A DNA stretch of 64,000 nt from a candidate division WOR-3 bacterium (GCA_037481815.1 JBBFKX010000002.1:96001-160000); one strand, 5' to 3'; positions 1 through 64,000 are shown, numbered from the stretch's first letter. A program made the numbers and translations. The notes: generated by a model not told the origin, from the letters alone.

Positions 1-452
1 ATTCCATTGGTTTTTCCTTTATGTTCTTCTATAGTCAAATAATCAGCAAGTACCTGGCAGGGATGTTCTTTGTCTGATAGTCCATTTATAACAGGGATTT
101 TTGCATATTTTGCAAGATCTTCGACAGATTTGTGTGCAAAAACTCTCGCCATTATTATATCAACCATTCTATCAAGATTTCTTGCTATATCAGGAACACT
201 TTCCCTAGAACCAAGGGATATATCCTTTGGACCAAGATATATCGCATGTCCACCAAGTTGTGTGAAACCTGTTTCAAAACTAACTCTTGTTCTTAAAGAA
301 GGTTTTTCAAAAATCATAGCGAGTGTCATCTGGTTAAAACAATTACGATATTTTTTCGTTTTAACTTCCTTTTTTACTTTTTTTGCGAGTTTGAAAATCT
401 CTAAAATCTCTTCTTTTGTTAAATCAAGAATTGAAACAAGATCCTTTTTCAT
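1..452 (-). CDS. argF: Ornithine carbamoyltransferase, 5' part (truncated by window start; not in ORF track)
   Basis: Manual translation from ATG 452 (GGAGG at 457-461): MKKDLVSILDL...FEKPSLRTRVSFE...GGHAIYL...NGLSDKEHPCQVLAD, i.e. the carbamoyl-phosphate binding and HPxQ motifs. Confidence 0.93.
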   Translation of the reverse strand, partial: MKKDLVSILDLTKEEILEIFKLAKKVKKEVKTKKYRNCFNQMTLAMIFEKPSLRTRVSFETGFTQLGGHAIYLGPKDISLGSRESVPDIARNLDRMVDIIMARVFAHKSVEDLAKYAKIPVINGLSDKEHPCQVLADYLTIEEHKGKTNG

Positions 453-465
453 CTTACCTCCATTT

Positions 466-948
466 TTATTCAAAAATTTTTGCTTGAAATTCTTCAACCA
501 ATTTTGAAGTCAATTCAGTATGTTTTTTTGAAATGTTTTCTATCAATTTTTTCAACCTTTCAAAATCTATATCATCAACAGATTTTATAGAAAAAAGAAT
601 AGAAAAATTTTTTTCAACTCCAATCGAAATATCTATCAATGATAAATTTTCTTCAAGTAATTTTCTATAGTATGGAAGGATATTGTTTTTTGGAAGATAT
701 GTCAAGGGTGAAATCAATTTTATGAAAAATTTACCATCCTCTTTTATGAGATATAGATATATGGGTGTTATTCCAATCTTGAAAAACCAACCGAACATAT
801 TTTTATCAGATAGTTCCAGTTTTGCGTCTTCATGTGTTGTTCCAACAGTTGATAGAATTTCCTCTATTATTTTTAAAACATCTTCTATCTCGTCGTTTTT
901 TTCAGTACCAAAAATTTTTTTTACTATATGCAATATATCCATAATCAC
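466..948 (-). CDS. Hypothetical protein, YbjN/CesT chaperone-like fold
   Basis: 160 aa; WxFxIG...PLxxLP...YRKLLEEN pattern resembles YbjN-like domains; overlaps the protease stop. Confidence 0.5.
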   Translation of the reverse strand: MIMDILHIVKKIFGTEKNDEIEDVLKIIEEILSTVGTTHEDAKLELSDKNMFGWFFKIGITPIYLYLIKEDGKFFIKLISPLTYLPKNNILPYYRKLLEENLSLIDISIGVEKNFSILFSIKSVDDIDFERLKKLIENISKKHTELTSKLVEEFQAKIFE

Positions 949-1718
949 TCCAGATCAAGGTTGTGCCCGCATTTTTTACACCACCTATTTTCTGGTGGAT
1001 TTTTTTCACCGCATTCAGAACATTTTTTGTACTTAGTCTTTCCTTTTTCAGAATTTTCAATAAGTTTCGCACCACAATTTTCGCACCATAAAGAGTTTGT
1101 TGTGTTTCTATACCCACAAACATTACAGTAAACACTATCAGGGGTTAGTTTGTATTTTTTTATTGTTAGATTTATTAGAGGTAAGATATCAACAACAGGT
1201 ATTGCGAATCCTATCCCAGATGCATCAGCAATTTTTAGTGTATTTATTCCTATAACTCTTCCCCTCTTATCTATGAGTGGTCCACCAGAATTCCCAGGAT
1301 TTATAGGCACATCCGTTTGGATGTATTTTATGCCACCGATCTCTCTATCAAGTGCAGAGATAATCCCTTTTGTAACAGTGTTTTCAAAACCCAAAGGATT
1401 ACCGTATGCGATAACCTCATCTCCAACCTTATAATCCTTCTGTTTAGCGACTGTGGCAATTTGAAAATTTTTATTCGATATTATTTTTATAAAGGCTATA
1501 TCCATATCAAAATTTGATTCTATTACTTTTGCTTTAAAATTCGAACTATCAAACATCTGTATTTCACAATCGGTACTATCCTCCACCACATGAGCATTTG
1601 TTATAACTATTCCTGTTTTATCAGCTATAAAACCTGTACCAATGTTTTTATCAGTTTTCACAACAACTATGCTGTCCTTTAATTTTTCGATTATTTTAGA
1701 TATAGAAAAATTTTTCAT
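945..1718 (-). CDS. Trypsin-like (S1C) serine protease with C-terminal zinc ribbons, no PDZ
   Basis: TNAHVV, DIA and GNSGGP catalytic motifs; four CxxC pairs at the C-terminus. Confidence 0.9.
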   Translation of the reverse strand: MKNFSISKIIEKLKDSIVVVKTDKNIGTGFIADKTGIVITNAHVVEDSTDCEIQMFDSSNFKAKVIESNFDMDIAFIKIISNKNFQIATVAKQKDYKVGDEVIAYGNPLGFENTVTKGIISALDREIGGIKYIQTDVPINPGNSGGPLIDKRGRVIGINTLKIADASGIGFAIPVVDILPLINLTIKKYKLTPDSVYCNVCGYRNTTNSLWCENCGAKLIENSEKGKTKYKKCSECGEKNPPENRWCKKCGHNLDLE

Positions 1719-2971
1719 TTCTTTTTTATTTCTTTTAAGATCTCCTGTGCTGCTTCATCGAGAACCTTTTTACTATCCTGATTACCTTTTATAGCGTATT
1801 CAAGTGCATTCCCAAGGTATTTTCTTCCGAGATACCAAATTCTATCCTGTGGTTCCATATAAGAATTTTCAAGTTGTAAATAGACATCTTTCAGTCCAGG
1901 ATATTCTTCAAATCTTTTTTTCAACAGTTCAGAATCCATCGAACTTTTTCTTACAGGCAAATAACCTGTTCTGTATGACCAGTAAGATTGTATTTCAGGT
2001 GAAGTGAAATATTTTATAAATTTAACTGCTCCTTCTTTTTGTTTCTTGGAAGATTTTTTAAAAACAGCAACATTTGTTCCAGAAATTACAACGGCCTTCT
2101 TATCTCCAGCCGGCACAGGGGCCACTCCAAACTCAAACTCAGGTTTTGCTTCTTTGATGAAAGATAAAGAAACAGTTGAACCATAAATTATAGCAACTTT
2201 TTTAGCAAGAAAGTCATCCTGATGTTGATACCCTGTTGTTATGTAGCCACTTTTATCAACATTTATTATCCTTTTGTCTATTTCTATTGCCTTTACACCA
2301 GCAGGTGTATTAAACAATGGATTCATATTTGAATCCACGAGTGCACCATTGTACTGAAACAATCTGCATTCAAACATCCACACATTAATATTGAATGCTG
2401 TTCCATGCAGATCTATTTTCCCATCTTTATCCAAATCAACAGTCAACTTTTTTGTAACGGAAATAAACTCTTCCCAATTATCAGGGAATTTTTCAATAGA
2501 AAATTTTTTAAACATATCTTTGTTGTAAAAATACGCTGGAACTGATTTGTTGAAAGGCAGTGATAAAAGTTTTCCATTGAAAGTATTATCCTTAACAAAA
2601 ATTTCAAAAAAATCATTTTCAATATCTTTTTTAAAGTCTTCATCGATAAGTTCTTCAATCGGTTCAATAACTCCACTATTATAGAATTCGCTCGTCCATG
2701 ACTCATAAACCTGAGATATTACAGGAGGATTTGACATTGAAGCCATCAACTTTGTTGATAATGCTTCATAGGTACCAACTGAAATGGGCACTATTCTATA
2801 TTCAGGATTTTTCATATTGAACGAATCAACTATTTCCTTCAAAGCATCTCCAGCAGGGCCACCCATCACATGCCAGAAAGTAATTTCGGTGACATCTTTG
2901 TCTTTTATATCACATGAAAGTAAAAAGAAAATTGTGAAGATGATCATTATTGAAATTTTTAAATATTTCAT
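1715..2971 (-). CDS. ABC transporter substrate-binding lipoprotein (sugar/glycerol-3-phosphate type)
   Basis: Lipobox LLSC; ITFWH, LPFNKS..YFYNKD and TGYLPV motifs. Confidence 0.88.
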   Translation of the reverse strand: MKYLKISIMIIFTIFFLLSCDIKDKDVTEITFWHVMGGPAGDALKEIVDSFNMKNPEYRIVPISVGTYEALSTKLMASMSNPPVISQVYESWTSEFYNSGVIEPIEELIDEDFKKDIENDFFEIFVKDNTFNGKLLSLPFNKSVPAYFYNKDMFKKFSIEKFPDNWEEFISVTKKLTVDLDKDGKIDLHGTAFNINVWMFECRLFQYNGALVDSNMNPLFNTPAGVKAIEIDKRIINVDKSGYITTGYQHQDDFLAKKVAIIYGSTVSLSFIKEAKPEFEFGVAPVPAGDKKAVVISGTNVAVFKKSSKKQKEGAVKFIKYFTSPEIQSYWSYRTGYLPVRKSSMDSELLKKRFEEYPGLKDVYLQLENSYMEPQDRIWYLGRKYLGNALEYAIKGNQDSKKVLDEAAQEILKEIKKK

Positions 2972-2979
2972 AGATTCTC

Positions 2980-4041
2980 CTATTCATCAAGTGGTTTCAA
3001 AACGTATCCAAATTCTGTTTTCATATAAAAAAATCTATCAACTATTTTTTCATCAATCCATTTAAGATCAACAAGTTCTTTTAAATTTTCCGGGTATTTT
3101 CTATACTGTAAAAAGAAGACGGTCAAAACATTATCTATATTTTCCAACATATACCTATCCGTGGCTCTATATTTAACAACATGATAAGAAAAAACTTTTT
3201 TATAAAATCTTTTAACAAAAAAACCTGTTGAAGTTAAAACCAAAACAAAAATTACCAAAATGATCCAGTTTATAACAACCTTTATATCAAATGTGGCTTT
3301 TTCTTTAACCTCTTTTTTCTCCTCTTCGACTTCTCTTTTTTTCGTCTTTTCTATAAGATTCATCTTTAAAAGGTTATAAACTGATTGGTATGTTAAAAAT
3401 CTACCGAGTCCGCTTATTCTTATGAGATCTCCAAGTGATTTTTCAGGGGAGATTAAATCAAGAACACTTTTTTCTTCTAAACCGATATTCTCTGGGATTT
3501 GAGTGTTATCAACTTTTTTAAAATAGATATCGGTTGTCGGTAGAACCGATTGGATGTTTGGCCACTCATCCATCCTTCTCATACCTTCCATCATCAGCGC
3601 CTGTGTATTGATACTGACTTTTACTATAGAGTTTGGATACATTATCAGATCTTCAATGAATTCATAAGTACCGGTATCCCATATAAAAAGTTCATCAAAA
3701 ATTTCCTGGATCTTAAAATGTATTATCTCTTTTAATTGTTCCTGATCCACATATTTTTCATCTATCAAAATCTTTTCAAGAGGGACCTTTGTCTCACGAT
3801 GCATTTCTAAAATCTTTTTATAATTCTCAAATGTTATCTTACCACTGTTTACAAGGTATTCTTTTATCAATTCCTGAATGCCACCTCTTGTATAAACAGC
3901 ACCATTTACATTACCTTTGATAAAACCTATTTCGATCTTGTCATTCTTCTTGTTTAGAACCAAAACACCGGTCTTTTCGGTTTGTGCTATAAAACCTATA
4001 ATATTTGGCAGGTCATCTTTTGATCTTAATTCACCTTTCAT
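2980..4041 (-). CDS. DUF4388 (PatA-N-like) domain membrane protein
   Basis: MKGEL...KTGVL...IGFIKG...W.TG.YEF...LMMEGMRRMDEW; one C-terminal TM helix. Confidence 0.75.
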   Translation of the reverse strand: MKGELRSKDDLPNIIGFIAQTEKTGVLVLNKKNDKIEIGFIKGNVNGAVYTRGGIQELIKEYLVNSGKITFENYKKILEMHRETKVPLEKILIDEKYVDQEQLKEIIHFKIQEIFDELFIWDTGTYEFIEDLIMYPNSIVKVSINTQALMMEGMRRMDEWPNIQSVLPTTDIYFKKVDNTQIPENIGLEEKSVLDLISPEKSLGDLIRISGLGRFLTYQSVYNLLKMNLIEKTKKREVEEEKKEVKEKATFDIKVVINWIILVIFVLVLTSTGFFVKRFYKKVFSYHVVKYRATDRYMLENIDNVLTVFFLQYRKYPENLKELVDLKWIDEKIVDRFFYMKTEFGYVLKPLDE

Positions 4042-6104
4042 TTTTCTTCCCTTATTGTTAAAAAACTTATAAGATAAAATATGAGTATCAAAAATAAGAA
4101 TAAAAATCTAATGTCAAAAAATTTCAACTCGAGTATTATATCAGTATTTTTTCTTAGAAAAATGTTTTGAGAAAATATAAAAATTAAAGAGATCAAAGAG
4201 AGAACCATTAAAATTCCACCTTTGAAATATTGCCCTTCATAGATTTTCCCAAACCCAGGGAATATTAAAGATAATATTTTTCTCACAAGATAATTTTTTT
4301 TCTTTTTTAATCTAACAAAAGATTCAAATTTTCTAATTTTCATTATATCAGATATAGTATCATTTATCGTTTTGTAATCGTTCACACAAATATCTTTATC
4401 ATTATACTTTATTTTATCACCATCAGATATTGGTGAATTACAGGTATAACATCTAAAAATTCTAATCTTATGACTGGTCAAAAGATTTAAAATTAAAGAA
4501 AGAACCAAGGTAAAAAATGGGATTATATTAAAAAGATCGATTCTTAAACCCATCATAACAGGTGTATCCATTACATTTTTCTTTTTCAGAAACTCTTCAT
4601 ATATGAACCTTTCAGGTATCTTGCAATCTATAACAACAGTGTTGTAGAAATTTTCATCAGTATTTTCAAGAAAGGTGCTTATAAGTTCATAATTGAGTTT
4701 GTTTGCTTTTTCAATATATTGGTTTGATTCTTCAAGTCTTAAAAGTTTCAGATAGACCTGCCCAAGATTAAAATATGATTCAGCAATATTCGGATAAGTT
4801 TCAATTGCTTTATTGTAATACTCGATCGCTTTATTATAATAACCTTTCAAAAACATTATGTTTCCAAGGTTATTATAGAGTTCCGGGAAACTCTCTCCTT
4901 TTAAAAGTATCTTGGAATATTCACTTTCAGCTTCATCAAAAAAACCACCCTTTTTGTATAGTTTTCCCTTCGAGAAAAGAAGAGCAGTATTATATGGTTG
5001 CTCTTCAAGTAATAAATTCAACTTGTTCAAAAGTTTTGTGTTCCAATAAGAATTCTCAACTTTTAGAATTACACTTATGTTATCGTTAGGATTCAGATGA
5101 CCGATTATATGTGATTCAACCCTGTAAATCAAAGGTACAAAGAAAATTAGAAGCATAAGTGTTGAGATTATTACCTTATCCTTTTTATCATAGAAAATGA
5201 AAAGAAGGAATACAATATAGAAAAACCATACAATTACATTTATCTGCAATATTAAAGGAATAAAAAGTATAAACAAAGCAAGAAAAATTCTCTGTTTGGG
5301 AAGCAATTTCCATTTTACATAACGTTTGTAAAAATAAAAGTATTTGTCAAGATTTTTTATAGTGAGAATCAAAGAATAAAAAATAAAGATTAAAAGAATA
5401 AAATATCTTAAAAATTTCAAAATGTTGAAAAGGAAAACAAACTTTATAAAATCATCTCTGAAATAATTTTTATATCTACTCAAAGCAAAACCGATATATT
5501 CAAACCTTTTTTCTTTTAAACTTAAATTCAAGATGTTGTTAACTATCTGGAAATTGAATGGATCAAGTTTGTTGGCAAGTAAAAGATTTGAGAACGCTTC
5601 GTCAATATTTTTATTTTTATAATTTTCAATCGCTAAAATGTTCAAATACATTGAAATTTCGGGAAGTGAAGTTGCGCCTACCATGTACTTAAGTTTTTCA
5701 AGTTGATCTAACTCATACTTTATATAGTTCTTTACAACGTTCACAGAAAAAATTTGATACAACCTCAAATGTAAAAGATAATCAAGACCAGATTTCTCAG
5801 ATGCTTTCTGAAAATAGAATGAAGCAGAATCGACCTCCTTTTTATAATGGAATGTAAATCCATAAGCAAGGTATATGAAAGGGTTTTTATCTCCATCCTG
5901 TAGAATTTCTCTATATTTTTCCCTCATAAGATCGAAATCAATATCTGAAACAAGTCCCTCACCTCTTAACATTTTACCATACGCGGGGAAAATATCAAAA
6001 GCCTCATTCTCAAGAAGTATAACCTGTTTGAAAATATCGTTAACTTCCTGAGAAAAGGTTAGAAGTGAAATTGATATGAGAAAAATAAAAACTAACTTCT
6101 TCAT
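4038..6104 (-). CDS. Multi-pass membrane TPR protein
   Basis: Signal peptide, several hydrophobic segments, TPR motifs (YNNLGNI...KAIEYYNKAI; YFNLGQVY), C-terminal SLIFPGFG. Confidence 0.75.
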   Translation of the reverse strand: MKKLVFIFLISISLLTFSQEVNDIFKQVILLENEAFDIFPAYGKMLRGEGLVSDIDFDLMREKYREILQDGDKNPFIYLAYGFTFHYKKEVDSASFYFQKASEKSGLDYLLHLRLYQIFSVNVVKNYIKYELDQLEKLKYMVGATSLPEISMYLNILAIENYKNKNIDEAFSNLLLANKLDPFNFQIVNNILNLSLKEKRFEYIGFALSRYKNYFRDDFIKFVFLFNILKFLRYFILLIFIFYSLILTIKNLDKYFYFYKRYVKWKLLPKQRIFLALFILFIPLILQINVIVWFFYIVFLLFIFYDKKDKVIISTLMLLIFFVPLIYRVESHIIGHLNPNDNISVILKVENSYWNTKLLNKLNLLLEEQPYNTALLFSKGKLYKKGGFFDEAESEYSKILLKGESFPELYNNLGNIMFLKGYYNKAIEYYNKAIETYPNIAESYFNLGQVYLKLLRLEESNQYIEKANKLNYELISTFLENTDENFYNTVVIDCKIPERFIYEEFLKKKNVMDTPVMMGLRIDLFNIIPFFTLVLSLILNLLTSHKIRIFRCYTCNSPISDGDKIKYNDKDICVNDYKTINDTISDIMKIRKFESFVRLKKKKNYLVRKILSLIFPGFGKIYEGQYFKGGILMVLSLISLIFIFSQNIFLRKNTDIILELKFFDIRFLFLFLILIFYLISFLTIREEK

Positions 6105-6304
6105 TTTTTAAAAATTGCAAGAGGTATTAATACAATATAACCAATTGTTAAAAGGACTGGTGCAAACTTTAAATCACCTTTTGAAAGCAGAATATATCCT
6201 ACAAAAATGGATATCAAAGACAAAATGAAAATCGAGATGCTCAGTTTTGAAAATCTCACTCCTTCGATATCTTTTTTTATTTCATTATTCTTCTCTTTCA
6301 TCAA
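6101..6304 (-). CDS. Small 2-TM membrane protein (DUF3098-like)
   Basis: 67 aa; GYILL...APVLLTIGYIVLIP; coupled to both neighbours. Confidence 0.6.
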   Translation of the reverse strand: MMKEKNNEIKKDIEGVRFSKLSISIFILSLISIFVGYILLSKGDLKFAPVLLTIGYIVLIPLAIFKK

Positions 6305-7956
6305 AACTCCTTTTTTACAAAATTTGAATTTTTTATGTAATACACATCAAAGTTTAACCTGTTTTTTTTGAAAGAAATTCTTCCAGAGACACCTTTATAA
6401 TCCTGAACATTTTTCACATAATCATTTATACCTTTTCTATCTTTAACTCCACTTTTCAATAAACCGGATAAAAACTTAAACAGATCATAAGAAAGTATAA
6501 CAAATCTATCTGGCTCTTCGTTGTATCTATTATAGTAATTAAGTTTGAAATTTTGTATTCCAGGTGACAGGTCATCAGCAACTCTTGGATAAATTATATA
6601 AGTTTTTTTAAGGTAATCTTTTGCAAGCCTTATCAGGTTATCATTGTACCATAGAGACGAACCATACAAATAACAGTTAATATCTTTAAAAGCCAACTGT
6701 GTAGTTAAAAGTATAGCATCCTCATGATTCGTCGGAAGATAAATGGCATCAAAATTCATTTTTTTTATCAGATCGATCTTTTCAATAAAATCCTGAGTTC
6801 CAGGGGTATAAATTATATCAAAAACTATATTGATTCCTAACTTTTTAGATTCTCTTTTAAAAGCACTACTCATACTTCTTCCAAAAGAATCATCAGGATA
6901 TATTATTCCAACATTTTTAATGGTCGAATCTTTTTTTATTATTTGAGCTGTAAAAATAGCCTCTTCAATTAGAGTTCTATTTAAAAGAAATATGTTATCT
7001 TCAAAGTTTAACAGATCTCCATCAGTCGCTGTTGGGGTAAAAACTGGCAGAATTTTTCCATTGAAAAGATACGATCCAACTATAGCGGTTTCCTGACTTG
7101 TAAGGGGCCCTATCACAGCAACATAACTTTTGTCTTTGAATATGGAATCGATTAAAAGAAGCGTTTTAAAATTACTTCCTTCTGTATCAAAAACATTCAT
7201 AACAATATTTTCATCTTCATTTGCCATTGCACATCCTCTAAGGATCTGCTCTCCAAATCTTGCCATATCCCCTGTTAACTGTAAAAGTAATGCAATTTTT
7301 ATTTTTGATTGTTTTGTTTCTTTAATACCGAACAACTCTCTTTTTGTTTCCTCAGATTCGGGATATTCCTTTATCAATTTTTGTTTGTAAACCTCTGATT
7401 TTTCAAGTTCACCTTTTTCTTTGTAAATTTTAAACAAAGTTAACAGTATCAAAGGATTTATACTATCGTCACTGAAATTATAATAGATATATTCAAGTTC
7501 TGATTCGTTTAAATAACTCTTTATAAGATTCTGTAGATTCTTCAATGCATTAGTTTTATTGGGAGAATTTTCGGTCGTGAATTTAAAAACTTCATAAATC
7601 CATTTGAAAGATTCAAAATAAAGTTTTTTATTTATATAAGTATTCGCCATTTCAACTCTGATATTGTTTGTTACAGAATCAAATGGAAATCTCTCCGAAA
7701 GAAACTCAGCATAGGTTACTTTATTTGTAAAATATTGTGAAGGACTTTTTCTTATAAAACTAACAACAAGATCTTTCGTTTTTATATTTTCAGGATAGTT
7801 GGTTATAAAAAGATCGATTATCTTTATACTATTTTCAAAATCATTGTTTTCTAAAAATTTTTTCCCTTCAATATAAATTTTATCTATATCCTGTGAAAAG
7901 AGCAAAAAAGAAAACAATAAAAAGAATAACAAAAAATTAACTACTTTTAATCTCAT
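6301..7956 (-). CDS. Periplasmic binding protein, LppC/LpoA or branched-chain amino acid binding-like, with TPR-like N-terminus
   Basis: KIALLL.LTG, VIGPL.S, SYD motifs of the type I periplasmic binding fold; signal peptide. Confidence 0.7.
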   Translation of the reverse strand: MRLKVVNFLLFFLLFSFLLFSQDIDKIYIEGKKFLENNDFENSIKIIDLFITNYPENIKTKDLVVSFIRKSPSQYFTNKVTYAEFLSERFPFDSVTNNIRVEMANTYINKKLYFESFKWIYEVFKFTTENSPNKTNALKNLQNLIKSYLNESELEYIYYNFSDDSINPLILLTLFKIYKEKGELEKSEVYKQKLIKEYPESEETKRELFGIKETKQSKIKIALLLQLTGDMARFGEQILRGCAMANEDENIVMNVFDTEGSNFKTLLLIDSIFKDKSYVAVIGPLTSQETAIVGSYLFNGKILPVFTPTATDGDLLNFEDNIFLLNRTLIEEAIFTAQIIKKDSTIKNVGIIYPDDSFGRSMSSAFKRESKKLGINIVFDIIYTPGTQDFIEKIDLIKKMNFDAIYLPTNHEDAILLTTQLAFKDINCYLYGSSLWYNDNLIRLAKDYLKKTYIIYPRVADDLSPGIQNFKLNYYNRYNEEPDRFVILSYDLFKFLSGLLKSGVKDRKGINDYVKNVQDYKGVSGRISFKKNRLNFDVYYIKNSNFVKKEF

Positions 7957-8356
7957 AGGTATAACTCACATCACAACTTTTTTTTAACATTGCGGAGACA
8001 GAACAATATTTGTTAAAAGATAGTTCAATAGCCCTTTCTACCTTATCTTTTTCAAGGTTTTCTCCTTCAAAAAAATAGTGTATGTTGATCTTTGTGTAAA
8101 CTTTTGGATGTTCATCCGCTCTTTCCCCGGACACTGTTAATTTAAAATCTTTAACATTTTGCCTCATCTTTTTTAATATGGATATAACATCCATTCCAGT
8201 ACATCCAGCGAGTGAAACGAGAACAAGTTCCATCGGTGAAAAAAAATTTTTCATCACCTCTTCATCTTCTGATGAATTCATCAATATCTCTCCACTACCT
8301 TTTTTCGATACAAATTTTAAATCTTCTTTCCATTCTATATTAACAGTTTTTTTCAT
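7937..8356 (-). CDS. OsmC/YhfA family protein
   Basis: SPMEL..LAGCTGMDV and KYCSVS motifs. Confidence 0.9.
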   Translation of the reverse strand: MKKTVNIEWKEDLKFVSKKGSGEILMNSSEDEEVMKNFFSPMELVLVSLAGCTGMDVISILKKMRQNVKDFKLTVSGERADEHPKVYTKINIHYFFEGENLEKDKVERAIELSFNKYCSVSAMLKKSCDVSYTYEIKSS

Positions 8357-8844
8357 TTTTTCTCCTTATTTTCGATTATTTTTATATTATAGTTAAATTT
8401 TTCTTCAGGTTCAAGATAATCTATTATTAAAATCCCATTTATATGGTCAACCTCATGCTGGATCGCTCTTGCGTATATACCATCAAAAGTGTCTTCTTTT
8501 GGATTACCATTCTCATCAAAGTATTTAACCTTAACGGATTTACTCCTTGAGATGTTAACATTAAGGTCATTAAAAGATAAACAACCTTCCATCATCTTTT
8601 CCTTTTCTGTTGAAAACCATGTTATTACAGGATTAACCATTATATAAAGTTCTTTTTCATCCCCTATGAGTATTACCCGTTTGGTTATGCCTATCTGGTT
8701 TGCAGCAAGACCTATTCCCTCTTCTAAAAGCATCCCTTCTCTCATCGCATTGATTATATTTTTCAAAGTTTTATCAAAAGTTTTTATCTCTTCAGATTTT
8801 ATCCTCAATACAGGGTCAGGATATTTCCTTATTTTTTTCATCAT
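8353..8844 (-). CDS. def: Peptide deformylase
   Basis: GIGLAANQIG, EGCLS, QHEVDH; likely start ATG 8844 or 8841. Confidence 0.96.
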   Translation of the reverse strand: MMKKIRKYPDPVLRIKSEEIKTFDKTLKNIINAMREGMLLEEGIGLAANQIGITKRVILIGDEKELYIMVNPVITWFSTEKEKMMEGCLSFNDLNVNISRSKSVKVKYFDENGNPKEDTFDGIYARAIQHEVDHINGILIIDYLEPEEKFNYNIKIIENKEKK

Positions 8845-10558
8845 ATACCACCTTAATTCCAACTTCTTTTAACTGTTTTTCAGAAACATAATCGGGAGTA
8901 TTTTCCATCAATCCAATTCCATTCAACGTCTTCGGAAAAGCGATAACATCTCTGATATTTTCCTTTTTCAACAGAAGAGAAACCAACCTATCAATACCGG
9001 GGGCTATTCCTCCATGTGGAGGGGCTCCATATTTAAAAGCTTCAAGCAAAAATCCAAATTTTGATTCAAGTTCTTCCTCACTCATTCCGATTATTTTCAT
9101 AATCTCTTTTTGAATATTCCTGTCATGTATCCTGATACTTCCTGAAGCAAGTTCAATACCATTACATACAAGATCATAAGTATCAGCTCTCACTTTCAAA
9201 GGATCTTTTGACAACAACTCAAGATGTTCTTTTTTGGGCATGGTGAACATATGGTGGCATGCAACATATCTTTTTTCTTCTTCGTCATACTCAAAAAGAG
9301 GGAAATCGACGACCCACAAAAAGTTAAAATCTTTCTCATCGAAGAGATTTTTTAAGGAAGCCAATTTTTTCCTCAACATTCCAAGATACTCAAGTGTTCT
9401 TTTCCTTTTTCCACTTATAAAAAATATGGTTCCCTTTTCAATTCCAAAAACATTTTCATTAAAATATTTTGATACAGACCCTGACATTGTTGAACCATCA
9501 ATCTTCAAATATGCGATTCCATTTCCACCTGTTGATTTTATAAAATCGTTCAAAATATCTATCTCTTTTCTTGTGATTTCATTTTCAAAAACTATTCCAC
9601 CTGTAAACTCAGAATCGGTAAAAACCTTAAAATCTGTTTTCTTAACTATATCAGTATAATCTTTTATACAAAGATCAAACCTCAGATCGGGCTTATCTGT
9701 TCCATATTTTTCAAAAACTTCATCGTATGTCAACCGTTTGAAAGGTATCTCGATTTCAACATTGAAAATCTCTATAAATATCTTTTGAATCAACCTTTCT
9801 ATCAATGAAAGTATATCATCCCTTTCTATGAAAGACATCTCGATATCAAGTTGGGTAAACTCTGGTTGTCGATCTGCTCTCTGATCTTCATCCCTGAAGC
9901 ATCTCGCAATCTGAAAGTATCTATCGAACCCAGCGACCATTAGAAGTTGTTTATAAATTTGAGGTGATTGAACGAGTGCATAAAATTTCCCCTTATGGAT
10001 CCTTGATGGAACGAGAAAATCTCTTGCACCCTCAGGCGTCGATTTTGACATTATAGGAGTTTCGACCTCTACAAAACCTTCTTCAAACAAAAAGTTTCTT
10101 ATCGTTTTTATAATCTCAGATCTTTTTATGATCGTTTCTTTCATACAATTTCTTCTGAGATCAAGGTATCTATATTTCAACCTGAGTTCTTCTCCTGCCT
10201 TAACATCATCATCTAAAACAAATGGTAAAATTTCAGATTTGTTTATCACTTTTAAATCTTTTAAATCAACCTCTATCTCTCCGGTTTTCATTTCTTTATT
10301 TATCATATTTTCAGGTCTTTTCTTTACAACACCTGTTATCTGGATGACATCTTCATTTCTCAACTCTTTCACTTTTAATATAAGATCTTTTTTATCAGTG
10401 AAGATTTGAACAACTCCACTCCTATCCCTGAGGTCTATAAAAACTATGTTTCCATGATCTCTTACCCTGTTGACCCAACCTATCAGTTCAATCTCTTTTT
10501 CTAAAAATTCTGAATTTACAAATCCACACATCGAGGTTCTTAATGAAGTACCAAACAT
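8816..10558 (-). CDS. aspS: Aspartate--tRNA ligase
   Basis: RDHG..FIDLRD, FRDEDQRADRQPEFTQ, GAPPHGG. Confidence 0.98.
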   Translation of the reverse strand: MFGTSLRTSMCGFVNSEFLEKEIELIGWVNRVRDHGNIVFIDLRDRSGVVQIFTDKKDLILKVKELRNEDVIQITGVVKKRPENMINKEMKTGEIEVDLKDLKVINKSEILPFVLDDDVKAGEELRLKYRYLDLRRNCMKETIIKRSEIIKTIRNFLFEEGFVEVETPIMSKSTPEGARDFLVPSRIHKGKFYALVQSPQIYKQLLMVAGFDRYFQIARCFRDEDQRADRQPEFTQLDIEMSFIERDDILSLIERLIQKIFIEIFNVEIEIPFKRLTYDEVFEKYGTDKPDLRFDLCIKDYTDIVKKTDFKVFTDSEFTGGIVFENEITRKEIDILNDFIKSTGGNGIAYLKIDGSTMSGSVSKYFNENVFGIEKGTIFFISGKRKRTLEYLGMLRKKLASLKNLFDEKDFNFLWVVDFPLFEYDEEEKRYVACHHMFTMPKKEHLELLSKDPLKVRADTYDLVCNGIELASGSIRIHDRNIQKEIMKIIGMSEEELESKFGFLLEAFKYGAPPHGGIAPGIDRLVSLLLKKENIRDVIAFPKTLNGIGLMENTPDYVSEKQLKEVGIKVVYDEKNKEIS

Positions 10559-11827
10559 TTATTCTCCATTTTTAATCTCATTTAAAATATTTTCCAGATC
10601 CAATGGAATCTCTTTCTGAACTCCATTTTTCATGTTTTTCAAAGATACCTTTCCCCTTGACATTTCTTCCTCTCCAAAAATTAAGACATATTTTGCTTTC
10701 TTCTTCGAAGCCAAACTTAAAAGTTTGTTTATTCTTCCCTCATTAAAAGATATCTCTGATCTTAAACCTTTTTCTCTCAATTTTTTTAAAATGTTCACTC
10801 CTTTTTTATAAGTATCTTTTCCAAAATGAATGATAAAAACTTCCAAAGAATTTTCTTCTATTATTTTTTCTTTTACTTCCTGTGGAATTGATAGTATCAA
10901 TCTTTCAACACCACCTGCAAAACCAACACCAACAATTTCCTTTTTAAATATACAATCTTTTTTATATCTGTATCTTCCCCCGCCTATCAATGTTGATTGG
11001 GAACCCAATTTCCCGCCTATCTCAACAAACTCGAACACATTTTTTTCATAATAGTCAAGACCTCTGACAATGTTTGAATCAACCACAAATTCAATTCCGT
11101 TTGTTGTGAGATAATTTTTTAGTTCTTCAAAATCTTTTCTACAATCTTCACATAAATTATCTATAATCTTAGGACCTTTTGATGTAACATTTTTACATTT
11201 TTCATTTTTACAATCGAATACTCTTAAAGGATTCGTTTCGATTCTCCTTTTACAATCTTCACATAGATTATCTTTTTCATTTCTTAAAAAATTTTTAAGA
11301 ATCTCAAGATAAGGTTGTCTACATGTTTCACACCCTATGTTGTTCAAATTAAGAGAATGCTCAACTTTGAAACTCGTTAAAATATTTTTAGCTAACAAAA
11401 TAACTTCACCATCCCTCTCACTTTTAAAACTACCTATAGATTCACATCCATATTGATAAAATTCCCTTAACCTTCCCTTCTGAGGTCTTTCATGTCTGAA
11501 AATTTTTGTAAAATAGAAAAATTTTGTAAAAACCGAAGAATCCAGAATGTTTTTTTCAGATAGCCCAGAGATAAGCGGTGCTGTTTCCTCAGCCTTCAAA
11601 ACTATTTTCTGTGAAGACGAGACAACTTCAAACATCTCTTTTTTAACTATATCACTTTCAACACCTATGGCTCTTTTAAATATCTCTTCAGGTTGAAGTA
11701 TGGATGATTCAACAAATGTATAACCAAAACAAACGAAAATATTTTCTATGGTTTTCTTTAAACCATAGAAAAGCAAAGATTCTTCTGGTAGAACATCATA
11801 AGTTCCCTTAATCTTTTCAAATCCCAT
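10559..11827 (-). CDS. hisS: Histidine--tRNA ligase
   Basis: FRHERPQKGRLREFYQ, VRGLDYY, GGGRY, GVERL. Confidence 0.96.
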   Translation of the reverse strand: MGFEKIKGTYDVLPEESLLFYGLKKTIENIFVCFGYTFVESSILQPEEIFKRAIGVESDIVKKEMFEVVSSSQKIVLKAEETAPLISGLSEKNILDSSVFTKFFYFTKIFRHERPQKGRLREFYQYGCESIGSFKSERDGEVILLAKNILTSFKVEHSLNLNNIGCETCRQPYLEILKNFLRNEKDNLCEDCKRRIETNPLRVFDCKNEKCKNVTSKGPKIIDNLCEDCRKDFEELKNYLTTNGIEFVVDSNIVRGLDYYEKNVFEFVEIGGKLGSQSTLIGGGRYRYKKDCIFKKEIVGVGFAGGVERLILSIPQEVKEKIIEENSLEVFIIHFGKDTYKKGVNILKKLREKGLRSEISFNEGRINKLLSLASKKKAKYVLIFGEEEMSRGKVSLKNMKNGVQKEIPLDLENILNEIKNGE

Positions 11828-12269
11828 CTGTCCTCATCTTTCTATCTTTCAGTATCATATACAACAAAAGAACTCCCGATATATTTGCAAACAGATCGAA
11901 CAGAGAGCAACCTCTGTTTTTCAAAAAAATCTGATGTAGTTCATCAAACATTCCTATCAAAAATACTGCTAAAAAGGTCAACCTTATGTTGAAAGAAAAA
12001 CTTTTTTTCAAATCTTTTTTCGCAGCCCAGAAAACTAAAGTTGCTAAAATTAAATATTGAAGAAAATGGTAAATCTTGTCAAGATTCAACGCAACGATTT
12101 TATAAAAAATTCCTTCTTTTGCAATAAAGAATTTTTTTAAGTTAAAGAACAACCTTTTTAAAAAATTCCCCTGATCAAATTCATCGTTAAAATTCAGAGA
12201 CCCTACGATAAATATAAATATTGTCCATAAGGATGGAGGTGACCAATACAGAATTCTTTTAAGTTTCAA
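11817..12269 (-). CDS. VanZ family membrane protein
   Basis: DKIYHF..Y, DELHQ.F..NR, DL.AN. Confidence 0.82.
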   Translation of the reverse strand: MKLKRILYWSPPSLWTIFIFIVGSLNFNDEFDQGNFLKRLFFNLKKFFIAKEGIFYKIVALNLDKIYHFLQYLILATLVFWAAKKDLKKSFSFNIRLTFLAVFLIGMFDELHQIFLKNRGCSLFDLFANISGVLLLYMILKDRKMRTDGI

Positions 12270-12711
12270 GATCTTTTAATTCCTTTTCAAAAATCTCTTG
12301 TATTTCGATTTCATCCTTTGACCCGAAAACCTTTTGTTTAAAACTTTTCGACGATAATAATCTTTTTAGATACCCTAAAAGTTCAAGATATCTATTTTTC
12401 AAATTTGAAGGGAATGAAATGATGAACAAAAGTTTTATTGAATCGTTCTCATTTAAGTTGATCCCTTTTTCAGAAAATCCTATAAAAATTTTTATACACT
12501 CTATTTTTTCATCTTCATCCTTGAAAAAAATTGTTTCATCGAACACAAGTGGAAATGAAAAAATCTGCTCGTTTAAAATTTTTTTCTCTTTCTCATCTAA
12601 AATTTTGTCATCAAAAAATTTTTTCAAGAGAGTTTTTGGAAAATCTCTAACATCTTCGTTTTCAACTTTTTTAACAAGAATTTCAATTGGGTTCGCTTTA
12701 TTTTCGTTCAT
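12259..12711 (-). CDS. Degenerate PTS EIIA (Ntr/fructose-type)-like protein
   Basis: IGFS.KGI...KLLFII..P....YLELL..L.RL resembles the EIIA-2 C-terminal half; no histidine present. Confidence 0.55.
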   Translation of the reverse strand: MNENKANPIEILVKKVENEDVRDFPKTLLKKFFDDKILDEKEKKILNEQIFSFPLVFDETIFFKDEDEKIECIKIFIGFSEKGINLNENDSIKLLFIISFPSNLKNRYLELLGYLKRLLSSKSFKQKVFGSKDEIEIQEIFEKELKDLET

Positions 12712-14021
12712 AATATGTATTTTTTTCTGTCACCTGTTATAATTACTTCTTTGACTTTATTTCTAACAAAACCTGAATCGATCAAAACATTCTTAGGGTT
12801 GTAATCCTTTCCTTCAAACATTATATCTTCAAGAACTTTGTTAACTATTGTTCTCAACCTTCTTGCTCCTATATCTTCAAGTTTTTGGTTGTACTCTTCT
12901 GCGATAGATGAGATCAGTTCGATCGCATCATCAGAAAACTCTATATCAATTCCATCAACTTTCAAAAGGTTCTTATACTGTTTCAAAATAGAGTTATCAG
13001 GTTCTTTTAAAATTCTAACAAAATCATCTTTGCTCAACCTATCAAGTTCAACTCGAACAGGGAATCTTCCCTGAAGTTCGGGCATAAGATCCGAAACAGA
13101 ACTGTTCGAAAATGCTCCCGCTGCAATGAAAAGTATATGATCAGTTTTAACTGAACCAAATTTTGTCATAACTGTCGTTCCTTCAACTATTGGAAGTAAA
13201 TCCCTCTGAACACCACTTCTTGAAACATCAACGCCTGCTCCCCTTTCAGGAGCGATGATTTTATCTATCTCATCGATAAAAACAATTCCAAAATTTTCAA
13301 CTCTATCTTTTGCAACATCTATAACTTTTTCTTTATCTATCTTCTTGTTTATTTCCCTTTCTTTTATTATCTCTCTGGCATTTTTAACTTTTACTTTTTT
13401 TCTTTTTGTTCTTTTTGGTGAAATATCCTTTATAAATTCCTGAAAAGATTCCAAGGATTCAAGTCCTGGTACAGCAAAAATATCAAACATTGGTCTATCA
13501 CTTTCCTGTACATTAAGTTCGACCTCTCGGTCATCAAGAATTCCATCTCTATACATCTGTTGAAATTTTTTTCTCGAACTTTCCTCATAGGCCTCAATAC
13601 CAGGGAACACAAGATCGAGTATCTCGTTTTCAACAGTTTTTGCAACTTCATTTTCAAGATCATTATACATCTCTTTGAACACCATATCGTAACCAATATT
13701 CATAAGATCCCTTATGATCGACTCAACATCCTTTCCTACATATCCAATCTCTGTGAATTTCGTTGCTTCAACTTTTATGAAAGGTGCTTTCAAAATCATC
13801 GATAATCTTCTTGCGATCTCTGTTTTCCCAACTCCCGTAGGTCCAATCATGATAATATTACTCAAAAAAATGTCCTCTCTCAATTTTTCATCAACAAGTT
13901 TTCTTCTGATTCGGTTTCTAACAGCGATAGCGACCTGTTTTTTTGCTTCATCCTGTCCAACAATATATTTGTTCAACTCATTGACAATCTCTTTCGGGTT
14001 CAATTCTGTCTCTTTGATCAT
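12708..14021 (-). CDS. hslU: ATP-dependent protease ATPase subunit HslU
   Basis: GPTGVGKTEIARR, EATKFTEIGYVG, FIDEIDK, GARRL. Confidence 0.98.
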   Translation of the reverse strand: MIKETELNPKEIVNELNKYIVGQDEAKKQVAIAVRNRIRRKLVDEKLREDIFLSNIIMIGPTGVGKTEIARRLSMILKAPFIKVEATKFTEIGYVGKDVESIIRDLMNIGYDMVFKEMYNDLENEVAKTVENEILDLVFPGIEAYEESSRKKFQQMYRDGILDDREVELNVQESDRPMFDIFAVPGLESLESFQEFIKDISPKRTKRKKVKVKNAREIIKEREINKKIDKEKVIDVAKDRVENFGIVFIDEIDKIIAPERGAGVDVSRSGVQRDLLPIVEGTTVMTKFGSVKTDHILFIAAGAFSNSSVSDLMPELQGRFPVRVELDRLSKDDFVRILKEPDNSILKQYKNLLKVDGIDIEFSDDAIELISSIAEEYNQKLEDIGARRLRTIVNKVLEDIMFEGKDYNPKNVLIDSGFVRNKVKEVIITGDRKKYIL

Positions 14022-14548
14022 CTTAAAACCTCAACGGTTAAACTATCGTTTGTATAGATACAGATTTCTGAAACTATTTTCAACGAGTTTGTAACTATTT
14101 CTTCAGCGGAAAGATCTGAATACCTTACAAGTGCCCTCGCTGCAGCATAGGCATAAGCACTTCCCGAACCGATTGAAACTATACCATCATCAGGTTCTAT
14201 TATATCTCCTTTACCAGATATTATAAGGGAATGTTCTTTGTCCATAACAACAAGCATCGCTTCAAGTTGTCTTAAAATTTTATCCTGCCTCCATTCTTTG
14301 GTAAGATCGGTTGATGCCTTTATTATATCACCTTTTGAGTTCATCAGGTACCTTTCAAATTTATCAAACAATGTTAACGCATCAGCAACTGAACCTGCAA
14401 ATCCTGCAAGCACTTTACCTTCATAAAGTTTTTTCACTTTTCTTGCACCTTTTTTCACGATTGTTTCCCCAAGTGTGACCTGCCCATCCCCACCCATCAC
14501 CGTAATTCCATCTTTTCTTAATCCAAGTATCGTTGTTGATCTTAACAT
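14018..14548 (-). CDS. hslV: ATP-dependent protease peptidase subunit HslV
   Basis: STTI, GDGQVT, AGFAG..ADA, IGSGS, ICIYTN. Confidence 0.98.
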   Translation of the reverse strand: MLRSTTILGLRKDGITVMGGDGQVTLGETIVKKGARKVKKLYEGKVLAGFAGSVADALTLFDKFERYLMNSKGDIIKASTDLTKEWRQDKILRQLEAMLVVMDKEHSLIISGKGDIIEPDDGIVSIGSGSAYAYAAARALVRYSDLSAEEIVTNSLKIVSEICIYTNDSLTVEVLR

Positions 14549-14551
14549 TGA

Positions 14552-17002
14552 TCACTCCAGAAAATTGATTAAAGAATCAATTCTTGTTTGCAATTTCAAA
14601 AAAGAAAAGTTTTCAAAAACTCTTTTCTTCAAAATCTCAACTAGATCCTTTTTCTCCTTATAAAAAATTATCATAAAAATTAACAGTTCAGTTTTCGTTA
14701 AAATATTCTTACCGGGACTGATACCCGATAATTTTATCAGAAACTTCTCCAGTTTCTCTGTACTAAGTTCCTGTTTATGTTTAACTACCAAATTGATAGT
14801 TAAATTTTCTAACTTATTAATTATATCATTTTTATTTAAATAATCAAGTTTTGTAGAAGGCCAAAGACCTGATAAAATATCAAGTTTTACCTTGTGAAAC
14901 ACTATATGATCGGGGATTTTATCCTTTACCGAAAAGGTTTTAAGGAGTTCATTTAAATAGTATTTAGATTTTTCAAAATCGAAAAGATTAAAATAAAGAT
15001 GTGACAGATTGTTAAGGATCCTTCTTTTCAAACCGATATTCGTCTGTACGAGAGTTCCTGCAAGAAGTGAAGAAAAGATATCAAGAGATGTTGAAAAGTC
15101 ACCGATTTTAGAATATAGAACAGCAAGGTTGAGATATAAACTCTGCAAAGCATTTTCCATATTCGAATATTTAAAAATTTCAAGCGCCCTGTTATAATTT
15201 TCCAAAGAGAGTTCAAAGTTCTCCATATCATCATAGAGTATACCTAAACTCATATAAACTTTACCCAAATCTCCGATAAAATTGTTGTTTCTACAACTTC
15301 TTTTACATCTTTCAAGATAATATTCTGCTGCTTTATAATCCTCAATCATAATGTTGAAGTTTCCTACGAGAAAATCGTAGGTCATCTTTTGTCTGTTATC
15401 AAGATTTTCATAATCAATTCTGTTCATAAAATTTTTGAACTGTTTCAGTTCAAGATTGTTATAGAGAAAACTCAGATAAAACAATTTCTGTGTATTCGAT
15501 TTACACATTTTTGAATTGATCTTTTTCCCTCTTATAAGATCAAGCATTATTTTTATGTTTGTCTTTTCCTCTTCATCTTTAATTTTTTGAGAATAGATCT
15601 CTGCTCCATTTATGTTCCCTTCAGAAATAAAAATTTTAGTCATAATCACAAGTTTTTTTTCATTTTCACTTTTTATTCGCTCGATCATTTTTCTGGAAAG
15701 TATATTGTCTCCATAATAGTATAACTTTTCAGACACTTTCAAAAGATTTTTATCCTCTCCCTTCAAGAGTCCAAATTTTAAATCTTCAAAGGTCTTTAAA
15801 GTTTCAGGACATTTTAATTTCACTCCATATTTTTTTGAAAGATAAAAATACAATGGAGGATACAGATATCTATAGTAACCTTTGATATTCTTCAAAACCA
15901 ACCTGTTTGAAAGATATTCTAAAATTTTCAAATCATTTTTACTTTTTATTTTACCAGAATCAATAACGAGTCCATGCTTTAAAATGTTTTCCAACTTTGA
16001 TTCCAAGTTTTGAGTTAATTCAAAATCATCATTTAAAAATTCATTGAGATCAAAATCAAAAAATTCTTTCTTTTCTTTTATAAATTTTGATACAAGGAAT
16101 CTATTTCCACTTGTAATATCAAAAAGAAAATTCAACAAAAAAATCGATTTCTCTTTCAAAAATAGTTCTAAATTTCTTGATATCTCTTCAAGGTAAAGGT
16201 TCTCTATAGTGAATTCCCTGAAATCTGATTTTTTTAAAATATTTAACACTCTATTCAAATCTTTATTTTCCTCGATGAACAATGGATTATAGAAAAAACA
16301 GACATTTTTTTCTGGTATATTATCAACATATCTATCAAAAACAAAAAAACAAAAGTTTTTATATTCTTTTTCAAGAACATTTTTTAAATATGTTTTCCCA
16401 GATCTGAACCCACCTTTTATTATTACATTTTTCCCTTCATTCAAACATTTCCTTATTTCCCTTTCACATACAAAAGGTATTTTTATTTCTCCGATTCTGT
16501 TCTTTTCAAATACAGTTATGCAGTTTTTTCCTTTTTCTTTTGAAGAGTACAACGCGTTATCAGCATTTTCAAGAACGCTTTCAATATTTTCAACATCACC
16601 TTCTGCTACTCCAAAAGAAAGTGTTATCCTTATCATATTGTTGTTAAAGATTATAGGATTCTTTTCAATTCTTTCTTTGAAGTTTTCAAGAACTTTTATA
16701 AAATCTTCTTTTGTCTTCAAAGAGGATATTAGTATAAACTCATCCCCACCATATCTTATAGGGAAATCTCCCCGTGATGAAAATTCTGTAAGTATTTCTG
16801 AAACTTTTTTGATAACAAAATCTCCCGCCTGATGCCCATAAATATCATTTATACTTTTAAAATCATCTATATCAAATATGGTGAAAACGATTTTATCTGA
16901 AAGGAATTTTTTTAAATTGTTAAAAAATCTTTTATTGAAAATACCCGTTAGATCGTCATAATATACAAGTTCTAATCCCTTTAACTTCTCTTCCACTCCC
17001 AT
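14552..17002 (-). CDS. Diguanylate cyclase (GGDEF) with degenerate P-loop region and C-terminal TPRs
   Basis: DDLTG.FN, DIDDFK.INDIYGHQAGD, RYGGDEF; GGFRSGKT; TPR-like repeats. Confidence 0.88.
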   Translation of the reverse strand: MGVEEKLKGLELVYYDDLTGIFNKRFFNNLKKFLSDKIVFTIFDIDDFKSINDIYGHQAGDFVIKKVSEILTEFSSRGDFPIRYGGDEFILISSLKTKEDFIKVLENFKERIEKNPIIFNNNMIRITLSFGVAEGDVENIESVLENADNALYSSKEKGKNCITVFEKNRIGEIKIPFVCEREIRKCLNEGKNVIIKGGFRSGKTYLKNVLEKEYKNFCFFVFDRYVDNIPEKNVCFFYNPLFIEENKDLNRVLNILKKSDFREFTIENLYLEEISRNLELFLKEKSIFLLNFLFDITSGNRFLVSKFIKEKKEFFDFDLNEFLNDDFELTQNLESKLENILKHGLVIDSGKIKSKNDLKILEYLSNRLVLKNIKGYYRYLYPPLYFYLSKKYGVKLKCPETLKTFEDLKFGLLKGEDKNLLKVSEKLYYYGDNILSRKMIERIKSENEKKLVIMTKIFISEGNINGAEIYSQKIKDEEEKTNIKIMLDLIRGKKINSKMCKSNTQKLFYLSFLYNNLELKQFKNFMNRIDYENLDNRQKMTYDFLVGNFNIMIEDYKAAEYYLERCKRSCRNNNFIGDLGKVYMSLGILYDDMENFELSLENYNRALEIFKYSNMENALQSLYLNLAVLYSKIGDFSTSLDIFSSLLAGTLVQTNIGLKRRILNNLSHLYFNLFDFEKSKYYLNELLKTFSVKDKIPDHIVFHKVKLDILSGLWPSTKLDYLNKNDIINKLENLTINLVVKHKQELSTEKLEKFLIKLSGISPGKNILTKTELLIFMIIFYKEKKDLVEILKKRVFENFSFLKLQTRIDSLINFLE

Positions 17003-17009
17003 GTATAGT

Positions 17010-17037
17010 ATTATAAAATATTATGAAAAAAAGTCAA
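17010..17037 (-). promoter_or_regulatory. sigma70-type promoter for the GGDEF-hslVU operon
   Basis: Minus strand TTGACT (17037-17032), 16 nt, TATAAT (17015-17010). Confidence 0.75.
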
Positions 17038-17039
17038 TT

Positions 17040-19511
17040 TTAAATCTCTCCCCAGTTTTTGCCCTTTTTTATATTAACTTTTAGTATTCCATCAAAAGGT
17101 TCTATATCGATCATACACTTTTCACATATTTGAGAATACTTTTCAAACATATCCTCTTTCATCTCGAATATCAGTTCATCGTGAACGGTTAATATCAACA
17201 TTATATCGTTTTTACCTTTTATCTTTTGAAACACATTTTTTATTGCTATCTTCATAATATCGGCCGCTGTTCCTTGAATTGGTGTATTTATAGCCATCCT
17301 TTCACCACTCATCTTTACAGTTTTATTCTGGGAAAGTAATTCAGGTATATACCTATATCTTCCAAAATATGTTTTTACATAACCATCTTTTGATGCTTCT
17401 TTGATGGTTTTTTCAATCCATTCTTTTACTCCACTGTACTCCTCAAAATATCTGTTGATAAAAAGTTCTGCCTCTATTTTAGAAATACCCAGTTCCTGAC
17501 TTAAACCGTATGAGGTTTTTCCATAGAGAACAGAAAAATTCACGATCTTGGCTACACTTCTTTTCTTTTCATCTATATTTTTATAATCAACATTAAAAAT
17601 ATATCTTGCAGTTTCATTGTGTATGTCAACTCCTTCCTGAAAGGCTCTGTTTAGATTTTTATCTTTTGAAAGAAACGCAAGTACTCTTAATTCAATCTGG
17701 GAATAATCAAACGAAACGAGTATGTTGTTTCTGTCTCTAACAATAAAACCACTCCTGATTTCCGGAGGAACATTCTGTAAGTTTGGATTCCTCGAAGAAA
17801 ATCTACCGGTTGCTGCGTATGATTGTTCAAAAGTTGTATGAATAATATCACTTCTTTCTGCTAAGGATATTATAGGTAAAACATAACCTTTTAGAAGTTT
17901 TGAAAGTTCTCTGTGTCTAATCAATAGATCAACAACAGGATGTATACCTTTGAGTTGAACAAGAGTTTCATAATCTGTTGAAAATCCTGTCTTACCTTTC
18001 TTAACCGGTTTTAAATTCAATTTCTCAAAGAGTATTTCAGACACCTGCTTTGATGAATTTACATTGAAACCAATTCCTGTAACCTCAAAAATTTTTTTCT
18101 CGATTTTATATATTTCATTTTCTATGTTTTCATTTTCTTTTTTAAAAAAGTTTACATCTACCTTTATTCCATTTTTTTCCATCTCAACGATTGCAGGGAT
18201 AATTGGAATCTCTATATTTTGGTATACCTCATAATTCATATCATTCCTTGAATCATTTATAAATTTATCCTTTATAACCACGAATTTTGAGAGGAGTTCT
18301 TTTTTCGAAAGCCCTTCAAAATTTTTACCATAATATTCCTCAACAACTCTATTTATATTAGTACTTTTCATCTGTGTTTGCCTTAGTGTGTTTATGTCGA
18401 TTATTTCATTTTTACTCTCAAAATCTAAAAACTCAGAGAAATTCTTCAGATTATCAAAAATAAGTACTCGATTTGAAATCTTCAGTAGTTCTTTTAAACC
18501 TTCCTGTTTATTAGATTCAAAGATACCTTTACCTGAACCAAAAAGAATTTTGTCATGATCTTCAAAGATAACTATAGAATCATCTTTTAAAACTTCATCG
18601 ATAAAGAGCAGTTCGTTTATTTTTATATCTTCCTGTTCAACCTTTTCATCAAATGTTTTTAAAAGGGAAAAAATTTCATACTCTTTTAAAATGTTGTTTA
18701 TCTTTTTCGTATCTTTTTCTTTTACTTTCAGATCTTCCACTTCGATATTAAAATCAATATCATCCTTCAACTTTATCAATTCTCTATATTTTTTAAGATT
18801 ATCAATATTTTTTACCAACTTTTCTTTAAGTTTCTCATTTTTTAAGATATCGGGATTTCTGAAAAATTCATCGAGAGAATCTATTTCATGTAAAATCTTT
18901 TCAGCAGTTTTGGGGCCTATTCCCTCTATTCCAGGAACATTGTCTATGTTATCTCCAATAAGAGAAAAATAATCTATGATCTGTTCTTTTTTTATGTTCA
19001 GTTTCTTTTCAATACCCTTTTCGTCAAGTAGAGGGTATTCCCCATTCTCCTTTTTAGGGAACAAAATTTTTACTTTTTCATCAACAAGTTGTCCCATATC
19101 CTTATCACTTGTAACAATATAAATATTTTCAAAACTTTTGTAAAATTTTTTACATAAACTTGCTATCAGATCATCTGATTCAAAACCCTTTAATGACAGG
19201 ACATTAATTCCTAAACTTTTTACAATTTCATATATCACAGGGATCTGAGAGAGCAGCTCATCGGGGGCTTTTTCCCTATCGGCTTTGTATTCGGCATAAA
19301 GATTATGTCTGAATGTTGGTTCCTTCAAATCAATAGTACATGCGATATATTCAATCCTGTTGGAATTTAAAAGATCAAGTAAAAAACTTGTTGTTCCAAA
19401 GATTGCTGAAGTGTTTATTCCCTTTGAGTTTCTCAAAGGGTTTTTCATAAAAGCAAAAAAATTCCTATAGATGATGTTTGTAAGGTCAACAAGAAACAGT
19501 TCTTTTTTCAC
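17040..19511 (-). CDS. polA: DNA polymerase I
   Basis: 5'-3' exonuclease N-terminus; ATGRFSS.NPNLQN, DYSQIELR, TVHDEL. Confidence 0.97.
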   Translation of the reverse strand: MKKELFLVDLTNIIYRNFFAFMKNPLRNSKGINTSAIFGTTSFLLDLLNSNRIEYIACTIDLKEPTFRHNLYAEYKADREKAPDELLSQIPVIYEIVKSLGINVLSLKGFESDDLIASLCKKFYKSFENIYIVTSDKDMGQLVDEKVKILFPKKENGEYPLLDEKGIEKKLNIKKEQIIDYFSLIGDNIDNVPGIEGIGPKTAEKILHEIDSLDEFFRNPDILKNEKLKEKLVKNIDNLKKYRELIKLKDDIDFNIEVEDLKVKEKDTKKINNILKEYEIFSLLKTFDEKVEQEDIKINELLFIDEVLKDDSIVIFEDHDKILFGSGKGIFESNKQEGLKELLKISNRVLIFDNLKNFSEFLDFESKNEIIDINTLRQTQMKSTNINRVVEEYYGKNFEGLSKKELLSKFVVIKDKFINDSRNDMNYEVYQNIEIPIIPAIVEMEKNGIKVDVNFFKKENENIENEIYKIEKKIFEVTGIGFNVNSSKQVSEILFEKLNLKPVKKGKTGFSTDYETLVQLKGIHPVVDLLIRHRELSKLLKGYVLPIISLAERSDIIHTTFEQSYAATGRFSSRNPNLQNVPPEIRSGFIVRDRNNILVSFDYSQIELRVLAFLSKDKNLNRAFQEGVDIHNETARYIFNVDYKNIDEKKRSVAKIVNFSVLYGKTSYGLSQELGISKIEAELFINRYFEEYSGVKEWIEKTIKEASKDGYVKTYFGRYRYIPELLSQNKTVKMSGERMAINTPIQGTAADIMKIAIKNVFQKIKGKNDIMLILTVHDELIFEMKEDMFEKYSQICEKCMIDIEPFDGILKVNIKKGKNWGEI

Positions 19512-20080
19512 CTGTATAACCTTTCATTTATAATTATCTTTAAAACGTTATCAGGAACAAGACCGTTGACTCTAACACCTTCCTTTATAAGTTGTCTTAT
19601 CAACGAAGATGAAATTTGAATTATTGGATTATCTATGATAACAGCATCTTCAAAAAATTTTTTGTCAAAATCTGTTTTATCACAATACCTTCTTGTTATA
19701 ATAAAATTCGCATACCTTTTAAGTTCATCGTACCTGTGCCATTTTATTATGTTGGATGCCTCATCATCACCTATTATCAAAAAAAGTTCATCATCTTTAT
19801 AATCTTCCTTTAACCTTTTTAAAGTATATATTGTGTATGATGGTAATGGAAGTGAACTTTCAATATCTGAGACAACAACCTCCGAAAAGTTTCTGAACGC
19901 TTCTGTTGCCATAGCAAGGCGGATTCCGAAAGGTGTAGAGTACTCTTCTTTTAAAGGTTGTCTATAGGTTGGAATAACGATAATTTTATCAACATACCTT
20001 TTATCTAAAATGTACTGGACAGAAAAAATATGTCCTATATGAATAGGATCAAACCCTCCACCGAAAACACCTATTTTCAT
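19508..20080 (-). CDS. nadD: Nicotinate-nucleotide adenylyltransferase
   Basis: GGGFDPIHIGH, SYT..TL, ISSSLIR. Confidence 0.95.
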   Translation of the reverse strand: MKIGVFGGGFDPIHIGHIFSVQYILDKRYVDKIIVIPTYRQPLKEEYSTPFGIRLAMATEAFRNFSEVVVSDIESSLPLPSYTIYTLKRLKEDYKDDELFLIIGDDEASNIIKWHRYDELKRYANFIITRRYCDKTDFDKKFFEDAVIIDNPIIQISSSLIRQLIKEGVRVNGLVPDNVLKIIINERLYR

Positions 20081-20829
20081 AGGAATTTTGAGATTTTATC
20101 GATTATTTTTTTACTCTCTTTGAAATATTTGCTATTTTCACTAACTTTTTGTAATATTTCAAGAGATTTTTTATAATTTTTGTTCATAAACAATGCTCTT
20201 CCATAAGAAAAATAGTATCTGTCTTTTAGATCATTTCTAAGATTGTTTACATCAACCAACTCATAGTAGATTTCTGCTGACCTGTATTTTTTTCCTCTAT
20301 AATAAAAATCACCAGTATGTAACTTTTTTTCCTCGATCCGTGAAATTAAAAGATTCAACATGGAGTCGATCTCTTTACTTCTTTCATCATCATAATAACT
20401 CATTAAAAATTCTCTCATAACACCTATTGCTGAAAAGGTTAAACTCTGATCGAACTGATATGGTGGAGCGATTTTAAAATAGGAGATCGATAACTTATAG
20501 AGTGCATCCTTTTTCAGATTATAACTTTTGTAGTTTTTTATAAAATATTCAAATTCAACTATCGATTCGGTATAGGATCTTTTGTTGAAATATGAATCAG
20601 CAAGATAATACTGAGCAAGTTCAGTCTTTTTGTTTGCTGGATATGTGAAAATATATTTTTGAAAAAGATCTATAGATTTATCCCACTTTTTCTGCTCATA
20701 AAAATTAAATGCTCTGTTAAAAAGTTCTTCATCTGAAATATCGAGTTGTGTTAACTTTTCCCTTTTTGCACATGATATTGAGAACACAATTAAAAAAAAT
20801 AAAAATATAACAAAAAGATTTTTTCTCAT
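20077..20829 (-). CDS. bamD: Outer membrane protein assembly factor BamD
   Basis: Lipobox ISC; TPRs; PPYQFDQS.T and FYYR.KKY.SA. Confidence 0.85.
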   Translation of the reverse strand: MRKNLFVIFLFFLIVFSISCAKREKLTQLDISDEELFNRAFNFYEQKKWDKSIDLFQKYIFTYPANKKTELAQYYLADSYFNKRSYTESIVEFEYFIKNYKSYNLKKDALYKLSISYFKIAPPYQFDQSLTFSAIGVMREFLMSYYDDERSKEIDSMLNLLISRIEEKKLHTGDFYYRGKKYRSAEIYYELVDVNNLRNDLKDRYYFSYGRALFMNKNYKKSLEILQKVSENSKYFKESKKIIDKISKFL

Positions 20830-21737
20830 TTCATATTCCTTCTAAGTATCTCTTTCAACTTTTCGTTCGCTAAATCAAGGTTATCCGATGAACCATAAAC
20901 TTTTACATCTGAATATTCCTTAACTTTGTTGTAATGAAAGATCGCTTTTTCAAAATCGCTCAATTCGAAATATATGTTACCAACATAAAGATGAGCATCA
21001 TCAAGTAATGATAGGGGAACAGGTTTATTGATGAAATCAAGAAACAGATTCAAAGCATCATCATAACTTTTTTTCTCATATTTTTCTTTTGCAATATAAA
21101 ATTTAAGTTCACCAGCGATCACTTTAAAATCCACATCTCCACTTGTTCCTTCAACCGAAAATTCATCCGAAGCTTTTTGAGAAATTAAAAGTGCTGTATC
21201 AAGTTTTTCTTCACTTTTATATATCTCTATCAGCATTTTGTAAACATTTACTTTTTCAGATGATGTTAAAGAGATGTTCAGAGAATTATTCAACATCAGT
21301 TTTGCCTTCTGGAAATCTCCACCATCATAGTAGTATTTCCCAAGATGATAAAAACCTATGTTAATATCATAAGTTGGACTCAGTTCTATTATTTTTAACC
21401 AATATTTCACTGAGTTTGCAGTATAACCTTTCATAAAATCTGTCATCGCAATATTTGAGTATGACTTTAAAATTCTCCCCTTTAAAGATGGATCGGTTTC
21501 AAGAGCAAGCGAGTATAGTGAATCCGCAACAGATAATTTTCTTAAATCTTTGTATGCCTCAGCGAGGTTAAAATAATCCTTGCCTGTTTTTTTACTCTTA
21601 TTTTCAAGTATGTTTATTACTTCGAAATACTTCTTTTCTGATAACATTTTTTCAATTTTATCACTCCCACGGTTTGAACATGATGTTAACAGAGAAGAAA
21701 AAAATAAAGCAAGAATTACAATGTATGGAAATTTCAT
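20826..21737 (-). CDS. TPR lipoprotein
   Basis: LTSC lipobox followed by several TPR motifs. Confidence 0.75.
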   Translation of the reverse strand: MKFPYIVILALFFSSLLTSCSNRGSDKIEKMLSEKKYFEVINILENKSKKTGKDYFNLAEAYKDLRKLSVADSLYSLALETDPSLKGRILKSYSNIAMTDFMKGYTANSVKYWLKIIELSPTYDINIGFYHLGKYYYDGGDFQKAKLMLNNSLNISLTSSEKVNVYKMLIEIYKSEEKLDTALLISQKASDEFSVEGTSGDVDFKVIAGELKFYIAKEKYEKKSYDDALNLFLDFINKPVPLSLLDDAHLYVGNIYFELSDFEKAIFHYNKVKEYSDVKVYGSSDNLDLANEKLKEILRRNMK

Positions 21738-22556
21738 TTAAAAAGTTACCTTTTCTAAAAATTTTGTTATCAGTTTTTTCAGGTTCTCTTCAGCCCTCTT
21801 TGCATTGTTCACTACATATTCAAAAGATACAGGTTCCATATGATCAGGAAGTCCCATATCTGTTATCACGGAAAAACCTACAACCGGAATATTCATATGT
21901 TTTGCTACCAGTGCTTCTGGAACTGTCGACATTCCAACAGCATCTGCACCAAGTATCCTTATCATTCTGTATTCAGCACCTGTTTCAAGGTTTGGTCCCT
22001 GAATTGCAAGGTATACTCCTTTTCTTAGAGGTATTTTAACTTCAAGTGCTGCTTCCTCAGCGATTTCCTGATATTTTTTAGGATACACTTCATAACCATC
22101 AGGGAATCTTGGACCAAGTTCATCAAGATTTTTTCCTCTTAATGGATTACCAGGTAAAAAGTTTATATGATCAGTAATAAGCATTATTTCGCCTGCTTTG
22201 AAAAGCGGGTTAACACCACCTGCTGCATTTGAAACTATCAGAAGTTTTGCTCCAAGATAGAGCATAACTCTAACTGGAAATGTTATCGTTTGGAAATCAT
22301 AACCTTCGTAATAATGGAATCTGCCAGCCATCGCTATAACCTTTTTTCCAGCCAGTTCACCAAATATAAGTTCACCAGCATGACTTTCAACAGTTGATAT
22401 CGGGAAATCTGGGATATCTTTGTATGAAAGTTTTGCTTTAACATTTATAATTTTCCCGAGTTCAGACATACCTGTGCCAAGGATTATCGCAACTTCAGGA
22501 TTCACAAAACCTTTTTCTTTTAAAAATTCAGATGTCTTTTTTATCTTCTCCATCAT
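21738..22556 (-). CDS. punA: Purine-nucleoside phosphorylase (trimeric type)
   Basis: IILGTG, GRFHYYEG, NAAGG, GPNLET.AE, VGMSTVPE; likely start 22556/22553. Confidence 0.94.
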   Translation of the reverse strand: MMEKIKKTSEFLKEKGFVNPEVAIILGTGMSELGKIINVKAKLSYKDIPDFPISTVESHAGELIFGELAGKKVIAMAGRFHYYEGYDFQTITFPVRVMLYLGAKLLIVSNAAGGVNPLFKAGEIMLITDHINFLPGNPLRGKNLDELGPRFPDGYEVYPKKYQEIAEEAALEVKIPLRKGVYLAIQGPNLETGAEYRMIRILGADAVGMSTVPEALVAKHMNIPVVGFSVITDMGLPDHMEPVSFEYVVNNAKRAEENLKKLITKFLEKVTF

Positions 22557-23106
22557 TTTCACCTTCCTTTTTAATTTGACTGAATAATGAACCAAGATTT
22601 ATTATCTTTTCTGGATGTTCTCTTAAGACCTTGTTTATCTCGTTAACTTCTATCTTATGTTCAACAACTTCCTGATCAAGTGTTTTGAAATATGATTCAA
22701 GGATGCCTCTAAACCTTGATAGGAAATTGTTTTTTAAGGTGATCAAACTTTTTATCTCATTTTTAAGATTGTTGAGTTCAGCCCTTGAACTCGCAAGGTA
22801 CGCTTCCGCTTCAAGTTGCGCGTTCTTTTTGATGATTTCTGCCTCTTTCAAAGCGTTTGCCCTGAGTTCAGATGAACTTTTCGTTGCTGATGTTAATGTT
22901 TCCTGTAATGTCTTTTCAAGATTTTTATACCTTTCGAGTTCCTTTGATAGGTTTTCAACCTGTTCTTTTAAACTGTAATTTTCTTTTAAAAGTTCTTCAA
23001 ACTGCTCTGAAACTGTATTCAAAAAGGTTGTTACCTCATGTATATCATAACCTTTCAAAGATTTTTTGAATTCCTGTTTTTTTATCTCCAAAGGAGTTAT
23101 ATCCAT
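22528..23106 (-). CDS. DivIVA domain protein
   Basis: ITPLEI.KQEFKKSLKGYD..EV..FL followed by coiled coil. Confidence 0.92.
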   Translation of the reverse strand: MDITPLEIKKQEFKKSLKGYDIHEVTTFLNTVSEQFEELLKENYSLKEQVENLSKELERYKNLEKTLQETLTSATKSSSELRANALKEAEIIKKNAQLEAEAYLASSRAELNNLKNEIKSLITLKNNFLSRFRGILESYFKTLDQEVVEHKIEVNEINKVLREHPEKIINLGSLFSQIKKEGENDGEDKKDI

Positions 23107-23129
23107 TTTTCCTCCTGATATAAAAAATT

Positions 23130-23157
23130 ATTATATACCTGTAAACAAAAAAATCAA
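23130..23157 (-). promoter_or_regulatory. sigma70-type promoter upstream of the DivIVA gene
   Basis: Minus strand TTGATT, 16 nt, TATAAT; AGGAGG before ATG 23106. Confidence 0.6.
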
Positions 23158-23176
23158 TAATTTAAGGTTTTAAAAT

Positions 23177-24646
23177 TCACATAAAAAATCTGAAACCACA
23201 ATTTATCGACACCCCTTTTGGAGAATACCCTCCACCACCACTCCAGAAATATTGTGTTTTCACATTTAAAAATTTTAATAAGCCAAATGAAAATCCAAAA
23301 CCAAAACACCTTGGTTTAGACATCGATTTGTTAACATTATTTGAAAAATCAAACAATGATATCAGATCACATGAAAATTCAAGTGAAAAAGAGTTAAAAC
23401 CACTTAACATAACAACAGGCAAATATTTCCCAAAAGTTTCTCCCTCTTTTGCAGGTGAAAAGTAGTAACCAATATATACCCCCCCACCATCTTCTAGAAT
23501 TCCAATCCCTCCACCAAAATAGTTTCTCCCAACCGATCTCATATAATCGAGATTTACAAAAAAACCTTCATCTTTTATTCTAAAACCACTACCTGAACTA
23601 TAATCCTGATATGAGTATGAACCAGAAGAGTAACCAGAAACTTCCTCATACTTATTTTTTAAATTTATTGTTTTTTTATCATACTCACCATAGAACTCTT
23701 TTGCATTGATATACGCCTGATAGTAATTCTCCTCTGCCTGTTTGTAATCATATTTTTGTTCGTATGTTAATCCAAGCCAATCGTAAAGATTGATCACATT
23801 TTTTTTTGAATCTAATGATTTATAGTTATCGAGTGATTTTTTAAAATAAACTATCGATGAGTCATAGTTATATTGATCGTAATAAACCCTTCCGATAAGA
23901 TAATAATTGAACGCATTGAATGAATATTCCTGTGGGAATTTTTCACCAATCTGCATTGCTGAAAAAAGATTTTTTTTAGCTTTTTCGTAAGATTTATTGT
24001 AATAGTATGATTCCCCAAGTCGAGAATAATCGTAAGCAAGATATTCAAAATCTTTTCTTGGATCCTTTTGGGAAGTTTTTGATAACATGTTTTTATCAAA
24101 TTCTAAAATTTTCTCAAAATAAACAATCGCACTATCATAGTTATTCACATTGTATAAATAAATCTGACCTATATAAAATAAAACAAACGATATTTTACTA
24201 TTCTGATCGTCAAACTGATAAAAGTATTTTTTCGATTTTTTATAATAATCAAGCGCCTGATAATAATTTTTATCGCTCTCTTCTAAATTCCCAAGATAAT
24301 AGTAATAATGACTGATAAGAAAATTTTTATCATCTTCATACTGTTTTGCCTGATTCAAATATTTTTTTGCTTTTTCATAGTTTCCTTTCTCAAAGTATGA
24401 TGCACCAACATAAAAAAGAGCTCCAAATTTGTAACCTTCTGAATAATAGGTAAATAAATTTTCATCGTTGACAATAGGTTCATCTATTTTGATAATTTCA
24501 TCATAAGATTTTAAATAAAAAAAAGATAAAGAATCAAGTTGTAAACTGGCTTTTTCTAAATCATCTAAATAACCATCTTCTGATGAAGAAAAAATATTAA
24601 GAGATAATAAAATTATGATTATTAAAATAAAATTTTTCATAATCAC
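23177..24646 (-). CDS. Secreted TPR protein with possible C-terminal beta-barrel
   Basis: Signal peptide, Tyr-rich TPRs, S/G/Y linker, alternating Gly/aromatic C-terminal strands. Confidence 0.65.
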   Translation of the reverse strand: MIMKNFILIIIILLSLNIFSSSEDGYLDDLEKASLQLDSLSFFYLKSYDEIIKIDEPIVNDENLFTYYSEGYKFGALFYVGASYFEKGNYEKAKKYLNQAKQYEDDKNFLISHYYYYLGNLEESDKNYYQALDYYKKSKKYFYQFDDQNSKISFVLFYIGQIYLYNVNNYDSAIVYFEKILEFDKNMLSKTSQKDPRKDFEYLAYDYSRLGESYYYNKSYEKAKKNLFSAMQIGEKFPQEYSFNAFNYYLIGRVYYDQYNYDSSIVYFKKSLDNYKSLDSKKNVINLYDWLGLTYEQKYDYKQAEENYYQAYINAKEFYGEYDKKTINLKNKYEEVSGYSSGSYSYQDYSSGSGFRIKDEGFFVNLDYMRSVGRNYFGGGIGILEDGGGVYIGYYFSPAKEGETFGKYLPVVMLSGFNSFSLEFSCDLISLFDFSNNVNKSMSKPRCFGFGFSFGLLKFLNVKTQYFWSGGGGYSPKGVSINCGFRFFM

Positions 24647-25320
24647 CTCTCAATAATAGTGTCAAGATTTATAACAACACCAACAGGGGTATAAGTACCA
24701 TACACATCGTAAATATATTCTGAATCCTTAACCATCCCAATACCCTCTTTATACCACCTTATAAATTCATAAACATATCCATAGTAAAATTCTCTTTCAA
24801 AAAATTTGACCTTCACTTTCCAGCATCCATCATAACCGTTGACATCCTCTCTACCTTCAACAGATGCAACAAGTGTGTCATACGATGAAAAAAAATAATA
24901 ATTTCCAGAATGGCCTTCCCATTTTTTACCTACATAAAGTGGAAAGTCCAAAAATTTTATTGGATACTCTGTAAACAAACTGGTTCCATAGGAAAAAAAT
25001 CCAAAATTGTTGATCGAGTAATAAATGTTATCATAATACCATAAAATATTACCAATACTATCATAAGCATATTTATTTAATACCCATAACTTATCACCGG
25101 TATCAATTTCTATCTGGTCTTCATTATAAAAATATTCAAGTTTTGCAACATTGTAATATGTACTGGTTCCATTGTTAAAAACAGAATACACATAAATTTT
25201 TTTTGGATCAACAGGCATAACCTCCTTTCCTGCACTATCGGAGAAAGGATTATATGGCCCTGAGCAGGATAGCAAAAATAAAACAAAAATTATGGGAAAA
25301 AAGATAATTTTTCTTTTCAT
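24643..25320 (-). CDS. Hypothetical lipoprotein
   Basis: LLSC lipobox; PLYVGKKW and WYKEGIGMVK beta-rich motifs. Confidence 0.7.
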   Translation of the reverse strand: MKRKIIFFPIIFVLFLLSCSGPYNPFSDSAGKEVMPVDPKKIYVYSVFNNGTSTYYNVAKLEYFYNEDQIEIDTGDKLWVLNKYAYDSIGNILWYYDNIYYSINNFGFFSYGTSLFTEYPIKFLDFPLYVGKKWEGHSGNYYFFSSYDTLVASVEGREDVNGYDGCWKVKVKFFEREFYYGYVYEFIRWYKEGIGMVKDSEYIYDVYGTYTPVGVVINLDTIIER

Positions 25321-25340
25321 ACAATCTCCCTTTTTTTTTG

Positions 25341-25368
25341 ATTTTACTTAAACATTTTTCACTGTCAA
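25341..25368 (-). promoter_or_regulatory. sigma70-type promoter for the lipoprotein-TPR pair
   Basis: Minus strand TTGACA (25368-25363), 16 nt, TAAAAT (25346-25341). Confidence 0.7.
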
Positions 25369-25480
25369 TAAAATTTTTTATTTTATCTTTGGGGACGGTG
25401 CTTGACTTTTTGACATTTTTCTGTAACTATTCTAAAAAACATATCTTGTAAAAAATAAAACACAGGTTAAAATTGAAAAA

Positions 25481-26068
25481 ATGGATTTAACAAAGATACT
25501 TTCTATAATCTATATTTCGACCTTTTTTCTGGTGGTTTTAATAAATTCCCTTTTTAAATTGAAAAGAGAGAAAAACCATCTTTTTAACTTTTCTTTGAAA
25601 AATCAAGATGGTGTTTATTCATTGATAATTTTTTCTTTCACAAACATATTCTTTTTTGAAATCTTTCGAAACATCTTTTTTCCTTTCAACGATTTTATAT
25701 TTAAAAATTTTTTCAACCACTTTCTTTTCAAAATTTTTTCTGCTATACTTTTTTTGTTTGGAATAATACTTTATATCAGATCTCTGGTCGATTTAAACAG
25801 TGAGTGGGTGGTTGGAACAGATTCACAAAAAGTAAAACGACTTGCAACAAAAGGTACTTATTCTTATACAAGAAATCCAATCTATATTTTTTTCATGATA
25901 TTTTATTTTTCTATCTTTTTACTTTTTGGATCAATTGAAATGTTTTTATTTTTTATAGTTGCAACATTCATATTTTACAGAATCATTTTAATCGAAGAAA
26001 AAGAACTTGAAGAAAAATTTAAGCGTGAATATATAGATTATAAGAAAAGAGTAAAAAGATTTGTTTGA
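25481..26068 (+). CDS. Isoprenylcysteine carboxyl/phospholipid methyltransferase family membrane protein
   Basis: L.TKG.YSYTRNPIY, EEKELEEKF..EY.DYK.RV.RF. Confidence 0.85.
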   Translation: MDLTKILSIIYISTFFLVVLINSLFKLKREKNHLFNFSLKNQDGVYSLIIFSFTNIFFFEIFRNIFFPFNDFIFKNFFNHFLFKIFSAILFLFGIILYIRSLVDLNSEWVVGTDSQKVKRLATKGTYSYTRNPIYIFFMIFYFSIFLLFGSIEMFLFFIVATFIFYRIILIEEKELEEKFKREYIDYKKRVKRFV

Positions 26069-26075
26069 ATTCTTC

Positions 26076-26149
26076 TGGCTGGGGAGCAGGGATTCGAACC
26101 CCGATAGCATGATCCAGAGTCATGAGTCCTGCCGTTGGACGACTCCCCA
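26076..26149 (-). tRNA. tRNA-Gln(CTG), CCA encoded
   Basis: TGGGGAG...CATGA-CT-CTG-GA-TCATG...GGTTCGAATCC...CTCCCCAGCCA. Confidence 0.96.
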
Positions 26150-26173
26150 ATTTTTTTATAAGGTATTAAAGAG

Positions 26174-26245
26174 TAGCGGTACGGGGAATCGAACCCCGGT
26201 TTTATGGCTGAGAACCACACGTCCTAGCCGCTAGACGATACCGCC
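26174..26245 (-). tRNA. tRNA-Glu(CTC), CCA not encoded
   Basis: GGCGGTA...TGTGG-TT-CTC-AG-CCATA...GGTTCGATTCC...TACCGCTA. Confidence 0.96.
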
Positions 26246-26249
26246 ATTT

Positions 26250-27677
26250 TTAGATTTCTAATATATCAGATTCAAGAACTTTTGTCAAGCGTTTGAGAAC
26301 CTCATCTTTTCCCAAAATCTCCATCATCAAGAACAACGATGGGCCTTCAGTTCTCCCTGAGAGAGCAACTCTCGTTGGATGTATTATATCACCACCTTTT
26401 ATTCCCGTTTTTTCAACATAGTTTTTGAAAACTCTTTCAATCTCATGTTCAGAAAAATCATCAAGATTTTTCAAATCTTCTGTTAAAACTTTCAGATGTT
26501 TCAACTTCTCTTCAACAAAATGTTTCTCAACTCCCTTCTTATCATACTCTTTTATATCATTGAAGAAGAACTCTGTTAAATATGGGAAATCTTTCAAATA
26601 TCTTGCTTTCTCTTTTACACTGAAAATTATCTTTAAAACCTTTTCCTTATCAAATTTTTCAATGTCTATCCCATACTCTTTATAAAAAGGTTTTACAAGT
26701 TCATAAAGTTTTTCATCAGAACTGTTTGTGATATATTTTGAGTTCATCCATTCAAGTTTTTTATAATCAAATACTCCACCTTTTTTTGCAACTCTATCAA
26801 AAGAGAACAGTTCAATCATCTCATCGATCGTTAAAATCTCCCTGTTATCACCTGGACTCCAGCCGATCAACGCTATGAAGTTAACAAACGCCTCAGGCAA
26901 CACCCCCATATCCCTGAAAGCAAGAACAGAAACTGTTCCAGATCTTTTTGAAAGTTTTGCTTTGTTTTCATCGAGTATCAAAGGAAGATGTGCAAACTCT
27001 GGTGGTTTAACACCGAGTAATCTATAAATATGGATCTGTTTAAAAGTGTTTGATATATGGTCATCACCCCTTATCACATGGGTTATTTCCATCCTGTAAT
27101 CATCAATAACAACTGCGAAATTGTAAACAGGTGTATTATCACTTCTTACAATTATAAAATCCTCTATCTCACTGTTATCCTTCTCTATCCTTCCATGGAT
27201 CAGATCATCAAAATAGGTTTTACCTTCAGGGATAAAAACTCGCCAGACATACGGTTTTTTTTCTTGAAGATTTTTTTCAATCTCTTCTTTTGACAGGTTT
27301 AAACATTTTCTATCATATTTCCACGCCTTCTTCTGTGCAATAACCTGATTTTTTCTTTCTTCCAACTCTTCTGGAGTACAAAAACATCTATATATTCCAC
27401 CACTCTTTTCAAGTTGTGGAATATGATCTATATAATGTGAAAAATAGTCGGACTGAAAAAATGGTCCTTCATCATAGTCAAGTCCAAGCCATTTAAGTCC
27501 TTCGATGATTATCTCTGTCATCTCTTTAGATGACCTTTCAACATCAGTATCCTCAATCCTCAATATGAATTTTCCTTTATTTTTCTTTGCAAAAAGATAA
27601 TTGTAAAGTGCAGTCCTTGCTGTTCCAACATGAAGATAACCTGTTGGACTGGGTGCTATTCTAACTCTTACTGTCAT
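26250..27677 (-). CDS. gltX: Glutamate--tRNA ligase
   Basis: APSPTGYLHVG, RIEDTD, RGDDH, KLSKR; start ATG 27677 after GGAGG. Confidence 0.98.
   Translation of the reverse strand: MTVRVRIAPSPTGYLHVGTARTALYNYLFAKKNKGKFILRIEDTDVERSSKEMTEIIIEGLKWLGLDYDEGPFFQSDYFSHYIDHIPQLEKSGGIYRCFCTPEELEERKNQVIAQKKAWKYDRKCLNLSKEEIEKNLQEKKPYVWRVFIPEGKTYFDDLIHGRIEKDNSEIEDFIIVRSDNTPVYNFAVVIDDYRMEITHVIRGDDHISNTFKQIHIYRLLGVKPPEFAHLPLILDENKAKLSKRSGTVSVLAFRDMGVLPEAFVNFIALIGWSPGDNREILTIDEMIELFSFDRVAKKGGVFDYKKLEWMNSKYITNSSDEKLYELVKPFYKEYGIDIEKFDKEKVLKIIFSVKEKARYLKDFPYLTEFFFNDIKEYDKKGVEKHFVEEKLKHLKVLTEDLKNLDDFSEHEIERVFKNYVEKTGIKGGDIIHPTRVALSGRTEGPSLFLMMEILGKDEVLKRLTKVLESDILEI
26260..26288 (-). promoter_or_regulatory. Promoter for tRNA-Glu/tRNA-Gln inside the gltX 3' end
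   Basis: Minus strand TTGACA (26288-26283), 17 nt, TATATT with TGn extension, ending 14 nt before the tRNA 5' end. Confidence 0.6.
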
Positions 27678-29160
27678 TTTGCCTCCGTGCAATCTTTATA
27701 TATACGAAAAGAATGAAAATGTAGAGTAAAATTTTTCCAGCAATATTATCAGAATTAACAAAAAAAGTCAACCTATCGTTAAATTTAACAGTTTCGGTTT
27801 TAAACTCTTTCTTTCCGATAGAACTTCTCCAGATTATGTTTCCATACCAATCTATTACAGCAGAAATTCCTGGATTTGAAACTCTCACCAGATATCTTCT
27901 ATTTTCGACTGATCTTAAAATACCAGAATAAAAATGTTGTTTTAAACCATCACCTTTTATAAACCAGACATCTTCAGAAACATTTATCAGAAACTCTGCA
28001 CCGTTTTTTGAAAAACCTGAAACGAATTTTGGAAAGATCGATTCAAAACAGATGTAACCTGAAAATCTATTTTCGTTATAAGTAAAAACTTTCTGGGTTT
28101 TTCCAGGAGAATATTCGCCCTGTCCATAATCAAGTTTTTTTATTAAAGAAACTTTATCATCATAAGGTAAATGTTCGACAAAAGGTACAAGTCGTATTTT
28201 ATCATAGTATTCTATTGAAGAATCAGGTTTGAAAAGGAAAATTGAATTATAGTATTTATCATCCTCTTGAGATTCCCTTATCGCTCCAATGAGAATAAAT
28301 CTTTTATTTACAGACGAAAAATCTTTTAAGTATCTTCTAAAGGGTGATTCGTATGAAAAGAATATCGGTGAGGATGTTTCGGGAAACACCAATATTTCAC
28401 CATCATCCTGCAACGATAATTCAAGGAGTTCTTTTATCATATTGACTCTGTAATCTATAAAATCTCTGTATGACTCTTTCATGTAACCTTCAAGGTTTGG
28501 CTGTATCAAAGTGATTCTTGTTTTTTTATCGTTTGTTGAAAAATCTTTCTTCAAAGAATATATCCCATAATAAAAGATAAAAAGGAAAAAAATTATAAAG
28601 ATCAAAAAATAGAGTTTTACATTTTTCCAATCTGTAAAACTTTTATATATCAAAACTGCAAAAAGTATCACAAAAAATGTTATCAGGTATGAACCACCGA
28701 TATCAGCTGTTTGAATAAGAAGAGGATATTTTACAAGAGAAACTGAAGGGAACAACCATATAAAAGAGAAATCTCTTGTTGAACTCATTAAAATCTCTAT
28801 AACAGAATAAGCAATCGGAATCACAAAAATTTCAAAATTTTTTATTGAAAAAATAAAAAAAGGTATTGAAAAAAGAAAAGCATAGAGTGCGGAAAGGAAA
28901 AACCATCCAAAAAATAAAAGAACCTTCTGAAGACCAGTGAGATCAACATTCAGATTCAAAATCCAAAGAAGTGTCAATAACCAGTAGATAAAAAAGATCA
29001 AAAATGTTACCTTTTTTCTGTTCTTTTTGAAAAGTGAAATTGTAAAAATAATCAAAGCAAAAAAGGGAATATAAAGAAAACCAAAATCCATGATTTTGAG
29101 AGAAAGATATAGAAAAAATGGTGATAAAAAAACTAGAAGAAATTTAATAAAAGTAAACAT
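27661..29160 (-). CDS. lnt: Apolipoprotein N-acyltransferase
   Basis: TM N-terminus; nitrilase triad FPET / YDK.RLVPF.E / ICFES. Confidence 0.93.
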   Translation of the reverse strand: MFTFIKFLLVFLSPFFLYLSLKIMDFGFLYIPFFALIIFTISLFKKNRKKVTFLIFFIYWLLTLLWILNLNVDLTGLQKVLLFFGWFFLSALYAFLFSIPFFIFSIKNFEIFVIPIAYSVIEILMSSTRDFSFIWLFPSVSLVKYPLLIQTADIGGSYLITFFVILFAVLIYKSFTDWKNVKLYFLIFIIFFLFIFYYGIYSLKKDFSTNDKKTRITLIQPNLEGYMKESYRDFIDYRVNMIKELLELSLQDDGEILVFPETSSPIFFSYESPFRRYLKDFSSVNKRFILIGAIRESQEDDKYYNSIFLFKPDSSIEYYDKIRLVPFVEHLPYDDKVSLIKKLDYGQGEYSPGKTQKVFTYNENRFSGYICFESIFPKFVSGFSKNGAEFLINVSEDVWFIKGDGLKQHFYSGILRSVENRRYLVRVSNPGISAVIDWYGNIIWRSSIGKKEFKTETVKFNDRLTFFVNSDNIAGKILLYIFILFVYIKIARRQNDSKS

Positions 29161-29755
29161 TCCTGTTTTCCACTTTCCATTTCGAAAAGAGCAATTTTTT
29201 CATAACCTCAAAATAAAGTTGATGTTCCTTCTCAAGAATCTTTTTCGAAACATCTTCAACACTTCTGGCATCTGAAATATCAACACAAATCTGTGCTATT
29301 ATTGGTCCAGTATCAACACCTTTGTCAACAAAATGAACAGTGCATCCTGAAATTTTTACACCATACTCAAATGCCTGCTTCTGTGCATCTTTTCCTTTGA
29401 ATGAAGGTAGAAGAGAAGGATGGATGTTTACAATTTTCAAATAATATTTTTCAACTATTTTTGTAGGTATTATTCTCATAAAGCCCGCAAGGAGAATAAG
29501 GTCTGGAGAAAAATCTTCAAGTATCTCTAAAAGTTCGACTTCTCCCTCATCTTCAATCTTCCATCCTTTTTTAAGATTTTTTAAAACTTTTGTTTCAACA
29601 TTAAACTTTTCTGCCTTTTTCAAACCTTCTGCATCAGGATTATCCGATATTACAAGAAAATCTATCGGAAGTTTTTCTTCAAAAGATTTTACAAGAAGGG
29701 ACTCCATGTTGGAGCCCCTTCCAGATATGAATATTGCAACCCTTTTATCCATCAC
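29144..29755 (-). CDS. purN: Phosphoribosylglycinamide formyltransferase
   Basis: ISGRGSNM, LAGFMRI, NIHPSLLP, GCTVHFV..GVDTGPII. Confidence 0.97.
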   Translation of the reverse strand: MMDKRVAIFISGRGSNMESLLVKSFEEKLPIDFLVISDNPDAEGLKKAEKFNVETKVLKNLKKGWKIEDEGEVELLEILEDFSPDLILLAGFMRIIPTKIVEKYYLKIVNIHPSLLPSFKGKDAQKQAFEYGVKISGCTVHFVDKGVDTGPIIAQICVDISDARSVEDVSKKILEKEHQLYFEVMKKLLFSKWKVENRNVYFY

Positions 29756-32271
29756 TCACCCTGCAAGACCTTGAATTCAACCCTTCTGTTTTTCTGATAA
29801 TCATCTTCGTTCTTCTCAGGGAACACAAGAGGTTTATCCTCTCCAAAACCTATTGCTATTATCCTCTTAGGATCAATCTTATGAACACTTATCAAATAGT
29901 TCCTTACAGATTCTGCTCTTGCCTGTGAAAGTTTTTTGTTGTATGAGTTTGAACCTCTTGAATCTGTATGTCCACTGATCTCAACCTTAATAGATGGGTT
30001 CTCTTTCATTATCAAAGCGAGTGAATCACAAACAGGATACGATTCAGGTCTTAAGGTTGCTTTGTTAAGATCAAAGAGAATATTGTTGAACACAAACACC
30101 ATCTTCTCTTTCAAAAGCCCAACCTCAAGTGTTGAAAGAACTCCACCTTTTATCTCAATATTGAATTTGTCCTGCTTGATATATTTTGGTGGTATCGGAT
30201 CTATCTTAATATTATAGAACCCTTTCTTGATCGCCTTTGAGGTGTCCATACCGATATCACCTGTCGTAAACGAATCAACAATGGTTTTCATATCGAGTGT
30301 AAAGATTTTAATAGATGAGTTAACAGGTTCAAGTGTTGTTGCATTGAAAGTTTTTACAACAAGTTTTCCATGAGTCGGGAACATTTCAACGATCTGTTTA
30401 TAGTCCTTTCCTCTTTCAACATCTATTGTAAAAACAACATCATCTCTGCCTGTTGATTTGACGGTTACAGCATGAGTTCCCTCATCAAGTCGTTTTGTTA
30501 CGATTCCAAGTGTATCAGTATATAGTGTATCGTTATCAGTAAAAATCACCTGAGCATTCTCTATGGGTTTTTTCGTGATTCCACTTATAACCTCAACCAC
30601 AAGAGTTCCCATCGATGGATTCATCTTATATATCCTGTTAACCTTTCCATTCGCTTTTAAAAAGAAAGAATCGATGATCGTATCATATTTATCCGCTGTT
30701 ACTAAAACTTTCAGATTTGTTTTCGGGAAATATTGTCTAAATTTACCAAGAGAATCAGAATAGAATGTATCCTTCTTGTTCATCGGGTTATCCCTGATAA
30801 CCTCGATTTTTGCGATAAGAGGTTTTTCTGTCATAGAATCTATTATCGTTCCAGAAAAAACTGAGATTATGTTTGAATGTGCTGCTGCATTCATGTTAAG
30901 ATGCGCACCTTTTGTGTAATATATCAAACCATGATCCTGAGATATTGAAAGATCTGATGTAAAGTTACCGAAGTTGAAACCGAGTCCTGCATTGAATCTG
31001 AATGTCTCCCTTCCACCCAGAGTTACCATACTTTCAAGTAAAAGAAAATGGAATGCTGTATACTGCATACCTAAACTAACTTTTGGTCTTTTCGTTGAGA
31101 ATGATGTTTCTTTAAATCCCTGGGTGTATCTTGCAAAAATGTTGAACGGCTGGTATCTTGCAGAATATGAAACACCAACATTTATCTGTGGTTCAAGAAA
31201 AGTTGTCAGATCACTTCCGTTATAAACGAGAGAATCACCAAGAAGTGAACTGATTATTGAATCCGACTTCTCGTCATCAGGAATAGTTGAGTCAGAATTT
31301 ATCGTCGTTATAACTCTATGGAGGTTTATCACATTCAAAGAGTCAGTTGCCATAAAGAAAGTGTATCTTCTTGCTCCATATTTCCAGAATATTCTTGATA
31401 TAAGATGTTCCCAGGAAAATTCAACCATCCATCTATCATCGATGTTACAGGAAACTCCACCTGTTACATCAAAACCGTGGCCTGGAAGATTTGAAAAACC
31501 TGGAGTTATATTGTCAACAAAGTTTGAAAAATTATCAAAATCTGTGAGTTGTCCTGTTGAAAAAGGTATCGCATAATCTAGGTTCATCCTTGTGACAACT
31601 CTTAAAAAACTTGAATCTGACTGGAAATAGAATGAGTCAGCGTAAAGGTTAAAATAGGAAACTCCAGCAAGGTAAGATAGAGAAAGACCGAAATTCAATC
31701 TTCCGTTATTTTCAAGATCAACCCCTCCACCAACACCAAATCCAAACTGACCAAAAATTTGAGTTTCAAATTTCAAATCTCTGAAATCATAAGTTGAATC
31801 GAACTGGTTTCCATAAAGCATTATATCAAAAAAAGCATCCGGGATCTGTAAAGAAGAACCCTGTTTAACATCAAACCCAAAACCAAAAAGTCCTATCTTG
31901 AAACCGAACAAAGGAAGTCCCATCCTCAGATATTCGTCAAGTAAAAAGTAAGGGCCTATATAATGTAGAATCGCCTGTTTCTTCTCTTCATTTATGGTAT
32001 CAACTGGAAAAGAATCGATCGGTGCAGTTGCTGAGTTGTTGAAAAGGTATGCAAGAAAAGAATATGATATGAGGTTGTTTGTCAGACCTGTGTTCAACCT
32101 TAAAAGTTCCCATGAATACCAGGGAGTATCGGTTCTTCCTAAAAATGAAGGGTTGTAGAAAAGAGATGTATATCCTGTGTTCAAAGGTGAATTCATATAC
32201 CTGTAGTCATAATCAGCAAAAATGTATGTTACCGACAAAAGTATGATGAAAATTAAAAATAGTTTCTTCAT
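29752..32271 (-). CDS. Outer-membrane protein: N-terminal beta-barrel-like region, beta-sandwich repeats, C-terminal OmpA peptidoglycan-binding domain
   Basis: NILFD..KATL, ISGHTDSRGS..YN..LSQ.RA, NRRVEF; signal peptide from ATG 32271. Confidence 0.85.
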   Translation of the reverse strand: MKKLFLIFIILLSVTYIFADYDYRYMNSPLNTGYTSLFYNPSFLGRTDTPWYSWELLRLNTGLTNNLISYSFLAYLFNNSATAPIDSFPVDTINEEKKQAILHYIGPYFLLDEYLRMGLPLFGFKIGLFGFGFDVKQGSSLQIPDAFFDIMLYGNQFDSTYDFRDLKFETQIFGQFGFGVGGGVDLENNGRLNFGLSLSYLAGVSYFNLYADSFYFQSDSSFLRVVTRMNLDYAIPFSTGQLTDFDNFSNFVDNITPGFSNLPGHGFDVTGGVSCNIDDRWMVEFSWEHLISRIFWKYGARRYTFFMATDSLNVINLHRVITTINSDSTIPDDEKSDSIISSLLGDSLVYNGSDLTTFLEPQINVGVSYSARYQPFNIFARYTQGFKETSFSTKRPKVSLGMQYTAFHFLLLESMVTLGGRETFRFNAGLGFNFGNFTSDLSISQDHGLIYYTKGAHLNMNAAAHSNIISVFSGTIIDSMTEKPLIAKIEVIRDNPMNKKDTFYSDSLGKFRQYFPKTNLKVLVTADKYDTIIDSFFLKANGKVNRIYKMNPSMGTLVVEVISGITKKPIENAQVIFTDNDTLYTDTLGIVTKRLDEGTHAVTVKSTGRDDVVFTIDVERGKDYKQIVEMFPTHGKLVVKTFNATTLEPVNSSIKIFTLDMKTIVDSFTTGDIGMDTSKAIKKGFYNIKIDPIPPKYIKQDKFNIEIKGGVLSTLEVGLLKEKMVFVFNNILFDLNKATLRPESYPVCDSLALIMKENPSIKVEISGHTDSRGSNSYNKKLSQARAESVRNYLISVHKIDPKRIIAIGFGEDKPLVFPEKNEDDYQKNRRVEFKVLQGE

Positions 32272-32272
32272 T

Positions 32273-33331
32273 TTATTCTCCATCGTTTGGCAGGAAGTAT
32301 GGATCAAAATCCATATTCATCTGTAAAGCACCTTTAACCCTTATAAAATCTGCAGGAGTAACAAAAACATCGATATCTGTTGGTGCCGGGATTTCAAATC
32401 TCCCTTTGAATTTGAATGTCGAATATCTGAACAAACTATCAAGTTCATGTGTTATATCGATGTTAAGATTACTGTAAACACCAGTGCCAGTTGCTCTTCC
32501 AATGCTGTCTTTTGGTGTTTGAGAAAGCAAAAATGTATCTGAAAAAACAATGTTTCCAACCGAATCGTATAACAAAAGAATAAAATTTGAACTTATCGGC
32601 AATCTATTCCATATATCAAGGTTCAATCTGACCCAGTTTATCATATTCAAAGGTGATGACTCTGGTGGTGCAAAAGGCAATGTCTGTTCTTTCACAACAG
32701 TCATAACTCTATCTCCTGTAAGTTTTGCCTGAAATGCGATCATTGAATATGCTTCAAGAGAATCAACAAAAGTTTGTCCTGAATCTATCTGAACTTCTAT
32801 CTCATGATAATAATCACCTATCGGGAAATCATCCACTGAATAGGTATACAAAGTATCAAGAAAACTGCTCTGGTTGAAAAATACCTCAACTGTATCAAGA
32901 TATATGAGTCGTCCACTAGAATACATTCTGTGTATAACCCTTCCACCTGTTGTAAATGGAACTTTTCCCCAGAATCTCACAAAGTTATGGACTTTGTTTA
33001 TCGTTGAAGTGAAATATGTGGAATCCCTTGAAGTATCTATCCATTCCTCAGGCAACAATTCCTCAATATTTATACTAATTTTGATAGTATCGCTTTTACC
33101 GTTTAGATGTGCCGCATTGATCCATTTCTCTCTCTGGGTATATCCAAAAACAGTATCTCCTTTTACAGATATTCTTTCTGGGTGGTCAAGAGCAACCTCA
33201 AGAACCGTCATCAAAGTATCGCCAATAGGAAGAGAGTAAGTTAAATTTTCAACAACTGGCGGCTTTTTGGGAAGTGGAATTGAACAGGAAATAAAAAGAA
33301 GTATTAAAAAACAAAAGAATATTTTTTTCAT
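32273..33331 (-). CDS. Hypothetical lipoprotein
   Basis: MKKIFF...FISC lipobox from ATG 33331 after GGAGG. Confidence 0.7.
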   Translation of the reverse strand: MKKIFFCFLILLFISCSIPLPKKPPVVENLTYSLPIGDTLMTVLEVALDHPERISVKGDTVFGYTQREKWINAAHLNGKSDTIKISINIEELLPEEWIDTSRDSTYFTSTINKVHNFVRFWGKVPFTTGGRVIHRMYSSGRLIYLDTVEVFFNQSSFLDTLYTYSVDDFPIGDYYHEIEVQIDSGQTFVDSLEAYSMIAFQAKLTGDRVMTVVKEQTLPFAPPESSPLNMINWVRLNLDIWNRLPISSNFILLLYDSVGNIVFSDTFLLSQTPKDSIGRATGTGVYSNLNIDITHELDSLFRYSTFKFKGRFEIPAPTDIDVFVTPADFIRVKGALQMNMDFDPYFLPNDGE

Positions 33332-33353
33332 TTTACCTCCATATATTTTAATT

Positions 33354-33382
33354 ATTTTATTCTCTTTTATAAAATCAGTCAA
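33354..33382 (-). promoter_or_regulatory. sigma70-type promoter for the lipoprotein-OmpA pair
   Basis: Minus strand TTGACT, 17 nt, TAAAAT. Confidence 0.6.
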
Positions 33383-33391
33383 TAAAAAGAA

Positions 33392-34201
33392 TCAATCCCT
33401 TCTTTCAAATAAAACAACTGTATAATCTATTATGAAATTTAAAAGTTTGAAGACCAGATAGAAAGAAAATGAAAATGTAACAATTTCAAAGAAAGAGAAA
33501 GGATAAAAAAGTGTGACTTTCCTTAAAAGTATGCCTGAAAATGAACAGATAAGAAAAGATATTAAAATATCATAGTAAAGATATTCTGCACCCTTTTTTA
33601 TCGAATAGATTATCCTTGGAATTATCATAAAAGGTAAACATAGAAAAAAATATCCATGCATATATGAGAATATAAAAAGAAAGATCTTTTCAATCTCTTC
33701 AATATAGTAATAATATTTGTCTTTTACAATTTTAATTCTCAAAATTTCATAAAAACTTCTGATAAGATATTTCAAAAAATAAAGGATGAAAATAAGACCG
33801 ATCAAAAGATAAATTACTTTAAAAACAAAATCGTTTCTATACTTTTGGAGAATAAAAAAATTAGACAGTGTTGAAAAAAGCAATATAACAAAAAAATGGA
33901 ACAACTGATCGAGGATAAAATTTATTCCATTATCAAAGTTATTTTTACTTTTCAAAAGGTCAATAAAAAAATGTGAAAACAACGTGAGAAAAGAAAATAG
34001 TGCAGAAAAAAATAAATTTTTTGAAAACAAAAAAAGTGAAACAAAGGTTGGTAAAAATACAAAAAAAGAGTGTAAAAATAAACCTTTGTTACTCTTCAAT
34101 TTAAGACGGAATATTTGATCAGTTTGAAAAATAAAGTCACCTAAAAGGTGACTGATTAACAGAATTATAATTATATCAACATCAGGAATAAAACTATTCA
34201 T
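33392..34201 (-). CDS. DUF3307 family membrane protein
   Basis: HLLGDFIFQ, LFLH, SHFFID..K, DQLFH. Confidence 0.8.
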   Translation of the reverse strand: MNSFIPDVDIIIILLISHLLGDFIFQTDQIFRLKLKSNKGLFLHSFFVFLPTFVSLFLFSKNLFFSALFSFLTLFSHFFIDLLKSKNNFDNGINFILDQLFHFFVILLFSTLSNFFILQKYRNDFVFKVIYLLIGLIFILYFLKYLIRSFYEILRIKIVKDKYYYYIEEIEKIFLFIFSYMHGYFFLCLPFMIIPRIIYSIKKGAEYLYYDILISFLICSFSGILLRKVTLFYPFSFFEIVTFSFSFYLVFKLLNFIIDYTVVLFERRD

Positions 34202-34640
34202 CCTTTACAACCGAAAGGTTCAATACTCCTATAACCTCCGGATGTAATTTGATGTTCACAGTATAATCACCCAACTTCTTTATCGGTTCATCAAGCAAAA
34301 CAGCATGTTCATCTATTTTGATCCCTTTTGCTTCCAATTCTTCAGAGATCAATTTTCTGGAAACCGAACCATAGAGTGTATCATCATCGTGAACCTTCTG
34401 TTTTATGGTTAAAGTTATCGATGAAAGTTTTTCTTTCGCTTGAAGTGCTATCTCTTTATTTTTCAATTCTTTCTGTTCATATTTTATCTTTTCCTGTTGA
34501 AACCTTTTCAGATTGTTTTCAGAATACTCATAAGCGAGTTTGTTTGGGATCAAATAGTTTCTTGCAAAACCATCTTTGACATTTACAACATCACCTCGTT
34601 TACCAAGATTTTCAACATTTTCTCTTAAAATTACTTTCAT
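34194..34640 (-). CDS. rplI: 50S ribosomal protein L9
   Basis: MKVILRE.VENLGKRGDVVNVKDGFARNYLIP. Confidence 0.98.
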   Translation of the reverse strand: MKVILRENVENLGKRGDVVNVKDGFARNYLIPNKLAYEYSENNLKRFQQEKIKYEQKELKNKEIALQAKEKLSSITLTIKQKVHDDDTLYGSVSRKLISEELEAKGIKIDEHAVLLDEPIKKLGDYTVNIKLHPEVIGVLNLSVVKDE

Positions 34641-34649
34641 AGAGGACTC

Positions 34650-34919
34650 CTATCTCATATTTTCATCAACATATGGAAGAAGTGCCATCTGTCGTGCTGT
34701 TTTTATCGCTCTTGCAACTTCTTTTTGATGTTTTTCGCAAAGTCCGGTCGCTTTTCTTGGCATTATTTTTCCTCTTTCATTTATGAATTTCGATAAGAAC
34801 TGAATATTTTTATAATCTATTTTTTCTTTTCTGGTACAAAGTTTACAAACCTTTACCTTTTTTGCACCATTTCTCGAATCTGAAGAACCGTTGTTCTCTT
34901 TAGAATGGAATGGACTCAT
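34650..34919 (-). CDS. rpsR: 30S ribosomal protein S18 (zinc-binding C+ type)
   Basis: CKLC...IDYKN...ERGKI.PR..TGLC.KHQ; start ATG 34919 after GGAGG. Confidence 0.96.
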   Translation of the reverse strand: MSPFHSKENNGSSDSRNGAKKVKVCKLCTRKEKIDYKNIQFLSKFINERGKIMPRKATGLCEKHQKEVARAIKTARQMALLPYVDENMR

Positions 34920-35376
34920 CAGTACCTCCGTTTTCAATTTCTTCGATTTCATTAAAATCTTTTTCCACATCATCTATTATTTTATCATACGAAACATCAC
35001 TAACATCACTTTCAAGATCTGAAACTTCTCTTGATAAAAAGTAGATCTTTGTTGCTCTGATCTGAAACGAAACTTTTTTTTCATGAGTTCTTTTATCCTC
35101 ATAGTTGTTCGCTTCAAGAGATCCTTCAACTATCACAGGTGTTCCAGTTTTCAATCTCTTTTCAAGATTATCTTCAAATCTTGTAAAATATGAAACACTG
35201 ATAAAGAGTGGATTATCTTTCCATTCTCCACTTTTGTCTTTATACCTCCTTGACGAAGCAAGACGAAAACCGATTACACCGGTGTTGTCTGAAGTATACC
35301 TTTTTTCAGCATCCTTTGTGACTCTTCCGGCAATGATAATTCTATTTAGATTCGGAAGGTTTATCTTTTCACCCAT
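34900..35376 (-). CDS. ssb: Single-stranded DNA-binding protein
   Basis: NRIIIAGRVTKD, VEGSL, acidic tail ending IPF. Confidence 0.95.
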   Translation of the reverse strand: MGEKINLPNLNRIIIAGRVTKDAEKRYTSDNTGVIGFRLASSRRYKDKSGEWKDNPLFISVSYFTRFEDNLEKRLKTGTPVIVEGSLEANNYEDKRTHEKKVSFQIRATKIYFLSREVSDLESDVSDVSYDKIIDDVEKDFNEIEEIENGGTDESIPF

Positions 35377-35673
35377 TTATACCTTCACTTCATCATTCTT
35401 TTTTATCATGTATCTCCATATCGTTTCATCCAGTTTTATTTCTCTTCTGAGTTCCTCAACTTTCAATGGATCGAGGTTAAAGTTTATTAAAATGAAATGT
35501 CCCTGAGTGGTTTTGTTTATCTCATAGGTGAGTTTTTCAATACCCTTATCCTCTACACTTTCAACTTTACCTGCAAGTTCCTCAACCCATTTTTTAAAAC
35601 TGGAAATCCTTTCTTCAAGAACTTCCTGAGATAATGTAGGATCATAGATGATCAAAATTTCATAGTTAACCAA
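35377..35673 (-). CDS. rpsF: 30S ribosomal protein S6
   Basis: YEILII.DP...LTYEI.K...G; rpsF-ssb-rpsR synteny; TTG start after AGGAGG. Confidence 0.95.
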   Translation of the reverse strand: MVNYEILIIYDPTLSQEVLEERISSFKKWVEELAGKVESVEDKGIEKLTYEINKTTQGHFILINFNLDPLKVEELRREIKLDETIWRYMIKKNDEVKV

Positions 35674-35685
35674 AATTTCCTCCTG

Positions 35686-36242
35686 TTATTTTTCTTCTTT
35701 TTTGTTAATTATACTCATAGATCTTTCAAATCCATTTTCAACTATCGTATAAATATGTTCAATTCCTTTTTCTATAACTTTATTGTAATCCTCTTCTTTC
35801 ATTTTCCCTAAAACAAAATCTTTATCCTTTTTTTCTTCGACCTCTCCGATGCCAACTCTCAGTCTTGCAAAATTTTCGGTTCCAAGATGGTAAATTATGG
35901 ATTTTAATCCATTATGACCACCATCCGAACCTGATAACCTCAATCTAAAAGTGAAGAGTGGAATATTAAAATCATCAACGACTATAAGAAGATTGTTTAA
36001 ATCTATCTTATAATAGTTTAAAAACTCCACAACTGCTATTCCACTCTCATTCATATAAGTTGTTGGAACGATCAAAAATAAACCATCTTTCAAAGAACAT
36101 TCAGAAAAAAAAAGTGTCCTTTACCTGTTTTAAATTTCAAGTGCTCTTTTTTAGCAAAACCAATTATAATTTCTTTTCCAATATTATGTCTTGTCTTTTC
36201 ATAAACTTTATCAGGATTTCCAAGACCAACAAACGCAAACAT
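35686..36242 (-). CDS. pth: Peptidyl-tRNA hydrolase, frameshifted as given at a T9 tract (36105-36113)
   Basis: Frame 1 from ATG 36242 has VGLGNP..YEKTRHNIG and stops at 36090; frame 2 has PTTYMNESG, DD, GGHNGLKSI, RLRVGIG. Confidence 0.92.
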
Positions 36243-36251
36243 ACAACCTCA

Positions 36252-36935
36252 TCACTTCTTTTCTTTCTTCTCTTTTTCCTTCTCTTTTCCTTTTTCCTCT
36301 TCCTCTTCTTCATTCTCCTCTTTCTTTTCTCTGATGAGTTCGGGCTCTTTTGCTTCCTCTTCAGGTTTTGGTGTCTCTTCAACATACGCCTTTGGTGCAA
36401 GGATGGTCACAACAACCTCTTCAGGATTCTCAACGATTTCAAACTTTTCAGCTTTAATATCTTTCACATGTATTGAATCCCCTATTGCAAGTTCTGAAAT
36501 ATCAAGTTCAATATGTGATGGGATATCAGCAGGCAAACATTTGATTTCAAGATCCCTTAGAAGGTGCTCAACGATTCCACCCTCTTTAACTCCCTTTGCT
36601 GAACCTTTAAGAATGATGGGTACAGAGAGTTTCAATTTTTCAGATTTGTGAATTATCTGAAAATCGATATGTAAAATCTTGTTCGTCCTTGGACTTCTAA
36701 AAATCTCTTTTATGATAGCGAGAAAATTATCTTTTCCCATCTTAATATTTATAAGAGATTTCTCTCTTCCAATCGTGTGAAACATTTTATTCAACTCAAT
36801 TTCATCCACAGAGAACAACCTGTTCTCCTCTTTGTGTCCATATGCGACACATGGAATTTTATTATTTTTTCTTAACAGGGTAAGAACATGTTTACCCTTT
36901 TCTCTTTTTTCAACAGGTAAATCGTATTGAAGCAT
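36252..36935 (-). CDS. rplY: 50S ribosomal protein L25/Ctc
   Basis: IP.V.YG, HIDF, GVKEGG, charged tail; prs-rplY-pth synteny. Confidence 0.95.
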   Translation of the reverse strand: MLQYDLPVEKREKGKHVLTLLRKNNKIPCVAYGHKEENRLFSVDEIELNKMFHTIGREKSLINIKMGKDNFLAIIKEIFRSPRTNKILHIDFQIIHKSEKLKLSVPIILKGSAKGVKEGGIVEHLLRDLEIKCLPADIPSHIELDISELAIGDSIHVKDIKAEKFEIVENPEEVVVTILAPKAYVEETPKPEEEAKEPELIREKKEENEEEEEEKGKEKEKEKKEKK

Positions 36936-36943
36936 TTATCCTC

Positions 36944-37873
36944 CTAATCAAAAAGTGCACTGATAGATTCTTTATTATAAACTCTTTTTATAGCGTTTGC
37001 AAAAAGTTCTGCCATCGAAAGAACTTCTATCTTTTCAATCTTCTTTTCTTCTGGAATCACAACACTATCTGAAGTGTACAGTTTATCGATTGGCGAATTT
37101 TTAAGTTTCGCAATAGCATCTCCAGAAAGTAGAGGATGTGTCACACATGCTATTATCCTTTTAGCACCATTATACTTCAAAGCTTCCGCTGCTTTTGTGA
37201 TTGTCCCGGCAGTATCGATTATATCATCAACCATCAGAACATCTTTATCCTTAACCTCACCAACAACATGCATCACTTCAGATTGGTTTGGAGAACTTCT
37301 TCTTTTGTCTATAACAGCAATCGGTAGATTGTTCAATTTTTTTGCTATATTCCTGGCTCTGTTAACTCTTCCAGCATCAGGGGAAACCACAACAGTGTTG
37401 TCAAGTTTTTCATTCTTCAAAAGATGTTCGACAAAAACTGGTGCAGAATAAAGATGATCGACTGGAACATTGAAAAAGCCCTGTATCTGTTCAGCATGAA
37501 GTTCAAGAACCATGACTCTTGAAACACCAGCTGCTGTCAGAAGGTTTGCAACGACCCTTGAACTTATTGGAACCCTTGGAGCATCCTTTTTGTCCTGTCT
37601 TGCATATCCATAATACGGGATAACTGCTGTTATCATATCCGCTGATGCTCTTCTTAAAGAGTCGATAATAAAAATCAGTTCAAGAAGATTATCCGCTGGT
37701 GGATTTGTTGATTGAATAACAAATACATGACTTCCCCTCACAGATTCATTTATCTGAACCCTTATCTCACCGTCAGAAAATTTTGTAATAAGAGAATCAA
37801 CAAGTGGAATGTTCAACTTGTTTGATATCTCTTTTGCTATTTTAGCATTCGAATTTCCTGCTATAAGTTTCAT
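36944..37873 (-). CDS. prs: Ribose-phosphate pyrophosphokinase
   Basis: FSDGEI, PYYGYARQD, VSPDAG, VDDIIDTAGT. Confidence 0.98.
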   Translation of the reverse strand: MKLIAGNSNAKIAKEISNKLNIPLVDSLITKFSDGEIRVQINESVRGSHVFVIQSTNPPADNLLELIFIIDSLRRASADMITAVIPYYGYARQDKKDAPRVPISSRVVANLLTAAGVSRVMVLELHAEQIQGFFNVPVDHLYSAPVFVEHLLKNEKLDNTVVVSPDAGRVNRARNIAKKLNNLPIAVIDKRRSSPNQSEVMHVVGEVKDKDVLMVDDIIDTAGTITKAAEALKYNGAKRIIACVTHPLLSGDAIAKLKNSPIDKLYTSDSVVIPEEKKIEKIEVLSMAELFANAIKRVYNKESISALFD

Positions 37874-37891
37874 AATAAAACTCACATTTCT

Positions 37892-37964
37892 CTGGGGCGG
37901 TAGGATTCGAACCTACGAATGCGGGAACCAAAATCCCGTGGCTTGCCAGCTTGCCGACACCCCA
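37892..37964 (-). tRNA. tRNA-Gln(TTG), CCA not encoded
   Basis: TGGGGTG...CGGGA-TT-TTG-GT-TCCCG...GGTTCGAATCC...CGCCCCAG. Confidence 0.96.
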
Positions 37965-37996
37965 AAAAGTTCTAACTAAATTTTCTTTTTTAAAGT

Positions 37997-38257
37997 TTAC
38001 TTCTTACTCACTTCCTGCTGATATTTTTCAAGAACGACTTTTTCAATCTTCTGTCTCATCTCATTGTTGATAGGATGGGCTATATCTCTATATGTCCCAT
38101 CTTTAGCCCTTCTTGAAGGCATGGAAATGAAAAGACCTTTTTTCCCATCGATAATCTTTAAACCCCTGATAACAAATGCGTTGTCAAAAGTTACATTTGC
38201 AAATGCTTTCAATTTGGGTTCATCTCTTAATGTGATTCTTACTTCGGTAATTTCCAT
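37997..38257 (-). CDS. spoVG: Septation regulator SpoVG
   Basis: MEITEVRI...KAFA.VTFD..FVI...GLFISMPS...YRDIAHPIN. Confidence 0.96.
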   Translation of the reverse strand: MEITEVRITLRDEPKLKAFANVTFDNAFVIRGLKIIDGKKGLFISMPSRRAKDGTYRDIAHPINNEMRQKIEKVVLEKYQQEVSKK

Positions 38258-39168
38258 TCTTCCTCCTGAATTTTTGTTAGTAGTTCTTTTTTTATTCTAT
38301 TTCGAGTTATCGGGGTGGTAAAAAAAATCCTGTTCCCACCGAACTCTTTTTTTAGCGAATCAAAATGTCTTTCGTTTTCAAAGATCGCGAAAATAGATGA
38401 ACCACTTCCACTCATAAGCGAAAGTAGCGGCTCATATTTTGTTATCCTTTCTTTTACATCCTTCAACAAAGGATATTTTTCAAACACAACTCTTTCAAAA
38501 ATGTTATAAAAATATTTGAAAGAACTTTTCAAATTTTTATAATCAATTTTTGAATTTATAATATTATAAGATTTTCCATCATTTGTCAAGTATTTAGATA
38601 GAAGATAGTATGCCTCTTTTGTTGAAACATGTAGATTGGGAGAGATTATAAAAATTTTAAGATTTTCAATTTCTGGTATATCAAAGAATTCGAGTTTTTC
38701 ACCTATACCTCTTCCGATTGCACTCCCTCCTTCAACAAGAAAAGGGCAATCGGCCCCGACTTTTGATGAAAGTTGCCTAAGTTCTTCATTTTGAAATGGA
38801 TAATCATAGTAAAAATTTAAAAAATTCAGGATCGAAGAGCCATCTGCACTTCCACCACCAAGACCGGCACCTGATGGAATCATTTTGTTAACTTTAAAAT
38901 GGAAATCAACCCATTCTCTTTTAGATTTGTTTAAAAAGGCCTCTTTAAAAATTTGATACGATTTGTAAACGGTGTTGTTTTCTGGATCTATCTGGCAATC
39001 ATTGTTAAAAAATTCTATCCCAAAATTTTTACTTTCATAAACTTCGATGCTATCAAAAAGATCTATCGATTGAAAAATCGTGAGAATTTCATGAAAACCA
39101 TCCTCACGCTTGTTCAACACATCAAGAAAAAGGTTTATTTTACAGAAAGATTTTACAAGGTATCTCAT
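38239..39168 (-). CDS. ispE: 4-diphosphocytidyl-2-C-methyl-D-erythritol kinase
   Basis: KINLFL....REDGFHE, IP.GAGLGGGSAD, GADCPF, MSGSGS. Confidence 0.95.
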   Translation of the reverse strand: MRYLVKSFCKINLFLDVLNKREDGFHEILTIFQSIDLFDSIEVYESKNFGIEFFNNDCQIDPENNTVYKSYQIFKEAFLNKSKREWVDFHFKVNKMIPSGAGLGGGSADGSSILNFLNFYYDYPFQNEELRQLSSKVGADCPFLVEGGSAIGRGIGEKLEFFDIPEIENLKIFIISPNLHVSTKEAYYLLSKYLTNDGKSYNIINSKIDYKNLKSSFKYFYNIFERVVFEKYPLLKDVKERITKYEPLLSLMSGSGSSIFAIFENERHFDSLKKEFGGNRIFFTTPITRNRIKKELLTKIQEEEWKLPK

Positions 39169-39896
39169 TTTTTGAAAATGTCAACTACCTCAGAGAATTC
39201 AAAAATTTTATCTGGATCTTTTTCTATCGAGTTTCCGGTTACGATAAAATCTGCTCCATTTTCAAGAATTTCAAGAGCCGTTTTACGATCCTTTATACCC
39301 CCCCCAACAAAAAGAGGTTTTGATAAAATCTTTTTCGCATTTTTAATAAACTTTAACGGAACAGTTTTTTCGGATCCACTTCCCGCTTCAAGGTAAACTA
39401 TTTTGAAATTTGATATCTCGGATAGATAAATATAGTTCAAAAAAGTTTTCATATCTTTTATAAAATTTATAGGTACCCTTTTTGCAACACTTGTTTTCCG
39501 ATCAGCCATACAGAGTATATATGATGTTGGAATGATGTTTAAAGATGATTTATAGAGGTTTTCAGCACCGTTGATATGTTCTCCAATTATATAATCAAGT
39601 TTTTTCGTGTTCAAAAGAAAGAGCAATAAAAGAAAATCTGCATTTTTTGATATCTGATAGTGAGAACCAGGGAAAATGAAAATTGGTTTTTTTGTTTTTT
39701 CTTTTATCGAAAGTATGAATCTATCAAAACCTTTGATCTTCTTATCACTCCCACCGATCAATATTCCATCAACTTTTGCACTGTTTATATTTTTTATGAT
39801 CTTTTCAAAATCTATTTTTTTAGCCGGATCTATTAGAACAAAATATCCTTTTTTGTTTTCCCTGAAAATCTTTTCTATAGGGGAAATCACTTCCAC
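39165..39896 (-). CDS. Geranylgeranylglyceryl/heptaprenylglyceryl phosphate synthase (GGGPS/PcrB family)
   Basis: LIDP.K, IGGS, FPGS..QIS..AD, PT.YIL, YLEAGSG, VGGGI, VTGN. Confidence 0.9.
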   Translation of the reverse strand: MEVISPIEKIFRENKKGYFVLIDPAKKIDFEKIIKNINSAKVDGILIGGSDKKIKGFDRFILSIKEKTKKPIFIFPGSHYQISKNADFLLLLFLLNTKKLDYIIGEHINGAENLYKSSLNIIPTSYILCMADRKTSVAKRVPINFIKDMKTFLNYIYLSEISNFKIVYLEAGSGSEKTVPLKFIKNAKKILSKPLFVGGGIKDRKTALEILENGADFIVTGNSIEKDPDKIFEFSEVVDIFKK

Positions 39897-41101
39897 AGTA
39901 ACCTCATAATTATTTTCAAAATATATTTATCTTTCATCAAACTGCCCATAAAGTTGATAACCATACCTATCGCTTTAACAGAGGATTTGAAAGAATAAAT
40001 TGTATAATAAAAATCTGACGAAAGGATCTTTTTCCCATTGAAAAGATTTATAGCTGATGTGAAGAACTTATCCCTCTCTTCATCCGACATTTCAAGCAGC
40101 ATCTCTCTTAACTGATTTTGCTTTTTAATAGAGTAACTATTGTCCTTTTCAACGAGTTCCTGATACTGGGACATCCTTTTTGCTGAAAAATCTTTCCCCT
40201 TTAAAACAGAGTTTGCAACTATCGCTGCAAAGTTCGCTGTTCTTAAAGCATTATCTATACCACCCCCCGTTATCGGGTCAGCTGCTCTTGCACTATCACC
40301 TATAACCATAACCCTATCAGAATACATTTTTGCAAGTTGATTTACACTCACACATCCCGGAAATTCTCTTAAAATTTTTGCATCGGGATAATTTTTTTGC
40401 CTGTAATCATTCAAAAGTTTGTAAGGTTTATCACAATCTATCGAAGATGTTATTCCTACTCCAAAATTCGCTTCATTTTTTCCTCTTGGGAAAACCCAGA
40501 GATAACCACCAGGTGCGATAGATGGTGTGAAATCGAAAATTATCTCTTCATCCTTTATCCTGGGATCATATATTATCTGCTGATAGCACGAATAAATATC
40601 GTTAAGATTACAAACAGAGTTTATTCCAACTTTGTATGGTAGATATGACTCTACTCCATCAGCGATTATAAGTATTTTTCCAAAATATTCTTCACCATTT
40701 TCAAGTAATACTTTCACATAATCTTTTTCTATCTTAGCATCAACGACAAAACTATTTGTTTTTATTTCAAAATTGTTCTCTTCTATAACTTTTTGGGCGA
40801 TAAACTTTTCAAACTTAGATCTGTCGATTATAAGCCCCATATCTGGAATATCAACATTCGCTTCAAGTTCTTTATACTTTACTTTCAGTTTCGTGAACCT
40901 GTTTCTTATAAAAGGAAAATCTGTTTCTTTAAAAAACTGTTTTAAAGTGTTGTTCGAAATTCCTTCAGCACAGATTATAGGTTCTCCAATAACATCATCC
41001 TTTTCAAACACTATAACCTTATAATTCTTCTCTATTTTATAAGCAGCATAAAGACCCGCAGGTCCACCACCAACAATGATCACATCATAATTTTTATCCA
41101 T
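39887..41101 (-). CDS. Geranylgeranyl reductase family FAD oxidoreductase (DGGGPL reductase-like)
   Basis: GGGPAG, CAEGIS, IDR..F, ADG..S, PGGYLWVFP, GD.A...DP.TGGGI. Confidence 0.9.
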   Translation of the reverse strand: MDKNYDVIIVGGGPAGLYAAYKIEKNYKVIVFEKDDVIGEPIICAEGISNNTLKQFFKETDFPFIRNRFTKLKVKYKELEANVDIPDMGLIIDRSKFEKFIAQKVIEENNFEIKTNSFVVDAKIEKDYVKVLLENGEEYFGKILIIADGVESYLPYKVGINSVCNLNDIYSCYQQIIYDPRIKDEEIIFDFTPSIAPGGYLWVFPRGKNEANFGVGITSSIDCDKPYKLLNDYRQKNYPDAKILREFPGCVSVNQLAKMYSDRVMVIGDSARAADPITGGGIDNALRTANFAAIVANSVLKGKDFSAKRMSQYQELVEKDNSYSIKKQNQLREMLLEMSDEERDKFFTSAINLFNGKKILSSDFYYTIYSFKSSVKAIGMVINFMGSLMKDKYILKIIMRLLWK

Positions 41102-41270
41102 TTTTACTCAACGCTCCTACTGGACAGACTTTTATACATTTATCACACTTAACACAACCTTCATTTATCTGTAACCTATCCTTATACATCACAATAACCT
41201 TAACTGGACAGACAGCAACACAACCACCACAAAGTCCACATTTCTCTTTTTCGACTTTTATATATTCCAT
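41094..41270 (-). CDS. 2x[4Fe-4S] ferredoxin, 58 aa (not in ORF track)
   Basis: MEYIKVEKEKCGLCGGCVAVCPVKVIVMYKDRLQINEGCVKCDKCIKVCPVGALSKNG; two CxxCxxCxxxCP motifs. Confidence 0.93.
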   Translation of the reverse strand: MEYIKVEKEKCGLCGGCVAVCPVKVIVMYKDRLQINEGCVKCDKCIKVCPVGALSKNG

Positions 41271-41272
41271 AT

Positions 41273-43831
41273 CTACTCCAAAATTATCTTTTTCAAATTT
41301 TCTAACATCTTTTCATCAAACTCTTTAAAAACAGAACTCCCCGATGCAAGATCTTTTCTTCCACCACCTTTACCTTTTAAGATCTGATTGATTCTCTCAA
41401 TGATCTTTTTTGAATCTATATCTGTGTTTGAACTAAAAACAATATAGTTTATCTTTTCCTGATCCTTACTTAAAATTGTTCCAAACACCTTTTTTTCTTT
41501 ACTTTTAATATTATCCATAATTTTTTTCAGGATGTCAATAGTATAACCTTCTAACAATCCAAAAACAAAAAGGTTATCACCGTTTTTTTTACCCTCAGAT
41601 ATCAATCGATCAGTTATTATGTTAATCTCATAATTCAAATAATTTTCATTCTCTTTTTTCAATCTGTTATTTTCTTCAACGATTTTTTCAAATCTTTTTT
41701 CGAGTTCATCAAAATCTTTGATTTTATGTTTCAAAATAAACATTTCTATTCTGTCGACCAACTCCTGATAACTCTTTAAAGCGTATAGAGAAGTAAGTGC
41801 TTCTATCCTTCTGATACCTGTTGCGACAGATTCCTCTTTAACTATTCTAAAAAGCCCGATCTCTCCAGTTCTTTCAACATGTGTTCCACCACACAATTCT
41901 TTTGAAACATTTTTTATGGAAACAACTCTAACTTCTCTGTCATACTTTTCGTTGAAAAAGGCCAGAGCACCTTCTTTTATCGCTTCTTCGTATGGTAGAA
42001 TCCTCTTTTCAACAGGGATGTTCTGGGATATTATTTCGTTGACACTATTTTCTATCAACTCTTTCTCTTCATCAGTCAATGGTTTAAAATGTAAAAAATC
42101 AAACCTGAATCTATCAAAAGATACAAAAGAACCTTCCTGTTTTACATGTTCACCAAGAACCTTCCTTAAAACAGAATGTAAAATGTGTGTCGCTGTATGG
42201 TTTCTCTGTATGAGATACCTTCTTTTCATGTCAACCTTTTGTCTATAGGTTTTCCCTTTTTCAAATTCACCTGCAATCTTTTTTCCTATAAGCATATTTC
42301 CAAGAGGTGATCTGACACAGTTTAAAACCTCAAACTCAAATTGATCAGAAAAAACTGTCCCCGTATCTGCGATCTGTCCACCGGACTCAGCATAAAATGG
42401 TGTTTCCTTCATCAAAAGTTCATACAAAGAATCTCCCAGATCTCTATACCTTAAAATGTATGATTCATTTTCAAGTGTTTCATATCCAACGAACTTTGAA
42501 ACATCATCTTCAAAAACGACAAAATCTTTTTTGTCTGAATCTGTAAACACCTTATCCTTCCTCGATCTTTCTCTTGCCTCATCAAGTAGTTTTTCAAATC
42601 CATTCTGATCGATTTCAAGGTTATCCTCTTCAGCCATCTGTTTTATAAGATCTACAGGAAATCCAAATGTGTCGTATAGTAAAAATAACGTTTTCCCATC
42701 AACAGTGCTACCTTTCAGATTTTTCTTATAATCGTTGTAAAGTTGCATACCCTGACCTATAGTTCTTAAAAACCTCTCCTCTTCCGACTTTATTATATTT
42801 TTAACTTTATCAACTGTTTGCAAAAGATAAGGATATTGAGTTTTCATTATTTTAACAACCTCAGATGTAAGATCGTAAAGAAAAGGTTTCTCTATCCCCA
42901 TTTTGAATCCAAACCTAACAGCTCTTCTTAGAACTCTTCTTATAACATATCCTCTTCCCTCATTTTCAGGTATGACACCGTCTGATATCGAGAATGTCAG
43001 GGCTCTTATATGATCTGCTATCGAATTTATCTCTTTTTTATACTTTTCATAATCAAGATTGTATTTTTCAAAAAGCGTATTTATGATTGGCATGAAGAGA
43101 TCTGTTTCGAAGATCGACTTTTTATCCTGCATTACGGCTGCAAGTCGTTCAAGTCCCATTCCAGTATCAACTCCTTTATTTTTAAGCAAAGTTCTGTTTC
43201 CCGAACTATCCTGGTTGAATTGCGGGAAAACTATGTTCCAGATTTCAACATACCTTTTACAATCGTTTTCTATTGAACAGGGATGTTTGTTTTCAAGTTC
43301 TTTTCCAAAATCATAAAATATTTCGGTTGAAGGCCCGCATGCACCAGTGCCTCCAGCTGGTCCCCAGAAGTTGGTCCTGTCATCCATCTTGATTATCCTT
43401 TCAACTGGGATTTTTATAATATCCTTCCATATCCTGTACGCCTCACTGTCATCCTTATGAACCGTTACATACAGTTTATCTTTGTCTATCTTCAACTCAT
43501 CAGTTAAAAATTCCCATCCCCATTTTATCGCTTCAAGTTGGAAGTAATCGTTAAAGGAAAAATTCCCAAGCATTTCAAAAAAAGTATCATGAAAAGGTGA
43601 AATCCCAACCTCTTCAAGATCAACCACCCTTAAACACTTTTGAATCGATGTGGCTCTTTTAAAATCAAAATCAACAAGACCTGCAAACATCGGTTTAAAT
43701 TGCACCATTCCCGCAACAGTGAAAAGAAGTGTGGGATCGTTTTCAGGTATCAAAGATGACGACTCAAACACTCTATGTTCTCTATCCTTAAAAAATTTGA
43801 TAAATTTTTCCCTTAAAATCTGACTCTCCAC
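41273..43831 (-). CDS. alaS: Alanine--tRNA ligase
   Basis: DPTLLF..AGM.QFK, FFEMLGNFS, DTGMGLER, NHTATH, ELCGGTH. Confidence 0.98.
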   Translation of the reverse strand: MESQILREKFIKFFKDREHRVFESSSLIPENDPTLLFTVAGMVQFKPMFAGLVDFDFKRATSIQKCLRVVDLEEVGISPFHDTFFEMLGNFSFNDYFQLEAIKWGWEFLTDELKIDKDKLYVTVHKDDSEAYRIWKDIIKIPVERIIKMDDRTNFWGPAGGTGACGPSTEIFYDFGKELENKHPCSIENDCKRYVEIWNIVFPQFNQDSSGNRTLLKNKGVDTGMGLERLAAVMQDKKSIFETDLFMPIINTLFEKYNLDYEKYKKEINSIADHIRALTFSISDGVIPENEGRGYVIRRVLRRAVRFGFKMGIEKPFLYDLTSEVVKIMKTQYPYLLQTVDKVKNIIKSEEERFLRTIGQGMQLYNDYKKNLKGSTVDGKTLFLLYDTFGFPVDLIKQMAEEDNLEIDQNGFEKLLDEARERSRKDKVFTDSDKKDFVVFEDDVSKFVGYETLENESYILRYRDLGDSLYELLMKETPFYAESGGQIADTGTVFSDQFEFEVLNCVRSPLGNMLIGKKIAGEFEKGKTYRQKVDMKRRYLIQRNHTATHILHSVLRKVLGEHVKQEGSFVSFDRFRFDFLHFKPLTDEEKELIENSVNEIISQNIPVEKRILPYEEAIKEGALAFFNEKYDREVRVVSIKNVSKELCGGTHVERTGEIGLFRIVKEESVATGIRRIEALTSLYALKSYQELVDRIEMFILKHKIKDFDELEKRFEKIVEENNRLKKENENYLNYEINIITDRLISEGKKNGDNLFVFGLLEGYTIDILKKIMDNIKSKEKKVFGTILSKDQEKINYIVFSSNTDIDSKKIIERINQILKGKGGGRKDLASGSSVFKEFDEKMLENLKKIILE

Positions 43832-43834
43832 ATT

Positions 43835-44560
43835 TCACCTCTTTTTGATTAGATTTTTTAAAAGCACTAAATAATATTGTAATTTTATATAAATATGTAA
43901 AATCATCAAGAATATAAAAATAATCCCTGTAAAATTATGTGTATATACAAGTTTTGAAATATTTTTAAGATATAAAACTCCATACTCTCTCAAAACAAGC
44001 ATCGATGATGTGAAAAGTACCGGAACAAAGGTGAATATGAGCAGAATGTTAACGATTCTGTTGATATCACAGATATCAACAGGAATTTTTTTTCTTTTAG
44101 AAAAATAGATAAGCACAACTCCAAAAAGAAAAAGGGGAAAAAGAACAAATATAAAATATTTATCACCATCACCAAAAGATCCATCCAAATTATCTTTTTT
44201 TTCATGTGTGGAAGTCGTTGGCAAATTTATATCAGTTTTTTCAACTGGATCAAAATTTTTATCTTCTGGTTGATTCTGTTCAGTTTCATAACCAGTCAAA
44301 TTTTCCTGAACTTTTGCTTCATCCGTTTTTTCCTCTAAAACGGTTTCACTTTTGTTATCAGTGCTGACATTCAAATCCGTATCCTGAACGCTATCAGCAA
44401 GATCCTGTGAAAGATCACATATAGAATCATTATTCTCATCTGTATACCTTCCACATCTACCTGGATACGGGTCATTTTTTTCATCAAATGGACAATACTG
44501 TTCAGAAAAAATGTAAACAAAAACGGATATCAGTAAAAATATCAACAATATTTTTTTCAT
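43835..44560 (-). CDS. Hypothetical membrane protein with N-terminal Cys motif and C-terminal DUF4405-like His-containing TM region
   Basis: Signal peptide; CPF..DPYPGRCGRY.D.N.D.ICD; three TM helices with two His. Confidence 0.6.
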   Translation of the reverse strand: MKKILLIFLLISVFVYIFSEQYCPFDEKNDPYPGRCGRYTDENNDSICDLSQDLADSVQDTDLNVSTDNKSETVLEEKTDEAKVQENLTGYETEQNQPEDKNFDPVEKTDINLPTTSTHEKKDNLDGSFGDGDKYFIFVLFPLFLFGVVLIYFSKRKKIPVDICDINRIVNILLIFTFVPVLFTSSMLVLREYGVLYLKNISKLVYTHNFTGIIFIFLMILHIYIKLQYYLVLLKNLIKKR

Positions 44561-44593
44561 AGGTTTATAAAATATCACAAGAAGGAAAAATTG

Positions 44594-45313
44594 TCAACGT
44601 TTATAGATTTTTCTATAACTTTTTAAAAATTTTTTTCTTTCCTCTTCCTGAAATCTTTCGGTAGCATAACTTATAGTTATCGATGAAAGATCTTCATAAT
44701 TTTCGTTTAAAAATTCTTTCAGGATATGTTCCCCACAATTTTTTCCAACCTCTCTTAACATCCATCCTGTTGCCTTTTTCAAAAGTTCATTCTGATCCTT
44801 GATCAACTTTTTTAAAATCTTTAAAGGAAAATCACATTTTTTTCTTTTTATAAAATAATATAATGAAACAACTGAGATTCTCTTTTCCCATAAATTTTCA
44901 GAATCTGAAAGATCCTCTATCTTCCCATATTCATCCTTTTCAAAGGAGTATCTACCAAGAATTCTATAAGAGGATGTATCAACAAGATCCCAGTTGTTAA
45001 CATATTTTAAGTTTTTCAGGTAAAAATCTAAAATTTTTTCTTCTTTCTCTAAACGATTATCATATTTTAAAACTAATATATTCAATGCAAGAAACCTTAC
45101 CTCGTGGTATCTTGAAGATATCAGTTTCTGTAAAACATTCCAACCAACATCTTTATATTTTTTTGCAAAAATTTTTAAAGTTGGTGTATCTATACCCAAA
45201 AATTCATCTCCTTCTCCATACTCTCCTTTTTTCGTTTTAAAAAACCTTTTATATACCATCTTTTTTTCTTCATCCTTCAATTCAAACAACTCTTTTAAAA
45301 TTTTTGAATACAT
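44594..45313 (-). CDS. DNA alkylation repair protein (AlkD-like)
   Basis: FFKT..GEYGEGD.FLG, VNNWDLVD, KATGWMLREVGK. Confidence 0.88.
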   Translation of the reverse strand: MYSKILKELFELKDEEKKMVYKRFFKTKKGEYGEGDEFLGIDTPTLKIFAKKYKDVGWNVLQKLISSRYHEVRFLALNILVLKYDNRLEKEEKILDFYLKNLKYVNNWDLVDTSSYRILGRYSFEKDEYGKIEDLSDSENLWEKRISVVSLYYFIKRKKCDFPLKILKKLIKDQNELLKKATGWMLREVGKNCGEHILKEFLNENYEDLSSITISYATERFQEEERKKFLKSYRKIYKR

Positions 45314-45314
45314 C

Positions 45315-46295
45315 CTAATATCCTTTTTCAAGATCAACTATATTTTTTAGTTTTTTGCCTTCAAGGAGATTTTTAATATTTTCCACTGTAAAAACTATAT
45401 CACCTTTTTCTGCATCTTCTGTGTGTGCACCTTTATGGGGTGATATTACAACATTTTCGAGTTCATATATCGGATAGTTCGAAGGTAGTTTATTGTTCTC
45501 TTCTCCATCCTTTGGATAGTTGTACCACACATCAAGTGCAGCACCTTTTAGAATCTTATTCTTTAAACTTTCATATAAAACCTTTTCATCAACTATTCTC
45601 CCTCTTGAAACATTCACAAGATATTTTCCCTCAAGTAAAGAAATATTTTTTTCGTTTATAAGATTTTCGCTCTCCTTCGTTAAAGGTAAAGTCAGGAAAA
45701 CTATTTGACCAAATCTTAAACCATCAGATAAATTATCTGTTAGAAAATCAAAATTTTCAGGATTTTCATTCTTTTCAAGTTTTCTTTTGATTCCCATTAC
45801 CTTGCAGTTAAAAATTTTTAGAAGACGAGCGAGTTCCTTTCCAATACTTCCTGTTCCAACTATGGTACATTTTTTTTCACGTATCGTATCCCAGTATTCT
45901 CTATAAAGTCCCTCTCTATGCCATATTCCTTTTTTTAGATCGTTATGAAAAAGAACGATCTTCCCAAGAAGTGCAAGAGTCAATGCTAAAGCCCTTTCTG
46001 CAACATATCTTGTATTCTCATGAGAATTACAAACAACAACCTTTTTCTCTTTAAGAATATCAAGTGGGAAATTGTTTAAACCAGCGTAGGGGACAAAAAG
46101 ATATTTTAAATTTTTCGAAAATTCAACCTGGTCTTTTTTCAAACGATAAGTTATAAGAACATCGGTGAATTCGATCTCTTCTTTTCCAAACTCTCTTTTA
46201 ACTTCTTTGAAAAGATGTTGTTTAAAATTATGCCTTAATTCTTCTATCTTTTTTTTCCAGTATTCAGACGAACAACCTGCAAAAGTTATCTCCAT
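45315..46295 (-). CDS. D-isomer specific 2-hydroxyacid dehydrogenase
   Basis: VAE, GTGSIG, LPLT, NVSRG, ALDVW, SPH; likely start ATG 46295. Confidence 0.92.
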   Translation of the reverse strand: MEITFAGCSSEYWKKKIEELRHNFKQHLFKEVKREFGKEEIEFTDVLITYRLKKDQVEFSKNLKYLFVPYAGLNNFPLDILKEKKVVVCNSHENTRYVAERALALTLALLGKIVLFHNDLKKGIWHREGLYREYWDTIREKKCTIVGTGSIGKELARLLKIFNCKVMGIKRKLEKNENPENFDFLTDNLSDGLRFGQIVFLTLPLTKESENLINEKNISLLEGKYLVNVSRGRIVDEKVLYESLKNKILKGAALDVWYNYPKDGEENNKLPSNYPIYELENVVISPHKGAHTEDAEKGDIVFTVENIKNLLEGKKLKNIVDLEKGY

Positions 46296-46451
46296 AAAAA
46301 TTATACTATCCAATTTATTTTTTTAGTCAACATTTGAAAATTTAGAAACTCAAAATGTTATCGAATAAGGCAAAAAGATCGATTAAAAATTTTTGTATCC
46401 AATAAAATGTTTTAGATATATTTTTTGTTCAAACAAATGGTTTTATCTCTA

Positions 46452-46479
46452 TTGACAAAACGATGTTTAAATATATAAT
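46452..46479 (+). promoter_or_regulatory. Consensus sigma70 promoter of rpsT
   Basis: TTGACA (46452-46457), 16 nt, TATAAT (46474-46479); AGGAGG at 46493-46498. Confidence 0.85.
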
Positions 46480-46502
46480 AAAGCAAAAAAATAGGAGGTA
46501 GT

Positions 46503-46754
46503 TTGCCAAAGAGTAAAGCACAGGAAAAATCAGTTAGACAGAATAAGATCAGAAGAGAAAGAAACAGAAAAGAAAAAGAAAAAATCAAAAAGATAATGAA
46601 ACAAGCACTTAAAGCAACAACTGAGGAAGAGAAAGTTAAAATTTTGAAAGAGGGCTATAAAATAATCGATAAAGCTGCTTCGAAAAATGTTATAAAGAAA
46701 AATAATGCTGCAAGAAAAAAATCAAAAATTGCCAAAATCTTAAAGGTTAAATAA
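46503..46754 (+). CDS. rpsT: 30S ribosomal protein S20
   Basis: KA.EK.VRQ...RR.RN; IDKAASK.VI.KN.AAR.KS; TTG start. Confidence 0.95.
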   Translation: MPKSKAQEKSVRQNKIRRERNRKEKEKIKKIMKQALKATTEEEKVKILKEGYKIIDKAASKNVIKKNNAARKKSKIAKILKVK

Positions 46755-46768
46755 TCAATCAATAAAAT

Positions 46769-46797
46769 AAAAAACTCCGCCAAATGCGGAGTTTTTT
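46769..46797. terminator. Bidirectional intrinsic terminator between rpsT and tonB
   Basis: AAAAAACTCCGC-CAAAT-GCGGAGTTTTTT hairpin between convergent genes. Confidence 0.9.
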
Positions 46798-46820
46798 CAT
46801 TTTCCAACTTTTATAAAATT

Positions 46821-47438
46821 TTATTTTGTTAATCTGAAAGTTATAGGGTATGTTACATAACATCTTATAGGTAAATCTCTCGTCATTGCAGGTGACCATT
46901 TCAACTGGTATGCTGCTTTAACAGCTGCTTCATCAAGTAACGGATGAACGCTTTTTAATACTTTTACCTGGGATACTGTTCCATCTTTTTCAACAACGAG
47001 TTCAAGGAATACTGTTCCTTCTATTCCAAGTTGTCTTGCCATCTGTGGATACTCTGGATCAATCCTTTGAATCAACTGCGGTGCCTGTTCATATATTCTG
47101 AAAATTTCACCTTCATACTTTTCAATGTTTAAATCCTCTGTTTCAAAAGATGTTTGAATATCTATATTCTTTGTTACCTCAGATTCCTTTGTTGTCTCAA
47201 CTATCTTTTTCGGTAGTTGTGGTTTTGAGATTTCCTGAGGTTCATTTATTTTCTGTATCTGGTCGGGTAACTTCTCCATCACGACAACATCTTTTTTCTC
47301 CTTCATTTTGTAGGGGTTCGTTTTCAGTTTTGGAATAAAAAGGAAAAGTATTATGAAAAGTATCAGTGTGGTCAAAAGTGATGACTTCACAAATGTGGGA
47401 TACTTTTCTTTCAAATCATTTTTTATAAATTTTTCCAT
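46821..47438 (-). CDS. tonB: Energy transducer TonB
   Basis: N-terminal TM; PEYP..AR..GIEG.V.L...V..DG.V, LDEAAV.A...W.PA. Confidence 0.9.
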   Translation of the reverse strand: MEKFIKNDLKEKYPTFVKSSLLTTLILFIILFLFIPKLKTNPYKMKEKKDVVVMEKLPDQIQKINEPQEISKPQLPKKIVETTKESEVTKNIDIQTSFETEDLNIEKYEGEIFRIYEQAPQLIQRIDPEYPQMARQLGIEGTVFLELVVEKDGTVSQVKVLKSVHPLLDEAAVKAAYQLKWSPAMTRDLPIRCYVTYPITFRLTK

Positions 47439-47447
47439 AATGCTCTC

Positions 47448-47876
47448 CTATTTGATCGCATTGACTTTCTTAGCACTTAAAGAAACATGAAGAGCGTTCG
47501 CTTTTATCAGTTGACCGAAAACATCGTTTGATATCCAATAAGGAGTATTTTTATCAGCCATTATCGAAACTATCAGATTCGGGTTAACTCTCTTTTTCTG
47601 TTCAATTATATTTTTTATCTGTCCTATTGGAACTATTCTGTCATCTATCGATACAACTCCCCTATCTCCATCATATCCAATCCAAACATGGGCAAGATTT
47701 TTTGTTTCAATCTTTTTGGACGATAATGCCTGAGGAAGATCTATCCGTAAGCCCTGTTCCGTTCTAAATACTGTTGTCACCATAAAGAATATGAGAAGGA
47801 GAAAAACTATATCAGAAGTTGTTGATGTTGGAATCGAAGGTGATGTTTCTTCAACTTTTTCAAAATGTTTTTTCAT
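47448..47876 (-). CDS. exbD: Biopolymer transporter ExbD
   Basis: DIVFLLLIFFMVTT, LP, I.ADK. Confidence 0.9.
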   Translation of the reverse strand: MKKHFEKVEETSPSIPTSTTSDIVFLLLIFFMVTTVFRTEQGLRIDLPQALSSKKIETKNLAHVWIGYDGDRGVVSIDDRIVPIGQIKNIIEQKKRVNPNLIVSIMADKNTPYWISNDVFGQLIKANALHVSLSAKKVNAIK

Positions 47877-47885
47877 CTTTCCTCC

Positions 47886-48323
47886 TTACATCTCATCATC
47901 TTCTGCTGGAGATAGAGATATTTTCTCTTTCTTCTGAGTTTTTTCAAATGCTATTTTTAATTGGTCAAAAACTCTTATCATATAATCGTATTTTGCAGAT
48001 CTTGTTGGTATTATGGAAAATATCAAAGAATCTCCATTCGGTTGATTTAAAAGTTCTATCGCCTTATCAGCAACGGATGTCCATTCAACTGGATCATTTT
48101 CTATCCTAACATCTCCAAACCTGTTGATTCTAACATGCACGATATTCTTTGATAAAACCGTGATCGTCTCTTTTGATTCTTCGGGTAATACAATTTGAAG
48201 CCCCATCTCGGTGTTAAAACTTGATGTCACAAGAAAGAATATGAGCATCAAAAAAGTAATATCACCCAAAGATGCTGTTGGAATCTCAGGTTTCTGGAGT
48301 GTCTTTTTTCTTTTAAATAACAT
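47886..48323 (-). CDS. exbD: Biopolymer transporter ExbD (second paralog)
   Basis: IPTASLGDITFLMLIFFLVTS. Confidence 0.88.
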   Translation of the reverse strand: MLFKRKKTLQKPEIPTASLGDITFLMLIFFLVTSSFNTEMGLQIVLPEESKETITVLSKNIVHVRINRFGDVRIENDPVEWTSVADKAIELLNQPNGDSLIFSIIPTRSAKYDYMIRVFDQLKIAFEKTQKKEKISLSPAEDDEM

Positions 48324-48335
48324 ATTATCTCCTGA

Positions 48336-48962
48336 TTATGCTTCCTCTATCTCCAAACTCATCAAAATTTCAACTATTTTGTTTGATGCATCTTCAAGTG
48401 TTCTTGAATAACCGTTAACAACCGTCTGAAAATATGTAAATGCAGCAGAAACAGGTATCGCAATCACAAGACCTGTGAGTGTTGTTATCAAAGCTTCCGA
48501 AATACCACTTGCAACGAGTTTTGGTTCAACCGTTCCCGCAAGTGCTATAGCATCGAATGCGTTTATCATTCCAGAAACTGTTCCCAAGAATCCAAGCATT
48601 GGAGCAAGTGTGATAACTGCTGATAGGAATGGCATTCCTCTATCAAGGAAAGCGAGTTCTGTTACACCTGCCTTTGCTATTGCATCCTCTATTGCACCTT
48701 TGTCTTTTCCAACATATTGAAACTCTGTCAAAGCTGCCTCAATGACTCTTGCAAAAGGACTTGGATTTTTTGCACAATGTTGTATCGCTGCTTCAATTCC
48801 CTCTTTTTCTATTTTATTCTTTAACTCTTCAACAAACTTCTTAGGATTCTTATTCATTATAAGAAGAGTTACGAATCTTTCAATGATAAAAACAAGACCA
48901 ATTATGGCGCATGCAAGTAGTGGCCACATCGTCCATCCACCTCTCTGGAATAAATCTAACAC
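48336..48962 (-). CDS. exbB: MotA/TolQ/ExbB proton channel
   Basis: APMLGFLGTVSGMI.AF, GISEALITT..GL..AIP. Confidence 0.92.
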   Translation of the reverse strand: MLDLFQRGGWTMWPLLACAIIGLVFIIERFVTLLIMNKNPKKFVEELKNKIEKEGIEAAIQHCAKNPSPFARVIEAALTEFQYVGKDKGAIEDAIAKAGVTELAFLDRGMPFLSAVITLAPMLGFLGTVSGMINAFDAIALAGTVEPKLVASGISEALITTLTGLVIAIPVSAAFTYFQTVVNGYSRTLEDASNKIVEILMSLEIEEA

Positions 48963-49005
48963 AACTTCCTCCTGGTTAATTTTGGTTTATCTTTTTAAGT
49001 AGTTT

Positions 49006-49033
49006 ATTATACTTTCTAATCCAATTTTGTCAA
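49006..49033 (-). promoter_or_regulatory. Consensus sigma70 promoter of exbB-exbD-exbD-tonB
   Basis: Minus strand TTGACA (49033-49028), 16 nt, TATAAT (49011-49006). Confidence 0.82.
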
Positions 49034-49036
49034 TAA

Positions 49037-49387
49037 TTATCTTGTTGACCAGATATAGTATATCAAAGAAGCGAGTATTGCAAAAAGTCCTGCAAGAAGG
49101 ATCATCAAACCTTCAAGAGATCCAACCTGCATCGTCTTTGCTATCTGAGGTAAAAGATCATAAGGGTTTGATCTTGCAAGTGCTGGGAAGTAAACTGTGA
49201 GTTTGATTATATGCACAACAGCACCAACGAGAACCAGAATACTACCCAAAATTTCAAGGACCCATATCGATGGTTTTCTTATTATTTTCAACAATCTTTT
49301 CAAAATCAACGCTGATATGAAAAGAGATATTGAAAAAAGAATTATCCCTATAGCAAGCATTATCTCTGCTGGAAATAGAACTTTCAT
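49037..49387 (-). CDS. Hypothetical 3-TM membrane protein
   Basis: Three hydrophobic segments; ATGA overlap with upstream gene. Confidence 0.7.
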   Translation of the reverse strand: MKVLFPAEIMLAIGIILFSISLFISALILKRLLKIIRKPSIWVLEILGSILVLVGAVVHIIKLTVYFPALARSNPYDLLPQIAKTMQVGSLEGLMILLAGLFAILASLIYYIWSTR

Positions 49388-49773
49388 TTCGCCCCTCCTT
49401 TGTGAGGTTTAACAACATTGTAAAATTTTAAACTTCCGATGAGGGAAAGGACTCCTGAAAGGAAAAAGAAAAAGTATCCAATCCATGTCTGGATATCTGT
49501 CATCTTCAAATTTCCAACTATTATCAAGCTGTATGCCTGTATCATAGCATAAACTATTATTCCCGTAGGTGAAATCATTATAAACTGCCAGTCAGTTTTT
49601 TTGTGCAAAACCTTTTCATATCTTTGTGCTATTATACCAACAAGAAAAAGAGAAAACCAGAGAAGAACAGCACCTAAAATTGTGAGAACACTTGATAACA
49701 TTTTTGAATCCGTAACATATTTGGGAATTCCAGTTTGAGTTATCGAAACAAGTTCAAAAAGTTTTAACACCAT
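49384..49773 (-). CDS. Hypothetical 3-TM membrane protein
   Basis: Three hydrophobic segments; GGAGG RBS. Confidence 0.7.
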   Translation of the reverse strand: MVLKLFELVSITQTGIPKYVTDSKMLSSVLTILGAVLLWFSLFLVGIIAQRYEKVLHKKTDWQFIMISPTGIIVYAMIQAYSLIIVGNLKMTDIQTWIGYFFFFLSGVLSLIGSLKFYNVVKPHKGGAK

Positions 49774-49783
49774 ATCTCCTCCA

Positions 49784-50461
49784 TTATTTCAAACTTTGTA
49801 AAATTTTTTCAACCATCTTCTGTGATTGACTTGGACCTATGATCATCGATGATGCTTTCGAAAATCTTTTCAAAAATTCATCAAGTTTATTCTGGTTTAG
49901 ATTTTTTATATCGAGTTTCATTTCGGTTATTATATTGTTGATTATATCATCGGCAAAATCTTCAAGGAACTCTGCTGCTATTTTTTTAATCTTGTTAAAA
50001 GATTGATCATCTATCTTGAAAGTTGGAGCACTCTCCTCTTTTTCAACAGTTTTTTCTTTAACCTCTTCTTTTACCGGCTGTGCAGGTTTGACAACTATTT
50101 TCTTCTTATCTTTTAATGCAACTTTTACCTTTCCTTCCTTTTCCTCTTCAACAACCTCTTTTTCTACGATTTCAGCAAAATCTATACTATCAACTGGAAC
50201 ATTTTTGTTCACTATGATACCAAAAAAAGAATTGTTTTTTTGAAAAAATACTATCTTTTTATTTTCATTTTGAAACTCAATTTTTTCAACTCTCGAAACA
50301 TTCGCAGCATCAAGAGATTGTTTCAAAACAACTATTACCTGTTTTACAACATCATCTGTATATCCAACGATTCCGGTTTTTGAAATCGTTTCGTTTTCAT
50401 TTGAGAAAACAAAATCAGCGTTGAATTTCTCCCTTATTTTCTCAATGTTGTACCCCATCAC
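49784..50461 (-). CDS. Hypothetical protein, possible roadblock/longin-like N-terminus
   Basis: alpha-beta-beta-alpha-beta-beta-beta pattern, K/E linker, helical C-terminal domain. Confidence 0.55.
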   Translation of the reverse strand: MMGYNIEKIREKFNADFVFSNENETISKTGIVGYTDDVVKQVIVVLKQSLDAANVSRVEKIEFQNENKKIVFFQKNNSFFGIIVNKNVPVDSIDFAEIVEKEVVEEEKEGKVKVALKDKKKIVVKPAQPVKEEVKEKTVEKEESAPTFKIDDQSFNKIKKIAAEFLEDFADDIINNIITEMKLDIKNLNQNKLDEFLKRFSKASSMIIGPSQSQKMVEKILQSLK

Positions 50462-50468
50462 TTCCCCC

Positions 50469-51239
50469 TTACCTTTTACTCAATTTTTCTATAACATTCT
50501 GAACCATCTTTTTCGCTTCAGATGCTCCATAAACCTCAACAGCTTTTTTACACACTCCATCGATCAAAACTTTTGTTGTTCTCTGGATATCATCTCTACT
50601 GATCTCAACGGGAACTATATCCTTTACATCGATTTTATCTTTTATATCAAGGGCTTTTTCAAGAATATCGACACTCGATAGGTTTTCCTTAATAAAATTG
50701 TTCCAGATCTTCCGATCTCCACCCTGTGAAAACTCATCAACAAGATAGTTCAACTGTAATACTTTTGAAAGTAAAAGTTTCCTTTCAATTTCACCCAACC
50801 TGTTGACTTCCTGTGTTTGAAACTCCTGTTTGAGTGAAGTGAAGGTTTGTTCAACAACCGGTTCCTTTATAGGTTCACTCTCAACGATTTTTGGCTCCTC
50901 AACTATTTTTGTAGTTTCAAAAATATTTTTAAATTCATTATAAAACTTATCAGTATCAACTTCTCCATTGACTTTAAAAAGTAGAAACTCACTTTTCTGA
51001 GAAATGAGAATAAGGTTGTTGCCATCAACCTTCATAAATGAAATCAAAGGATAGTTCATTTGAAACTTTTTAAATATAACATCACCAGCAGAACCGAGAA
51101 ATGCACCAATATCGCCAAGGTTCGCTGGTTGTTCTCCGAATTTTTCAAGTACCGTCCCATCCTCTTTGTTCAACCTCATAGCCCCAAATATGGGAACAAG
51201 GTTCTTCAATTTTTCAACCATTTCAGAAAGACCCATCAC
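50469..51239 (-). CDS. Hypothetical protein, roadblock/LC7 (MglB)-like N-terminus
   Basis: L..L..IFGAM.L..EDG.VL...LG.IGAFL pattern. Confidence 0.6.
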   Translation of the reverse strand: MMGLSEMVEKLKNLVPIFGAMRLNKEDGTVLEKFGEQPANLGDIGAFLGSAGDVIFKKFQMNYPLISFMKVDGNNLILISQKSEFLLFKVNGEVDTDKFYNEFKNIFETTKIVEEPKIVESEPIKEPVVEQTFTSLKQEFQTQEVNRLGEIERKLLLSKVLQLNYLVDEFSQGGDRKIWNNFIKENLSSVDILEKALDIKDKIDVKDIVPVEISRDDIQRTTKVLIDGVCKKAVEVYGASEAKKMVQNVIEKLSKR

Positions 51240-52116
51240 TCACCCCTTCTTTATTTAAAAGTTCCCTGTATTTTTTCTTTGCTATCATCCCCCCAAGTTC
51301 CTCAACTCCTTTTTCAAGAACCTTTTCAAAAAGAATCTTTTTCATATTTCTGATCTTCGCTTCATCCAAAAATCTGTCAGCACTTTCATCTATTTCAATC
51401 ATTTCATCTTTAAATTTTAGAAGACCACCAATCGTTTCGAACCCAGAATTTGTTAAAACATCAACTATGAAATGGAACCAATCTTTTGTGTTAGTGTTTT
51501 TGACTGCAAAAGTATCAAGAATATTGTTTAGACTCTGTTTGAATTCATTCCTGATATTTTCAACAAATGATTTATCAAAGATCAGTCCTTTTGAGATAAG
51601 ATACTCGAGAGATTTATATGATTCAAGCAGAGGAAGGTTGCTCTCCTTGATTATGGTTCTTATATTCTTTTTACCATCAACTATCCTTATTATAACCCAA
51701 TCAGTTTTTCTTAAACTTATATTATCACCAAGACCCTCAGCTCTCTTTTCAAGAACAGCATCAAAAGATGGTAACCTTTTTAGTATATCATCGAATTCGA
51801 TTCTTCTTTTTTCTATCTGGTCCATCAAAGATGATGTATTCGACTGTGTTATCGAAACCTCATCTGTTGTTTCCCCATTTTTATACAAAACTGTCCCGAT
51901 CCTTTCAATCGAGAGATTATACAATGCCTCTTCACCTGTGAAAGAGTTGTAAACAGCATGTTTTGGTAAACCTTTTTCAAAAAATATTTTTCCCTCTTTG
52001 TTATCGATCTGAAAAATCAAAACACCGGTTCTCTCTCTCGATGATATCAAACTTATGAACTCAACTGGACTGAAGATCTCAAGATTAGCTTTTAAATCTA
52101 CCTTTTCTTTATCCAT
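51223..52116 (-). CDS. DUF4388 domain protein
   Basis: L.ANL..FS..E...L.....RTGVL....GKIFFEKG...HA.Y....GEEAL. Confidence 0.8.
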   Translation of the reverse strand: MDKEKVDLKANLEIFSPVEFISLISSRERTGVLIFQIDNKEGKIFFEKGLPKHAVYNSFTGEEALYNLSIERIGTVLYKNGETTDEVSITQSNTSSLMDQIEKRRIEFDDILKRLPSFDAVLEKRAEGLGDNISLRKTDWVIIRIVDGKKNIRTIIKESNLPLLESYKSLEYLISKGLIFDKSFVENIRNEFKQSLNNILDTFAVKNTNTKDWFHFIVDVLTNSGFETIGGLLKFKDEMIEIDESADRFLDEAKIRNMKKILFEKVLEKGVEELGGMIAKKKYRELLNKEGVSDGSF

Positions 52117-52844
52117 TCCTCATCCTTATATTTTTGAATTAAATTTTGCAACTCTTCATCTTCAAAATCTAATTCAACTTCTTCCCATTCAAAATCTAAC
52201 TCCCTAAAAAAAATATTATAAAACAAAGAAGACATATTTTCGATATTATAAGTTAAACCTGTTAAATTTTCAATATTGTTTGAAAAATTTTTTCCATAAA
52301 TTTTTTCCTGAGAAACAACACTCTCTTTTACAAGAATCGTTCCCTGTTGCAAAAAATTTGTTTCTGAGAACATCTGTGCACTTCCAACGATCTTTTCTCC
52401 ATTATAACTGATTTCATATACCGATTGCGATCCAAAGCAGTTTGCTATAAAATTTTCTTTTTTTTCTCCCTGTGTTAGTTTCGCTTCTATTCCGAGTTCT
52501 TTGAAACCTTTGATAAAAATCTCCGCTATCTTTTTATACCTGTCTAAAAGTCCATGATTTTTTCCAAAATGTTCGATGTTTCCAGCAAAGGAATATGTCA
52601 GATCACCACTGTGGAGAACCGCCCTTCCGCCTGTTATTCTTCTTGTGATATCAATTTTTTCCTTTACAACATAATCGTAATCGATACCAACATTGTATCT
52701 TTGATTGTACCCTATGGTAATCGACGGTTTTGAAAATGAATAAAATCTAAAAAATATTGTATCAATATTTTTATAAGCCCATTCATCTATAGCCATATTT
52801 GTATAGACATCAAAAACAGAGTAATCCAAAAAATAACCTTTCAT
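52098..52844 (-). CDS. Lipoate-protein ligase/octanoyltransferase (LplA/LipM-like)
   Basis: NMAIDE, RRITGGRAVLH.GDLTYS, KIVGSAQ, LQQGTI. Confidence 0.9.
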   Translation of the reverse strand: MKGYFLDYSVFDVYTNMAIDEWAYKNIDTIFFRFYSFSKPSITIGYNQRYNVGIDYDYVVKEKIDITRRITGGRAVLHSGDLTYSFAGNIEHFGKNHGLLDRYKKIAEIFIKGFKELGIEAKLTQGEKKENFIANCFGSQSVYEISYNGEKIVGSAQMFSETNFLQQGTILVKESVVSQEKIYGKNFSNNIENLTGLTYNIENMSSLFYNIFFRELDFEWEEVELDFEDEELQNLIQKYKDEEWIKKR

Positions 52845-53458
52845 TTTAAAATTTTAAGCCAGTCAGATAAAAGGAAATAGATTCTTCCGATAAGAAGTGA
52901 AATACGTGCCATCACAGTATAACCAAAAGATGCACCGAATGCAACCATGATAAAGGTTATTCCTATTTTTGAGCCCCATTTTAAAACACCTTTCTGCTCT
53001 TTTGAAAAATAGAAGTAGATAAGGGTTGTTAAAACTCCAAAGATTATCAAAAAGTTGTTAAAAGTTTCAAAATTGAAACCTGTGATTGGAACAAGTGTTG
53101 CTTGAACCTGTGGAAGTATAAAACCCTGTATCGCACCTGTAACCCCAAGTCCCGCTCCAATACCCACAGTGAAAGCGATAGACCATCTTGAAAGCCATGC
53201 GATGTTTGGAAACCATCTCGTCAACATGATTATTCCAAAAAATGCTGGAATAAGCAAAACAAACTCTTTGTTTTTAATCATCGGATCAAGGAGCATCGGT
53301 TGTATAACATAAGCCCAGGTATAAATAAGCCAATAGCCCGCTGTTATTCCAACATAGAGATGTTCTGCAAATTTATAGAAAGGGTTATCCTTATACAGAA
53401 AGGAATATATAAAAAGGGTCAAACCAGCAGCTATCCAGATTCCTATCGTTGTTCCCAT
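52841..53458 (-). CDS. Conserved hypothetical membrane protein (module subunit A, copy 2)
   Basis: About 6 TM; SFLYKDNPFYKFAE; paralog of 56252..56857. Confidence 0.85.
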   Translation of the reverse strand: MGTTIGIWIAAGLTLFIYSFLYKDNPFYKFAEHLYVGITAGYWLIYTWAYVIQPMLLDPMIKNKEFVLLIPAFFGIIMLTRWFPNIAWLSRWSIAFTVGIGAGLGVTGAIQGFILPQVQATLVPITGFNFETFNNFLIIFGVLTTLIYFYFSKEQKGVLKWGSKIGITFIMVAFGASFGYTVMARISLLIGRIYFLLSDWLKILK

Positions 53459-54294
53459 TATTTTCCTCCTTCTTTACTTTTTGTTCTCTTTTCAATAAAA
53501 TATGCTATGTTTCCTAAAATGATGAAAAGTATTATAACAAGATGTGAATATGACTGTGATGCCATTCCAGCAACAGCTAAATCTGGTTTACCAACAAGCA
53601 CTTCATATTCAGCAGCTCCCTTCATTCCACCAACGAGTCCAACGATCTGGCCTGATTGATAGAAATAGTAAGCATCTGGAGCAGAAACAGCGTTTAAAGC
53701 GAGTGCTATTTTCTGTTTGAATCTTCCCCCTGCATATTCGATCCAGACAAGATAAGTTGCTCCCGCTTCAAGACCGACAAGGAGTGCTATATCGTTATAG
53801 TTATGAACATTCTTCATCATCGGAAAAGAATCGAGAGGAACATTTCTGTAATCAACTTTGAAATAATCCCTTATCTCCTTTCCAATTCCAACTATCTGTG
53901 CAACATAACCAGGTCTATATCCAAGGTTGATATAGTCGACTCCATATTTAGCACCCATCTCTTTTGCGATCTTTTCAAGACCCATCGTTCCAAGAGGTGC
54001 CCCCAGTTGCCATTGAACTATAAGAATTGGTTTCAATTTATTTCTAAAGAGTTGTCTTAAAAGTGCTTCTAAAAATGGCTGCTGCTCTGGCATCGATGCT
54101 GCATCATAATCTATGGATATCATCACATTGCTTCCCTCTGGTAAATTTTCGATATAGTTGTAAACATCCTTTACTGGCTGTGAGGGAACAACTGGAAATT
54201 TTGGTTTTAGAAGTAAAGGTAAAATCACAACTATTGCAATGAATATATATATGAACCTTCTATCGACTTTTAAAAGTTTTAGAAAGATATTCAT
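53458..54294 (-). CDS. Conserved hypothetical membrane-anchored protein (subunit B, copy 2)
   Basis: N- and C-terminal TM; GGMKGAAEYE; paralog of 56857..57723. Confidence 0.85.
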   Translation of the reverse strand: MNIFLKLLKVDRRFIYIFIAIVVILPLLLKPKFPVVPSQPVKDVYNYIENLPEGSNVMISIDYDAASMPEQQPFLEALLRQLFRNKLKPILIVQWQLGAPLGTMGLEKIAKEMGAKYGVDYINLGYRPGYVAQIVGIGKEIRDYFKVDYRNVPLDSFPMMKNVHNYNDIALLVGLEAGATYLVWIEYAGGRFKQKIALALNAVSAPDAYYFYQSGQIVGLVGGMKGAAEYEVLVGKPDLAVAGMASQSYSHLVIILFIILGNIAYFIEKRTKSKEGGK

Positions 54295-54303
54295 AATAAC
54301 TCC

Positions 54304-54942
54304 TTATGAAAGATAACTTCTTTCAATACCTAAAATTATTCTTATTGAAACACCTAAAGCACCAAGGGAAATTCCAAGACCAATACCTCTTTTTGCAGCC
54401 ATCTGTGGAACCTGCATGATCCATTCCGTAAACTTTGGAAGATAAGGTGAAATCTGTTCTCCAAGAGGAACCCTTCCAAGCATAACTATTATCGCTGTGA
54501 TCAGAAGAAGTGTTGCATCAAAATTTCTCGCTCTAAAAGCTCTGTATGCGGCCGATGCTATAAAGAAAGCGAGCAGTGAAAACATCGTCGTCTGAAGTGG
54601 AACTATAAAATAGTTATATATGTATGTAAAATATGACTTATCATCAAACGCTGTTCCAAACCTGACAGTTTCTATTATTCCAACAACTACTGTTGCAACA
54701 AAACCAAAAATCAATACAAGTGAAAAGAACCAGTTCTCATCTTTCCTTTTAACCTTTCTAAAATGCATACCTATCAAAGAATCAACTCCAAGAAGCATTG
54801 TAAAACCTGCAATTATCGAATACCAGTTCAAAGAAATTTTTTCTATATCACCAAAAGGTTTATGTGGAATAAAAAAAGAAACGATCATGATCATGCCAAC
54901 AAGAAAGGTTATAAAAATCGGGATACCTTTTCCTTTTAACAT
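54304..54942 (-). CDS. Conserved hypothetical membrane protein (subunit C, copy 2)
   Basis: FSLLAF..ASAA.R.FRAR; paralog of 57720..58397. Confidence 0.85.
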   Translation of the reverse strand: MLKGKGIPIFITFLVGMIMIVSFFIPHKPFGDIEKISLNWYSIIAGFTMLLGVDSLIGMHFRKVKRKDENWFFSLVLIFGFVATVVVGIIETVRFGTAFDDKSYFTYIYNYFIVPLQTTMFSLLAFFIASAAYRAFRARNFDATLLLITAIIVMLGRVPLGEQISPYLPKFTEWIMQVPQMAAKRGIGLGISLGALGVSIRIILGIERSYLS

Positions 54943-54953
54943 TTATCCTCCTA

Positions 54954-56243
54954 CTATACCTGTAACAAATTGATCAACCAATCGAATACACTTTTTAACA
55001 CTTCTATCTTAAACCCATATCCTAAAACTGAAAGAACAAAACCTATGATGATCAAAAACATAATAAAAACTTTTAAAAGATCCTCAGCCGCTATTGAACC
55101 AAGCATCATCGGTTCTTTCTGTAAATAAACTGAAGCAGCCATCATCTCTTCACCAATAAGAGTGTAATCACAAGCTGCAACAAAGAATGGTAACTGTGCT
55201 GTTTCTGTTGTTCCAGATATCTGTATTGCACCTATCGAATGTCCGGTTTCAGCAAGGATCAAAGATTCTGCAAAGAAAAGCCCCTGTAAAAACACAGCAC
55301 CCGGCTTTTCTCTCATCATCATACCATCAACTCCAGCAGCATATCCGAACTGATCCTGTGTTATATACATTATATCGTTTTTGTTGTAAAGATCGGGTCT
55401 TCCAGCCTCTGTAAAAGCCTCCTTCACAACTTCCTGTGCTGTTGTCATAACAACTGGATCATAGGAAGGAACAAGAATCCTCGTTTCATAATCGGCGACC
55501 TTTTTCGCGACTCTTCCAAGAATCGTCAGACCCGCTATCGTTGGTATATCGGTTACATATCCTATCCCCAGGATATACATGATAGGTTTTCCCATCTCTG
55601 TACTTCTTCCAACCGCTTCTTCAACAGCATCAAGTCCGTTTATTTTTCTTATATAAAGATCTTTTCCACTCTTTGCAAGGTTCAAATAATATAAAAATAC
55701 AAAAGCGATTATGATTAAAGAAACAAGAACAGGTATCCTTGAAAGATTAAACCATGATGATTTTGAAACTATCGCTTCTGTCTCTCCTGTTATGTAAAAA
55801 GTATCGTTTCCAAATATATAAGTACCGTTTTTTAAATATTCTGATCCATTTGAAATCAGTTTGTTTAAAAACTGTTCGTTGATCATGTTTTGGCTCAAAA
55901 TTCCCGTGTAATAATAATTCGTATTATCCTTTACTCTTGAGGGTTCCTCTTCAGAACTAACATCTCTTACCTGCATCGAAGAGACGAGAAGATCTGTTGC
56001 AACAACCATTAAATTGTTTGAATCATCCCTTCTTAAAACAGTTAGAAACCAGTTTCCCAAAGAATCAGGAAAACACCAGTTGATCTGGATTCCTCCACCA
56101 CCATCGTTCGGTATATCGTTTCCTGTAAGTTTAAAATCCAAAAAAGGGTTTTGGTTTTCTAAAAAGATTAAACTATCATTTTCCTGAGAAAAGAGAAAAA
56201 CTGAAAAAACTAAAAAAATCAAAAGAAGGGTTTTTTTTAACAC
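54954..56243 (-). CDS. DUF6754-like protein with N-terminal extracytoplasmic domain (subunit D, copy 2)
   Basis: RKINGLDAVEEAVGRSTEMGKP, QLPFF..CDYT.IGEE; paralog of 58406..59611. Confidence 0.8.
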   Translation of the reverse strand: MLKKTLLLIFLVFSVFLFSQENDSLIFLENQNPFLDFKLTGNDIPNDGGGGIQINWCFPDSLGNWFLTVLRRDDSNNLMVVATDLLVSSMQVRDVSSEEEPSRVKDNTNYYYTGILSQNMINEQFLNKLISNGSEYLKNGTYIFGNDTFYITGETEAIVSKSSWFNLSRIPVLVSLIIIAFVFLYYLNLAKSGKDLYIRKINGLDAVEEAVGRSTEMGKPIMYILGIGYVTDIPTIAGLTILGRVAKKVADYETRILVPSYDPVVMTTAQEVVKEAFTEAGRPDLYNKNDIMYITQDQFGYAAGVDGMMMREKPGAVFLQGLFFAESLILAETGHSIGAIQISGTTETAQLPFFVAACDYTLIGEEMMAASVYLQKEPMMLGSIAAEDLLKVFIMFLIIIGFVLSVLGYGFKIEVLKSVFDWLINLLQV

Positions 56244-56251
56244 CTCTCCTC

Positions 56252-56857
56252 CTATTTAATAATTCCAAGCCAATCGGACAGAAGAAACTGAATTCTACCG
56301 ATGAAAAGGGAAACCCTCGCCATAATCGTATAACCGAACGCTGCACCAAATGCAACCATTATGAATGTGATTCCCACTTTCGAGACCTTTCCTACAAAAC
56401 CTTTATGTTCGAGTGAAAAGAAAAAATAAACAAGAGTTGAAATAACTCCAACAACTATGATCAAACTTCCAACATCAAGTTTCAACGGCATCGTTGCATA
56501 GATCTGTTTGAAGAGAAACTCAAAAGAGGATGGAACCGAAAGCCCTGTTCCCGCTCCAACAACAAACGCTATCGGTATCCTTGAAAGATATGCAACATTC
56601 TTGAAAAATCTTGAAAACATTAAAAGACCTAAAATAAGCGGTATAAGAACAAGAAAATTTTTATCATAAACAAGTGGATTGAAAACTTTTGTGATTATCG
56701 TATTATGCCAGTAAACAGATATTCCATAACCTATCGAGATTCCAACAAGCAGGTATTCTGCAAACTTATAGAAGGGATTATCTTTATATAAAAATGAATA
56801 GATTGCAAGAGTGAGTAATGCAGCTATCCATATCCAGATATTTGTTGATATAGCCAT
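56252..56857 (-). CDS. Conserved hypothetical membrane protein (subunit A, copy 1)
   Basis: SFLYKDNPFYKFAE...AFGAAFGYTIMAR. Confidence 0.85.
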   Translation of the reverse strand: MAISTNIWIWIAALLTLAIYSFLYKDNPFYKFAEYLLVGISIGYGISVYWHNTIITKVFNPLVYDKNFLVLIPLILGLLMFSRFFKNVAYLSRIPIAFVVGAGTGLSVPSSFEFLFKQIYATMPLKLDVGSLIIVVGVISTLVYFFFSLEHKGFVGKVSKVGITFIMVAFGAAFGYTIMARVSLFIGRIQFLLSDWLGIIK

Positions 56858-57723
56858 TATTTACCCTCCTTTTTCTTCTTAACAAAATATGCAATATTAC
56901 CAAGTATTATCAAAATTATAAAAAAGATGTGTGCTGATGATTGAGCATCCATCCCTATTGAAGCATCCTTTCTTCCTCCATAAACATTTTTCTTACCAAG
57001 TAAATGTTCATACTCAGCAGCACCTTTAAGACCTCCAAGCATTCCTATTGCCTGTTTTGATTGTAGATATGAATAATACTCTGCTGCTGAAACTGCGGTT
57101 GTTCCAATTCCCATTTTTAAACCATATCTGCCATTTGCATAAATGAGCCATGTTAAAACAACAGAACTTCCCGCGAGTTCAACCATCAGATTTATGTCTT
57201 TATAATTTTTTATTCCATTCATTATTTCAAGTTCAGAAAGTTTATTCCCATAACCATCCTCATTAAAAGTTTGTGTAATGTCCTCTCCCATCTTCAAAAC
57301 TACAGCACTGACTCCAGGAACATAAGCAAGAAGTGTTATATCCTTTCCAAGTTTTTTTGGATTATCGGGATTACTCTTGTTCCACTCTCTTAAAACGTTA
57401 TCTATAGCATCCTGAGCCATTCCAGCACCCTGTGGATAAAGTGTCACAAAAAGAACCCTTAAATTGTTTGATAGTGCATGTGCTGCGATAACTTTTGCCA
57501 TCGGATGGAGTTCAGCCATCGTTGAAGGATCATAATCAGCACCAATAAGAACGACTCCACCTTCAGGAATCGAATCTTCTATAAAATCGTAGATCGATTT
57601 TACAGGAGGTGTTGTTTTCATTGGAAATCCTACGGGAAATATGAAAGGAATGATTATGCACAAAGCGAGCACAAGATAGATCCATCTTTTATCGAGATTG
57701 TTGATAAAGTTGATAAATTTCAT
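56857..57723 (-). CDS. Conserved hypothetical membrane-anchored protein (subunit B, copy 1)
   Basis: Likely start ATG 57723 (ATGA overlap); GGLKGAAEYE. Confidence 0.85.
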   Translation of the reverse strand: MKFINFINNLDKRWIYLVLALCIIIPFIFPVGFPMKTTPPVKSIYDFIEDSIPEGGVVLIGADYDPSTMAELHPMAKVIAAHALSNNLRVLFVTLYPQGAGMAQDAIDNVLREWNKSNPDNPKKLGKDITLLAYVPGVSAVVLKMGEDITQTFNEDGYGNKLSELEIMNGIKNYKDINLMVELAGSSVVLTWLIYANGRYGLKMGIGTTAVSAAEYYSYLQSKQAIGMLGGLKGAAEYEHLLGKKNVYGGRKDASIGMDAQSSAHIFFIILIILGNIAYFVKKKKEGK

Positions 57724-58397
57724 TTTCCACCCCCAAGATATTTCCTTTCGATTCCAAGGATAATCTTTATAGAAGTCGCAATGATACCAAGTTGGACTCC
57801 TATAAGTATTCCCCTCTGTGCTGCCATGTTTGGATATTTCAAGATCCATTCAACAACATCTGGAAGACCTTTATATATAAACTCTCCAAGTGGAACTCTT
57901 CCAAGTGTAACAATGCCTGCTGTTATAAGAAGTAATGTAGCATCAAAACTTCTCGCCCTGAAAGATCTAAACGCTGCTGATGCCATATAGAAAGCAAGAA
58001 GTGAAAAAATCGTTGATTGCATCGGCATCTGCATATACAGATATGTATACATCAAAGGTGTCGTATCGGATGGTTTTACCGATGGAAAAATTTTCATCCA
58101 TAGAGTTGTTGGCATGAAAGCCCCGCCAAATATCCCAAGTGCTGCTGTAACAAAAAGAGAAACAAGCACTATTATCGAGTACTGCCAACCTTCAACTTTT
58201 CTTTTTATCTTTGTAACATGGAGTTCGACAGTTGATTGAACAGCAATTAAGTATGTGAATGCAGAAACGATTATCAACCAATCAAGCATCATATTATAAA
58301 AATTTTTCGATGCTGGATGTGGAACGAAAAATTGCAATATGAGCGCTACACCGAAAATCGCTGAAACTAAAAGTGGTAATGTTCTTCTTACAAACAT
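57720..58397 (-). CDS. Conserved hypothetical membrane protein (subunit C, copy 1)
   Basis: FSLLAFYMASAAFRSFRAR, LGRVPLGE, IILGIER. Confidence 0.85.
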   Translation of the reverse strand: MFVRRTLPLLVSAIFGVALILQFFVPHPASKNFYNMMLDWLIIVSAFTYLIAVQSTVELHVTKIKRKVEGWQYSIIVLVSLFVTAALGIFGGAFMPTTLWMKIFPSVKPSDTTPLMYTYLYMQMPMQSTIFSLLAFYMASAAFRSFRARSFDATLLLITAGIVTLGRVPLGEFIYKGLPDVVEWILKYPNMAAQRGILIGVQLGIIATSIKIILGIERKYLGGGK

Positions 58398-58405
58398 ATT
58401 AACTC

Positions 58406-59611
58406 CTAACTTTTGAATATGAATCTTAACATTTCAAGAATCTTATCAAGAAAAACTATATGCCCGCCGGTTAACCATGAAATTAAGAGAATGAAGAAAT
58501 AAAGAGTGATCAAAATTATTATAAATCCTTTGAAATAATCCTGAGCTTTCAAAGTTCCAAGAAGTAGTGGCTCTCTCGAAAGGTAAGCACTTGCAGCGTA
58601 AAGTTCTTCTCCGATTATCGTGTAATCACAAGAGGTGATAAAGAAAGGAAGTTGAGTCACAGCATCAGTACCTGCGATCTGAATAGCACCAGTTGTGTTT
58701 CCTGCTTCAGCCATGATAAGTGATTCAGCCCAGAACATTCCAAGTAAAAGGTTTGTTGCTGGCCTTTCTCTTGTCATGATACCTGAAACAGCAGCAGCAT
58801 AACCAAACTGTGAGTCGGTTAAGAAGAAAATATCGTTATCGTTGTAAACATCAGGTCTTCCCGCCTCTGAATAAGATTCCTTCACTACCTCTTTTGCAAC
58901 AGTCATAACTATTGGGTCCCTGTTTGGAACGATCAGTTTTGTTTCATACTCTGCTATCTTTTTCGCAACAGGACCAAGGATATTCAAAGAAGCGATTGTG
59001 GCAATATCTGACATCGTTGAAGATCCGGGGACATACAAAACAGGTCTTCCCATTTCGGTTGCTCGTCCAACCGCCTCATCGAGTGTATCAAGTCCGGAGA
59101 TTTTTCTAACAAAAAGATCTTTTCCCTTTCTTACACTCTCAACGAGAAAAACGATTATCGCAGTGTAAACTATTATCATCAAAAGCAATATGGTCTTTTC
59201 AGTTCTGAACAGGTTCGGTTTTGGAGATACAGAACCTGTGATCAAACATTTTTCAGATTCGTTACCCAAACTATCGGTTACTGAGATATAGTAGTCATAT
59301 TTTTTCTGATAAGATAACCCTTCATCCACTATCTTTACAGGAAATGAGTTGAAAGTTTTTACAACTTTTAAAGTTGTATCGTTTTCCTCTTTTCTGTAAA
59401 GTTTGAAAAGATAATTTTCACCCTCAAGAATTTTTTGACAGGAAATTTCAAGTTTTGTTCCATCATCGTCTCTCACATCCTTTATGGTGAACTCTTTTAA
59501 AATTGCTGGATCAAGTTTTAAACCATTTTCATCTTTAACTGTTTCATTCTGAGGGAAAGATAAAACAAACGATAGAAGGATTAAGATGAAAAAGAAGATT
59601 TTGTTTTTCAT
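58406..59611 (-). CDS. DUF6754-like protein with N-terminal FN3-like extracytoplasmic domain (subunit D, copy 1)
   Basis: Signal peptide; YDYYISVTDSLGNES (FN3-like); RKISGLDTLDEAVGRATEMGRP. Confidence 0.8.
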   Translation of the reverse strand: MKNKIFFFILILLSFVLSFPQNETVKDENGLKLDPAILKEFTIKDVRDDDGTKLEISCQKILEGENYLFKLYRKEENDTTLKVVKTFNSFPVKIVDEGLSYQKKYDYYISVTDSLGNESEKCLITGSVSPKPNLFRTEKTILLLMIIVYTAIIVFLVESVRKGKDLFVRKISGLDTLDEAVGRATEMGRPVLYVPGSSTMSDIATIASLNILGPVAKKIAEYETKLIVPNRDPIVMTVAKEVVKESYSEAGRPDVYNDNDIFFLTDSQFGYAAAVSGIMTRERPATNLLLGMFWAESLIMAEAGNTTGAIQIAGTDAVTQLPFFITSCDYTIIGEELYAASAYLSREPLLLGTLKAQDYFKGFIIILITLYFFILLISWLTGGHIVFLDKILEMLRFIFKS

Positions 59612-59621
59612 TTGACTCCTT

Positions 59622-60743
59622 TTATTCCTCGATTAATTCTACATTCGCTCTTGGAAGTATTATCCTTTTACCATCTTCAAATTCAAACTCAAGAACTCTG
59701 ACATGTGCTTCTGTTTCTATTTTTTGCAACTGTGAAGGAAGTCCAACAACTCTTCCAATCGCACCAAAATATGGTTGTCTTATGATTCTGACTATAGAGT
59801 TTATGTCCATTCCCATCTCAGCATGTTTTGATTCTTCAACAACAGTATCTATATCATATGTTACGATAACTTCCGGTCTCATAACACCAGCTCTTATCTG
59901 TGTTGCCCCATTTATAGATGCTCTTTTTCCATCATTTTTTGAAAGTATTTCAAAAGTTTTCTTTGCCATCGTCATCTTACCAAAACCTTCCGTAACGATA
60001 ACAGTGATTCCCTTTTCCTCCTGACCGGTTATCGCAACACCTATCTCTTCACCAAGGAAATCTTTAAGATCCTTATCATCTATACCACCAACAACTATTC
60101 CCAGAACACCTTTCTTTACACACTCGTTCAAAACTTCACTCGTCACAAGAGAACCACCGATAACAATCTTTCCTTTCAGTTCATCTGTGATATCATTCTT
60201 TGTCAGAATATAGTCAGGTGATTTTGCAACGAGTTTCAACTCTCCCTTAACCTCTCCACCGATTCCAAATATTCCCTGAATGAATGTTGCTGGTGTTTGA
60301 ACAACTATTCCTTCATTTTCGATAACTTCAACAACTTTTCCGTTAACATAAGCATCGATTTCAACTTTTTTTGGTGGTTTTCTCAACGTCAACATTCCCG
60401 TTATATCAGAATAGTTTTCAACTATTCCCTCTATCGGAGAAGGAATCGAAGTTTTGAAAAGTCCAAAGAATCCTTTTGATTCTGCTATTATCTGATCCTT
60501 TTTTATCTTTTCACCTATCGATACCTTTAAAAACGAAGAAGCTTCTTTTGGTGGTACTCCAAGTTTTCCAGCAAGATTCAATCTTTCAACATCTCCAGGA
60601 AGTTCTGTTCTTGCAACTATATCGTCCGCCTTTACTATGTCTCCAACTTTTACAAGAACCTCACCTTTTAAAGGTAATCTTCTCTCCTTCTTTACTATCG
60701 CTTTTTCAGTAACTTTTAAACCAGGTGTATATGAATGTGCCAT
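59622..60743 (-). CDS. Conserved hypothetical protein with barrel-sandwich-hybrid-like repeats and C-terminal KOW-like motif
   Basis: VLVKVGDIVKADDIVA; VSIGEKIKKDQIIA...SPIEGIV; VRIIRQPYFGAIGRV. Confidence 0.7.
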   Translation of the reverse strand: MAHSYTPGLKVTEKAIVKKERRLPLKGEVLVKVGDIVKADDIVARTELPGDVERLNLAGKLGVPPKEASSFLKVSIGEKIKKDQIIAESKGFFGLFKTSIPSPIEGIVENYSDITGMLTLRKPPKKVEIDAYVNGKVVEVIENEGIVVQTPATFIQGIFGIGGEVKGELKLVAKSPDYILTKNDITDELKGKIVIGGSLVTSEVLNECVKKGVLGIVVGGIDDKDLKDFLGEEIGVAITGQEEKGITVIVTEGFGKMTMAKKTFEILSKNDGKRASINGATQIRAGVMRPEVIVTYDIDTVVEESKHAEMGMDINSIVRIIRQPYFGAIGRVVGLPSQLQKIETEAHVRVLEFEFEDGKRIILPRANVELIEE

Positions 60744-60754
60744 AATTCCTCCAT

Positions 60755-62548
60755 TTATTTCTCAGGATAGACATTTAACGCTTTAATCCATTTTTTCAAC
60801 TTCTCTACCCTTTCATTATCGTTTTCAGGCAGATTGAAAGGTCTTCTTCCTCTTGCATCTACAATAACTCCAACAACTCCACCTTCAAGTTCCGCTTCAA
60901 TCTCTTTACCTTTACCGTTTCCAAGATCGAGCCCTTTTGATGGAGTGATAATCGCTTTTACCTTTTTGTTGAGTTCAAGAGGAATAACTCCCATATCACC
61001 AAAATTGAAACTATACTCTTTTCCGTCAAATTTTATCTTTACAGCTTCCTGCCCCTCTTTTATGTTTCCAATCGGTGCAACACATGAACCCAATCTTATC
61101 AAGCAGTCCTTTTCAAAAACTTCAGTTGCTGCCTGTTCATGTACTGTTGACAGAACACCAAGTTGTGGCATCATGAATATAGAATCAACCGTTAACATCG
61201 TTATCCCTTCAGGTAAAAATGCATCTATCATCATCAAAGCCGACTGCACTCTTCTTGGAGCATGAGAAAGAACACCACCTGAACCTACTATAAGATTCAA
61301 TGTTAACATGTTCACGAGTGTCTCTCCTGTACTCGTCTGTTCAAAAGCATCTGAAATTGTTCTTTCCTTCTGGACTCCTTTTAACCCAACAGCCATCGTC
61401 TTGTGCTGTTCTAATGCCAATCTCAACGCTTCTCTTGATATCGCCTGCTCTATCTGTAATTCATCAAGAGTTGATGGAATCGTTGTTGGTCTTATCATCT
61501 TATTTCTTATCCTGTTCCTTAAATCCTTTTCATCCATGTGAAATGGAACCCATCTCATTATATTTTTTAAACCTGCTTCTTTCACAACATTTGAAATTGA
61601 GTAACTCATACCAAGGTTAGCAGAAACGGTTCTGTTGAAGGTATTCTGAAAGTATGAGAATACATCAGTGGTTGCTCCTCCGATATCAACGCCAAGCACT
61701 TCTATCTTATCCCTTTTACCAATAGTTTCAATAAGAAGTCCAACAGCACCTGGTGTTGGCATAATCGGAACGTCGGTCATATCCATAAGTTTTTTGTATC
61801 CTGGTGCCTGAGCCATAACATGTTCCATAAAAAGATCATGAATCTTATCCCTTGCTGGCTTCAAATTTTCCTTTTCAAGTGTTGGTCTCAGATTTTCAAC
61901 TATGTAAAGTGCGGTTTTCTTTTCGAGTCGTTCTTTTATTTCTTCAACAGCTTTGTTGTTTCCAGCATAGATAACGGGAAGTTTGTATCCGGCGCCAAAT
62001 CGTGGTTTCGGATCAGCTGCCTGTATTATTTCAGCGAGTTGAACGACATGTGTTATCGTTCCTCCATCTGTTCCACCTGAAAGAAGAATCATGTCAGGCC
62101 TTAAAGTTCTGATCCTTTTTATTCTCTCATGATCCATCCTTTTATCGTTTGTAGCTATAACATCCATCACTATCGATCCAGCACCCAGTGCAGCTCTTGC
62201 CGCTGATTCTGCTGACATTTTATCTACAACACCAGCAACCATCATCTGTAAACCACCACCCGCTGAAGATGTTGATATATAAATATCGACACCATCACCT
62301 TCTGCTTTATCTCTTTTTATTATTTTGTCTCCATCAAGGATTTTTATCTCAGCAAGTTCTTCGACCTCTTTTATAGCGTTGAGTACACCTTTTGTAACAT
62401 CCTCATATGGTGCCTCAACAGTTGTTGGTGCCTCACCTCTAACTATTAAACGATACTCGTTATCTCTTTTCTCTATTAAAATAGCTTTCGTTGTGGTGGA
62501 TCCACAATCGGTTGCAAGTATTCGTATGATTTGATCCTTCTCTTTCAT
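60755..62548 (-). CDS. GlmL/MutL (glutamate mutase accessory)-like ASKHA ATPase
   Basis: DCGSTTTKA, SSAGGGL, LSGGTDGG, MPTPGAV, VDIGGATTDV, GSGGVL. Confidence 0.85.
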   Translation of the reverse strand: MKEKDQIIRILATDCGSTTTKAILIEKRDNEYRLIVRGEAPTTVEAPYEDVTKGVLNAIKEVEELAEIKILDGDKIIKRDKAEGDGVDIYISTSSAGGGLQMMVAGVVDKMSAESAARAALGAGSIVMDVIATNDKRMDHERIKRIRTLRPDMILLSGGTDGGTITHVVQLAEIIQAADPKPRFGAGYKLPVIYAGNNKAVEEIKERLEKKTALYIVENLRPTLEKENLKPARDKIHDLFMEHVMAQAPGYKKLMDMTDVPIMPTPGAVGLLIETIGKRDKIEVLGVDIGGATTDVFSYFQNTFNRTVSANLGMSYSISNVVKEAGLKNIMRWVPFHMDEKDLRNRIRNKMIRPTTIPSTLDELQIEQAISREALRLALEQHKTMAVGLKGVQKERTISDAFEQTSTGETLVNMLTLNLIVGSGGVLSHAPRRVQSALMMIDAFLPEGITMLTVDSIFMMPQLGVLSTVHEQAATEVFEKDCLIRLGSCVAPIGNIKEGQEAVKIKFDGKEYSFNFGDMGVIPLELNKKVKAIITPSKGLDLGNGKGKEIEAELEGGVVGVIVDARGRRPFNLPENDNERVEKLKKWIKALNVYPEK

Positions 62549-62877
62549 TTATCCTCCTTAATATCCTTCTTGTTTCTCTTATGAGTATTTTCAACTTCTT
62601 CTATATATTTTATAAGTTTTTCAACAGAATCTCTTTCTTCAAAGATTAAAGATGCTTCGCGGTATTCCGATATGTTGAAAAATGTCAAAATTATCGGTTC
62701 GAGAAAAATCATTATTTGAGCACTGATAAAATTCATCGGTTTTATCGATTCAAGAAACATTATCGCCGGAGCAGTCAGTCCTCTTTTGACTATACTTTCG
62801 GCAATCTTTTTTAAAATCTCCTCTTTTCTTTCAAGAGGTATCTCTTTCGGACTTACGGGTTGAAAACTCTTATCCAT
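62545..62877 (-). CDS. Conserved hypothetical protein
   Basis: 110 aa, coupled to gcvPB and the GlmL-like gene; IVKRGLTAPAIMFLESIKP. Confidence 0.75.
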   Translation of the reverse strand: MDKSFQPVSPKEIPLERKEEILKKIAESIVKRGLTAPAIMFLESIKPMNFISAQIMIFLEPIILTFFNISEYREASLIFEERDSVEKLIKYIEEVENTHKRNKKDIKEDK

Positions 62878-64000
62878 TATTTTCCCTGTACCAGTTCACA
62901 TAAAGATTTTTTAAAGCGTATATATCATCAGGCCTCGAAACCGGAGTGTTTGAAGGAGCGTTTTTAACTTTTTCAGGTTCGTTTTTCGATTCCTCATCTA
63001 TACTTTTCATAGCATCTATAAAGCCATCGAGTGTTTCTTTTGATTCGGTTTCAGTTGGCTCTATCATGATCGCCTCAGAAACTATAAGGGGGAAATAAAC
63101 TGTTGGTGCATGGAATCCATAATCGAGTAAACATTTGGCTATATCAAGTGTTGTTACATTGTAATCCTTTTTATGTTTTCTTCCACTGAAAACAACCTCA
63201 TGCATCGTTTCTGTTTTATATGGTAGATCGTAAATATCAAGAAGTTTCCTTTTGATATAATTTGCATTCACTATGGCCATCTCGGTTGCTTCTTTTAATC
63301 CATCACTTCCCATTATTTTAAGATACGCCCATGCTCTCACCATTATGTTCACATTACCATAAAACGAATGCAATGAACCTATCGAGTTTTTAGGATAATC
63401 AAGAAAATATTTTCCATTTTCAAATTTCACAATGTAGGGTGGTAAAAATTCTTTCAAACTCTCAACTACCGCAACACCACCTGCACCAGGTCCACCGCCA
63501 CCATGTGGTGTTGAAAAGGTCTTGTGTAGATTTAGATGCAGAATATCAAAACCTATTTTCCCTGGTTTTACTATTCCCATTAGAGCGTTCATGTTTGCAC
63601 CATCCATATATATAAGTCCACCTTTTCCATGAACTATTTCAGAAATCTTTTCGATTTTACTTTCAAAAATCCCCAAGGTGTTGGGATTGGTTATCATTAT
63701 CCCTGCGGTATCCTCATCCATATTTTTTTCAAGATCTTCAAGATCTATTTCACCTGAACTGTCCGACTTTATCTGTACAGATCTAAACCCTGACAGAGTT
63801 GCCGAAGCAGGATTTGTTCCATGCGCTGAATCAGGAATTAAAATCTTTGATCTTTTTTCACCTTTACTTTTAAAGTAATCGCTTATGATCATCATCCCGG
63901 CGAACTCACCATGAGCACCTGCAACTGGTTGTAGAGAAATCCCATCAAAACCTGTAACCTTCAAAAGCATATCCTGCAATTCATACATTATTTCAAGTAT
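62870..64000 (-). CDS. gcvPB: Glycine dehydrogenase (decarboxylating) subunit 2, 5' end outside window
   Basis: LQP.AGAHGE, SAHGTNPASA, HLNLHKTFSTPHGGGGPG, GFHAPT, MIEPTETE. Confidence 0.97.
   Translation of the reverse strand: MLEIMYELQDMLLKVTGFDGISLQPVAGAHGEFAGMMIISDYFKSKGEKRSKILIPDSAHGTNPASATLSGFRSVQIKSDSSGEIDLEDLEKNMDEDTAGIMITNPNTLGIFESKIEKISEIVHGKGGLIYMDGANMNALMGIVKPGKIGFDILHLNLHKTFSTPHGGGGPGAGGVAVVESLKEFLPPYIVKFENGKYFLDYPKNSIGSLHSFYGNVNIMVRAWAYLKIMGSDGLKEATEMAIVNANYIKRKLLDIYDLPYKTETMHEVVFSGRKHKKDYNVTTLDIAKCLLDYGFHAPTVYFPLIVSEAIMIEPTETESKETLDGFIDAMKSIDEESKNEPEKVKNAPSNTPVSRPDDIYALKNLYVNWYRENNG

Follow-up and report, generated by a model that had tools for sequence, protein, structure and literature searches.

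A ferredoxin, geranylgeranyl reductase and GGGP synthase gene module predicted to serve archaeal-type ether-lipid synthesis in a family of candidate division WOR-3 bacteria

The window analyzed here, a 64,000-nucleotide stretch of DNA from a candidate division WOR-3 bacterium (GCA_037481815.1 JBBFKX010000002.1:96001-160000), contains overlapping genes for a ferredoxin, a geranylgeranyl reductase (GGR) and a GGGP synthase (GGGPS). With moderate confidence, we propose that these genes are an archaeal-type ether-lipid module which is completed by unlinked genes of the same genome, and that saturated isoprenoid ether phospholipids on sn-glycerol-1-phosphate (G1P) are a substantial part of the membrane. 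The gene identities, pathway inventory, conservation and synteny on which this proposal is built were all obtained by computation. The module would be transcribed together with alaS upstream and ispE-spoVG-prs downstream. A G1P dehydrogenase (G1PDH) would convert DHAP to G1P, a group II GGGPS would form the first prenyl ether bond using prenyl units from the MEP pathway, and a DGGGP synthase-like (DGGGPS-like) UbiA enzyme would form the second. CdsA would then carry out the CTP activation of the diether product in place of the absent CarS, a single CDP-alcohol transferase resembling archaetidylinositol/phosphatidylinositol-phosphate synthases would add the head group, and GGR would saturate the chains with electrons from the adjacent ferredoxin. 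The use of G1P, the chain length (C20 versus C15), the passage of electrons from ferredoxin to GGR and the abundance of the ether lipids in the membrane are predicted from gene content, and CdsA and the inositol transferase would be acting on ether substrates.

The sequence-only reading described four overlapping genes, ferredoxin-GGR-GGGPS-ispE, and all four were found on the minus strand, with families assigned by profile scores. The 2x[4Fe-4S] ferredoxin (41094-41270, 58 aa; Fer4 44 bits, Fer4_7 42 bits) is followed by a GGR of the DGGGPL-reductase type (39887-41101, 404 aa), a group II GGGPS of the PcrB family (39165-39896, 243 aa) and IspE, the CDP-ME kinase of the MEP pathway (38239-39168, 309 aa). 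Successive overlaps are 8 nt (ferredoxin/GGR), 10 nt (GGR/GGGPS) and 4 nt (GGGPS/IspE), and IspE in turn overlaps spoVG (37997-38257, minus strand; PF04026 118 bits, NF009749 118.4 bits) by 19 nt. The upstream flank on the same strand is alaS (41273-43831), an 852-aa ORF with tblastn matches to tRNA-synt_2c ORFs (Pfam) at loci L045-L047, and only 2 nt lie between its end and the ferredoxin start. Beyond spoVG is prs (36944-37885, minus strand, identified by reading its translation), after which the housekeeping string runs on through L25, pth, S6, ssb, S18 and L9, the ribosomal genes again being read from translations. A scan for promoters and terminators was not informative: promoter-like sites numbered 56, whereas shuffled sequences gave 46.6 +/- 5.4, and terminator-like matches fall within genes.

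One concern with such a cluster is archaeal contamination or a chimeric assembly, particularly as the closest solved relatives of both the window GGGPS and GGR are from Thermoplasma. However, bacterial housekeeping genes overlap or abut the cluster on both sides, the G+C content is uniform at about 31-33%, and the same gene order is present in 10/10 related genomes. Additionally, a single contig from an independent hot-spring run (X2) covers positions 37900-41400, and thus the whole cluster, with 4 substitutions and no gaps. This spanning contig and the shared order in the host family's other genomes rule out an assembly artefact, and the contamination explanation as a whole is refuted.

Related loci were collected with a close alignment of nine sequences, and the counts of loci given here should be read with the bias that its peptide patterns place on the loci retrieved. 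GGR and GGGPS were adjacent in 10/10 host-family loci and in 4/10 other loci of the phylum. A ferredoxin homologue was present in all 9 assessable family loci (immediately ahead of GGR in 8) and in none of 10 non-family loci; the ferredoxin-GGR-GGGPS module is thus conserved across the host's family. The case of ispE is different. Its product reached the equivalog score of TIGR00154 (193.1 bits, cut-off 138.7), and the gene follows GGGPS in every one of the 10 family loci, whereas it adjoins GGGPS in 0/10 non-family loci and lies about 3 kb away in one of these (L042). The order of the housekeeping string ispE-spoVG-prs-L25-pth was kept in 10/10 family loci, and alaS adjoins the module in 3/10 non-family loci. 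The adjacency of ispE is probably due to the module standing ahead of this conserved string, and IspE is probably a translationally coupled neighbour instead of a dedicated pathway member. The earlier placement of ispE in a lipid cluster therefore holds for the identity of the gene and its overlap, but probably not for membership in the pathway.

The GGGPS scored well above the cut-off of the PcrB family (PF01884, 126.3 bits, cut-off 23.9) and passed TIGR01768 (142.8 bits, cut-off 113.25), but it was below the cut-offs of the curated phosphoglycerol geranylgeranyltransferase equivalogs (TIGR01769, 151.9 vs 161.55; NF003198, 201.2 vs 247; NF003202, 140.6 vs 353). Whether the enzyme belongs with group I PcrB or with group II had been posed as a check, and the scores to solved enzymes place it in group II. 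It scored 112-120 bits to 6nke, 4jej and 6jo3 (92-120 with 4mm1 included), compared to 55 bits for the PcrB structures 3vzx and 1viz and 47 bits for A. fulgidus GGGPS 2f6u on the group I side. In a GGGPS tree made from sequences other than group I, the host-family enzymes formed their own long-stemmed clade, separate from the one to which Flavobacterium and all other members of the host's phylum belong. Glycine-rich phosphate-binding motifs (GSG, GGG), which we take to have a role in G1P binding, and a YLEAGSG stretch are conserved in two alignments. C20 prenyl transfer to G1P is the predicted activity of the window enzyme. The host-family GGR is also on a long stem in its tree, and altered specificity of both enzymes is therefore possible.

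The GGR scored 173.2 bits to TIGR02032 (cut-off 158.8) and 63.1 bits to GGR_cat (PF22578, cut-off 27), and its best solved relative was the Thermoplasma DGGGPL reductase 3oz2 at 139.7 bits. When the two were aligned, the YxWxFP motif claimed for this reductase in the sequence-only reading was found as YLWVFP (GYLWVFP vs GYIWVFP), and the active-site cysteine was matched as well (piiCAEG vs pvrCGEG); both motifs presumably have their usual functional roles. The nearest named relatives outside the host family in the GGR tree were Archaeoglobus and Methanimicrococcus reductases and FCB-group homologues. A different possibility is that the substrate of GGR and the ferredoxin is some other polyprenyl molecule, for instance a pigment, a polyprenol or the side chain of a quinone, and that the adjacency to GGGPS has no functional meaning. 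Archaea have several GGR paralogues, which have been tied to other terpenoids (PMC10821996), and the window GGR was far under the DGGGPL-reductase equivalog cut-offs (NF041160, 161.7 bits vs 780; NF041080, 123 bits vs 580). However, the MenJ (47.5 bits) and BchP/ChlP (65.8 bits) models scored far below those same DGGGPL-reductase models, so that the enzyme sides with the DGGGPL reductases in the grouping check that had been suggested. No other gene of the genome passes the cut-off for the GGR family, and no MenA- or UbiA-type quinone prenyltransferase was recognizable there (the best of three UbiA-family genes reached 33 bits against a MenA cut-off of 277). Together with the recurrent pairing of GGR with GGGPS both inside and outside the family, this makes reduction of another compound very unlikely.

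The ferredoxin is proposed to be the electron donor to GGR. This pairing is suggested by the overlap of the two genes, by its conservation across the family and by a natural fusion elsewhere, the 487-aa ferredoxin-GGR protein P0141 of Latescibacteria, in which the N-terminal ferredoxin domain shares 44% identity with the window ferredoxin over 50 aa. No longer fused GGR forms were found in a search over 708-2020 aa, which is weak evidence. A similar pairing is described in Methanosarcina acetivorans, where, as Isobe et al. 2014 state in their title (cited in PMC7852524), GGR needs a small ferredoxin for full saturation. That system is archaeal while the host is bacterial, and in the host the pairing is a predicted one. 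A ferredoxin gene coupled to GGR also differs from what is described of Ca. Cloacimonetes (PMC7852524).

The sequence-only reading noted that the window holds an incomplete pathway and proposed a search of the genome for the missing genes. Two of these were found. A 359-aa G1PDH (L004:913-1992) scored 289 bits to the EgsA model NF002022, below its cut-off of 413, and 166 and 185 bits to M. jannaschii G1PDH 4rgq and to 3ce9, compared to at most 66 bits for true glycerol dehydrogenases. A 281-aa DGGGPS-like UbiA enzyme (L001:1423-2268) scored 216 bits to NF009523 (under the cut-off of 269), 174 bits to NF009521 and 128 bits to M. jannaschii DGGGPS 6m31, with the next solved chain at 44; at E<=1e-35, NF009523 matched the 4 archaea and no other genome in a control set of 14. 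In contrast, CarS was not found above cut-off in the genome, as the sole PF01864 match (19.9 bits, cut-off 22) lies within CdsA. CdsA itself is present, and bacterial CdsA can substitute for CarS according to PMC7852524. The distribution of these genes was counted across 121 sampled genomes of the phylum (14 host-family and 107 other genomes), in which GGGPS was found in 80, DGGGPS-like enzymes in 78 and G1PDH in 44. GGGPS and DGGGPS-like enzymes were mostly co-present or co-missing by family, and all three genes were present in 14/14 host-family genomes. The remaining part of the search fits the proposal less well. Bacterial FPP synthases have tyrosine five residues ahead of the Asp-rich motif. 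A single trans-prenyl diphosphate synthase is encoded in each of the 14 family genomes, and all 14 have Tyr five residues before the first DDxxxxD motif and match the FPP-synthase subfamily instead of CrtE. In the host, this sole short-chain prenyl synthase passed the FPPsyn model (295.1 bits, cut-off 275) but not CrtE (251.6 bits, cut-off 460). This apparently FPPS-like nature counts against our proposal, since it does not account for a supply of GGPP.

Head-group enzymes were surveyed in five family genera, each of which had one CDP-alcohol transferase above cut-off per genome. All were archaetidylinositol-phosphate-synthase-like (139-158 bits), and no PgsA- or PssA-like transferases were found in these genera. 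The host enzyme (156 bits, under the curated cut-off of 180) is encoded beside an inositol-3-phosphate synthase. A comparator genome with GpsA had five CDP-alcohol transferases, among them PgsA-like enzymes and PssA.

The search for a bacterial route to G3P in the host family covered GpsA, GlpK, GlpD, glycerophosphodiesterase (GDPD) and, among transporters, GlpT as distinct from the Ugp-type ABC transporter. The GpsA C-domain was found in 0/14 family genomes but in 103/107 other genomes of the phylum, and the GpsA model does match the B. subtilis control genome. GlpK, GDPD and the GlpD C-domain (DAO_C) were likewise each found in 0/14 family genomes, and for GlpT these 14 gave only generic MFS matches of at most 42 bits against a cut-off of 408. 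Two weak GpsA N-domain matches are in fact nucleotide-sugar dehydrogenases. In the host, plsY comes after der and the next gene encodes a regulator, whereas gpsA stands at that place in many other members of the phylum. Related families of the phylum kept both dehydrogenases. The presence of G1PDH together with the lack of a recognizable G3P route suggests that ether lipids are probably a substantial component of the membrane of the host family and not a trace product.

It could also be that the module makes a minor specialized ether lipid, while the bulk membrane is diacyl-G3P and G3P comes from uptake or from an enzyme that current models do not recognize. Precedents are the PcrB product heptaprenylglyceryl phosphate in Bacillus and the unexplained products of Bacteroidetes GGGPS; four-isoprene ether lipids have been reported for the latter group, and the biological role of bacterial GGGPS products is called unknown in PMC7888582. 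FAS II and the acyltransferases are intact in the host family (rpmF-plsX-fabH-fabD-fabG-fabF, two copies of PlsY, and PlsC). The number of PlsY copies was rejected as a family marker, since genomes of the phylum have anywhere from 1 to 7. The main PlsY keeps 5/6 of the G3P-pocket residues of A. aeolicus PlsY, the sixth being Ser to Thr, and this canonical pocket suggests that G3P is still used and hence has some source not seen here. The FPPS-like prenyl synthase also favors a minor product, and small genomes (about 1.6-2.1 Mb in the family, 1.58 Mb in the host) fit scavenging. However, this explanation has to account for five independent G3P-related families missing in 14/14 host-family genomes when GpsA is present in 103/107 others of the phylum, for the lack of PgsA- and PssA-like transferases in the five genera, and for the retention of G1PDH, GGGPS, DGGGPS-like enzyme and GGR in 14/14 genomes, with a ferredoxin added by the family. 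We consider it a serious but rather unlikely alternative. The same intact acyl pathway and PlsY pocket weigh against a substantial ether-lipid membrane, as do the sub-equivalog scores of GGGPS, G1PDH, the DGGGPS-like enzyme and the inositol transferase.

A further and doubtful suggestion, which we would put slightly lower, is that the host family lost GpsA and PgsA/PssA, kept G1PDH, and builds all of its glycerolipids on G1P with inositol-phosphate heads, as isoprenoid diethers and possibly as acyl lipids made by PlsY/PlsC. A. aeolicus PlsY Ser142 is one of two side chains touching the 2-OH stereocentre, and this position is Thr in 6/6 main PlsY of the host family but Ser in 15/15 from other families. 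The substitution fits the all-G1P reading and might be an adaptation to the opposite enantiomer.

Several bacterial systems can be compared with the proposed substantial ether-lipid membrane. Ca. Cloacimonetes, as described by Villanueva et al. (ISME J 2021, PMC7852524), is like the host an FCB-related bacterium with group II GGGPS, DGGGPS, a Euryarchaeota-like GGR, the MEP pathway, CdsA without CarS, and a retained fatty-acid pathway. A mixed membrane was proposed there because that bacterial pathway is kept, and its GGGPS and DGGGPS yielded archaeal-type lipids in E. coli (PMC7852524). The differences lie in the backbone and head groups. Cloacimonetes MAGs were described as having neither egsA nor araM, with a G3P backbone suggested, whereas the host family has G1PDH and is missing the G3P-forming enzymes; two polyprenyl synthases occur in those MAGs, compared to one per host-family genome; and phosphatidylglycerol head-group enzymes were invoked for them, whereas only an inositol-phosphate-type transferase was found in the host (PMC7852524). 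Group II GGGPS of Bacteroidetes, such as that of Flavobacterium johnsoniae (4jej, 114 bits to the window GGGPS), is bacterial as in the host but groups in the tree with the other members of the host's phylum, outside the host-family clade. Bacillus subtilis AraM/PcrB (PMC5059525, PMC6431249) is similar in that a bacterial G1P dehydrogenase feeds a PcrB-family prenyltransferase. However, that PcrB belongs to group I, uses a C35 chain and scored 55 bits to the window GGGPS, and the system is without DGGGPS or GGR and keeps GpsA, while the host has a DGGGPS-like enzyme and GGR and no GpsA.

Archaeal-type lipid gene sets in bacteria are, as a class, already known from the Cloacimonetes and FCB-group work. 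The presence of G1PDH and the absence of GpsA, GlpK, GlpD, glycerophosphodiesterase and GlpT in 14/14 family genomes both look unreported. The gene identities and pathway inventory support the suggestion of the sequence-only reading that this organism may make saturated isoprenoid ether lipids from MEP-derived precursors, and so may have a mixed membrane; the computational checks suggested there came out in its favor, with qualifications on ispE and on GGPP supply. The lipid divide, with G1P-ether-isoprenoid membranes in archaea and G3P-ester-acyl membranes in bacteria, has a central place in models of early cell evolution, and we know of no natural organism established as having a demonstrated mixed or "crossed" membrane. 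Near-identical DNA occurs in hot-spring and other metagenomes, and material for lipidomics may therefore be obtainable. The host family would be the reverse of Cloacimonetes, with a G1P source, the two prenyltransferases and a reductase paired with a ferredoxin but no recognizable G3P source or G3P-consuming head-group enzyme. Together with the families that keep both dehydrogenases, it would form a natural comparative series for studying the stereochemistry of the backbone, mixed membranes, and how far PlsY, CdsA and the head-group transferases tolerate different substrates.

The four overlapping genes described in the sequence-only reading were borne out by the ORF listing and by Pfam and NCBIfam matches. 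All lie on the minus strand, and they encode a ferredoxin of 58 amino acids with two 4Fe-4S motifs (41094-41270), a geranylgeranyl reductase (GGR) of 404 amino acids (39887-41101; GGR_cat; TIGR02032, 173.2 bits against a cut-off of 158.8), a GGGP synthase (GGGPS) of 243 amino acids (39165-39896; PcrB, 126 bits; TIGR01768, 142.8 bits against a cut-off of 113.25) and an IspE of 309 amino acids (38239-39168; TIGR00154, 193.1 bits against a cut-off of 138.7). Successive overlaps in the ORF listing are 8, 10 and 4 nt. Upstream, alaS stops 2 nt short of the ferredoxin gene, and on the downstream side ispE is overlapped by 19 nt by spoVG, after which come prs, L25, pth, S6, ssb, S18 and L9 (identities from translations alone). 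The G+C content of the region is even at about 31-33%, and 37900-41400 is covered by a single contig of an independent hot-spring run, which differs by four substitutions and has no gaps. The gene cluster is real and the interpretation first given to it holds, and as such the cluster belongs to an already known class.

When compared with solved structures, the synthase scored 112-120 bits with the group II enzymes 6nke, 4jej and 6jo3, against 55 bits with PcrB and 47 bits with the group I enzyme of A. fulgidus. The choice between group I PcrB and group II raised from the sequence thus falls to group II. The reductase had been read as a DGGGPL-type enzyme and not a menaquinone-type one, and this was upheld by 161.7 bits with a DGGGPL-reductase model versus 65.8 for BchP/ChlP and 47.5 for MenJ. 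Its best solved comparison was the Thermoplasma DGGGPL reductase 3oz2 (139.7 bits), with which its Cys-containing motif and YLWVFP both align. Because curated equivalog cut-offs were missed by both GGGPS and GGR, the two proteins are divergent members of their families.

The housekeeping string that contains ispE is widely conserved in bacteria. In the organism's own family, tblastn with the window proteins covered 10 of the 13 related genomes, and the order GGR-GGGPS-ispE-spoVG-prs was kept in all 10 loci. The ferredoxin gene was found in all nine loci where it could be assessed, one family contig stopping within GGR; in eight of them GGR follows it directly, and in the ninth a typA-like gene stands between the two. 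Among 10 loci outside the family but within the phylum, GGR adjoins GGGPS in four and alaS in three, and neither ferredoxin nor ispE was adjacent in any (0/10 each). This comparison of family and non-family synteny suggests that the functional module is ferredoxin-GGR-GGGPS, with ispE outside it. Of the cluster of four first proposed, the module of three therefore stands, while ispE belongs to the housekeeping string and is next to GGGPS in none of the 10 loci outside the family. The N-terminal domain of P0141, a Latescibacteria protein of 487 amino acids in which a 2x[4Fe-4S] ferredoxin domain is naturally fused to the N-terminus of a GGR, shares 44% identity over 50 amino acids with the window's ferredoxin, and the order of the domains matches that of the two window genes. 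P0141 supports the view that FCB-related bacteria have GGRs that depend on a ferredoxin.

Several loci showed variations of their own. In a congener (L030) there are two tandem copies of the ferredoxin-GGR pair with identical scores, either a true duplication or an assembly repeat. In another congener (L029) the GGR match changes frame near the C-terminus and so falls in two parts, through either a frameshift or a sequencing error. In three other families (f8, f22 and f25; loci L040, L043 and L048) GGR-GGGPS is followed by the gene of an HD-domain protein, a conserved neighbor there, and then by rho.

The window is part of a genome of 1.58 Mb in 20 contigs (positions 96001-160000 of its contig C2) that is rated 95% complete. 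The earlier proposal that the missing steps might lie elsewhere in the genome was confirmed for an EgsA-type G1P dehydrogenase (G1PDH) and a DGGGPS-like UbiA protein, but no CarS was found above the cut-off in a profile search of the genome, and there is one trans-prenyl synthase. The G1PDH scored 289 bits with the EgsA model and 166 bits with the solved M. jannaschii enzyme, and at most 66 bits with glycerol dehydrogenases; the DGGGPS-like protein scored 128 bits with the solved DGGGPS 6m31, the next chain reaching 44 bits. CdsA is encoded in a uppS-cdsA-dxr cluster. The only CDP-alcohol transferase scored 156 bits as an archaetidylinositol-phosphate synthase, 128 as a bacterial PIP synthase and 37 as PgsA, and its gene adjoins that of inositol-3-phosphate synthase. 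IspH and Dxr (the latter identified from its translation alone) support a predicted MEP pathway.

Isoprenoid and lipid genes are interleaved in this genome: plsC is flanked by cmk and ispH, and cdsA by uppS and dxr. On another contig, C1, there is a 4-nt overlap between the DGGGPS-like gene and uppP (undecaprenyl-diphosphatase; L001:632-2268), and the DGGGPS-like gene follows an ORF labeled SPFH/stomatin-like from its translation. The same contig carries a third UbiA-family prenyltransferase of 301 amino acids (L003:1390-2295), whose sole match is a faint one (31.8 bits) to a DGGGPS-related model, and an overlapping gene for a 441-amino-acid FAD-dependent oxidoreductase (L003:2258-3583), which together form a prenyltransferase-reductase pair.

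All 14 family genomes encode exactly one trans-prenyl synthase, and in all 14 a Tyr stands five residues before DDLPxMD, which is the pattern of the E. coli IspA-type FPP synthase. Because of this single synthase and its pattern, the ether-lipid chains could be C15, or C20 if the enzyme is promiscuous.

The archaeal-type genes are constant in the family. GGGPS, the DGGGPS-like protein (E<=1e-35, at which only the four archaea match among the control genomes) and G1PDH (E<=1e-20) were each found in 14/14 family genomes, and in 80, 78 and 44, respectively, of the 121 genomes of the phylum sample, this genome among them. Model searches of the same 14 genomes gave no GlpK, GDPD or GlpD C-domain, and no GpsA C-domain, which is present in 103 of the 107 other phylum genomes, the four that lack it being 73-93% complete. 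Matches to the GlpT family in the 14 were generic MFS ones of at most 42 bits. The only GpsA N-domain matches in this genome were weak and belong to nucleotide-sugar dehydrogenases. Gene order here is der-plsY with a regulator gene immediately after; in many other phylum genomes gpsA comes directly after plsY. Across the five genera of the family, the CDP-alcohol transferase above the cut-off was single and always of the inositol-phosphate type; the one comparator genome with GpsA has five, including PgsA-like enzymes and PssA.

What speaks against a loss of G3P use is the retained bacterial machinery. PlsX and PlsY are present in all 14 family genomes, and this genome also encodes rpmF-plsX-fabH-fabD-fabG-fabF, PlsC and two PlsY copies. 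In A. aeolicus PlsY, G3P is bound in a pocket of Ser35, Arg45, Lys104 and Asn180 plus Ser142 and His177 (PMC5700162). The family's main PlsY retains all of these residues except Ser142, which is Thr in 6/6 family sequences and Ser in 15/15 sequences from other families, one of only four family-specific columns. Because this position is variable in general (Ser 52.6%, Ala 33% and Gly 5.2% among 7,288 homologues), the Thr may be a weak hint at most. In a second PlsY paralogue on contig C3 (L009:1420-2058) the pocket is thoroughly altered, with S35K, R45I, S142G, H177S, N180H and R183S in A. aeolicus numbering, and this copy is probably not a canonical G3P acyltransferase. Genomes of the phylum have between 1 and 7 PlsY copies, and extra copies are common.

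Trees of GGGPS and GGR were made by a quick method of limited reliability for long branches. The GGGPS tree has 115 rows, of which the 14 from the family group together with support of 99; their clade has a long stem and lies outside both a bacterial clade (the phylum's other families, Flavobacterium, Marinimicrobia, Cloacimonadota, Poribacteria and Latescibacterota) and an archaeal one (Thermoplasmatota, Asgard archaea and Methanobacteriota). In the GGR tree (55 rows) the family clade has support of 100 and a stem of 1.36, and GGRs from other families in the phylum are placed apart from it; in the remainder, reductases of Archaeoglobus and Methanimicrococcus are intermixed with FCB-group homologues. 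Unusual amino-acid composition was flagged in tree sequences. The long stems could reflect faster evolution, low G+C or replacement by transfer.

Other families of the phylum differ in their gene sets. Many, including f3, f4, f6, f7, f9, f14, f18, f21, f22, f24, f25, f27 and f28, have G1PDH, GGGPS, the DGGGPS-like protein and GpsA together, the gene complement for a heterochiral mixed membrane. In f8, f13, f16 and f17 both prenyltransferases occur without G1PDH, as in the published Cloacimonetes. Villanueva et al. (PMC7852524) describe archaeal-type lipids made in E. coli by Cloacimonetes GGGPS and DGGGPS; they report Cloacimonetes GGRs near those of Euryarchaeota, and neither egsA/araM nor CarS. 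Coleman et al. (PMC6431249), whose Table 1 has a WOR-3 row, place GGGPS and DGGGPS in 12/12 FCB phyla and, among these, G1PDH in Fibrobacteres and Cloacimonetes only. Searches of open-access text found no description of a bacterial lineage with G1PDH but without a G3P-forming enzyme. The combination predicted for the whole family pairs a complete archaeal-type pathway, including G1PDH and a GGR coupled to a ferredoxin, with the lack of any detectable supply of G3P or head-group enzyme that depends on it. This combination appears to be new, and it is read as pointing to membranes in which G1P-based isoprenoid ether phospholipids would be substantial.
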